DNA from: a candidate division WOR-3 bacterium
Lineage (GTDB): Bacteria; Hydrothermota; Tepidihabitantia; B3-TA06
Length of the DNA: 38,476 bases
Assembly (NCBI GenBank): GCA_965649265.1
Contig: CBFGKC010000018.1
Location: 1 to 38,476 of the forward strand
Direction of reading: 5' to 3'
In this document: positions 1 to 38,476 of the stretch, piece by piece
How positions within the stretch are numbered: position 1 is the stretch's first letter
Layout of the letters: the number at the start of each line of letters is the position of its first letter
Translations under genes and position numbers: made by a program
Notes under the pieces: generated by a model
The model's input: the letters and a program-made list of their open reading frames with translations, nothing else
What the model was told of the DNA's origin: nothing
Database searches by the model: none

Positions 1-85
1 TGTCAATACTCATGGAGATCCCCGCTTTCTTTAATACCATCCTTAAACCCTGGTAACCTTCTCCTGGCGAAATGACTTTCTTTGC

Positions 86-113
86 TTGACATGCGGTCGA
101 CTTAGCTTACAAT
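86..113 (+). promoter_or_regulatory. sigma70-type promoter TTGACA-N16-TACAAT for the EIIA-CBS/permease operon
   Basis: TTGACA 86-91, TACAAT 108-113, 20 nt upstream of ATG 134. Confidence 0.75.
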
Positions 114-133
114 TTAGACCCAACAGGAATAAC

Positions 134-1036
134 ATGAAGTTAGTGAATTTAATCAAGCAGGAAAGAATTTTCTGCGGGCTCAAGGCAAGAGACCTCAAAG
201 AAGCCATAAAACTTCTCGTGCCTCTGGTTGCTTCAGATTACAGTGAAGAAAGCCAGAAGAGGATTACGGCAGAGGTCCTTGAACGCGAAAGGCTTGTTTC
301 GACGATAGTAGGAAGGGGTGTGGCTATCCCTCATGCTCGTTCGACCGAAGTCACACAATTCGTTATAGGAATCGGCATCTTCCCCGAAGGACTCGGCGAT
401 CATACGGTCGACAATGAACCCCTGAAAGTTATCTTCCTTATGCTTGAGCAGAATCGCGTGACCAAGCTTTTCATGAAAAGCCTGGGCGTAATTTCCCGGC
501 TCGTTCTCATGGACGAAAATATTGAAAAAATCGCGGCGGCCTCTTCGCCCGCAGATGTCACAAATATAATAGATGCGGCGAACCTCGACGTTGCCGAGCG
601 TCTCTCGTCAGGAGACATAGCTAGACGGGTCGAGCCGCTGCGTCTGGGCATGAATCTGAAGGACGCTGCCGATCTTTTCTTTCGCAACAATACCCACACA
701 CTTCCCGTGCTAGACGCGCAAAACGAAGTCGTAGGGATTTTACGTGCTTCCGATCTTGTGAACGCAGCGCTGCCGGAGTATGCAAAGATGATCGGTGATC
801 TGCATTTTCTTTCGGAATTTGAACCATTCGATCGCTTCCTTGAGAAAGAAGACGAAATGTTAGTTGATGCTGTGATGACGAAGAATTATTACTCGGTTGA
901 CGAGGCCGCACCCATAATAGAGGTAGCTAGCATTCTAGTTCACCACATGGAGACGGCCCTTGTCGTCAAATCAGAGGGACTCTACTGGGGAATGGTCTCC
1001 TTGAGAGATGTAATAACAAAGGTGATGAGAGTCTAG
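134..1036 (+). CDS. PTS EIIA (Ntr/Fru-type) domain fused to a CBS-domain pair
   Basis: EIIA motif 'ERERLVSTIVGRGVAIPHAR' with the phospho-His; C-terminal CBS pair ('LPVLDAQNEVVGIL', 'GMVSLRDVI'). Start moved to ATG 134 (AGGA SD) because the ORF-track TTG 86 is the -35 box. Confidence 0.85.
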   Translation: MKLVNLIKQERIFCGLKARDLKEAIKLLVPLVASDYSEESQKRITAEVLERERLVSTIVGRGVAIPHARSTEVTQFVIGIGIFPEGLGDHTVDNEPLKVIFLMLEQNRVTKLFMKSLGVISRLVLMDENIEKIAAASSPADVTNIIDAANLDVAERLSSGDIARRVEPLRLGMNLKDAADLFFRNNTHTLPVLDAQNEVVGILRASDLVNAALPEYAKMIGDLHFLSEFEPFDRFLEKEDEMLVDAVMTKNYYSVDEAAPIIEVASILVHHMETALVVKSEGLYWGMVSLRDVITKVMRV

Positions 1037-1044
1037 TCCTAAAG

Positions 1045-2328
1045 ATGTTCAATTTTCCCATAATAGCCTCGGCCGTCATCCTGATAGGAGCTTACGTTGC
1101 GATAAGCACAGAAAAGGTTCACAAGGCCATAATCGCTCTGATTGGTGCAGCGTTAGTAATGCTCCTGAAGCTCATGAGCGCTTCCGAGGCCTTTTCTGCA
1201 ATAGATTTCAACGTGATCTTCTTACTCATGGGAATGATGATTATCGTCAACATCACCAGTCACACTGGCGTATTCCAGTGGCTGGCGATAAAGGCAGCCA
1301 AGATCGCCCGCGGAAAACCCATCGCGCTTCTCATTATCTTCTCAGTGCTCACTGCTGTGATCTCCGCGTTCCTTGATAACGTCACAACAGTCCTGCTCGT
1401 CGGACCAGTGACGCTGCTTATTGCGCGGGAGCTTAAGGTAGACCCTGTTCCGTTCATGATCTCGGAGGCGCTTGCTTCGAACATCGGAGGCACCGCTACC
1501 CTCATAGGCGACCCTCCGAACATAATGATAGGCTCGACCGCTAATCTCTCCTTCATCGATTTCGGGGCCAACCTGACACCTGGCGTGCTAGTAATCCTCC
1601 TCTTCTTCTGTCTGACGCTGTGGGTGGTATTCCGCAAAAGACTTCAGACGACTCCAGAGCTTATGGCTCGCATCCAGACGCTCGACGAAAAGAAGGCAAT
1701 AACCGACAAATCCATGCTCATAAAAAGTCTCGTTGTGATAGGTGCCGTAATCGCCGCCTTTCTTGTGCACAGCGAGCTTGGTTATGAACCGGGTGAGATA
1801 GCCCTGGCTGGCGCGGCAATCCTCCTTCTCCTCAAGGGCGGCAGCCCTGAGGAAACGCTTAAAGAGGTAGACTGGACCACAATTCTCTTCTTCATCGGGC
1901 TCTTCATCGTGGTAGGCGCAACGGTCAAAGCCGGGCTAATCAACCTTCTCGCAAAGTGGCTTCTTGAACTTACAAGAGGTAACCCCATCGTGACCGGACT
2001 CGTGGTCCTCTGGGCGTCCGCCTTCCTTTCGGCTTTCATCGACAACATTCCTTACGTTGCGACTATGATACCCTTAATCCTGGCGCTCAAGGGCTCGATG
2101 GACGTAACGCCATTGTGGTGGGCGCTTTCACTCGGGGCCTGCCTTGGCGGAAACGGCACTCTCGTGGGAGCATCGGCAAACGTTGTAATCTCGGGTATCG
2201 CCGGTAAAAGCGGGTATCCCATTCATTTCCTTCGCTTCACGAAGTACGGCATGCCGATAATGATTCTTACACTCATTATTTCGAGCATCTACCTCCTTCT
2301 AAGATACTATATGCCGCTCTTGCGTTAG
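1045..2328 (+). CDS. ArsB/NhaD (IT superfamily, P-protein-like) anion/cation permease, paralog 1
   Basis: Highly hydrophobic; motifs 'SAFLDNVTTVLL', 'SNIGGTATLIGDPPNIMIG', 'SAFIDNIPYVATM', 'GACLGGNGTLVGASAN'. Confidence 0.9.
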   Translation: MFNFPIIASAVILIGAYVAISTEKVHKAIIALIGAALVMLLKLMSASEAFSAIDFNVIFLLMGMMIIVNITSHTGVFQWLAIKAAKIARGKPIALLIIFSVLTAVISAFLDNVTTVLLVGPVTLLIARELKVDPVPFMISEALASNIGGTATLIGDPPNIMIGSTANLSFIDFGANLTPGVLVILLFFCLTLWVVFRKRLQTTPELMARIQTLDEKKAITDKSMLIKSLVVIGAVIAAFLVHSELGYEPGEIALAGAAILLLLKGGSPEETLKEVDWTTILFFIGLFIVVGATVKAGLINLLAKWLLELTRGNPIVTGLVVLWASAFLSAFIDNIPYVATMIPLILALKGSMDVTPLWWALSLGACLGGNGTLVGASANVVISGIAGKSGYPIHFLRFTKYGMPIMILTLIISSIYLLLRYYMPLLR

Positions 2329-2428
2329 GCTACTGTCTAACTGAAAATCAGACAAATGACTTATTGAACGTGGCAGGGTTTATTTTAAAAAAAGCCATGA
2401 GTCGAAATAAGGAGGATATTACTTAGTA

Positions 2429-3730
2429 GTGAATCACTTCCCTTTAATAGCTTCCGCATCAATACTCGCCATAGCCTACGTCTCCTTGGGATTAGAAAAA
2501 TTGCCAAAGGCCGTCATCGCTTTGCTTGCCGCCACGGCGGTTCTGCTCCTGAAGCTCCTGACCCAGGCCGAAGCATTCGCAGCGATAGACTTCAATGTGG
2601 TTTTTCTCCTTACAGGCATGATGATTATCATCGACATTACCGGACACACGGGTATTTTTCAATGGATTGCTATCAAGGTTGCGAAGACGGTCAGGGGACA
2701 ACCTCTTCCTTTGCTGATTGTTTTCTCACTTGTTACGGCTGTTTTATCCGCGCTCCTTGACAATGTAACGACAGTCCTCCTCGTTGGTCCGGTAAGCCTT
2801 CTCATCACACGTGAACTCAGGCTCGATCCGGTTCCGTTCATGATATCGGAGGCCCTGGCCTCCAACATAGGGGGTACGGCTACCCTGGTCGGGGACCCGC
2901 CCAATATTATGATTGGTTCAGCCGCACATTTGAACTTCATGGATTTTATCGCTAATCTAGCCCCGGGTGTGATAGTAATTCTCATTGTATTCGTCGTTAC
3001 CATCTGGTTTGTGTTCCGCAAGCGCATAAGTACTTCCCCGGAACTCAGGGCAAGAGTAATGTCCATGGACGAGAAGAAGGCAATAAAGGATAAGCCGCTG
3101 CTATATAAATCTCTTGCGGTGATCGGCCTTGTTATAGCGGCTTTTCTTCTTCACGGAAGACTGGGATACGAAGCGGGCGAGATAGCCCTCGCTGGAGCAG
3201 CCGTGCTTCTTCTTCTCAAGGGAGGAAGCCCCGAGGAAACCATAAAAGAAGTCGACTGGTCCACCATTATTTTTTTCATAGGTCTCTTTATCGTGGTCGG
3301 AGCGACCGTCAAGGCGGGCCTGATCAACATATTAGCGAAAGGACTTCTCGGACTCACAAAAGGCAACCCGATAGTGACCGGGCTCGTGATTCTCTGGGCG
3401 TCAGCCTTCCTTTCGGCCTTCATCGACAATATCCCTTACGTCGCAACCATGATACCTTTGATCCTTGCGCTCAAGGGTTCGATGGACGTGACCCCCCTGT
3501 GGTGGGCACTTTCCCTGGGTGCCTGTCTCGGTGGAAACGGAACCCTGGTTGGAGCCTCGGCTAATGTCGTGCTGTCGGGCATTTCAGGAAAAAGCGGGTA
3601 CCCCATCCACTTCCTTCGTTTCACGAAATACGGGATGCCGATCATGATCCAGACGCTTTTAATATCAAGTGTCTACTTACTCCTTCGGTACTACTGGCCG
3701 CAGGTTTTAGCAATTCTCGGCTTTAACTAA
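2429..3730 (+). CDS. ArsB/NhaD family permease, paralog 2
   Basis: Same motifs; C-terminal half nearly identical in protein to paralog 1; AGGAGG SD before GTG. Confidence 0.9.
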   Translation: MNHFPLIASASILAIAYVSLGLEKLPKAVIALLAATAVLLLKLLTQAEAFAAIDFNVVFLLTGMMIIIDITGHTGIFQWIAIKVAKTVRGQPLPLLIVFSLVTAVLSALLDNVTTVLLVGPVSLLITRELRLDPVPFMISEALASNIGGTATLVGDPPNIMIGSAAHLNFMDFIANLAPGVIVILIVFVVTIWFVFRKRISTSPELRARVMSMDEKKAIKDKPLLYKSLAVIGLVIAAFLLHGRLGYEAGEIALAGAAVLLLLKGGSPEETIKEVDWSTIIFFIGLFIVVGATVKAGLINILAKGLLGLTKGNPIVTGLVILWASAFLSAFIDNIPYVATMIPLILALKGSMDVTPLWWALSLGACLGGNGTLVGASANVVLSGISGKSGYPIHFLRFTKYGMPIMIQTLLISSVYLLLRYYWPQVLAILGFN

Positions 3731-3820
3731 AGCGCTTTCCGTCAACTTCGGGATAACAAGTCCAATATTTATAACTTGATGAGTTCCATGGAATTTTAAT
3801 CGAGAGGGGTTCAAAAAGGA

Positions 3821-5152
3821 TTGATTCTGAATATAATCTTTTTAATGAACACTCAGGCGTGGATGGCGGTGGCTATATTCTGTCTCGCATACGTAGCGAT
3901 TGCCACGGAGAGGATAGACAGGACCCTGGTGGCTCTTGCAGGTGCCGCTCTAATGCTGGCTACACGGATAGTCGATCAGGAGAATGCGTTCCATCAAATA
4001 GATTTGAACGTGATATTCCTGCTTGCGGGAATGATGATAGTGGTCAGCGTCATAAAACGATCGGGGCTCTTTGAATGGATTGCCATCGTTACGGCCAAAA
4101 TGTCGGGCGGCAGGCCATTTCTTCTTTTGGTTTTGCTTTCGACAATCACGGCCGTGATTTCCGCCTTCCTCGATAACGTAACAACTGTTCTTTTCATAGC
4201 TCCTATAACCCTTCTTATTGCCACTCAACTCAAGATCAATCCCGTACCATTCATCATAAGCGAGGCACTTGCTTCAAACATAGGCGGGACTGCGACTCTG
4301 ATTGGAGATCCACCAAACATTCTAATAGGCAGTGCCGCACGCTTAAGCTTCATTGATTTTGTGAGCAATTTGATGCCGCTGGTATTGGTGGTCTTTGTTG
4401 TGTTTCTCGTCTTTTCCCGGCTGCTGTTTTCGAAGGAATTAAGCAAGGAGAAACCTCACCCTGAGATGCTCGGTATGCTCGATCCGGCAAGGGCGATAAG
4501 AGATCGTTACCTTGTATGGAAATCGCTGGCTGTTTTGGGTGTTATCCTTGTTTTCTTCACGCTTCACGATTTGCTCAAGCTCGAACCGGCAACGGTCGCC
4601 CTGGGCGGTGCGGCCCTCCTCCTCCTTCTTACGCAGCTTCCGCCTAGAAAAGAGAAGATGGACTCCCTTGAGAATATCCTCGCCGAGATTGACTGGCATA
4701 CACTTTTTTTCTTCATCGGCATGTTCATAATGATCTCGGGATTGGAGTCCACAGGAGTCATAAAGGAGCTTCTTAGCATCATCACCTCGGCGAGTGAAGG
4801 TCGGGTACTATTCCTTTCGTTAATAATTCTTTGGGGCTCGGCTTTATTGACGTTTGTCACGTCGTCCGTCCCTTTTGTTATTGCAATGCTTCCGGTAATC
4901 AAGGGACTCGCCGCTCACGGCTTGCAACCCGTTGAACCTTTGTGGTGGGCCCTTGCGCTTGGGGCATGCCTCGGAGGAAACGGTACGCTTATCGGCGCGG
5001 CCGCGAACATGGTCATTGCAGGGGTTTCGACGAAATCGGGCTACAAAATTAGCTTCTGGACCTTTACAAAAAAAGGAATGCCCATAACGATCGTCTCCCT
5101 CATTCTTTCGAGTCTATATATCTGGGTGCGATACTTTCTCCTAAAGCAATAA
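3821..5152 (+). CDS. ArsB/NhaD family permease, paralog 3 (more divergent)
   Basis: First-half motifs conserved; second 'DNIP' motif replaced by 'SSVP'; start could be TTG 3821 or ATG 3845. Confidence 0.88.
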   Translation: MILNIIFLMNTQAWMAVAIFCLAYVAIATERIDRTLVALAGAALMLATRIVDQENAFHQIDLNVIFLLAGMMIVVSVIKRSGLFEWIAIVTAKMSGGRPFLLLVLLSTITAVISAFLDNVTTVLFIAPITLLIATQLKINPVPFIISEALASNIGGTATLIGDPPNILIGSAARLSFIDFVSNLMPLVLVVFVVFLVFSRLLFSKELSKEKPHPEMLGMLDPARAIRDRYLVWKSLAVLGVILVFFTLHDLLKLEPATVALGGAALLLLLTQLPPRKEKMDSLENILAEIDWHTLFFFIGMFIMISGLESTGVIKELLSIITSASEGRVLFLSLIILWGSALLTFVTSSVPFVIAMLPVIKGLAAHGLQPVEPLWWALALGACLGGNGTLIGAAANMVIAGVSTKSGYKISFWTFTKKGMPITIVSLILSSLYIWVRYFLLKQ

Positions 5153-5185
5153 CTCGAGTAGTTCCTGGGAAACTTCGGCAGAGGA

Positions 5186-5213
5186 TTGACAAGAGCTTCA
5201 TGTCTTCTATACT
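5186..5213 (+). promoter_or_regulatory. promoter TTGACA-N16-TATACT
   Basis: TTGACA 5186-5191, TATACT 5208-5213, upstream of AAGGAGG SD and ATG 5241. Confidence 0.75.
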
Positions 5214-5240
5214 TAAATTATACAGTGATTAAGGAGGCCT

Positions 5241-6065
5241 ATGAAAAAGATTTTAGTTTTCGCATCCCTGGCGCTGCTTGCGCTCGTTGGTTGTTTTATG
5301 AATTACACCCACAGAGAAGACCAAACAGCCACCGAAACATACAAGGCGTCTCTTTACACAAAAGTCATACTCGAGACCGAAAACGGTAAGATTGAAGCCA
5401 CAGCAGTCCCCGGCGATTCGAGCATCAAAGTCGTCCTTACAAGATGGGCAACCGGCTTCTCTAAATCCGATGCGCTTGAGCATCTAACCGACATAAAGGT
5501 TAACGTTGACGAAGACACGACGTCAAAGGTGCTGCGAATAGTAGTAAGCATACCGGACCTCACCGCGTACAGCCTGGGCTGCGACGCAGTTATCACGCTC
5601 CCGGAATCCCTCTACGTCGATCTCGAAACTTCCAACGGCAAGATAACCGCAGGCGGGCACAAGAACGGACTGAAACTTAGAACCTCAAACGGCGCGATAG
5701 AGCTTTCACAAACAGCCGGCGACGCAAGTCTCGAAACTTCCAACGGCGCCATATACGTTTATACCCATACCGGCAACATCGAGGGCGAAACTTCTAACGG
5801 GGCCATCGATGCAGATGTAATCATGCCCGTTGCCGACGGCATCTGTAAGTTCTCCTCCTCCAACGGCGCTATCGAGCTTGCCGTTCCCGATTCAGTCGGT
5901 GCGACCATATGGCTGGAAACGTCAAACGGGTCTATCACCATAAGCGGTTTTGAACTCGGCGACCACAACCCGGACAATAATATATTCGAGAGCACGATTG
6001 GCGACGAGTCTGGAACTATCGATTTGAGAACCTCGAACGGTGCAGTTACGTTTAAGAAGCTCTGA
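5241..6065 (+). CDS. DUF4097-family beta-strand-repeat (putative adhesin) lipoprotein
   Basis: Lipobox 'LVGC'; eight xT(S/E)NG-type repeats. Confidence 0.8.
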   Translation: MKKILVFASLALLALVGCFMNYTHREDQTATETYKASLYTKVILETENGKIEATAVPGDSSIKVVLTRWATGFSKSDALEHLTDIKVNVDEDTTSKVLRIVVSIPDLTAYSLGCDAVITLPESLYVDLETSNGKITAGGHKNGLKLRTSNGAIELSQTAGDASLETSNGAIYVYTHTGNIEGETSNGAIDADVIMPVADGICKFSSSNGAIELAVPDSVGATIWLETSNGSITISGFELGDHNPDNNIFESTIGDESGTIDLRTSNGAVTFKKL

Positions 6066-6100
6066 GACGCGTTAAACCGTGTAAGCAAGGAGGAGTAACA

Positions 6101-6922
6101 GTGAAAAGGTTAATTCCGGTATTGTTAATAGTCCTTATGTCTTCGTGCACACGCTATGAACACAAGGAGATAATAACTGAGAATCACAATTTCGACGCGG
6201 GCGGTATTAAGATATTTGATGTCGAGACCGGTAACGGCAATATCATTTCATCGGTAAAGAAAGGCGATTCATTGTATGTAACGCTTGACCTGTGGGCAAC
6301 CGGCAAGGACAGCGCCGATGCCGTGGCATACATAGACTCCATAAACGTCCACATAACTCCTGACACCTCAGACAGTTCGCTAAGAATATTCATAGAGCTG
6401 CCGGTGCTCGATCCAGCCGCACTGAGAACTTACGGTGCCGATGTGACAATTTTCACTCCTGAGTCCGTTGTCCTGAACCTTGAAACCTCGAACGGTGATG
6501 TTTCGGTAGGTGACCAGGAAGCCGACTTTTACCTTACTTCATCGAACGGGGATTTGAAGATCGCCAACACTAAAGGTTACGCACGTCTAAACACCTCGAA
6601 CGGGTCGGTCACGGTCTCAAAACACGAAGGAAATATTCAGGCGGTGACATCCAACGGCGATATGAATGCAAACGTGATAATGCCCAAGTCTAACGGTACG
6701 TGTTCCTTTAAAACATCCAACGGCTCGATAACGCTAGCGGTGCCTGATTCTGTCGGTGCGTCAATCTGGCTCAAGACCTCCAACGGAAAGATAACGGTTA
6801 CCGGCCTCAACCTCACGGATACCAACGACGAAGAAAACATATACCAGGCCGTAACCGGAGACGGTTCTGGAACGATTGAAGCGGAAACGTCTAACAGGGA
6901 TATTGAACTCAAAAAGCTTTAA
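6101..6922 (+). CDS. DUF4097-family beta-strand-repeat lipoprotein, paralog
   Basis: Lipobox 'MSSC'; repeated TSNG motifs; shares 'LAVPDSVGA.IWL.TSNG' and terminal 'KKL' with the upstream gene. Confidence 0.8.
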   Translation: MKRLIPVLLIVLMSSCTRYEHKEIITENHNFDAGGIKIFDVETGNGNIISSVKKGDSLYVTLDLWATGKDSADAVAYIDSINVHITPDTSDSSLRIFIELPVLDPAALRTYGADVTIFTPESVVLNLETSNGDVSVGDQEADFYLTSSNGDLKIANTKGYARLNTSNGSVTVSKHEGNIQAVTSNGDMNANVIMPKSNGTCSFKTSNGSITLAVPDSVGASIWLKTSNGKITVTGLNLTDTNDEENIYQAVTGDGSGTIEAETSNRDIELKKL

Positions 6923-7008
6923 TAAACACACTTTGCCTTTTCTCTTGAACGTGAACGATTTTTGGGTTGATTAACATAGATATTACGAACTAATCGCGAG
7001 GGAAAGCT

Positions 7009-7635
7009 ATGGATACATCGTTAATATTACGAAATGCAGGACCCGGTGATGCCCGTAAAGCCTCAGAGCTCATCTACTCGACGGGACCGCAGTCTTTCAA
7101 CCTGGTCTACGGTTCGCACGACAAGGCCCTCGCGTTGATATCGAAAATGTTTGCGTGCACTAAAAACATTTCAAGCTTCGAGTATTCGACCGTCGCCGTG
7201 ATCGATAAAACCGTCGTTGGCGTCATTGTACTTTTTGAAAAAAAAGACATTTTGGAAACACAGGCTAGAACTGGATCCATACTCCTGCAAATGGTGGGTC
7301 CCCTTTTTCTTTTACTAAGAATGCCCGTTTTCATTCGTCAATCCAGATTAAATCCTGAAGCCTGCAAAGACGAACTCTTCGTGGCCGATGTTGCCGTTTC
7401 ACCCGATGCGAGGGGGAGGGGGATAGGCAGGGCACTTATGAAGCATGCGGAAAAAATCGCTCGCGGAAAGGAACTTCCCAAATTATCTCTCGGGGTCAGC
7501 AAAGGTAACCTGCCCGCAATAGGGCTCTACAAAAACCTGGGTTATACAATTACAGAGGAGCATACAGACGAATGGTTTAAAAGACGTTACGGCTTTCCAG
7601 GCGTATTCAAGATGGTCAAGACAATAAAGTTTTGA
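7009..7635 (+). CDS. GNAT family N-acetyltransferase
   Basis: Acetyl-CoA motif A 'VAVSPDARGRGIGRALM' and motif B 'NLPAIGLYKNLGY'. Confidence 0.88.
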   Translation: MDTSLILRNAGPGDARKASELIYSTGPQSFNLVYGSHDKALALISKMFACTKNISSFEYSTVAVIDKTVVGVIVLFEKKDILETQARTGSILLQMVGPLFLLLRMPVFIRQSRLNPEACKDELFVADVAVSPDARGRGIGRALMKHAEKIARGKELPKLSLGVSKGNLPAIGLYKNLGYTITEEHTDEWFKRRYGFPGVFKMVKTIKF

Positions 7636-7697
7636 TTATCAAACATTAAACCTAATAAATTTTTAATAACGTTTACCTTGATGTTACCCTCGCTTCC

Positions 7698-7725
7698 TTG
7701 ACAGGCTTGGAAATATTAGTACTAT
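7698..7725 (+). promoter_or_regulatory. promoter TTGACA-N16-TACTAT of the sulfonolipid-like operon
   Basis: TTGACA 7698-7703, TACTAT 7720-7725. Confidence 0.7.
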
Positions 7726-7785
7726 TGGAACTGTATAGTTTCTGGTTAAACTCATGCGCAGAACAATCGCAAAACCGGAGGATAT

Positions 7786-7974
7786 ATGGCTTCAAAAAAT
7801 AACGATATCGAAAGGGCGGCGGATGAAAGAAAATCGGTCAAGTTGCATCTGGATTGGTGGGCATTCATTGTCGCTTGCCTCTTGACTCTAGGATTGCTTA
7901 TCTGGCAGTGGCTGGGTGGAACACCAACGGTGCCTTTCAGCTCTATAATAAAATTCATGCTCCCTGGAGGCTGA
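7786..7974 (+). CDS. small single-pass membrane protein, first gene of the YeiH/cysteate operon
   Basis: GGAGG SD; one TM helix 'WWAFIVACLLTLGLLIWQWL'; stop is 1 nt before the GTG of the next gene. Confidence 0.7.
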   Translation: MASKNNDIERAADERKSVKLHLDWWAFIVACLLTLGLLIWQWLGGTPTVPFSSIIKFMLPGG

Positions 7975-7975
7975 G

Positions 7976-9073
7976 GTGACGGAAAAGAAGAAAAACGTTT
8001 GGGGTTTCATTTCCGGCTTATTGCTTCTTGTAGTCATTGGATTCGTTTCGCTTTACCTTTCGGAGCTCTTTAAGAAGGTTATACACGTTGAATGGCTTAA
8101 TGCGATTTTGGGGTCAAACGTAATTGTTGCGATTGTTCTCGGGATGCTCATCAACAACGTACTCATAGAACGCATAAGGGGTCTTGCCGATTTTCTGGCT
8201 CCAGGCCTTGAGGCTTACGAGTTTCTTCTTAAGTTGGGAATAGTTTTCCTCGGCGCACGGATTTTGATATCTGACCTTCTCAAGCTGGGCGGTCTTGGCC
8301 TGGGCATGGTCGTCGTGGAAATACTCTTCTCGATTTTCTTTGTTACCCTAATAGCCAGACTATTCAAGCTTGATGAAAAAATCGGGTCCCTTCTCTCCGT
8401 GGGAGTCGGCATATGCGGCGTATCCGCAATAATCGGAACTACAGGAGCCATAAACGCAAAAAAAGAGGAAGCCAACTACGCGATTGCAGTCATTCTGATC
8501 TTCGGTGCCGCCGCAATGATAGTTTATCCACTTATAGGTGCGCTCCTTCACATGAATCAAACCCTCTTCGGAATCTGGTCAGGCCTCGCGGTAGATAACA
8601 CCGCCGAAGCCATCGCGACAGGGCAGCTTTACGATCAGGTAAGAAACGCATCCGGTGCCCTGCAGGCGGCAACCATCGCAAAAATGTGCCGCAACGCTCT
8701 TATGGGATTCGTAATCCTCGGTTTCGCCATTTACTATGCGTCAAAGGGCATGACCAGGCAGATTAATAACAAGGGTCGATTTCTTTGGCAGAAATTTCCC
8801 AAGTTCGTCCTTGGGTTCGTCTTATTCGCGGTGCTCGCTTCGCTTGGAGTGTTCGGCGCCCAGAAATCGCCCATGCTTGTATCCTTAAAATCTCTCGAAA
8901 ACTGGGCTTTTCTTTTTACTTTTGCCGGAGTAGGGCTCAGAACAAGGTTTTCGGATATGGCCAAAACGGGTTGGAAACCTTTTGTCGTAGGTATAGCGGC
9001 GGAGACGAGCGTTGCCCTCGTGACATTAATTATGGTTCTTCTGCTGGGTGGTCTTTTGACCCTGAAAACATAG
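7976..9073 (+). CDS. yeiH: YeiH / putative sulfate exporter (PSE) family membrane protein
   Basis: 'LLKLGIVFLGARI', 'GVGICGVSAI', 'ATIAKMCRNALMG', 'FPKFVLGF', 'FAGVGLRT' are typical of YeiH/UPF0324. Confidence 0.85.
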   Translation: MTEKKKNVWGFISGLLLLVVIGFVSLYLSELFKKVIHVEWLNAILGSNVIVAIVLGMLINNVLIERIRGLADFLAPGLEAYEFLLKLGIVFLGARILISDLLKLGGLGLGMVVVEILFSIFFVTLIARLFKLDEKIGSLLSVGVGICGVSAIIGTTGAINAKKEEANYAIAVILIFGAAAMIVYPLIGALLHMNQTLFGIWSGLAVDNTAEAIATGQLYDQVRNASGALQAATIAKMCRNALMGFVILGFAIYYASKGMTRQINNKGRFLWQKFPKFVLGFVLFAVLASLGVFGAQKSPMLVSLKSLENWAFLFTFAGVGLRTRFSDMAKTGWKPFVVGIAAETSVALVTLIMVLLLGGLLTLKT

Positions 9074-9079
9074 GGAAAA

Positions 9080-10387
9080 ATGAGTACTGAATTCAAACCT
9101 ACTTCTTACAGACTTAAATGCCTTGAATGCAGTAAGGTTTTCCAAAGTGACGACCACATCCTCTCGTGCGATGAAAACCACAATCCTTCATTCCTTCGGG
9201 CAGACTATAAGCAAAAAAAATTATCTCTGAACGGACACGCTGACGGGATGTTCAAATTTGGTGATTGGCTTCCGCTGAATCGTAATATAGTCAACAACTC
9301 CACGCCGGTGGTATTCCAGAGCGAGCGCCTGGCGGACGAATTGGGACTCAAGAACCTTTGGATTGTTTTTTCCGGATACTGGCCTGAGCGGGGAGCCGAC
9401 ATGCGCACCTGCACGTTCAAGGAACTCGAGGCGCCTGCGGTGTGCTCTCGACTGGGTAATACCTCAAAAACCCTCGTCGTAGCCTCCGCGGGAAACACGG
9501 CACGCGCTTTTGCCGAGATATGTTCCATAAACGACATCCAGCTGCTTCTGGTTGTTCCGGAGATCGGACTCGATTCGCTCTGGTCAACAAAGGAATTTTC
9601 TGACTCGGTCCGCCTGGTCGTGGTCGACGCCGGTGCGGATTATCTGGACGCCATAAACCTGGCGGAGACGATCTCGAAGCTTCCGGGGTATCTCTCCGAG
9701 GGCGGGGCAAAAAACGTCGCCCGCAGGGACGGCATGGGGACGACGGTTCTTGCTGCGGCCGTTGAATCCGGCAGGATACCGGATCATTACTTCCAGGCTG
9801 TGGGTTCGGGCACTGGCGGTATAGCGGCCTGGGAAGCGGCAATGCGCTTGGAAGCTGACGGCAGCTTCGGGAATAACGCAATGACGCTTCACCTTGCCCA
9901 GAACCATCCCTTTACTCCCATGACGGATGCCTGGCATGCAGGTTCAAGGATCATCCGCGATCTTGACGAACAGGAGTCGAAAACACGCATATCGAAGATT
10001 TCTTCGCACGTTCTGTCGAACCGCAAACCCCCGTATTCAATTAAAGGCGGGGTCTACGATGCTCTTGCAGCCACTAATGGACACATGTATTCTGTAACGA
10101 ATGAAGAAGCCTTGAAAGCTTCCATACTTTTTGAGGAGAAGGAGGGTGAAGGATACGGAGGAATAGATATTGATCCTGCGGCTGCGGTTGCTGTGGCATC
10201 AATGATACAATCCGTCGAGATGAAAAAAATCACCAGTGAAGAGATGGTTCTTTTGAATATTACCGGTGGTGGCAGAAAGCGCATGTTCAGTGAACACGAA
10301 ATCAACAAGCTTTATCCCTCCATAAGAATCGGCAGGAATGAAATCAACCCTGAATCGGTAAAGAGACTATTCAAAAAGGAGAATTGA
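9080..10387 (+). CDS. cysteate synthase (PLP, threonine-synthase fold; phosphoserine + sulfite to L-cysteate)
   Basis: Signature 'FSGYWPERGADMRTCTFKELEA' (PLP Lys), 'VASAGNTARAF', 'EGGAKNVARRDGMGT', 'YFQAVGSGTGGIAAWEA', 'VLSNRKPPY'. Confidence 0.88.
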   Translation: MSTEFKPTSYRLKCLECSKVFQSDDHILSCDENHNPSFLRADYKQKKLSLNGHADGMFKFGDWLPLNRNIVNNSTPVVFQSERLADELGLKNLWIVFSGYWPERGADMRTCTFKELEAPAVCSRLGNTSKTLVVASAGNTARAFAEICSINDIQLLLVVPEIGLDSLWSTKEFSDSVRLVVVDAGADYLDAINLAETISKLPGYLSEGGAKNVARRDGMGTTVLAAAVESGRIPDHYFQAVGSGTGGIAAWEAAMRLEADGSFGNNAMTLHLAQNHPFTPMTDAWHAGSRIIRDLDEQESKTRISKISSHVLSNRKPPYSIKGGVYDALAATNGHMYSVTNEEALKASILFEEKEGEGYGGIDIDPAAAVAVASMIQSVEMKKITSEEMVLLNITGGGRKRMFSEHEINKLYPSIRIGRNEINPESVKRLFKKEN

Positions 10388-10393
10388 GATCGT

Positions 10394-11602
10394 ATGAAAG
10401 ACCTGTTTACGAAATGCGGTGAAGAGGGAGGATATTTTTCCTACTTCCGCATGCAGCGTGACCGCTACTTTGCCTTGCCGTTGCTCGAAGGCATGCCCGG
10501 TCCGAGAATGAGGTTCCAGGGCAGGGAAGTAATACAGTGGGCCATAAACAATTATCTGGGACTCGCCTCGAGACCCGAGCTCATCGAAACCGCGCGAGAG
10601 GCGGCTGCCCGTTGGGGTGTTGGCTCACCCATGGGAGCCCGGTTCATGACCGGTAACACCGAGCGCCACGTCGAACTCGAACGCCGCCTTGCCCACTACT
10701 CCGGAAAGCAAAGCGCAATACTCTTCAACTACGGCTATCTCGGCGTACTCGGCACGGTTACTTCTTTAATTGGCAAGGATGACGTCATTGTCATCGATAA
10801 ACTGGCGCACGCTTCAATGATGGACGCAGCCTTCTCGACCCGCCAGTTCATCCCGTTTCAACATAACGACATGACGAGTCTCGAGCGCGCGCTGAAACGC
10901 GCAACGAGAAATCGTGAAGGCGGTGTGCTCGTTATGGCTGAGGGCGTCTACGGGATGACCGGAGATCTTGCGGACCTGCCGGGAATAGTGGAACTAAAGA
11001 AAAAATACGGCGCAAGGCTCTATGTGGACGATGCGCACGGGTTCGGAGTGATGGGTGAAGAAGGCAAGGGGACCGGAGTTCATCTGGGGGTACAAGACGA
11101 AATCGACATTTATTTCGGGACCTTTGCAAAGGCCTTTGCGGCCATAGGAGGTTTCAGTTCGGCACCGGACGATGTTATCGAATACATCCGGTACAACGCC
11201 CGCACCCAGATTTTCGCAAAGTCGCTTCCCATGGTCGTCGTCGAGGTACTGATCAAAGCCATGGACATCGTTGAGACGGAACCGGCAATATTCGCGACTC
11301 TCTGGGAGAACACGCGAAAGCTACAGTCGGGTCTCAGGGAGCTCGGGTACAACCTCGGCAACACCCAGTCACCGGTCACACCCGTCTACGTGCCGGCCAA
11401 CGACGTGGAAACGGGAATGAAGTTCATCCACAAGATGCGCGACGAGAAAGGCATCTTCATCTCCGGAGTCATGTATCCCGTGGTTCCCAAAGGCGTAGTG
11501 CTTTGCAGAATGATACCTACGGCAAGCCACACCGACGAGGACATAGATATTACCCTGAAGGCCTTCCGCGATGTTCGCGACGAGATGAAGCTGACGTTGT
11601 AA
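10394..11602 (+). CDS. alpha-oxoamine synthase family enzyme, probable cysteate-C-fatty acyltransferase (CapB/SulA-like)
   Basis: AOS motifs 'NNYLGL', 'DDAHG', 'GTFAK' (PLP Lys246); 'QIFAKSLP' (Lys276) in place of the FSAS/FSTA of SPT/AONS; directly follows cysteate synthase. Confidence 0.8.
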   Translation: MKDLFTKCGEEGGYFSYFRMQRDRYFALPLLEGMPGPRMRFQGREVIQWAINNYLGLASRPELIETAREAAARWGVGSPMGARFMTGNTERHVELERRLAHYSGKQSAILFNYGYLGVLGTVTSLIGKDDVIVIDKLAHASMMDAAFSTRQFIPFQHNDMTSLERALKRATRNREGGVLVMAEGVYGMTGDLADLPGIVELKKKYGARLYVDDAHGFGVMGEEGKGTGVHLGVQDEIDIYFGTFAKAFAAIGGFSSAPDDVIEYIRYNARTQIFAKSLPMVVVEVLIKAMDIVETEPAIFATLWENTRKLQSGLRELGYNLGNTQSPVTPVYVPANDVETGMKFIHKMRDEKGIFISGVMYPVVPKGVVLCRMIPTASHTDEDIDITLKAFRDVRDEMKLTL

Positions 11603-11656
11603 AGGGATAATCTCCCCGGAACGCACACGGCAAAGGGTAGATCTTACAAAGCAGAG

Positions 11657-11685
11657 AGGCGGCTTCGCTTCGCAGGCAGCCGATT
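11657..11685. terminator. possible hairpin between convergent genes
   Basis: Imperfect inverted repeat cggct...agccg; no clear U-tract. Confidence 0.3.
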
Positions 11686-11688
11686 CCT

Positions 11689-12750
11689 TTAGCCCCTGTA
11701 TCTGTTAAACCTGGACATCTTCATGAGCCAGGTAGGAAAGGCCTTGCCAGGCTTGCGTTTACGAAGATCGAGCGCAATCGCTTTCGTGATATTGAGCTTG
11801 GTCGGTTCTGCCATCTCGATCATGGTCCCGTCCGGATCAGCGACGTATGCAAAGAGGGCGGTCGAGCCGTGCCCCATGTCGAAATCCTCAACGTTAGGCT
11901 CGAGCATCGGTTTAGCGCCGCGCCGAACGAGTTCGTTGAAAGTTGACTTGATGTCGAAAACGTCAAAGCATACTTCCATCTGTCCTACGTCGCCCCACCT
12001 GCGGCCGCCATAGATGTGCTTGCCCTTTGAGCCATCAACCTCAACGAGTTCTATCATGCCGCGGTCAAGGTAAAAACTGAAAAACGAGGACGAAGGCCTG
12101 GGATCCTTGAGCATAACGCGGCGCATCGGCCTTTCGCCTCCGGGGATGGAGCCGAGCATAGGATCAGTTCCTTTCCAGTCGTAAACGACCTCACTGTAGT
12201 CCAGAATCTCTCTATAGAACTCCAGTGAGCGTTTCATGTCCGTGACCGCTATCGTGGAAAAGACCACTCCGCCCACTGAATCTTGCTTCCTGCAAATGGA
12301 GTACTTCATATCCGGAATCTCAACGAGGTATATGAGCAGACCGTCTGGGTCCTTTACCAGGGCGGCTTTCCACGAGGATTCGGCAGGCCATTGCACCGGC
12401 CCGGAAACTATAGCCTCCGGCGCATCCTTGAAGAGTTCAACCGCTCTTTCCAGGTCCGGCACCTTAAGCGCGGTAGCATGCATCCCCGGGTCCCCCCACA
12501 TGAGCTTTTCGGGCAAGGGCATAGGTTTTGTCGAGAGATACTCGTAAAGCTCCAGTGTTGCTCCGCCCATCAGATTCGCAGCTATCACCACCTTGCGCTC
12601 GTAATTACCGCCGACCAGCGGTTCCATCCTGGATGCAAAACTCTGATTCAAACTCATGGGCACGTCAAAGCCGAGCTTGCGATAAAACGCCCACGAGCGA
12701 TCCCTGTCCGCCACTCCAAACCCAATATGCTGAATTGCATTTATCACCAA
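11689..12750 (-). CDS. two-domain VOC (glyoxalase/bleomycin-resistance) family protein
   Basis: 'IQHIGFGVAD', 'LELYEY', 'KDPDGLLIYLVE', 'IELVE', 'YVADPDGTMIEMAE'; AGGAG SD before GTG. Confidence 0.85.
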   Translation of the reverse strand: MVINAIQHIGFGVADRDRSWAFYRKLGFDVPMSLNQSFASRMEPLVGGNYERKVVIAANLMGGATLELYEYLSTKPMPLPEKLMWGDPGMHATALKVPDLERAVELFKDAPEAIVSGPVQWPAESSWKAALVKDPDGLLIYLVEIPDMKYSICRKQDSVGGVVFSTIAVTDMKRSLEFYREILDYSEVVYDWKGTDPMLGSIPGGERPMRRVMLKDPRPSSSFFSFYLDRGMIELVEVDGSKGKHIYGGRRWGDVGQMEVCFDVFDIKSTFNELVRRGAKPMLEPNVEDFDMGHGSTALFAYVADPDGTMIEMAEPTKLNITKAIALDLRKRKPGKAFPTWLMKMSRFNRYRG

Positions 12751-12798
12751 AACTCCTTGTCAGACAGTCCGACGTTGTAGCGTTCAGCAAATGCAGTA

Positions 12799-12826
12799 AG
12801 GATATAATCCACAAGGCTCTTGTCAA
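12799..12826 (-). promoter_or_regulatory. promoter TTGACA-N16-TATCCT for the VOC gene
   Basis: Minus strand TTGACA 12826-12821, TATCCT 12804-12799. Confidence 0.7.
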
Positions 12827-12855
12827 TGTGCGCGAAGAATCCCCATGGAAACGCG

Positions 12856-12891
12856 AAAAAAATCTTCCCCGCGGTTTCCCGCGGGGAAGAT
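12856..12891 (-). terminator. rho-independent terminator of the T9SS-like cargo operon
   Basis: Perfect 13-bp stem atcttccccgcgg/ccgcggggaagat with 4-nt loop, followed by a T-tract on the minus strand. Confidence 0.85.
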
Positions 12892-12946
12892 AATCTTCAG
12901 TTGGCGGCGGCTTCGAGGAACCAGACGCCGTCAACAAGGTTTTTAT

Positions 12947-14788
12947 TTAGCGCCCCTCCTCGATATTCTTTATCTCATGGTAATACTCGATCCCCGTGAG
13001 AACCTTAAATTCCACGCGGCGGTTCTTTGCCATGCCTTCTTCGGTCTCGTTAGAAGCGAGCGGTTGAGACTCGCCGTATCCCTTGGCAACGAGTCTGTCA
13101 GGTTCTATACGGAACTTATCTATCAGGTATTGACGCACTGAATCGACGCGAGCCTGAGAAAGTGCGAGATTATCCTTGAAGTCGGGCGTTTTGATCGGAC
13201 GGGCGTCCGTATGGCCTGCAAGCTCGACCTTTATAGAGGGGTTATCTACGAGTATCTGTCCGATCTGATCGAGTACGGTGTAGAAATCAGGAAGCACTCT
13301 TGCTTCGCCTGTTTCGAAATTGATGTTATGGAAGACAATCAACTCCTTCTCACGCAGGAGAGCGAAATCCTTCTCGGTGCTCTTAGTCGGTTCGACAGCG
13401 ACCTCGGCGTCTTGCGGGAAGTATTTAGAGTGTTCCGGTTGAGCGTGAATCTGGTACGTTCCCCGATATAATGAAGGAATGGTATAATTACCCTCGTCGT
13501 CGGTGGACACTTCACCCTGAATGTTATTCGGGCCCTTGTAAGTTATCGTGCCCTTGAGAGGAGCGTTTGTCTTCACATCAAAGACCTTACCCATGATTCC
13601 GCCGGGCGGTATCTTGGAAAGCGCAACAATCAATTCGACTTTCTGGCCGGCCTTGATTTGCGTTTCACTCGAAGCAGGATAATAATCGTCTTTAGAAGCC
13701 TTTGCCGTCAACTTTCCAGGGTTCAGACCCTTGCGTTCCCAGGTTCCTTTCTCGTCAGTGTCTTTTTCAACACGAACCAGGCCGTCAATGTTGAGATGAG
13801 CGGTGATCGGCTCCTTGGTCTCTGCATCAATCACCTTGACGATGACGTCACCGTAACGCGGACGCTCTCCGAACGCTGCAATGAATGCGAGCCGGTGAGT
13901 GAGTCCAAGCTGCCCGTAGGGTGCCAGGGTATAGTCGATTCGGTAGTTGTTCAGAACCAGCCCTACACCGGTAGTCAGAGCCGAAAGGATGTTGAGCTGA
14001 CTGATGGACTGGGGGCCCGTCTGGAAACCGGCCCTCACGGCGAGCATCTCCAGGGGCCAGACTTCGGCACCCACGTGGACACTGATGTTGTTGTCCATCG
14101 GAACCCTTACGTCGAGAAGGAAATTGGCTCCGCTAAGAATGTTGTCAAAGGTAAGGGCGGCGCCGAGTTGAGCCTGCATAGGAAGCATGTAGCTGGAGCC
14201 GCCATAAAACATTCCGGGACCCAGATTCTGAAGAATTACACCGATGCCGAACATCTTTGAAGGTTTCCAGTGCAACGACAAATCCACTGCACCACCAAAG
14301 CCGGATGCGTCGTAAAGATTCTCGTAAAGACCCTTCAAGCTGGCGGCGACACCCAGGGTGGTGCCGAGCTGCCGGGTATAGGAAGCAAGGAAAAATGCTT
14401 CGTACGCCATTATGAGGGAATCACCGGCGACCGGATAATTGTTTTCGTCCCAGTGTTCGATACCCGTTGTGCTCGTGAAGTTCGCTGCAAACCCAAAAGT
14501 GTTTTTCGGTGATTGCGGCCACACTACCGCCGCGAATTCGTCTCTTATTCCTCTAAGCCATTCGTGATGCGACACCATGGCCTCGTAGGTGTTAAGCTGA
14601 TTCAGGCCTGCAGGGTTCCACCAAAGCGCGGTTACATCGGTGGCAATACCCATGTATGCATTGCCCATTGCCGCGGCACGGGGTCCGAAACCGATCTTTA
14701 AAAGCGGGTGTGCGGTCGTTCCTGTACTCCCGCCGAACTGTGCAAAAGCCACTGTGGCAAGTGCCAGAATTACTATGCCTTTTTTCAT
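12947..14788 (-). CDS. PorV/PorQ-family outer-membrane barrel + carboxypeptidase-regulatory-like domains + OmpA_C peptidoglycan-binding domain
   Basis: Signal peptide; 'LKIGFGPRAAAMGNAY...ALWWNPAGL' and 'YGQLGLTHR' (PorV/PorQ); OmpA_C 'INFETG...GHTD...NLALSQARVDSV...GYGESQPLASN...NRRVEF'. Confidence 0.85.
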   Translation of the reverse strand: MKKGIVILALATVAFAQFGGSTGTTAHPLLKIGFGPRAAAMGNAYMGIATDVTALWWNPAGLNQLNTYEAMVSHHEWLRGIRDEFAAVVWPQSPKNTFGFAANFTSTTGIEHWDENNYPVAGDSLIMAYEAFFLASYTRQLGTTLGVAASLKGLYENLYDASGFGGAVDLSLHWKPSKMFGIGVILQNLGPGMFYGGSSYMLPMQAQLGAALTFDNILSGANFLLDVRVPMDNNISVHVGAEVWPLEMLAVRAGFQTGPQSISQLNILSALTTGVGLVLNNYRIDYTLAPYGQLGLTHRLAFIAAFGERPRYGDVIVKVIDAETKEPITAHLNIDGLVRVEKDTDEKGTWERKGLNPGKLTAKASKDDYYPASSETQIKAGQKVELIVALSKIPPGGIMGKVFDVKTNAPLKGTITYKGPNNIQGEVSTDDEGNYTIPSLYRGTYQIHAQPEHSKYFPQDAEVAVEPTKSTEKDFALLREKELIVFHNINFETGEARVLPDFYTVLDQIGQILVDNPSIKVELAGHTDARPIKTPDFKDNLALSQARVDSVRQYLIDKFRIEPDRLVAKGYGESQPLASNETEEGMAKNRRVEFKVLTGIEYYHEIKNIEEGR

Positions 14789-17700
14789 TGGCTCCCTCCT
14801 TTCGAGAGCGCTTTCTTTACTACGCTTTTAGGTTTGTGCTCCTGGTCATCCGGAACAAAATAAAAGTTATAAAGCAGTACGCCGGGTGCCACTGTTTTGC
14901 CTTGATCTGTTATGCCGCCCCAAGGCTCAAAAAACACACCGGATTCGTAATGTTTATTCTCTACAACCGTCGCCAGAAATTCACCTGCACGGTTGTATAT
15001 TTTTAGAGTCACTGTTCCACGTTCAGGCAAACTGAAATAGAACGTTGTGGGTCCCGTAAAGGGATTAGGAAAATTGTGTACATTGAACTGCGGTATCACT
15101 ATGGCCGTATCGTTAGCTAGATCAGTGACCGTGTCTCTTACCGATGAACGCGCCGTTACAAGCGCGATAGCTACGTTTCTCAAGGACAGAGTGTCAGTAA
15201 AATTATTGCCTACCCCGGGAGGGGGGGTAAGTTCAAAGCTAAAGTCCTGGCCCATGCCAGGATCAAGAATCCCGACATCGGGCACGTCGTTATTATTGAG
15301 ATCCCCGAGCGGAGCTCCTGATGACGTAAGCAGGCGGTACGCCCACTCGTTAGGACCTGTAAAAGTCACTTCAATATCAAAAGTGTCCTGCTTGTTTCCG
15401 AGGTTTTGAATCCGCATCGGGAAGACCACCGGCACCTCGGGTGCCGTTTCAAGGGTCGTATCCGGGTCGATCCTGACGGCAACCACAGGCACGGTGTCCG
15501 GCGGGACAAGCGCCTGCGTTACGAGCCTTGCCTGTGCAGTCGTAGTCGTGTCGACGGAAGAATGAGCAACAACCCACGTAGTATCGAGTTCTCCTTCCGT
15601 CGCTGAGAATGGAATTGTCACGTCTACATACAAATCGGCGGTTCCGCCCGCTGCGGGAACCTCACCCAGATCCGGGATGCCGTCGGAATCCGAGTCCGTC
15701 ATCGGTCCCGTGCTCTGATTGAGAAGATCCACCATCCAGCCCGTCTTTGTGCCCTCAGTAGTCATGTCGACCACGTCAGGGCCGTTACCTGAGTTGGTAA
15801 GAGTCAGACGGTAACGTATTGTCTGTCCCCTGTATGCGGAAGAATCCTGATTCGGAACAAGAAGCAGTGCGGGTATGGGCTCAACGTGGGTGATAAGAAC
15901 GGCTGAATCGCGAACCGTCTCGTTATTGGTCGAGTGAACCCAGACTATTGTGGTATCAACATCTCCAACCATCGCATCGGCCGGAGGAGTAAGTCCTACC
16001 CTGAAAGTGCTTGTCCCTGCGTTCCCGGCAACGGAATCTACGTCCGGGATACCGTCGGAATTGTTATCGACCATCTCGTCCCCTGAAGCGGAATAAAGAA
16101 CAAGGGTCCAATCGGATTGAGTTCCTTCGGTGGTAACATTTATCACGTCGGAAACAGTGCCATCGTTTGTCACCGTCATTGGATACGTTATCTGGACGTC
16201 GGGGTATGTAGTCGAATCGTAATCCGGCTCGAGCGTTATGGAGGGCCCCCAGTATGTCGTGACCTCAAACAACACAGGCAAATCGGCAAGGTAAGACCAC
16301 TGGAGTCCGGCATCGTACTGGAAATAGCGGTTGATTGCCAGCTTGCCGTTAACCGAGTCGGGAATCGAGCCGTTGGATCGCGCCTGGAACCAATCGGTCC
16401 ATGAGGCGTCAGGCACGGGCGTGGGGCCGGTGCGCACCCTGAAGTTGATGTTGGAGTTCCCGGGTGTCGAGTCAACGGTTATAAAGGCATCCCAGTTTAC
16501 GACCTCGCCCGCATCATAGACATTGGAGATGTAAGGCTCGCGCTTCTCTCTTGTATACACGTTGCCTACGTCGCGGCACTGCGCGTGGTGATCGGTGTTG
16601 CAGTAAAGCTGGGTGTGATAGTTCCAGTCGGGTCCCCACAGAACGCCCGAAGAATCAAACAGCACCCATGAGTGAACGAGCAAATCGTCGATACCGTCTT
16701 TATTGAAGTCGGCGAGAAAACCGCCCGACATGTTGTACTTGCGTGCACCGAACTCGAGTCTCGATGAATCCGAGAAGCCATTCGAACCGCCAAGGTAGAC
16801 CCATGGTTTAAATTTACTGGCACCCGTACTGTCACTTGCGTCTCCCCGGTAAAAAATAACGTCCAGCCATCCGTCCGAGTTGTAATCGAATGACGCCGAC
16901 CCGCCGAATACCGAACCCGTGTTCAAGGTATCCGGCCTGGTGTATATCCTCGGCTTTGCAGGATCGGCGTAATAAACGTAAGCCTTTTGAACACTTCCCG
17001 TCCCGGTAAGCACGAAATCGAGCCAGCCGTCCTTGTTAAAGTCCGCGGCATTGCAGCCGTGCGGGTATGACGCCAGGAAATTGAGCTTGGTCACGCTTGA
17101 CGCCTTGAAACCGTCGGCTGAACCCCAGTAGATGTAATCCTGGGTTCCGTAGTAGTTTACGATGAACAGGTCGTAGTAGCCGTCCTTGTCAAAGTCGGCA
17201 ACCTGAAAGTTATGCCGCGCCACCGCTGCCGGCAGGGCGGACATTCTCGAGCTCGAGTATGCTCGATTAGGTCCCCCCCAGAATATGGCAATAGAGTCGG
17301 AACCGGAACCGAAGGTGGTATCGAGCCGCGCTCCGTAATCGGTACCTATGATGTCGAGCCAGCCGTCCTTGTTGACATCCGCGATATAAACCGATTCAGT
17401 CTGCTGCTTTTGGGGAAGCATTGTCGTATCCGTCGGCGAAGGACCCGCGGCCGTGCCCCAGTATATGCAAAGGGCTCCGACCTTGGCGTTGCCGGGCGAG
17501 TAATAGTGACAGGCAACAAGATCGTTGAAGCCGTCAAGGTCGAGGTCCGCACCGTCAACCGTAGCGCCGTTAAAGGTTGGATAACTCAAAAAACGCTGAG
17601 TGTTGAAACCGTCTGCTCCGCCTGTGTAGAGGAGAATCCAGTCCTTCTTCGCATCGCTCCACGTGCCGGAGTTGGGCTTATTCGATACAACAACGTCTAT

Positions 17701-17907
17701 CCAACCGTCGTTTGTAAAGTCGAACCGCGGCACAAACTCTATCGCCCCCGAGTCCGGCTCATATGAGATCGAACGGTATGAGCAGTAAATGTCGCGCTCG
17801 TACGAACCGTCCGAGAAATCCTGTCTTGTAGTTTCAGTCCAGCTTCCTTTCTGGGCCGTGGCGATCAAAGGCAAAAGACCCAGTAGAACAAAGAAGCGTT
17901 TTCGCAT
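14785..17907 (-). CDS. large secreted FG-GAP/VCBS propeller protein with three Ig-like repeats and FlgD/T9SS-like C-terminal domain
   Basis: Repeated 'D(F/V)NKDGWLD'; three modules with DxxxD(G/V)xPD; C-terminal 'NFPNPF...LKIYNRAGE...W.G...GKTVAPGV'. Start ATG 17907 (MRKRFF) follows GGAGG. Confidence 0.82.
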   Translation of the reverse strand: MRKRFFVLLGLLPLIATAQKGSWTETTRQDFSDGSYERDIYCSYRSISYEPDSGAIEFVPRFDFTNDGWIDVVVSNKPNSGTWSDAKKDWILLYTGGADGFNTQRFLSYPTFNGATVDGADLDLDGFNDLVACHYYSPGNAKVGALCIYWGTAAGPSPTDTTMLPQKQQTESVYIADVNKDGWLDIIGTDYGARLDTTFGSGSDSIAIFWGGPNRAYSSSRMSALPAAVARHNFQVADFDKDGYYDLFIVNYYGTQDYIYWGSADGFKASSVTKLNFLASYPHGCNAADFNKDGWLDFVLTGTGSVQKAYVYYADPAKPRIYTRPDTLNTGSVFGGSASFDYNSDGWLDVIFYRGDASDSTGASKFKPWVYLGGSNGFSDSSRLEFGARKYNMSGGFLADFNKDGIDDLLVHSWVLFDSSGVLWGPDWNYHTQLYCNTDHHAQCRDVGNVYTREKREPYISNVYDAGEVVNWDAFITVDSTPGNSNINFRVRTGPTPVPDASWTDWFQARSNGSIPDSVNGKLAINRYFQYDAGLQWSYLADLPVLFEVTTYWGPSITLEPDYDSTTYPDVQITYPMTVTNDGTVSDVINVTTEGTQSDWTLVLYSASGDEMVDNNSDGIPDVDSVAGNAGTSTFRVGLTPPADAMVGDVDTTIVWVHSTNNETVRDSAVLITHVEPIPALLLVPNQDSSAYRGQTIRYRLTLTNSGNGPDVVDMTTEGTKTGWMVDLLNQSTGPMTDSDSDGIPDLGEVPAAGGTADLYVDVTIPFSATEGELDTTWVVAHSSVDTTTTAQARLVTQALVPPDTVPVVAVRIDPDTTLETAPEVPVVFPMRIQNLGNKQDTFDIEVTFTGPNEWAYRLLTSSGAPLGDLNNNDVPDVGILDPGMGQDFSFELTPPPGVGNNFTDTLSLRNVAIALVTARSSVRDTVTDLANDTAIVIPQFNVHNFPNPFTGPTTFYFSLPERGTVTLKIYNRAGEFLATVVENKHYESGVFFEPWGGITDQGKTVAPGVLLYNFYFVPDDQEHKPKSVVKKALSKGGSQ

Positions 17908-17931
17908 TAATACCTCCATGTAAAGCCAATC

Positions 17932-19371
17932 TTAACGAACAAGGACTACTTTCTTTGAACGCACACCCGAATCCTCTACAAGGCGCACAACGTACACCCC
18001 TTCGGGCAGGCGAACTCCTTCCTGGTCTGTCCCGTCCCAGGTCAACGTAAAGTATGCGGGAAGCACTCGTTTTGATAAGAGGGTCTTCACGCAGCGTCCT
18101 GACACGTCATATATTCCGACGTTCACGAATCCTTCCTTTGAAGGAACAAACTCTACCGAACATTCACTCTTCATCGGATTCGGGGAAACATCAAGCCGGT
18201 GGTCGTATGCGGTGTTAAGGTGTTCGGTAACCGCGAAAGCATTTCCCTGGGTCCACCAGGTTCCGTAAATGTTTGCGCTTCCGACACCGGAATTGCCGCT
18301 CCAGCAGCAGAAAGCCGAATCCCCTTCCGTCAGGACCGCAACCTGACGCTCACCCATGGTAATATTCGCTACATTTGCCGACGCAACCTTTAGCGTCAAC
18401 GGATCATTACCGGTTATCCTGTAGTGTCTGAGGGTTATTGAATCACTTCTAATGAGAATATCCGTCGAATTGCCGTCCGCATCGATCGCGGGCGCAACGT
18501 CCTCCGATCCGGGTATCGAAGCAAAACCGCTTATGACATGGGCCGTACCGTTCACGGAGAAGCCGTGAAAGAGCGAATCCGCGGTCTGGTATACGTACTC
18601 AAAACCGGCGCTTGTAGACACGACCTCGGGGTGATATTCGACCCCGGGACCCTGGGCAACCTGAACGGCCGTGAACGCCGCCGTCCCGGTCTTGCTGACC
18701 GCGCCCTTGACGTCCACGTTCGTCCCGTCGTGGTATTCGTAAAGCACCAGAACGTTGTTCATGTCACAGGCAATAGCGGGATATATCTCGTCCTTTGCAT
18801 CCTTGGTTACGGTAACGGTGTCATAAGTTCTCGCCACGCCGTCCATGTGACAGGCGGTGATGTTATGATTGTTTCCCGATCCCTTTTCCATGACGAACCA
18901 GACGGTGTTCGTGACCGGATCGACCGCGACGTCCGGATGCCCGCAGCCCTGCGACCATGTCGAAGCCCAGTTCGTCTTTATCCAGCTGAAATTGTAAGGC
19001 GATGCGTAAATCCAGCCGAGGGTGTCCGCCGACTGGTAAACGAGATGCACCGTATCCGCGACCCCTATCGCCAGGCGCGGGTAGCGTTCGTCGATATTCG
19101 CCGTGGCTGCCTGGCGCAGGTTCCAGTCGCGGCCGTAATTCGAACTCCAGGCCAGATAGATGTCATGATCGGTTTCCGACAATTCGTACTCAAATGCGAG
19201 GATGAATCTCGTTTCTTCAGTGTTCGCGACAGTTTTTACCATGGCGGGGTAGCGATCCTCGCCCGGAGTGGCGCCGATGGTTCTTATATCCATGGCCCCG
19301 ACAAATGAGACCGCTGCGGTAATTATCATAATACACGAAGTCATCGAAACTTTAAAACGAAAATTCTTCAT
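17932..19371 (-). CDS. secreted BNR/sialidase-like propeller protein with T9SS type-A-like (FlgD-Ig) C-terminal sorting domain
   Basis: Signal peptide; Asp-box-like 'SSNYGRDW'; CTD 'VSPNP...IYDVSGRCVKTL...WDGTD..G..LPEGVYVVRL...KKVVLVR'. Confidence 0.75.
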   Translation of the reverse strand: MKNFRFKVSMTSCIMIITAAVSFVGAMDIRTIGATPGEDRYPAMVKTVANTEETRFILAFEYELSETDHDIYLAWSSNYGRDWNLRQAATANIDERYPRLAIGVADTVHLVYQSADTLGWIYASPYNFSWIKTNWASTWSQGCGHPDVAVDPVTNTVWFVMEKGSGNNHNITACHMDGVARTYDTVTVTKDAKDEIYPAIACDMNNVLVLYEYHDGTNVDVKGAVSKTGTAAFTAVQVAQGPGVEYHPEVVSTSAGFEYVYQTADSLFHGFSVNGTAHVISGFASIPGSEDVAPAIDADGNSTDILIRSDSITLRHYRITGNDPLTLKVASANVANITMGERQVAVLTEGDSAFCCWSGNSGVGSANIYGTWWTQGNAFAVTEHLNTAYDHRLDVSPNPMKSECSVEFVPSKEGFVNVGIYDVSGRCVKTLLSKRVLPAYFTLTWDGTDQEGVRLPEGVYVVRLVEDSGVRSKKVVLVR

Positions 19372-19401
19372 CGTGCGCTCCTAGGTTTCCAGGCCACATC
19401 A

Positions 19402-20754
19402 TCAGTGCAAAATCACTTTCTTCACGAGCCTCTTGCTCCCCACGGCGACCGCGAAATATACACCGGAGGAGCCCGGACACTCTATAAAAGACTCTCTAGT
19501 GCCCGCATCCAGGCGCCGCCGCGTCGAGATGATTCGACCAGAGGCGTCTACGAGTTTGAGACTCATGGGTTCAACGAGGGGCTTTGTGAACAAAACTTTA
19601 ATGTTTCCCGCGGATTGAACTACCGAGAAATCGAGGGTTATACCTTCATCAGGAGGGGGACCCTCTTGCACACCTCCACCCGGACCGACGGCATAAAGCT
19701 TCTGGTCCCAGCATCCAATGTAAACGGTGCCGTCCTGGCCTATGGCCGGGGAGGAGATGATCCTGTGCCCGGTCTTGTAATGCCAAATCTCCTGGCCGAC
19801 TGAGGATACGGCATAAAGCGTGGAGTCCGCGCAGCCGAAGTATGAAGTGCCCTGTCCGTCCACTGCCGCGGAGGATTCGATGATTCCCTTTGTAGGGAAC
19901 TCCCAGACAACGTCACCCTTGTTGTTCAAACAGTAAAAAGTGGAATCCCAGGCACCTACGAGTATCTCACCCGAGGGCGAAATCGCCGGACTGGCCGTCA
20001 CTTTTCCACCCAGAAGCTTCTTGAAGGCCGTTGTTCCGGTTTCGTGGATCGAATAGAGATAAGAATCGTTGGAACCCAGCGATACGGTTTGAGCTGAGAC
20101 CGTCGGTGAGCTTTTGCCTCCGCCTACTTCTTTCTGCCATGAGGATGTACCGGACGATGTGACGCAGTGAAGATAATTCGGGCCGGGCCACCACGTTACT
20201 ATATATATTGATGTGCCGGATTTTGCAGGGCTTGCATCGACAGATCCCGACGTGCGGAAAACCCACTGCTGTTTTCCGTTGGTCGAATTAATACAGTAAA
20301 GATTGGAATCGGCGGCGATGTAAATACTAGATCCATCCACGATGGGCGACGACGAAGCCGCAAACTGCCCGGATGCCGCGAAATTCCACTTCTCGCTTCC
20401 TTCCGATGTGACCGCGACAAGCTTACCCGCGCTCGTCCCCATGCAGATATCGCCGTTGGCAAGTATTGCAGGTGCTGCATTTATAGGCGCACCCGTATTG
20501 TACCGCCAGCGCTCTTTTCCGTCGGGACCCACCGCGATAAGATAGCCTGAATTGGTACCTATATAGATGGTTCCATCCTCCGCCACCGTCGGTGAGGATG
20601 ACGTCGTCGAACCCAGATTAAATTGCCACAAAAGAGTCGCTTCGGAGGGTCCGTCAACGGCAGTCTGCCCCGTATGTTCTATATCTTTTTGAAACATAGG
20701 CCACGGATGAGCAGCCATCATCATAATCAGCACTAAAACATTGCACTCACTCAT
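19402..20754 (-). CDS. PQQ-like (BamB-type) beta-propeller protein with T9SS-like C-terminal domain
   Basis: 'WPMFQKD..HTG' start; repeated 'SSP.I..DGT.YIG' and 'G..KW.F' blades; tail 'LVDASGRII...SGVYF...KKVILH'. Confidence 0.82.
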   Translation of the reverse strand: MSECNVLVLIMMMAAHPWPMFQKDIEHTGQTAVDGPSEATLLWQFNLGSTTSSSPTVAEDGTIYIGTNSGYLIAVGPDGKERWRYNTGAPINAAPAILANGDICMGTSAGKLVAVTSEGSEKWNFAASGQFAASSSPIVDGSSIYIAADSNLYCINSTNGKQQWVFRTSGSVDASPAKSGTSIYIVTWWPGPNYLHCVTSSGTSSWQKEVGGGKSSPTVSAQTVSLGSNDSYLYSIHETGTTAFKKLLGGKVTASPAISPSGEILVGAWDSTFYCLNNKGDVVWEFPTKGIIESSAAVDGQGTSYFGCADSTLYAVSSVGQEIWHYKTGHRIISSPAIGQDGTVYIGCWDQKLYAVGPGGGVQEGPPPDEGITLDFSVVQSAGNIKVLFTKPLVEPMSLKLVDASGRIISTRRRLDAGTRESFIECPGSSGVYFAVAVGSKRLVKKVILH

Positions 20755-20788
20755 TCAATCTCCCACGTAATCCTTTTATTTATCTTAA

Positions 20789-20816
20789 ATAATATGGAGA
20801 GGATTGGCATTGTCAA
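20789..20816 (-). promoter_or_regulatory. promoter TTGACA-N16-TATTAT for the four-gene secreted-protein operon
   Basis: Minus strand TTGACA 20816-20811, TATTAT 20794-20789. Confidence 0.75.
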
Positions 20817-20840
20817 CCCTTCCCTAGGTAAAAATACCTA

Positions 20841-21410
20841 CTACTCGTCATGGATGTTTTTTGCATTAAATTGCTCGTAGGAGGTGATATCGGCAAGGTT
20901 TTTTCTCGACCTGGGTGCCGGATCCTCGTCCGGATAGCCACATCCTATAATGGCGACAACCTGGTATGCGGCAGGAAGACCTGTAATCTTGCGGACCGTT
21001 TTCTCGTCGAACCAGCCTATCCAGCACGTACCCAGCCCCAGAGCGGTGGCGGCAAGTACCAGGTGCTCTCCTGCGATACCGGCATCGAGTCTGTGCAACA
21101 CTTTACCGAAGACCCCGGCTATCGCATGGGTCAAGGCGCTCTTCATGGCTAAAACGAATACGACCGGCGCACCGGAGAGCCATGATATGATGAATCGCGA
21201 ACCAGGGGGTGCGGCCTTTGAAAGCGCCTCTATTTTATTCTTGTCCCTTACCACGACAAAGTGCCAGGCCTGCGAATTGCTGGCCGACGGTGCGAGTCTT
21301 GCCGCTTCAAGCATCTTTTGGATTTTCTCCTCCTCCACCGGTTCTTTCCTGTACTTGCGAATGCTCCTGCGCTTTTTTATTATTTCAAAAAACGATTCCC
21401 ACGTATCCAC
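20841..21410 (-). CDS. nitroreductase family protein
   Basis: 'IKKRRSIRKY', 'ARLAPSASNSQAWHFVVV', 'LAATALGLGTCWIG'. Start set at GTG 21410; the longer ORF overlaps the divergent gene and its promoter. Confidence 0.88.
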   Translation of the reverse strand: MDTWESFFEIIKKRRSIRKYRKEPVEEEKIQKMLEAARLAPSASNSQAWHFVVVRDKNKIEALSKAAPPGSRFIISWLSGAPVVFVLAMKSALTHAIAGVFGKVLHRLDAGIAGEHLVLAATALGLGTCWIGWFDEKTVRKITGLPAAYQVVAIIGCGYPDEDPAPRSRKNLADITSYEQFNAKNIHDE

Positions 21411-21415
21411 CAGGA

Positions 21416-21499
21416 AGCATACCTCTCCAACGTTACTTGTCAAGACAAGTAAAACTACACCAGGACCAGGCTTGACAATTTCATGGATTAAAGTAGTCT
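21416..21499. promoter_or_regulatory. divergent promoter pair: (-) TTGACA-N16-TATGCT and (+) TTGACA-N16-TAGTCT
   Basis: Minus: 21443-21438 and 21421-21416; plus: 21472-21477 and 21494-21499. Confidence 0.7.
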
Positions 21500-21531
21500 T
21501 ATCTAAAAGATAAAGATTCAAGGAGGAAACG

Positions 21532-22011
21532 TTGAAAAGAATAGCGATTGGCTTTTTTGCCGTCATGCTTCTCGTAAGTTGCGGCCCAACGAGACCTAAA
21601 GGCATCAAGAACTTTCAGTTCCGTCTGGCCGATCTGGATGTGGTCGAAACCGCTCTCACTTATGCAAAGTTGAATCTGGTCATTGACGCCGTAAACCCAA
21701 ACGGCGTAGACGTGCTGGTGGACAGAATGGAATACGAGATATACGTCAACGGCCAGAACATAGGAAGCGGTGCGGCGAGTTTTAAAACGATGTTCGCTCC
21801 AGGCGAATCCAAAAAGCTTCAAGGCAAGGTTGCCGTCGACTACATTTCGAGCGGGCTTGCCGTTCTAAACCTCATAAAATCCGACTTTGCCAGCTACAGC
21901 CTGAATGCCAAGGTTTATTACGAGACCCCCATGGGCAACTATCACTCGTGGCAAACCATCTCGCACGCGAGCATGTCGACCGAACCCTTCGAATTCGACG
22001 ACCACCCATGA
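21532..22011 (+). CDS. LEA type 2 (WHy domain) lipoprotein
   Basis: AGGAGG SD, TTG start, lipobox 'LVSC', 'AVNPNGVDV...MEYEIYVNG'. Confidence 0.8.
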   Translation: MKRIAIGFFAVMLLVSCGPTRPKGIKNFQFRLADLDVVETALTYAKLNLVIDAVNPNGVDVLVDRMEYEIYVNGQNIGSGAASFKTMFAPGESKKLQGKVAVDYISSGLAVLNLIKSDFASYSLNAKVYYETPMGNYHSWQTISHASMSTEPFEFDDHP

Positions 22012-22448
22012 AGAAATTAGTACTCTTGCCATTGCTCGCTCTCACGTTCTCGAGCTGTGCGCTGATTCAGCGGATAGCCCTGAAGAACTGCGAGTTCAGG
22101 CTTGCCGGGACCGTAATCAAGGAACTGGCGCTTACCTACCTCAAACTCGGCATCATCATTGACGTGACTAATCCAAACTCCATAGACGTCGTCCTGGACA
22201 GGATGCGCTTCGATCTCTACATCAACGACACGAAGGTCGCGAACGCCACGTCCAACCTCAAGACCACTATAGCATCGGGCGCTTCCGTAAAAGTGACACC
22301 GGTGGTTACCCTGGATTATGCGCAGGTGGGCGCGGCAATAATATCGGCGATAAAAAATCTTTCCGCCAATTACACCGTGATCGGCACCGTATACTTCGAT
22401 ACCCCCATCGGTTCGTTCAGTTTTCCTGTGACCATCGTGAAGGGGTAG
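22008..22448 (+). CDS. LEA type 2 (WHy domain) lipoprotein, paralog
   Basis: ATG 22008 overlaps upstream stop (ATGA); lipobox 'FSSC'; 'VTNPNSIDVVLDRMRFDLYIND'. Confidence 0.82.
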   Translation: MKKLVLLPLLALTFSSCALIQRIALKNCEFRLAGTVIKELALTYLKLGIIIDVTNPNSIDVVLDRMRFDLYINDTKVANATSNLKTTIASGASVKVTPVVTLDYAQVGAAIISAIKNLSANYTVIGTVYFDTPIGSFSFPVTIVKG

Positions 22449-22589
22449 TTTAAAAATTACTAGTAAAAGAGAGCCGCTTTTCTCTCGATTAATGTTTCTG
22501 AAATTAAAGGAAGGGGTCATCCGGGGTCGTTCCGTAAGAGACGAGGATTCACGACTTAGGGCGAGGGGATTCCGTGAAAACGTAAAAAC

Positions 22590-22617
22590 TTGACAATGAA
22601 GAAAAAAATTGTATGAT
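22590..22617 (+). promoter_or_regulatory. promoter TTGACA-N16-TATGAT
   Basis: TTGACA 22590-22595, TATGAT 22612-22617, upstream of GAGGAGG SD and ATG 22652. Confidence 0.78.
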
Positions 22618-22651
22618 TCTTTAACGAAGTATTCTTTAAAGAGGAGGTATC

Positions 22652-22882
22652 ATGCCTTGCACAAAATCTCAGGTTCACGGCGCAGTGGCCTCGTGGGCCG
22701 GAGTTTCAAACGTGACGGCTGAGACCGTACTCAACGGTCTGGGCGGAAAACAATGGCCTAAAGACGCGCCCGCACTGATTGCGAATGTCGAGAATATGTG
22801 CGGCTGCACAATCCCTCCCGGCGATTACGAGCTATTCGCTCGTGTTGCGGATATAGATGAGTGGGTTGGTGCAGGCGATTAA
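22652..22882 (+). CDS. 76-aa acyl-carrier-protein-like protein lacking the phosphopantetheinylation serine
   Basis: Strong SD and promoter; pattern V..A...GV..VT.ET.L..LG....D...LI..VE..CG..IP..DYE.F..V.DI...V matches ACP by eye, but DSL is replaced by 'GKQWPKD'. Confidence 0.6.
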   Translation: MPCTKSQVHGAVASWAGVSNVTAETVLNGLGGKQWPKDAPALIANVENMCGCTIPPGDYELFARVADIDEWVGAGD

Positions 22883-22985
22883 AAGACTCAATCTCGCAGT
22901 CTGAGCGATAAGTCACGAGGAGGCGTTTATCTATAAGGACCAAGATAAGCCCCCCGCAGGCGGGAACCAGAGTGAACGATTCCTG

Positions 22986-24083
22986 TTGAAGGCAAGAGAG
23001 GCAATCGGCAGGGGTGAAAAAGAGGAGGCTCTTCGCTGTGCCATAGAAGGCCTCAAGCACGATTCCAAGGGGAAGGAATCGGCGGAACTTAACCGTATTG
23101 CGGCAGAGGTCTTGTTTGAAAGCGGCTCGGCCAATACGGCCAAGGCCCACGCGGAAAAAGCTTATTACCTGAGCCAGGGAGGGGGGGACGCCCTTGAAAA
23201 TTACAGGAGCGCAATGCTCCTGGGTCAAGTCTTCGCCAGAATGGATCTTTACGAAGAAGCCCGCAGGGTCTGGAATCGCGCCCTCGAGCTGGGCAAGCAG
23301 AGGGATGATTTGAGAATGCAGGGCAGCGCACTTCTGAACATTGCGATGCTTGAACAGCGAAGAGGCAATCACGAGGGCGCTCTCATAATACTGGACGAAG
23401 TCGAGGAGAGCTTATCCAAGATAGACAGTCTGAAGTTATTCGCCATTTGCTGCAGCAGGAAAACCCTTTCGTACCTTGAGATGGACAAGGTCGATCTTGC
23501 CGTGGAATCATGCAAGAGACTCGAATCGATAGCGCGGGAAACAGGCGCGGTGGGATTGATAGCAAGCGCCTGCTTCCGCAGGGGAACCATACATCTCGAA
23601 AAGGACGAGTTTGAAAAGGCCATCGAACCGTTCCAGGAGGCGGCGGCGATATACAAGGAGGCGGGTGACAATAAAAACCTGGCCTTTTCACTGTGCAATC
23701 TCGCCTCGGCGTACATCGGTCTCGAACAGCCTGATGAGGTCGAGCTGCTTCTCAAGCAGGTTCTTTCACTGGCCAGCGGCGTCGAATCCACCCTCGTCAT
23801 GAGTGAAGCCCAGCTTGTGCTTGCCGAGCTGGCGGTATTCAGACGCAGCGTCTCCAGGATTGTCGACTGCTACGGTGAGGCCCTGAGACTGGCCAGGGAA
23901 CTCAACAACGAAGACCGCTTCAGGGCATTTCACGAGAGCCTGGGGGAGTCGTTGACGAAGATGAATTTCAATATTCCGGGCATAAGGGAAACGCTCGAGC
24001 GGGCGCGCGCGGACTACAAAAAGCTGGGGCTGCCAAAGGAGCTTGCCGAACTCGAGGAGTGGCTGAACCGCCTGCCGCAGTAG
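22986..24083 (+). CDS. all-TPR protein (MalT/Rap-like TPR repeats); true start may be ATC 22929
   Basis: Repeated TPR helices 'YEEARRVWNRALEL', 'ALLNIA', 'FEKAIEPFQEAAAIYKEAGD', 'SLCNLA'; no HTH or enzyme domain visible. Confidence 0.8.
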   Translation: MKAREAIGRGEKEEALRCAIEGLKHDSKGKESAELNRIAAEVLFESGSANTAKAHAEKAYYLSQGGGDALENYRSAMLLGQVFARMDLYEEARRVWNRALELGKQRDDLRMQGSALLNIAMLEQRRGNHEGALIILDEVEESLSKIDSLKLFAICCSRKTLSYLEMDKVDLAVESCKRLESIARETGAVGLIASACFRRGTIHLEKDEFEKAIEPFQEAAAIYKEAGDNKNLAFSLCNLASAYIGLEQPDEVELLLKQVLSLASGVESTLVMSEAQLVLAELAVFRRSVSRIVDCYGEALRLARELNNEDRFRAFHESLGESLTKMNFNIPGIRETLERARADYKKLGLPKELAELEEWLNRLPQ

Positions 24084-24257
24084 CTCGTTTACCCATTTAC
24101 AATCGATCCTCGTAAAGCTATACCCGACGGCTTGCTTGGATGATTACAAGCGGCCGCAGCATCCCGACTACCAGGAAGAATTCTGAATCCGCGATGCGTT
24201 AGATATCTGACGTCGCGGTGGTGTCCATGCGGGCAGGCCAGGAACAGAATGCGAATG

Positions 24258-25409
24258 CTACCGGATTCCTCTGGGGATGAACAGTTCCTCGAAACAACGG
24301 ACTGCGTAGTTGTCGGTCATGCCCGATATGAAATCGAGGACGATCTGGGCCGGTGAAGAGTCCCGCTCGCAGTCGGTGTAGCGGACGAAATAGTCGAGCT
24401 GCGTAAAGACCTGCGGCTTTTCACGCTCGTCGGATTTCGGCTCCGCAATGTACTCATGGAGCCTTTCGAACAGGAGCCTGATTATCTCGTGGACGTTCTC
24501 GCGCTGGCGGGCGACTCGCGGGTGCCTGTAGATCATCTCGTAATTGAAGACGTAAAGTTTCCTGACCGCCGAGTTGATTAGCTCGCTGAAGCCTATGGCT
24601 TCAGGATGGCTGTCATTGCCCTTTATCAGGTCCTCGACCATTGCGCCGATTATCTTCCCGTTGTTGGTTCCGAGTATCCGGCGGACCTCTTCGGGCACGT
24701 CCTCCTCTCTTACGAGATGAGCCCTCAACGCATCCTCGAGATCCCTCCCCAGGTAGGCAACCCTGTCGACTATCCTCACTATGCATCCCTCGAGGGTCGC
24801 CGGTTTGTCTCTGCCTCGTTGCGTTTCGTAGAGCTTTAGAGGGTCTTTCCCGGAGTCGGGTTCCACGAGCGGCTCCGCGGTTTCGCCGTAGTGTGACACG
24901 ATGCCGTCGCGCACCTCGAACGTCAGATTGAGGCCGGCCTTCTCCTTGCCGATTAACTTGGCAAGATAATCCACCGTCCGCAGAGAATGCAGCTCGTGCT
25001 CGAATCTCAAGCCGTGATTTACGGCAACCTCGTCAAGTGCGCGTTCACCCTCGTGGCCGAAGGGCGCGTGCCCGAGATCGTGGCCGAGCGCTATCGCGTT
25101 CACCAGGTCGGAGTTGAGTCCGAGTGCCCGCGCGATGGTGGTGGAAATCGACGCGACGTAGAGCGCGTGCTCCATGCGGGTCGCGATGTGGTCGTTTTCG
25201 GGCAGAAGGAAGACCTGCGTTTTATGCCTGAGTCGTCTGAACGACAGGCTGTAGAGGATTCGCTGCGAATCGCGTTCGAACACCGTCCTGACCGGATCCT
25301 GAGGCTCCTCGACCAATCTTCCCTTAGAGTTCATTGAAAGAGTTGCGAGAGGGTGAAAGTATATGCGCGGCTCGAGTTCCTCGCGGCGCCGACGAATCGA
25401 TTCACTCAT
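24258..25409 (-). CDS. dgt: dGTP triphosphohydrolase-like HD-domain protein
   Basis: 'RTVFERDSQRILYSLSFRRLRHKTQVF', 'TRMEH', 'GHDLGHAPFGHEGE', 'DFISGMTDNYA'. Start set at ATG 25409 because TTG 25442 is the -35 box. Confidence 0.88.
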   Translation of the reverse strand: MSESIRRRREELEPRIYFHPLATLSMNSKGRLVEEPQDPVRTVFERDSQRILYSLSFRRLRHKTQVFLLPENDHIATRMEHALYVASISTTIARALGLNSDLVNAIALGHDLGHAPFGHEGERALDEVAVNHGLRFEHELHSLRTVDYLAKLIGKEKAGLNLTFEVRDGIVSHYGETAEPLVEPDSGKDPLKLYETQRGRDKPATLEGCIVRIVDRVAYLGRDLEDALRAHLVREEDVPEEVRRILGTNNGKIIGAMVEDLIKGNDSHPEAIGFSELINSAVRKLYVFNYEMIYRHPRVARQRENVHEIIRLLFERLHEYIAEPKSDEREKPQVFTQLDYFVRYTDCERDSSPAQIVLDFISGMTDNYAVRCFEELFIPRGIR

Positions 25410-25414
25410 TCGCG

Positions 25415-25533
25415 AGTTTAACATTACCTGTCGTCTAGTCAACCGCTAAGACAAAGCCGGGCGATGAGGCGCAAGATTACCGCTAATCCAGGCATCCAAA
25501 AGTATTGACAACCGATGCGCGTTAACATATCCT
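25415..25533. promoter_or_regulatory. divergent promoters: (-) TTGACT-N16-TAAACT (extended TGn) and (+) TTGACA-N17-TATCCT
   Basis: Minus 25442-25437 and 25420-25415; plus 25505-25510 and 25528-25533; each -10 box ends 5 nt before an ATG. Confidence 0.7.
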
Positions 25534-25538
25534 TAAGC

Positions 25539-26114
25539 ATGGCAGATTCAAATCGTTTCTGGATAAGGATGCTTCTTGCGATGCTCTTTCCTTTCATATT
25601 GGCCGGCGGCGCACAGGTCGTACTCGGGGTGGTCACAAAGCTTCCGGATATATGGGTTCCTGCATCGCAGATAGCGGTTTTCGCGGCGGTTTTCGGTTTT
25701 CTTCTCGTCGCATGGCGCGAGCGAGGCTTTCTTTACGTTCTGATATCGATAATCCTAATCTCCGTGGTCGGAGGGATATTGGGAAAGTTTCTGGGGTCGA
25801 TAATTCTCCAGATGCTTTTCATCCTGGCAATCCAGATCATCGGTCTGGCTTTCCTCATCCCCACGGACATGCTCGGTCGGCCCCGGCTCCTTCTGCGGGC
25901 TCTTTTTTCGGCTGCTGGCGGGTTTGCGGCCGGGCTCTTGATTTCGGGAATCATTGGCAGCGTCAATGCGGGGGGAGCGGGCTTCGCAGCGGGGATTGAG
26001 GCAGGCATACCTTACGTCCTCGAGGTCTCGCTTTCAGTAGCAGCGGGTGTTTTATTGACGAGGATCATTGCGGGCGAAAAAACAAGCAAACAACCTGTAA
26101 AGGAGTTGGAATGA
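25539..26114 (+). CDS. hypothetical polytopic membrane protein (about 6 TM)
   Basis: Hydrophobic throughout; paralogous to next gene ('AAVFGFLLVAWRERGFLY' vs 'AAVLGFVVLAWDEEGFFY'). Confidence 0.75.
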   Translation: MADSNRFWIRMLLAMLFPFILAGGAQVVLGVVTKLPDIWVPASQIAVFAAVFGFLLVAWRERGFLYVLISIILISVVGGILGKFLGSIILQMLFILAIQIIGLAFLIPTDMLGRPRLLLRALFSAAGGFAAGLLISGIIGSVNAGGAGFAAGIEAGIPYVLEVSLSVAAGVLLTRIIAGEKTSKQPVKELE

Positions 26115-26656
26115 AGGAACGTAACAGTTGGCTTAAGATAATCCTCGTTCTCGCGGTCGCCTTCCTTGTGGCAGGCCTTCTGAACGGGCTTCTGCAGAGG
26201 GGGTGGTGGGGCGACCTGGGTCTCAAGGTCTCTCTTCTGGCCGCCGTGCTGGGATTCGTGGTTCTTGCATGGGATGAGGAGGGGTTCTTTTACGCGCTCG
26301 GCAGCGCCGTCATCCTCTCGGCGATGGTCGCCATCGTGGGAAGCTATCCCGGAAACCCCCTGCTCAGGGGGCTCTTCACGATTCTGTACTTCGCTCTCTT
26401 CGCCGGATTCATGTTCCTGGGCGACTGGGTCAGCCGCCGCATACTCGTCCTTCGCGCGGTCGTGAGCTTTGCCGGCGGTGTCTTGGCCGGAGTCGTGGTC
26501 GTCTACCTCCTCCCCCTCATCTACAATCCGCTTGCGGTGTTCATGAAAAACCTGCAGGGCGACCTCATCTCGGCAATCGTCACCACGGGCGGCGTGGCCG
26601 TCGCAATCCTCATCGCACGCCTCATCGGCGGCTCGAAGAAGGAGAGCAGGGACTAG
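26111..26656 (+). CDS. hypothetical polytopic membrane protein, paralog
   Basis: ATGA overlap with upstream gene; AAGGAG SD; about 6 TM. Confidence 0.78.
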   Translation: MKERNSWLKIILVLAVAFLVAGLLNGLLQRGWWGDLGLKVSLLAAVLGFVVLAWDEEGFFYALGSAVILSAMVAIVGSYPGNPLLRGLFTILYFALFAGFMFLGDWVSRRILVLRAVVSFAGGVLAGVVVVYLLPLIYNPLAVFMKNLQGDLISAIVTTGGVAVAILIARLIGGSKKESRD

Positions 26657-26707
26657 TAATCCTCCCTTTTACCTGTGGTAAAAGGTTCGGAATTTCCGGA
26701 AGCGTAG

Positions 26708-26806
26708 TTTCTGATCAAGCAGTACCGGGACATTGCTGCTGCGGTCAAGATGCGTCTCGAAATCTATGAGGAGATTGATAAAGAGGCAAAACAGAAAGGC
26801 AGGTGA
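26708..26806 (+). pseudogene. orphan 3' gene fragment (FLIKQYRDIAAAVKMRLEIYEEIDKEAKQKGR*)
   Basis: 32 protein-like sense codons; its TGA overlaps the GTG of the next gene; bounded upstream by an in-frame TAG, with no credible start. Confidence 0.45.
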
Positions 26807-27718
26807 ACGTGAAAGCAATCGTCAGAACAATCCCATTGATCGTGCTCGGAGCATTGCTTGCATCGTGCACAACTATTCAGGGCGACCTTGAGCTCTTGGT
26901 TGATGACCTTACCTGGAGCCACACACCTGGTTGGTCTTCGGATTGTTCGAAGATTTTTTACTCGGATGATAGCAATATGCTATGGCGAATAGATCTGGCT
27001 GGCAATAATCGAACAAAGGTTACCGATGAACCCGTTGGCGGCTTTGACGTTTCACCTCATGGAGATTTAGCTTTATCTGGAGGTGCAAACCGCTGGATCA
27101 TCGTCTTTGAACTGGATACATGGACAAGAGTAGATTCAGTTCAGCCTTCTGCGGATGTTCAGTTTGACTGGTCACCAGTATCCCTGAGATTATCATATGA
27201 ATCAAATCAAATCATCTATTACTGCTATAAGAACACGGACACTGTTTTCCTAAGGCGAATCAATCTGGATGATTCGACCGACGAGCTGCTTGTGAAGAAA
27301 GGTCTGGGCACCTGTTTTGCACCGGGACCCGGCGATACATTGGTTGCATTGTGGGATACTGTATACAATCTGAGGAGTGGAGAGCGTATCCCTTTGCCTG
27401 TGGAGCCGCAATCGCTTCAATGGAACCCTGCCGTACCCGGCGAGCTTTTGATCTCGACCTGGCATGACAGTGATTTGTTCCTTTTTGATGTGGGCACAAG
27501 AAAGATGAGACGGGTCAACGCAGGGCCTCCTGGAACATTTGTCACAGATGCGGCGCGATTTTCTCCTGACGGGAATAAAATAGTTCTGGTTGCAACCCAG
27601 TTGAGTAGCGGGAAAAACCAGATATGGCTATTTAGTATGACCAACTAGGCAGGTGAACGTGAAAGCAATCGTCAGGTCAATCCCATTGATCGTGCTCGGA
27701 GCATTGCTTGCATCGTGC
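26797..27718 (+). repeat. 72-bp direct repeat (26797-26868 and 27647-27718) covering the start and whole signal peptide of propeller lipoproteins 1 and 2
   Basis: 70/72 identical, ending at the lipobox Cys codon. Confidence 0.95.
26803..27648 (+). CDS. TolB-like (PD40/WD40) beta-propeller lipoprotein 1
   Basis: Lipobox 'LLASC'; 'PGWSSDCSKIFY', 'FAPGPGDTL', 'LQWNP..PGEL', 'ARFSPDGNKIV'. Confidence 0.8.
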   Translation: MNVKAIVRTIPLIVLGALLASCTTIQGDLELLVDDLTWSHTPGWSSDCSKIFYSDDSNMLWRIDLAGNNRTKVTDEPVGGFDVSPHGDLALSGGANRWIIVFELDTWTRVDSVQPSADVQFDWSPVSLRLSYESNQIIYYCYKNTDTVFLRRINLDDSTDELLVKKGLGTCFAPGPGDTLVALWDTVYNLRSGERIPLPVEPQSLQWNPAVPGELLISTWHDSDLFLFDVGTRKMRRVNAGPPGTFVTDAARFSPDGNKIVLVATQLSSGKNQIWLFSMTN

Positions 27719-28597
27719 GAGAAACCGGTGGAGGGGGAGCTAACTTTGTTAGTTGATGGACTTGACGCATTGACCGACAAGTATGGAATTTTTTCATTCT
27801 CCCCGGACTGGTCAGAGGACTGCTCCAAAGTATACCATCTTGATGTTTTCGACAGTTTAGGGAATTACGCCCCCTTAAGCATATGGTCAATTGATATTAC
27901 TGGTGAAGAAAAAAAACAACTCCTCGAGGGCGACGATGAGATTCTATCATTTGACGTTTCCGGAGAAGGTAATCTGTTAATACCGTATTTCACGACCAAT
28001 TCACAGAGGGATCAATGGATATTCGTGTATGATCTACTGACCTGGACCGTTCTGGATTCGATCGAGCCGGGCTATTCCAGGGCTTACGCGAGATTTTCGA
28101 TAGAAAGTAGTGATATTTTATACTATGAGGATGTTACGAGCGATGATCCCAAAACGCTTCTGCTTCATAAATGCAACTGGAAGGATTCAACGGACGACGT
28201 GGTTCTCAAGGTTCCTTACGAAATGCACTATGATTTCGCTCCAGGTCCGGGAGATACCTTATTCGCCTTCGGCAACAGGATATGCAATCTGAACAACAAT
28301 GAGATAATAACGATTGATATCGACAGCGCGGATGTCCAGTCTTTAGACTGGAACCCGGTAAATCCAGGCGAACTTGTAATCGCCACGGGGTTAGAAGGCA
28401 ATCTGTACATGTTCGACACTAAAACCCGGGAGCTTGAAAAAATCGACACTAAAGAAACTAATGCTTCTTCAATCAACCGGGCAAGATTTTCTCCAGATGG
28501 GAAGAAGATTGTTTTTACAGTTGCCATAGACGCCGACGCTGTTCATTTTTCTCAGATATGGCTATTTGAACGCGACTTAGCAAACCAGGAGTTTTAA
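27653..28597 (+). CDS. TolB-like beta-propeller lipoprotein 2
   Basis: Lipobox 'LLASC'; 'PDWSEDCSKVY', 'FAPGPGDTL', 'ARFSPDGKKIVF'. Confidence 0.8.
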   Translation: MNVKAIVRSIPLIVLGALLASCEKPVEGELTLLVDGLDALTDKYGIFSFSPDWSEDCSKVYHLDVFDSLGNYAPLSIWSIDITGEEKKQLLEGDDEILSFDVSGEGNLLIPYFTTNSQRDQWIFVYDLLTWTVLDSIEPGYSRAYARFSIESSDILYYEDVTSDDPKTLLLHKCNWKDSTDDVVLKVPYEMHYDFAPGPGDTLFAFGNRICNLNNNEIITIDIDSADVQSLDWNPVNPGELVIATGLEGNLYMFDTKTRELEKIDTKETNASSINRARFSPDGKKIVFTVAIDADAVHFSQIWLFERDLANQEF

Positions 28598-29520
28598 GTG
28601 AAAAAAACCCTTGGCGCTAAGCCCCTTATAGTGCTCGCAATAATTTTTGCGTCGTGCGAGAAGCCGATAGAGGGCGAGCTTGAGCAACTCCTGAATAACA
28701 AACAACAAACTGCAATTTGCCCGCGCTGGTCTTACGACGGTTCAAAGATATACTTCATATACAACTCAGGAACTAATTCAGGGAGATTGGGAGTATACGA
28801 TTTTGCAACCGGAGAAGATACCACACTCAGTGATCCCTGGATGCATGGCTTTGACATCTCCCGGTTTTCAGATTTGATGTTGACCAACGAAGGAGGCTGG
28901 TTCTGGATAAGAGAGCCGGAAACATGGGAGGTTGTTGATTCGAACAAGGCTTGTGAGAAGGCGCTCGATGTAGTTTTAACGATTCATGGCCCTAAATACT
29001 CCTATGAATCGTCGCAATCATTTTATTACCTGTTCTGGAGAGAACCGGATTCACTGTTTCTTCACAAAGTCGATCTCTCGCTTCATAGTGACGAGGAAGT
29101 GCTTATCATCAATTCTGAAGAAAGAGGTGCTTTTGCACCGGGATCTGGAGACACGCTTTTTGCGATAAGTGATACGATGTACAACCTGAAGAGCGGAGAA
29201 AAGATTCCTTTGGGTATACGGCCTATAGAGCTTCAATGGAATCCCGCAGCCCCTAACGAACTTCTGGTTGTTAAAGCTGCGGCTAAAGATGAAGATCTGT
29301 ATCTGTTCTCTCTTCAAGAGCGAAGGTTGAACCGCATAAAAGTAGAACTCCCTGAAATCTACAGTTCTACAAGTGACGCAAGGTTTTCGCCCGACGGCAA
29401 GAGCATAGTTCTTGTCGGCGAGCAGTATTCGGACGGCGGAGGCCCCTTATACCTGTGGCTTTATAAGATCAAAGAATAGGAGTTTTAAGTGAAAAAAACC
29501 CTTGGCGCTAAGCCCCTTAT
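28587..29520 (+). repeat. 43-bp perfect direct repeat (28587-28629 and 29478-29520): SD plus first codons shared by lipoprotein 3 and the flavin reductase
   Basis: aggagttttaagtgaaaaaaacccttggcgctaagccccttat occurs twice; both proteins begin MKKTLGAKPLIV. Confidence 0.95.
28598..29479 (+). CDS. TolB-like beta-propeller lipoprotein 3
   Basis: Lipobox 'IFASC'; 'PRWSYDGSKIYF', 'FAPGSGDTL', 'ARFSPDGKSIV'. Confidence 0.8.
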   Translation: MKKTLGAKPLIVLAIIFASCEKPIEGELEQLLNNKQQTAICPRWSYDGSKIYFIYNSGTNSGRLGVYDFATGEDTTLSDPWMHGFDISRFSDLMLTNEGGWFWIREPETWEVVDSNKACEKALDVVLTIHGPKYSYESSQSFYYLFWREPDSLFLHKVDLSLHSDEEVLIINSEERGAFAPGSGDTLFAISDTMYNLKSGEKIPLGIRPIELQWNPAAPNELLVVKAAAKDEDLYLFSLQERRLNRIKVELPEIYSSTSDARFSPDGKSIVLVGEQYSDGGGPLYLWLYKIKE

Positions 29521-30055
29521 CGTGCCGACGCCGGTATGGATAATCGGCACTTATGACGATGAAGGCAAACCCAATGCCATGACCGCGGCGTGGGCGGGCG
29601 TCGCATGTTCCGATCCTGCGAGCGTTGCAATTTCGCTGCGCGCCGCGACATACACTCACGGCAACATCACCAAACGCAAGGCGTTCACCGTAAGCGTGCC
29701 GTCCGAAGCTCTCGTAAAGGAAGCCGACTATCTCGGAATTGCGTCCGGCAGGAACGAAGATAAGTTTGCTCGTTCGGGGCTCACTCCGGTCGCAAGTGAC
29801 GTTGTAGACGCCCCTTACGTGAAAGAAGCGCCATTAATTCTCGAATGCAGGTTGACTCACACCATTGAGCTGGGACTTCACACGCACTTCGTTGGAGAGA
29901 TTGTTGATGTCAAGGCAGACGAGGAGGTGCTCGGTAACGGCGGTTATCCCGATATCGAAAAGGTCAAACCATTCGTCTACACCCCCGGTGATCGCAAATA
30001 CCACGGCATCGGTTCATACCTTGGTCTCGGATTCTCATTAGGGAAAAAAAACTAA
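29489..30055 (+). CDS. flavin reductase family protein (flavoredoxin-like)
   Basis: 'PTPVWIIGTYD..GKPNAMTAAW', 'GIASGRNEDKF', 'APYVKEAPLILECRL', 'HTHFVGEIV'. Confidence 0.9.
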   Translation: MKKTLGAKPLIVPTPVWIIGTYDDEGKPNAMTAAWAGVACSDPASVAISLRAATYTHGNITKRKAFTVSVPSEALVKEADYLGIASGRNEDKFARSGLTPVASDVVDAPYVKEAPLILECRLTHTIELGLHTHFVGEIVDVKADEEVLGNGGYPDIEKVKPFVYTPGDRKYHGIGSYLGLGFSLGKKN

Positions 30056-30137
30056 TTACTTAAATCGGTTATCACGCTCCTCCCCCCCTTGCTCAGCGGA
30101 ACGCCTGACCTTATTTGTACCCGGTCTGGCGGTAAGC

Positions 30138-30815
30138 TCAGCCTACCTCAGGTTCAGTTTTTAAACCCTTGAGGAACATGAAAACACCGGCGTCCTCGCA
30201 GGTTTTGTTCTGGAAGGGCGATGATGCAAGGGTTTTCTGCGCATGCTCCATCGAGACGAAATCTATCCAGACGAGCTTGCCCATGATGCGGGCGAGCAGT
30301 CTTCCTAAAAGGCCGAAGCCCACGGTGCGGCAGAAAGCGTTCATGTCCTCGTAGTCGAAGCCTTTTTTGCCGTCGATGATGAACATCTCACCGCCCGGCT
30401 TGAGCACACGGTGAAGTTCGGTGAACATCTTCTTGGGGTTGGGCCAGTGGTGGAAGGTGAATGAATTGATGACGAGATCGAAGGTGTTGTCGGCGAAGCT
30501 TAGATTGTAGGCGTCCTCACGCTGGGCTATTACACGGCCTACAAGCTTGTTCTCCTTGATTACTTTTTTATTTAGATATACCATATCAGGGGAGAGATCG
30601 GTCGAGTAAATCTTTGCCTCCGGATACTTTTTTGCAAGTGCAACACCAAGGTAACCTGCGGCGGCACCCACGTCAAGGATTTTACCCTTCGGATTTTTTA
30701 AAGGTATCCAGCGCGCAAATTGTTCATAGACTTTCAAAAAGAAGACCCGTGTATATAAATCATAGAGTCTTGAATGCGGAAACTGGAAAATTGTAGGCTC
30801 CATTCTAATAGCCAA
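30138..30815 (-). CDS. class I SAM-dependent methyltransferase (UbiE-like)
   Basis: 'ILDVGAAAG', 'DLSPDM', 'DAYNLSFADNTFDLVI', 'HRVLKPGG'. Start TTG 30815 follows AAGGAG; ATG 30893 lies within the promoter. Confidence 0.85.
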   Translation of the reverse strand: MAIRMEPTIFQFPHSRLYDLYTRVFFLKVYEQFARWIPLKNPKGKILDVGAAAGYLGVALAKKYPEAKIYSTDLSPDMVYLNKKVIKENKLVGRVIAQREDAYNLSFADNTFDLVINSFTFHHWPNPKKMFTELHRVLKPGGEMFIIDGKKGFDYEDMNAFCRTVGFGLLGRLLARIMGKLVWIDFVSMEHAQKTLASSPFQNKTCEDAGVFMFLKGLKTEPEVG

Positions 30816-30895
30816 TGTTACTCCTTTACTTTTCAAATAAATATCTCTAGATTCCTGAATCGCCTCTTTAAAAAAGAGTATTGTTCCTTGCATAA

Positions 30896-31029
30896 ACTAT
30901 ACCGTTTTCAGGAAGCTTGTCAATACTTAAGAATACTTATCTTCGATTTCCGCCAGCATTTGTGATTCTACCGCAACTCCGTAAATAAAGGCGAAAGAGA
31001 CTTGACTGATCTTCGGTTTTGAGTATATT
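30896..31029. promoter_or_regulatory. divergent promoters: (-) TTGACA-N16-TATAGT and (+) TTGACT-N16-TATATT
   Basis: Minus 30923-30918 and 30901-30896; plus 31002-31007 and 31024-31029. Confidence 0.72.
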
Positions 31030-31056
31030 GAAGGCATAAACTTAGGAGGACTATCT

Positions 31057-31521
31057 ATGAAAAAAATCCCTGTGGCAATCATATTCGTCGCCCTTCTTGT
31101 CATATCCGGAGTCGCTCTCGGTGCCGACCAGTACACGACCATGCAGGATATAATGAAGAAGCTGAGCAATGCGGTAACCTATCTTGAGGATACCGAGAAC
31201 CAGGAAGTGGTGAATATCGATGCCGACATCATTACCGAAGACGGCATCACCTACACCCGCACCCTACACCAGGGCTGGACATACGGTATCATGGCGTTCG
31301 GCGACTGGCGGATTTCCGATCTCGATATTACGGTCTACGAGGACGTTGACGGAGAATGGACAGAGGTTGGCAAAGATGACGAGGCCGACAACAATCCACT
31401 CGTCGTAATAACGCCTTCAACGTCGGCGGAATACATGATAGAGTTCACGATCTACAAATTCTCCGGCGACTACACGGCTGCACACTACGGCATGATCATC
31501 TACCACGAGATCGAGGAATAG
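31057..31521 (+). CDS. secreted acidic protein, PPC-like beta-sandwich
   Basis: AGGAGG SD; Sec signal peptide; 'DLDITVY...VGKDDEADNNP.V...P.....Y.I'. Confidence 0.7.
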   Translation: MKKIPVAIIFVALLVISGVALGADQYTTMQDIMKKLSNAVTYLEDTENQEVVNIDADIITEDGITYTRTLHQGWTYGIMAFGDWRISDLDITVYEDVDGEWTEVGKDDEADNNPLVVITPSTSAEYMIEFTIYKFSGDYTAAHYGMIIYHEIEE

Positions 31522-31534
31522 GAATATTTTTTCG

Positions 31535-31565
31535 TAATGGGGTCCCTCCTGGACCCCATTATTTT
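31535..31565. terminator. bidirectional rho-independent terminator
   Basis: 11-bp perfect stem taatggggtcc/ggaccccatta between convergent genes, followed by tttt. Confidence 0.8.
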
Positions 31566-31933
31566 ATTACTATTGCGACAGTTTTACTTGCAAACCCGCA
31601 CATTGTGAACCTCACATATAAAGTATCTCCGGTTGAAAGATCCTTCTTGTAATCGCACGGCCCGAGATTCTCTCTTGCCCATTTGCCTGCGCAAAACGAG
31701 ACTCTGAATGAGCCGTCCTCCCCTGCCTGGACATATGCGGCGAGTACGCCGTCACCGTCCGTTACCATGACGTCCGATTCGTTTGCCACCGAGCCGCGTC
31801 TGCCGTGAATTTCAACTGTGCAGGATCGTGTGTAGTACGCTTCAATGCGGCCTGGTTTGATCGGCCTGAATGCCTGGCGAGTGCACGTCAAAAGCGGGAT
31901 CATGAGGGAAATAGCCCATATTCTTTTCATCAT
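31559..31933 (-). CDS. hypothetical lipoprotein
   Basis: 'MMKRIWAISLMIPLLTC' lipoprotein-like signal; AGGAG SD; ATGA overlap with GH113 stop. Confidence 0.65.
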   Translation of the reverse strand: MMKRIWAISLMIPLLTCTRQAFRPIKPGRIEAYYTRSCTVEIHGRRGSVANESDVMVTDGDGVLAAYVQAGEDGSFRVSFCAGKWARENLGPCDYKKDLSTGDTLYVRFTMCGFASKTVAIVIK

Positions 31934-32874
31934 GTCTCCTCTTTCGTCTTTCCTTCGCACCAGAATTCCCTCAGAACCTTTTCCGCCTCCTTACCCTGGG
32001 GCGAGTAGCCGTCCTTGCTTGCATTACCCGAAACCGAATCCCACAGCCAGAAGTAGACCCCTCTTATCCAGGGATTGGATTCCAACGCCTCGAGAAAAGC
32101 CCTGTAACATTTGGCTTGCTCCTCTTGATCAGGTTCGCTCCGGGTCTGAAAATCCCACGGCCTTTGGGCCGCAAACCCCGTGCTTCTGTAACCGACCTCG
32201 GTAAAGAGCAGGGGTTTGCCTATCTTTACGCTGAACATTTTGAGTGTTTCCATCCATCGCCCGATGCGCCCTCTGAAGACCTCCTCTCCCCCCTCTTCTC
32301 CATCGGCGAGCGGGGCGTAAAAGTCGATGCCTATCGCGTCCAGCGCGTCCCAGAAAGAAACCCGCTCATAGGAGTCCCAGTTGGCCGCAAAGGTAAGCTC
32401 GCCTGAGTAGACGGCCCTGACGTCGCGAATCAACTGTCTCCATTCTTCGTGACCCGACAAGAGCATGAGCTCCGTGCCGATGCAGAACATCTCAATCCCG
32501 TGCCCCTGAGCAGCCCTCGCGCAATTGAGAATCCTGTCGGAATACGACTTGAACCACGCCTTCCTTCTTAAGGGAAAAATGCGCGCTCTCCATGTCCCGT
32601 CCTCGATATCAAGGTGCGGCTTGAGCATTATCCTGAGTCCCAGAGCATGGGCTTTCTCCGCCGCCCGCCTCAGGGACTCTTCGCTTGCCGTGCGGTTCGT
32701 CCTTCTGATATCGCTAGAAAGAATCCCTCGTTGATACCATGTCGGTACGAGAGCGACGGAATCGACGCCGCAGTCTTTGAGCGCTTTCAGTGAATCACCG
32801 AGGCTTTCATTTGCGTAACCCTCTTCGGACCATACCGGCAGGTTGAAACCGCGTTCGTATCCGCTGGACTTCAC
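31930..32874 (-). CDS. glycoside hydrolase family 113-like TIM barrel (no signal peptide)
   Basis: 'IMLKPHLD...WRA.I', 'FCIGTEL' (acid/base Glu), 'LTFAANWD', 'IGIDFYAPL', 'LFTEVGY' (nucleophile), 'YSPQGK.AE'. Confidence 0.82.
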   Translation of the reverse strand: MKSSGYERGFNLPVWSEEGYANESLGDSLKALKDCGVDSVALVPTWYQRGILSSDIRRTNRTASEESLRRAAEKAHALGLRIMLKPHLDIEDGTWRARIFPLRRKAWFKSYSDRILNCARAAQGHGIEMFCIGTELMLLSGHEEWRQLIRDVRAVYSGELTFAANWDSYERVSFWDALDAIGIDFYAPLADGEEGGEEVFRGRIGRWMETLKMFSVKIGKPLLFTEVGYRSTGFAAQRPWDFQTRSEPDQEEQAKCYRAFLEALESNPWIRGVYFWLWDSVSGNASKDGYSPQGKEAEKVLREFWCEGKTKEET

Positions 32875-33926
32875 ACCGCCTTCTTCCGGATAAGCGCCAG
32901 CCGGAAGGTTGCCTCGAGAACCCTTTTAGGGTAAGTCCTGGGCGAAAGCTCCACAGCCCCGAGACGGCCCAGAATCCAGTTTCCCTTCCCCATGAGGCTT
33001 TCCCGCAGTATCTGGCACAAGCCGTCCGCATCCACAAAACCCTCCAGCCAGGCAAGTGCTTTCTTGAACCAGGAATGGGCTTTCGCGGACTCGAACGGAG
33101 CAAGCATCTCCATATTTCGCAGCAGATAGCCCAGGCATTCGGCATCAAAACCTCCATTCCATCCGGGCAGCTTCATGCTCCAGCCCATGGCGCAATACCG
33201 CCGGGGTGCAATTGCCACCACACCGTACCCCCAACGCAGGGACTGGTATTCATCGGTCATCATCCATCCGACCGCCTCCTCGGCCTTCCGCAGAAGCCCT
33301 TCGGGCAGGTTGCCCCACGAGTTCACGTCCCATACCCATGGAAGATGGAAGCGTTTGCCCAAGTAGTGCAATGGGTTAAGAAAAGGCGTTTTTCCCCTCC
33401 AGACCTTCGGGTAGCCGGCAGGGTCAGGCAAATAAAGAGTTGCGGGGTCGAACCGGGGTCCGAATTCCTTAAGCCTTGCCAGTCTTGCCGCCACGTGCTT
33501 TCGCACCGCTGGGTGCCCGTCGTACCCGAGAGCGCTGACGGAGCCTGCGATTAACGAGGCGGCAAACTCCCTGCCCAGAAATGAGGTGTGCATGTAACGG
33601 TCGTCCGTGGCGTCGTCGGCGAGTGCTTCCAGAAAATCGAAATACGGTTTTATCCTCTCATCCAGTTCCTTTACTCCGCTGCGTATGCCCATATCGTAAA
33701 GACTACCGCACGCGTTCTCGAAGGTTCGTTCCGTGGAGCCGTGAATGGAGTTAAAATCAGTTTCGCCTGTCAAATAGTCGAGGTTTTCCTTCACTCTCGG
33801 ATATGCAAGCAGCTCATCCTTCGAGACTGTCTCTGGCTTTCTTCCGAGAATCTCTTTCTCCACCCGCCACCTGATGGGGGCGCAGGCCTCGGAGAGCAGG
33901 ACTTCTATTGCTCTGTCATCCGTCAT
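32871..33926 (-). CDS. hypothetical protein, possibly prenyltransferase/squalene-cyclase-like alpha-barrel
   Basis: GGAGG SD; 'IEVLLSEACAPIRWRVEKEIL' start and 'WFKKALAWLE...DG' / 'EATFRLALI' end; family assignment is weak. Confidence 0.55.
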   Translation of the reverse strand: MTDDRAIEVLLSEACAPIRWRVEKEILGRKPETVSKDELLAYPRVKENLDYLTGETDFNSIHGSTERTFENACGSLYDMGIRSGVKELDERIKPYFDFLEALADDATDDRYMHTSFLGREFAASLIAGSVSALGYDGHPAVRKHVAARLARLKEFGPRFDPATLYLPDPAGYPKVWRGKTPFLNPLHYLGKRFHLPWVWDVNSWGNLPEGLLRKAEEAVGWMMTDEYQSLRWGYGVVAIAPRRYCAMGWSMKLPGWNGGFDAECLGYLLRNMEMLAPFESAKAHSWFKKALAWLEGFVDADGLCQILRESLMGKGNWILGRLGAVELSPRTYPKRVLEATFRLALIRKKAV

Positions 33927-33945
33927 TAATTATCCTCCATCCGTC

Positions 33946-33973
33946 AGTTTACGATGAGCATGGAACGTGTCAA
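33946..33973 (-). promoter_or_regulatory. promoter TTGACA-N16-TAAACT
   Basis: Minus strand 33973-33968 and 33951-33946. Confidence 0.72.
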
Positions 33974-33976
33974 TAC

Positions 33977-34003
33977 AAAAAAAGGGATGGCCGCAGCCAT
34001 CCC
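33977..34003 (-). terminator. rho-independent terminator of the C10 peptidase gene
   Basis: 9-bp stem agggatggc/gccatccct, 4-nt loop, T-tract on minus strand. Confidence 0.85.
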
Positions 34004-34033
34004 TGTAGTGGATGAAAGATCATTCTGGCTGCT

Positions 34034-35371
34034 TTATTTAGGAGCCATTATGTTTAATACCCCGTGGCTTATGATATCGTATCCCGCAGGCATTCCGTCC
34101 GGCAATTTATACCAGGCATCCTTAATATCATCCGGGTTTTTGGACCCCCAACCGAAGTTGAGATGGTAAATATCTCTTTCCACAAGACGTTCTCCTGACA
34201 CTACCCATGCCGCTCCATCACATACGATTGCATGACCTCTCCTCGTGCCCGTTTCTGTGAGTCTTAAAACCGCAGGACGACTGGTAAGAATATTCGTATA
34301 TAAGCTATCGTAGAAACTTATCGCAGAATCGGACGGGTAGAAAACTTCCGCACTGAAATAATCGAACTTGTTCAGGAGAGCTGTTTGAACAGACGATATA
34401 CCTGAAGATGAGCCGGCTCTACTTGAGTATTTCGTCCCTATCGAAACGCCGCAGATGTAGGACAGCCAGGGCCCGCTAAGGCTGCTTGGTACGCTGTCAG
34501 GCAAAACTAGATACTGCATAGAAATAATAGGCGCGATTACATTCACCGTACTAAAAGAAGGAAATCCTGCAACTTGCCAATCGGCATCGATTTTAATAAT
34601 CACGGTATCGGTGTCTGAACCCGAGTTTGGATATTCAACTCTTTCAGAAGTATAAGTGTCGGCATCAAAAAAACCTACAAAAGACAAGGCATTGCGAAGC
34701 TCAGCCCAGTAATTGACAACCTGAGCCATTGCGGTGGCTCCGCATCCCACTGAACATCTGTCGCCGGTAAAGGTGTCGACCGGGCAGCACTCATTGTATA
34801 TTCCGCCTTGCGTCCATGTGGTTCTTACCAGACCTTGAGTAGGAAATAAGAAATCGGGAATCGGATAACGCACAATTCTGAGATCGGGAGAATCATCACT
34901 TAAACACTCTTGCCAGGCATCCTTACGACTCTTAACGTATCCGGGGGAAAGACGGGGGAGGGCTTCACGCCTGAAAACCAGATCTTGCCTGAGCATCTGA
35001 AGCAATACGTTATCCGGATGCTCCTCCCATGGGAAATTCCCCTGAAAGTCGAAAGCGATGACGGGATCAATGTGAGTGTAGGCGGAAATCACGACAAACC
35101 CTTTAGGGACGAGTTCGATCACGTATCCAATAAGTTCCTTTGTTTCCGGATATTTGAGCTCTTCAACTTTCCCCACCTTCGGGGCAGTTTGATTTGAAAC
35201 CGATATATCCCGCCACATATTCTCGGCTTTCGCGATGTGATAGGCCGCCGCTTTTCTTGCCATTTCCCTGGTTACCGGCTCGCTGGTAAGCGGTTGAGCG
35301 TACATTGTCTCCAACGCTCCAAGGCTTGTGAAAACCACGAACAGTGCTCCGAGAGTGCATCTCTGGGACAT
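34034..35371 (-). CDS. C10 family (streptopain/SpeB-like) cysteine peptidase with Spi/I69-like prodomain
   Basis: 'GFVVISA....DPVIAF' prodomain; 'WTQG..YN..CP', 'VGCGATAMAQ' (catalytic Cys), 'GHAIVCDG' (His), 'YHLNFGWG'. Confidence 0.88.
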   Translation of the reverse strand: MSQRCTLGALFVVFTSLGALETMYAQPLTSEPVTREMARKAAAYHIAKAENMWRDISVSNQTAPKVGKVEELKYPETKELIGYVIELVPKGFVVISAYTHIDPVIAFDFQGNFPWEEHPDNVLLQMLRQDLVFRREALPRLSPGYVKSRKDAWQECLSDDSPDLRIVRYPIPDFLFPTQGLVRTTWTQGGIYNECCPVDTFTGDRCSVGCGATAMAQVVNYWAELRNALSFVGFFDADTYTSERVEYPNSGSDTDTVIIKIDADWQVAGFPSFSTVNVIAPIISMQYLVLPDSVPSSLSGPWLSYICGVSIGTKYSSRAGSSSGISSVQTALLNKFDYFSAEVFYPSDSAISFYDSLYTNILTSRPAVLRLTETGTRRGHAIVCDGAAWVVSGERLVERDIYHLNFGWGSKNPDDIKDAWYKLPDGMPAGYDIISHGVLNIMAPK

Positions 35372-35410
35372 CAGCGCCTCCTTTAAGAGATTAATTATTA
35401 GCAGAAGGAA

Positions 35411-35449
35411 ATGATATACACGATTGAGTTTTTGTCAAGTTGACAAAAA
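35411..35449 (-). promoter_or_regulatory. promoter TTGACA-N16-TATCAT whose -35 lies within a 21-bp palindrome
   Basis: Minus 35438-35433 and 35416-35411; tttttgtcaa-g-ttgacaaaaa at 35429-35449. Confidence 0.7.
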
Positions 35450-35671
35450 AATGTGTTTTTTTACCTGCCTCTTCTGGCGTTTTATACAGCCCAGCATGAA
35501 GTAAAACCGGTGACTTTGGAAATCGTGGAATGCAGTCAAAAATATCTCTTCCTTTTACAGTCGATTACAAAACATGGCGATTATGAGGATGATCTTGCTG
35601 TGAGCTCGTTAGAGACAGGGGGAGGACCCTCAGGGTGAGACTCTATCGACTTATTGTTGCAGGATGTGCAA

Positions 35672-36475
35672 TTACTCGCGGGTACGAAGAACACCTAAGG
35701 ATAAAGTCGTCCATACCTCGGTATCAATTCCCCAAAGGGTTTGCTCTAAATTGAGTTCCACCGCCCAGTGGCTTCCCAAAGGCCATCTTTTTGAAACCTC
35801 TGCGCGCAAATCAAACGTAGGGCTGTCCTGCGGGTCAAACGGTCCGCCTCGATCAGGAAGACAGGCGGAAAGAACGGATGAAAGAATCCAGTCGTCCGGC
35901 AGGTTGCAGGCTGCCGAAAAGCTCGCCCCGTCTCCGGCGTCGACCCCATCCGGGTTCATACCTGTCCACAACAGGGAGAGGCCCGTGGAGAATCGCCCGA
36001 GCAGGAATCCAAGGCCGGCTGAACCGCAAAAGCGACCCTCACCGAGACGATTGCAGTAGCTCCCGGTGGGAAGAAGAATTTTCAGATCAAGAGTAACCCT
36101 ACTTTTGACAATCGCAGTAACCCCAATATGCGCGTCGCCTAACCCGGCTTGCCAGTATGTGTATCCCGGGCTCAGGAAACCTAGACACTTGAAATCGATA
36201 TCACCGTGAGGATAAAAGACCATGCTTTTGAGACCTAAGGGCCAGCCTGCGGAAAGGTTTAACCCGAAGTCAACGTCGTGCAGGCTGCCGGAGGCGCGAG
36301 TCTCAGGAAGAATTCCCTTGTCGTAGCGAAAGCCGTAGTAACCTGTGTTCAATGAAGCCCTGAAAACACTTAACCCGTAACACCCGTAACGCCCGTAAAA
36401 CTTGTCTTCCCCGTAACAAAGATCGCTTGTATTCAAAGGAGTTATTGACAAGATATTGAGGAATAGACCAATCAC
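35672..36475 (-). CDS. probable outer-membrane beta-barrel (MetA-pathway/phenol-degradation-like transporter)
   Basis: 'GLGDAHIG...LKILLPTGSY' motif and alternating amphipathic strands; GTGA overlap with GH113. Confidence 0.55.
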   Translation of the reverse strand: MIGLFLNILSITPLNTSDLCYGEDKFYGRYGCYGLSVFRASLNTGYYGFRYDKGILPETRASGSLHDVDFGLNLSAGWPLGLKSMVFYPHGDIDFKCLGFLSPGYTYWQAGLGDAHIGVTAIVKSRVTLDLKILLPTGSYCNRLGEGRFCGSAGLGFLLGRFSTGLSLLWTGMNPDGVDAGDGASFSAACNLPDDWILSSVLSACLPDRGGPFDPQDSPTFDLRAEVSKRWPLGSHWAVELNLEQTLWGIDTEVWTTLSLGVLRTRE

Positions 36476-37473
36476 CGCCAGTACTCCCTGAGTATCTGCT
36501 CGGCGCTTTTACCTCGTGGTGAGTACCCGGTGGCCGATATCGAATCTGCATTATCCTCCCACATCCAGAAATAAATGCCTGCAAGCCACGATTTTTGAGG
36601 AAAACTCTCGAGCACGCTCCTGTAACAATCGGCCTGAACCGCCTCATCCACAGGGGCGTTTTCCTGCCATTCCCAGGGTTCCAGGGCAGCCTTGCGCGTG
36701 CTGCGGAATCCTATCTCCGTAACGATCACGGGCTTGTTTATGCTCGATGCAAAACCGTCCAGCCTGTCGAACCACTCAGAGATATTTTCGAGATATACCT
36801 CAGGCCCCTCCCCCTCCCTTGAAGCTAAAGGTGAATAGAAATCGATCCCCGCATAATCTAATTCGTCCCAGAACTTAACCTTGTTGATCCCATTCCAGTC
36901 CGCGGCAAAGGTCAGTTCTCCCCTGAAATGTGCTCTTACGGAATCTATCAAAGGTTTCCAATGAGGCATGCCGGACATGGAGGTAAGCTCGGTGCCGATG
37001 CACAGCCTTTCAACATTGCAGGACTCGCAGATGTCGGCGTAATGCAGAATCATTCCGAGGTAGGAGGAAAACCATGAATCGGCATCGCCGGGCGATATGA
37101 GGCCCCGCCACTCACCAGTTTTAACGTCTACGTGGGGTTTTAACATGACTTTGAAACCGAGGTCTTCTGCAATCAGCACGGCTCCGGAAAGGAGCGTGTC
37201 ATCTACCGTAAGGTCTGTACGGTGAATGGTTGAGGAGCCTGGATTTTCCATGAACCATGTAGGCACAAAGGCAACGGCGTCTCCCCCACACTCAGCAAGC
37301 TTCTCGAGGGAGCTTGTGAGTTTGTCAGGATTGTAACCTTCCTTCTGCCAGGTCGCAACATTCATGCCGTGCTCGTAGGAGTGAGGCGGTACGTACAATG
37401 GGGTCTGGTCGCAAGTGCAAACGAAGAAGACGACCAAAAGGCACAGGCCGGAAGACACTCCCTTAAACATCAT
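36472..37473 (-). CDS. glycoside hydrolase family 113-like lipoprotein
   Basis: Signal ending 'FVCTC'; 'VMLKPHVD...WRG.I', 'CIGTEL', 'LTFAADW', 'GIDFYSPL', 'VTEIGF', 'YSPRGKSAE'. Confidence 0.82.
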   Translation of the reverse strand: MMFKGVSSGLCLLVVFFVCTCDQTPLYVPPHSYEHGMNVATWQKEGYNPDKLTSSLEKLAECGGDAVAFVPTWFMENPGSSTIHRTDLTVDDTLLSGAVLIAEDLGFKVMLKPHVDVKTGEWRGLISPGDADSWFSSYLGMILHYADICESCNVERLCIGTELTSMSGMPHWKPLIDSVRAHFRGELTFAADWNGINKVKFWDELDYAGIDFYSPLASREGEGPEVYLENISEWFDRLDGFASSINKPVIVTEIGFRSTRKAALEPWEWQENAPVDEAVQADCYRSVLESFPQKSWLAGIYFWMWEDNADSISATGYSPRGKSAEQILREYWR

Positions 37474-37498
37474 GCAACATCCTCATTGCGCGAACAAG

Positions 37499-38290
37499 CT
37501 AGGCGATAAACTCCAAATCAAAAATCTTATAGAGCGTCAAGAGCTTTTCGAGAAGTCCGCCTACCGCTTCGCCTGTGACCGGCGGGTAGTAGGGCAGGGC
37601 TGAGATGAACTCGAGGGTTGCTATTACGTCCTGAACCTTCCTTGCCCCCTCCCCCTCCCCGCGGGGGAGTTCGAGAAGAATCTGGTTCCAGTGCTCGCTG
37701 TCCAGCTTCTGGACCATCTCGATAAGGAGATTGATGTTCGAAAGTACGAGCGTCTGGCACACATCGTCCGTACAGCCGGGATAGAAGGCGAGCCTTGTGC
37801 CCATCGCCGCGGTCCACGAGCCCAGATCGAAGGCGTAAACGCCCTCCGGTCCGTACTCGGCCACGATGGTTCTTATCTCCGTCTCGGTATATGCAAAAAG
37901 CTTGAGAACGGTGTCCGGTTCGAGCCCGTCCTCGATTGCCTTTTCTATATCCTTTACTTCCTCGATCCTGCGCGATGACTTTGTTTTACCCTGGTCGCCA
38001 ATCAGTTCTAGCTCTGCCGCAAGCGCCTCGAGGTTGGATTTGATGCGTTCCCCGTAATGATCTCTCGAAAGCTGGTAAAGATCAAAGGCATAACGGAAGT
38101 ATCCACCGGCATGAACGATGGGGACTTCAAGCATGGGTTCCTTCCCGCGCAGCAAAATTTGCTCCTGCGGTCCTGGGTCATAGGGCAGCCTTGCAAGAAG
38201 CGAATCTATCTTCCCCGAATCGAGTTCGGGCAGTTCCAACGCCGATATCTGGAAACCTGCCTGACAAAGAAAAAACCAGACTATAAACAT
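37499..38290 (-). CDS. hypothetical helical protein with short hydrophobic N-terminus
   Basis: AGGAGG SD; 263-aa ORF co-directional with GH113; no recognised motif. Confidence 0.7.
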   Translation of the reverse strand: MFIVWFFLCQAGFQISALELPELDSGKIDSLLARLPYDPGPQEQILLRGKEPMLEVPIVHAGGYFRYAFDLYQLSRDHYGERIKSNLEALAAELELIGDQGKTKSSRRIEEVKDIEKAIEDGLEPDTVLKLFAYTETEIRTIVAEYGPEGVYAFDLGSWTAAMGTRLAFYPGCTDDVCQTLVLSNINLLIEMVQKLDSEHWNQILLELPRGEGEGARKVQDVIATLEFISALPYYPPVTGEAVGGLLEKLLTLYKIFDLEFIA

Positions 38291-38320
38291 ACGACCTCCT
38301 CTGGTAAGGATTTTCGAAAA

Positions 38321-38348
38321 ATACTATTTCAAAAAACGGAAACGTCAA
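38321..38348 (-). promoter_or_regulatory. promoter TTGACG-N16-TAGTAT
   Basis: Minus strand 38348-38343 and 38326-38321. Confidence 0.65.
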
Positions 38349-38476
38349 GCGTAAGGTTGCGCATGGATTCTTTGCGTGGCTGAGTAAAAAACCTGATTCT
38401 GTCCATGGTCAAGAGATCGTTACCAGTGATAGTAGGTTTGAGTTCGTCGAGCAGGAGAACCGGAAAGAGGAGAAAG

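Follow-up and report, generated by a model that had tools for sequence, protein, structure and literature searches.

A predicted operon for the first steps of sulfonolipid synthesis in a candidate division WOR-3 bacterium

Main finding

A putative four-gene operon in a candidate division WOR-3 bacterium joins a cysteate synthase to a cysteate fatty acyltransferase (CFAT) and is predicted to make the sulfonated long-chain base from which capnine-type sulfonolipids are built, a reading to which a probability of roughly 0.8 may be given. The capnine pathway is credited to Bacteroidota, and sulfonolipids are used as markers of that phylum. Their roles extend from Bacteroidota outer membranes and gliding to choanoflagellate development and host immune signalling.

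The operon lies in a window of 38,476 nucleotides, the whole of the stretch that was analysed, from a genome that is 96% complete. Proteins of other members of the window's family have identical counterparts in records that carry the names Candidatus Stahlbacteria, candidate division TA06 and WOR-3, and the NCBI phylum for Stahlbacteria is Candidatus Stahliibacteriota. These names and this placement rule out Bacteroidota as the host phylum, in agreement with a preliminary description of the DNA that had argued for a host outside Bacteroidota.

In the proposed pathway, cysteate synthase would couple sulfite with O-phospho-L-serine to yield L-cysteate. CFAT would then take cysteate onto PLP at K246, decarboxylate it and form 3-ketocapnine by condensation with a fatty acyl thioester; the acyl donor of the related enzyme SulA is acyl-ACP. 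YeiH, with the small membrane protein ahead of it, may carry sulfite across the inner membrane, either importing it as substrate or holding its level safe. The reduction that yields capnine and the N-acylation would fall to genes elsewhere in the genome, and the convergent VOC protein would serve as an accessory enzyme. The features are collected in Table 1.

Table 1. Features of the operon and its flanks within the window.
Feature	Position	Strand	Remarks
GNAT acyltransferase	7009..7635	+	PF00583; directly upstream of operon
Candidate promoter TTGACA-16-TACTAT	7698..7725	+	60 nt 5' of first ORF; 10/12 consensus positions
62-aa protein	7786..7974	+	One hydrophobic stretch; stop 1 nt before YeiH start
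YeiH / putative sulfate exporter family membrane transporter	7976..9073	+	365 aa; GTG start; PF03601, 228 bits
Cysteate synthase, CapA/Cys type (predicted: O-phospho-L-serine + sulfite to L-cysteate)	9080..10387	+	435 aa; TIGR03844
Cysteate fatty acyltransferase, CFAT/CapB/SulA type	10394..11602	+	402 aa; PLP lysine K246, diagnostic lysine K276
Two-domain VOC (glyoxalase-fold) protein	11689..12750	-	PF00903; conserved basic C-terminal helix; convergent to operon
Candidate promoter TTGACA-16-TATCCT	12799..12826	-	5' of VOC gene; consensus match only

Operon organization

The four plus-strand ORFs are arranged in tandem with gaps of 1, 6 and 6 nt, so the ORF list agrees with the tight gene order first described (small membrane protein, YeiH, cysteate synthase, AOS-family enzyme; gaps of 1-6 nt). 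The same description had pointed to TTGACA promoters and strong Shine-Dalgarno sites. Such sites are present: GGAGGA ends 3 nt short of the ATG at 7786, and the start codons at 7976 (GTG) and 10394 (ATG) are preceded by GGAGG at 5 nt and AAGGAG at 12 nt. However, the Shine-Dalgarno-like site ahead of 9080 is weak (GGGA), and the four promoter-like sites found in 6 kb are not above the 5.6 +/- 2.4 of shuffled sequences. What supports the promoter-like site ahead of the operon is its intergenic position only.

The AOS enzyme and cysteate synthase

Judged from its sequence, the AOS enzyme is a CFAT/CapB/SulA-type cysteate fatty acyltransferase, and score, tree and diagnostic lysine all uphold this original assignment. 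The ORF scores 156.8 bits against PF00155 and aligns over its full length with two solved CFATs, CapB of Capnocytophaga ochracea (PDB: 28EH, 420.9 bits; PMC13692747) and SulA of Alistipes finegoldii (PDB: 7U7H, 378.8 bits; PMC9304779). SPT of Bacteroidota/Sphingobacterium (PDB: 3A2B, 8GUH) shares the fold type and the reaction type, but the best SPT match reaches only 263.7 bits. In a tree, the AOS enzyme falls inside a 61-row CFAT clade (SH-aLRT 99) in which loci titled Bacteroidota stand in for the characterised CFATs. The four outgroup rows outside the clade are the genome's own SPT-like (NF047600, 533 bits) and Kbl paralogs along with E. coli Kbl and BioF. The phylogenetic check that had been suggested against CapB/SulA, SPT, KBL and BioF thus places the enzyme with CFAT. 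Within the clade it belongs to a deep subclade of Stahlbacteria, WOR-3 and TA06 sequences that is not nested in Bacteroidota, and by tblastn it is about 46-50% identical to loci titled Bacteroidota.

The PLP lysine and a second lysine, K276 ('QIFAKSLP'), are 30 residues apart as first noted. A lysine occupies the second position in 61/61 clade rows, while the four outgroups have A, N, N and T. Of the two motifs that the preliminary description gave for related enzymes at this place, FSAS is found in the SPT-like paralog of the genome; E. coli BioF, however, reads YSTS and not FSTA, and Kbl has FSN(S/T). The accompanying suggestion that the second lysine binds the sulfonate finds no statement to back it in the two structural papers. 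According to the available text of the SulA study, the equivalent residue (SulA K281, C. ochracea K280) is Ala in SPT, the K281A variant of SulA still binds cysteate, and the authors regard the residue as structural (PMC9304779). For the C. ochracea enzyme with bound cysteate, the accessible part of the corresponding paper describes a sulfonate bonded to Asn52, His139 and Lys250 (PMC13692747).

The C. ochracea paper, in the portion available, gives 15 residues for the shell around the PLP-cysteate adduct (PMC13692747), and a mapping read by hand from the printed alignment finds 12 of them identical here. The three substitutions are F113Y, C141S and M277I. Tyr and Ile are also the commonest residues at 113 and 277 in Bacteroidota rows; position 141 is Cys in all 19 Bacteroidota rows and Ser in the enzyme studied here, as it is in the outgroups.

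Cysteate synthase is encoded by a single gene in the genome. The protein scores 523.1 bits against the equivalog family TIGR03844 (cut-off 324.9), which takes in CapA/Cys of Bacteroidota and the methanogen enzyme, and the next family, threonine synthase, reaches 63 bits. It also aligns along its whole length with a PDB entry titled 'Cysteate synthase' (PDB: 9K3C, 409 bits over residues 4-414). Unlike the known cysteate synthases, it is encoded in an operon with YeiH and CFAT, by a host that lacks PF01507, ATP sulfurylase and sulfite reductase.

Distribution and synteny

Both cysteate synthase and CFAT are present in 11/11 genomes of the window's family and in 0/261 other genomes of the phylum, although any family-specific gene would also be expected to have a one-family distribution. 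None of these genomes of the phylum has cysteate synthase but lacks CFAT, and at every family locus examined the one gene lies beside the other or close to it. The arrangement recurs further afield: cysteate synthase lies directly 5' of CFAT in six of nine non-Bacteroidota loci (two from Stahlbacteria, four from spirochaetes), and Legionellaceae loci show a related pairing. One spirochaete locus (L006) has an SDR, CysD and CysN/C near CFAT; another (L008) has an SDR, CysN/C, a PlsC-like acyltransferase and a VOC protein. In contrast to the 6-nt spacing found here, cysteate synthase was near CFAT in 0/71 loci (L010-L080), as judged from flanking sequence reaching at most 7 kb; by title, these loci are Bacteroidota except for one Balneolaceae and one 'Chlorobi'.

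The YeiH transporter and the supply of sulfite

The 62-aa ORF matched no Pfam or NCBIfam family. It is likely to be a real gene since an ORF at the same position in a genome of the same genus (G100) is 87% identical. In another genus (g2), where the GNAT gene abuts YeiH, the ORF is absent.

The YeiH ORF matches PF03601 but scores 122.8 bits against TIGR00698, below the cut-off of 232.6, and on these profile scores is thus a divergent PF03601 protein. Its substrate is most likely sulfite. The link between YeiH and sulfite was part of the preliminary description and has gained experimental backing from Salmonella, where YeiH drives sulfite resistance according to the available part of the report (PMC12880088). 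By analogy, such resistance would fit export better than supply. The present ORF differs from YeiH of Salmonella and E. coli not only in missing the TIGR00698 cut-off; no YeiE-type regulator was seen adjoining it, and it is placed inside a sulfite-consuming biosynthetic operon, so that import, and not export, may be its task. YeiH is not a constant component of the system: it is present, directly 5' of cysteate synthase, in only 4/11 family genomes.

No match was found in the genome to PF01507 (PAPS_reduct: CysH, CysD), PF01077 or PF01747. With neither Sat (ATP sulfurylase) nor sulfite reductase, the genome has no recognised route to sulfite, a point that weighs against the proposed pathway. 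At one syntenic site, three sister genera carry a CysH-like gene and TauE, and the window's genus carries a trio of ABC-ATPase, HypB-like GTPase and Fe-S protein with a half-size TauE.

Later steps and the end product

The preliminary description had remarked that the operon lacks both a ketoreductase and an N-acyltransferase. The first absence is not unusual; in Bacteroidota, the available text of one study describes several promiscuous reductases (KCRs) that are unlinked to cfat and Cys (PMC11211663). The second has to be qualified by the GNAT acyltransferase gene directly upstream. No gene could be assigned to either step, a further point against the proposed pathway. SDRs of the genome are weak matches to the SDR that is linked to CFAT or VOC in other lineages (30-31% identity), the best match to the spirochaete/VOC-linked SDR being 31% identical and within a 594-aa double-SDR protein.

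There are only two N-acyltransferase candidates. The GNAT gene lies 5' of YeiH or cysteate synthase in 8/11 family genomes and overlaps or abuts YeiH in two of them (G094, G098). Its product is only 51% identical to the counterpart in G100, has weaker relatives elsewhere in the phylum and retrieves only generic GNATs from the PDB; it is a possible member of the sulfonolipid system. The other candidate is a 419-aa PlsC-like acyltransferase encoded away from the operon (G000:C9:91903-93159). Full-length orthologs are present in 11/11 family genomes and, at E<=1e-10, in none of five sampled CFAT-bearing Bacteroidota genomes. A relative with 28% identity is encoded between CFAT and VOC at the spirochaete locus L008.

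The VOC protein is a probable accessory enzyme of the pathway. Its gene adjoins CFAT in 10/11 family genomes and also at loci from spirochaetes and Saprospiraceae, hence in three phyla, and the AOS genes found beside it are of the CFAT type only. In other lineages it forms a trio with a PlsC-like acyltransferase and an SDR. It is present in 11/11 genomes of the window's family as against 0/261 others in the phylum, and in 1/5 of the sampled CFAT-bearing Bacteroidota genomes. A query with the single protein gave no sequence-level match in the PDB. The structure model (pLDDT = 93) has a two-domain fold like that of human GLOD4 (PDB: 3ZI1) and maize glyoxalase I (PDB: 5D7Z), with Foldseek E values of about 1e-15 to 1e-12 and TM scores of 0.54-0.71. 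Identity to these proteins is only 12-16%, and the VOC protein differs from them in its conserved basic C-terminal helix and in the lipid-type neighbours of its gene.

It is possible, if rather doubtful, that the pathway runs as proposed to 3-ketocapnine and ends in a modified sulfonated lipid, made with the VOC protein and the lineage-specific PlsC-like acyltransferase, instead of the N-acyl capnine of Bacteroidota. The occurrence of both proteins in all family genomes, set against their scarcity in the Bacteroidota sample, the restriction of the VOC protein to this family within the phylum, and the gene order at L008 speak for such a product. Against it, the VOC model suggests a generic glyoxalase fold only, the acyltransferase gene is away from the operon here, and the distribution is that of any family-specific gene.

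A broader reading, also tentative, is that a single family of Stahlbacteria gained a self-contained system for sulfonolipids that includes undescribed parts. In view of the lack of sulfite reductase in the family, sulfite would be made or taken up for the lipid alone, and YeiH would be an extra sulfite gate within the operon. The supply modules would be interchangeable, the CysH-like and TauE module having been swapped for the ATPase-GTPase-Fe-S trio and half-size TauE at the same site. The VOC accessory enzyme might, as a chemically reasonable guess, be a metal-dependent epimerase or isomerase whose substrate is 3-ketocapnine, an enolisable compound.

Other substrates and other fates of cysteate

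Synthesis of a capnine-type base presumes that the AOS enzyme uses cysteate. It could instead condense a different amino acid, whether serine, glycine or alanine or some other one that is sulfonated or acidic, to a sphingoid or other aminolipid base, in which case its adjacency to cysteate synthase would not reflect substrate channelling. The enzyme reaches no NCBIfam equivalog cut-off (best TIGR01825, 336.8 against 535.4), its Ser141 is that of the outgroups and not of Bacteroidota CFATs, and determinants of cysteate specificity could not be defined by mutagenesis according to the accessible part of the C. ochracea paper (PMC13692747). This alternative is nevertheless improbable: the enzyme is in the CFAT clade with K276, scores far higher against the solved CFATs than against SPT, is encoded 6 nt from cysteate synthase in a gene pair that recurs in spirochaetes, and shares its genome with an SPT-like paralog and a Kbl.

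It is very unlikely that cysteate is instead destined for coenzyme M, for osmolytes of the taurine or isethionate type or, with YeiH, for sulfite detoxification, CFAT drawing on a side stream only. In favour of such a fate, cysteate synthase first came to notice in the coenzyme M pathway of methanogens, and YeiH confers resistance to sulfite in Salmonella (PMC12880088, available part). The strict co-occurrence with CFAT and the closeness of the two genes across the family argue otherwise, and the coenzyme M route, already doubted in the preliminary description, is unlikely because the 96%-complete genome has no match to sulfopyruvate decarboxylase alpha (TIGR03845).

Implications

With this operon, the enzymes that start sulfonolipid synthesis are extended from Bacteroidota to Stahlbacteria/WOR-3, where the lipid itself would be the expected product. 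Since clear orthologs of CFAT and cysteate synthase occur in this lineage, sulfonolipids in anoxic sediments need not be derived from Bacteroidota. The tight operons outside Bacteroidota also set candidates for the reductase, the N-acyltransferase, the VOC enzyme and the sulfite source beside the known genes.

Identity of the Cysteate Fatty Acyltransferase

A search of the alpha-oxoamine synthase (AOS) encoded by the operon against all PDB sequences returned 28eh, titled 'Cysteate-C-fatty acyltransferase', as the top match (420.9 bits), followed by 7u7h (378.8 bits), which we take to be A. finegoldii SulA. The best serine palmitoyltransferase (SPT) scored 263.7 bits and Kbl scored about 220. 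The available text of PMC9304779 describes a lysine in SulA (Lys281) where Spt has an alanine, located 30 residues past the PLP lysine (Lys251); the K281A variant was inactive with cysteate binding retained. In the C. ochracea cysteate complex, as described in the available part of PMC13692747, the sulfonate is bonded to Asn52, His139 and Lys250, and Lys280 is contributed by the other protomer. As read from the PDB alignment, 12 of the 15 residues in the adduct shell are identical in the window protein, with the remainder being F113Y, C141S and M277I.

A phylogeny was calculated by a quick IQ-TREE run on 65 sequences, 61 of which were similar to the cysteate fatty acyltransferase (CFAT). These consisted of the window protein, nine from loci of other genomes in its family (L095–L103), 28 hand-chosen members of a set of 80 genome loci, and 23 of the 120 database matches listed, drawn from P0014–P0116 as seven with an organism name and 16 at every sixth rank. 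The four outgroups were the SPT-like and Kbl paralogs of the same genome, E. coli Kbl and E. coli BioF. As the preliminary description had anticipated, the window AOS belongs with the CFAT clade when compared to SPT, Kbl and BioF: all 61 CFAT-like sequences fall on one side of a branch with an SH-aLRT of 99. Lys276 is present in every one of them (61/61), against A, N, N and T in the outgroups. Three subclades were observed whose branching order the tree leaves open. One (19 rows) groups the window protein with Stahlbacteria, WOR-3 and TA06 sequences; another (19 rows) is made up of Bacteroidota plus a single Balneolaceae and a single 'Chlorobi' row; the last (23 rows) combines unnamed metagenome proteins with those of Chloroflexota, spirochaetes and Legionellaceae.

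The SPT-like paralog matched NF047600 with 533 bits, below the cut-off of 640, and the Kbl paralog matched TIGR01822 with 571 bits, above the cut-off. Since both are present as separate genes, CFAT is a third, distinct paralog in the genome. The SPT-like paralog, on contig C13, is the second enzyme of long-chain-base type in the genome, and sphingolipid-like bases may be among the organism's products as well. Nine ORFs scanned within ~6 kb on each side of this paralog (locus L121) had no Pfam match.

Organization of the Operon

The features considered in this study are presented in the table. The compact four-gene layout in the preliminary description was borne out, as the co-directional ORFs are separated by gaps of 1, 6 and 6 nt. 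Cysteate synthase exceeds its equivalog cut-off; the AOS reached no NCBIfam equivalog cut-off, and the YeiH-family ORF scored 122.8 bits against TIGR00698, under the cut-off of this narrower model (232.6). The 62-aa ORF is 87% identical to its counterpart in another genome of the same genus. A Shine-Dalgarno-like site lies before three of the four starts. With respect to co-transcription, a search of sequencing runs listed none of RNA, and four DNA runs from a single study shared small fractions of the words sampled (0.05-0.17). Promoter-like sites around the operon were not enriched (4 versus 5.6 in shuffles); because their frequency is no higher than in the shuffles, only the intergenic position of the candidate promoter counts in its favor.

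Features of the window, of other contigs in its genome (G000) and of related loci (L). Coordinates refer to the window unless a contig or locus is named.
Feature	Location	Strand	Basis or content
Promoter-like site	7698-7725	+	consensus match, TTGACA-16-TACTAT
62-aa ORF	7786-7974	+	ORF call
PF03601/YeiH-family membrane protein, 365 aa	7976-9073	+	PF03601, 228 bits
Cysteate synthase, 435 aa	9080-10387	+	TIGR03844 equivalog, 523.1 bits (cut-off 324.9)
Class I/II aminotransferase-fold alpha-oxoamine synthase, 402 aa	10394-11602	+	family match
Two-domain VOC (glyoxalase-fold) protein, 353 aa	11689-12750	-	domain match
Transporter block	86-5152		
Lipoprotein-like pair	5241-6922		
Double-SDR protein, 594 aa	G000:C4:138803-140587 (L119:511-2295)		extended SDR (epimerase/dehydratase-type) fused to classical SDR
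SPT-like paralog	G000:C13:39010-40194	-	
Por_Secre_tail protein	G000:C9:87172-88584 (L122:3172-4581)		T9SS C-terminal sorting domain
ATPase/GTPase/Fe-S trio	G000:C10:5618-7805		
Site shared by the trio and the CysH-like gene	G000:C10:4190-11848		
Spirochaetia operon	L006:1901-8281		
Spirochaetia operon	L008:2005-10805		
Legionellaceae locus	L004:6983-11148		
Metagenome locus	L176:418-10816		

Upstream of the operon, the transporter block is composed of a PTS-EIIA/CBS-domain protein, after which come three CitMHS/ArsB-type anion transporter paralogs in tandem, with additional Na_sulph_symp matches in the third. Synteny between this block and the sulfonolipid genes extends to most of the family, and a role in the uptake of an anion, perhaps sulfate or sulfite, is conceivable. 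It is followed by two tandem paralogous genes for lipoprotein-like products of 274 and 273 aa, the second matching DUF4097 ('toastrack'); one copy of this pair is kept at the same place across the family.

Lineage and Distribution

The window corresponds to contig C18, and the genome to which it belongs has a size of 2.74 Mb and a completeness of 96.4%. Proteins from family-mates are identical to records of Candidatus Stahlbacteria bacterium, candidate division TA06 bacterium B3_TA06 and candidate division WOR-3 bacterium, and the NCBI taxonomy assigns Stahlbacteria to the phylum Candidatus Stahliibacteriota. From these record names and the NCBI phylum, the genome is not from Bacteroidota, in agreement with the host proposed in the preliminary description. 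Among 272 genomes of the phylum, cysteate synthase (E<=1e-60; two of the 11 matches truncated by contig ends) and CFAT (E<=1e-110) were each found in 11/11 genomes of the window's family and in 0/261 others. This distribution points to a single acquisition of both enzymes at the base of the family, with the proviso that kin are non-independent and any family-specific gene gives the same pattern.

The order of genes common to the family is an EIIA-CBS protein, one to three CitMHS-type transporters, DUF4097, GNAT, (YeiH), cysteate synthase, CFAT and a convergent two-domain VOC. The yeiH gene is present in 4/11 family genomes, each time just upstream of cysteate synthase. The VOC gene adjoins CFAT in ten of the 11 genomes and is on a separate contig in the other (G099).

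Beyond the family, 80 CFAT-centered genome loci were compared, with flanks of up to 7 kb and some loci shorter. Cysteate synthase is adjacent to CFAT in six of the nine non-Bacteroidota loci (L001–L009) and in none of the 71 remaining loci (L010–L080); by title, these are Bacteroidota lineages save one Balneolaceae and one 'Chlorobi'. When compared to the window, two Spirochaetia loci present fuller sulfonolipid-type operons, with SDR, CysD, CysN/C, cysteate synthase and CFAT in L006, and SDR, CysN/C, cysteate synthase, CFAT, a PlsC-like acyltransferase and VOC in L008. In two Legionellaceae loci (L004 and L007), two genes come after the CFAT-clade gene: one for an AMP-binding (fatty acyl-AMP ligase-like) protein, then one that fuses an AMP-C-terminal domain, ACP and ComA (phosphosulfolactate synthase). 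Cysteate synthase is missing from the vicinity of the CFAT-clade gene in both loci, and the ComA fusion suggests a different route to a sulfonated substrate. Taken together, these gene contexts (cysteate synthase, the spirochaete operons and the Legionellaceae ComA fusion) favor the use of a sulfonated amino acid by non-Bacteroidota members of the CFAT clade as well.

The VOC Neighbor

The VOC protein had no PDB match in a single-sequence search, and both profile and fold searches went no further than generic matches of the glyoxalase, MMCE, FosB and HPPD types. It has only 37 database relatives at E<=1e-10 and a conserved basic C-terminal segment. The predicted structure (pLDDT = 93.1, pTM = 0.92) places a terminal helix at residues 340-349 and has a fold similar to those of GLOD4 and two-domain glyoxalase I (12-16% identity). 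While the gene is present in 11/11 family genomes and 0/261 others of the phylum, only one of five sampled CFAT-bearing Bacteroidota genomes contains it. Because of this last count, VOC may be considered an accessory and not a core part.

A further 80 metagenome loci (L136–L215) were gathered by means of a VOC alignment, 75 of which had a called VOC ORF and 58 of these at least 900 bp upstream. An SDR lies directly upstream of VOC on the same strand in 32/75 loci and directly downstream in two; a PlsC-like acyltransferase is present in 24/75, in 23 cases together with the SDR. An ApbA/PanE-type reductase was found in four loci and an AOS gene in six, all six being CFAT-level matches (46-58% identity, 371-516 bits), and 30 loci had none of the partner genes surveyed. 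The VOC-linked SDR is of the same type as the SDR that heads the spirochaete operons (34-43% identity). We infer that the acyltransferase, SDR and VOC would act downstream of CFAT. The acyltransferase-SDR-VOC trio is recurrent, and in several loci it is preceded by the housekeeping genes Prs, L25 and Pth together with an S4-domain gene.

In Bacteroidota, the type IX secretion system (T9SS) and sulfonolipids are both linked to the outer membrane and gliding. Metagenome locus L176 joins sulfonolipid-type genes to gliding/T9SS genes. The former comprise a CDP-alcohol phosphatidyltransferase, an ORF of 85 aa, CFAT, SDR and VOC, with a PALP enzyme between CFAT and SDR that shares just 23% identity with the cysteate synthase of the window; PorP/SprF, an FGE-sulfatase-like gene, GldL and GldM come directly downstream. 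In the window's own genome, the Por_Secre_tail domain of a protein on contig C9 shows putative type IX secretion cargo in a non-Bacteroidota genome.

Candidates for Later Steps

The closest relative in the genome of the VOC/CFAT-linked SDR is the C-terminal half of the double-SDR protein on contig C4 (31% identity), whose gene has a methyltransferase gene directly after it. According to the available text of PMC11211663, Bacteroidota possess several ketocapnine reductases that are unlinked and promiscuous. An ApbA/PanE-type reductase lies beside the closest outside relatives of VOC (L137 and L198), and it had no match in the window's genome by local tblastn (E<=1e-5).

With respect to acylation, a 419-aa PlsC-like acyltransferase on contig C9 is 28% identical to the one in L008. 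Its full-length orthologs are confined to the 11 family genomes, with no match in five CFAT-bearing Bacteroidota genomes. Since no BLAST similarity (E<=1e-3) was found between it and the c2-type acyltransferase of the acyltransferase-SDR-VOC trio, the two represent different lineages. The GNAT encoded upstream of the operon evolves fast and is of a generic type. As only its acetyl-CoA-binding motif matches solved GNATs, its assignment as the N-acyltransferase was discarded.

Sulfite Supply

Searches for PF01507 (CysH, CysD), PF01077 (sulfite reductase) and PF01747 (Sat-type ATP sulfurylase) found nothing in the genome but did match named control genomes, and the latter two families are missing from 11/11 family genomes. 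All nine genomes of genera g2–g4 carry a CysH-like gene of the PAPS-reductase family (about 140 bits); in the window's genus (g1), there is none in its own genome and only a 24-bit match in the other (G100). On contig C10, an ABC-ATPase, a HypB-like GTPase and a PF04060 Fe-S protein form a trio that is followed by a half-size (128-aa) TauE. The trio in g1 and the CysH-like gene in the sister genera occupy the same chromosomal site (G000:C10:4190-11848, with L132, L133 and L134), flanked by Asx-tRNA synthetase on one side and by S41 peptidase, thymidylate kinase and inositol-1-phosphate synthase on the other. At this site, CysH-like and TauE genes occur in two family-mates (G094 and G102), and CysH-like and DUF2061 genes in a third (G099). 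The best evidence that the trio and the CysH-like module do the same job is the replacement of one by the other at this site, as observed in three genomes versus one genus. In the phylum, the GTPase occurs in g1 (2/2 genomes) and in two genomes of another family without cysteate synthase, and nowhere else. A phylum-wide association of the trio with cysteate synthase was discarded, as the GTPase is in 2/11 genomes with cysteate synthase and 2/261 without.

According to the available text of PMC12880088, sulfite resistance in Salmonella is driven mainly by YeiH, and on this basis the link drawn between YeiH and sulfite in the preliminary description is reasonable.

Relation to Known Sulfonolipid Genes

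In the available parts of the literature on sulfonolipids and cysteate synthase, including PMC11334938 and PMC12619533, we found neither CFAT nor cysteate synthase genes reported from Stahlbacteria, WOR-3 or spirochaetes. Two human-microbiome surveys, in the text available, mention loose homologs 'across 13 phyla' (PMC11211663) and 'across 21 phyla' (PMC11525784). The operon encodes orthologs of enzymes that are already known; the novelty lies in the lineage, the form of the operon with YeiH, and the accessory genes.
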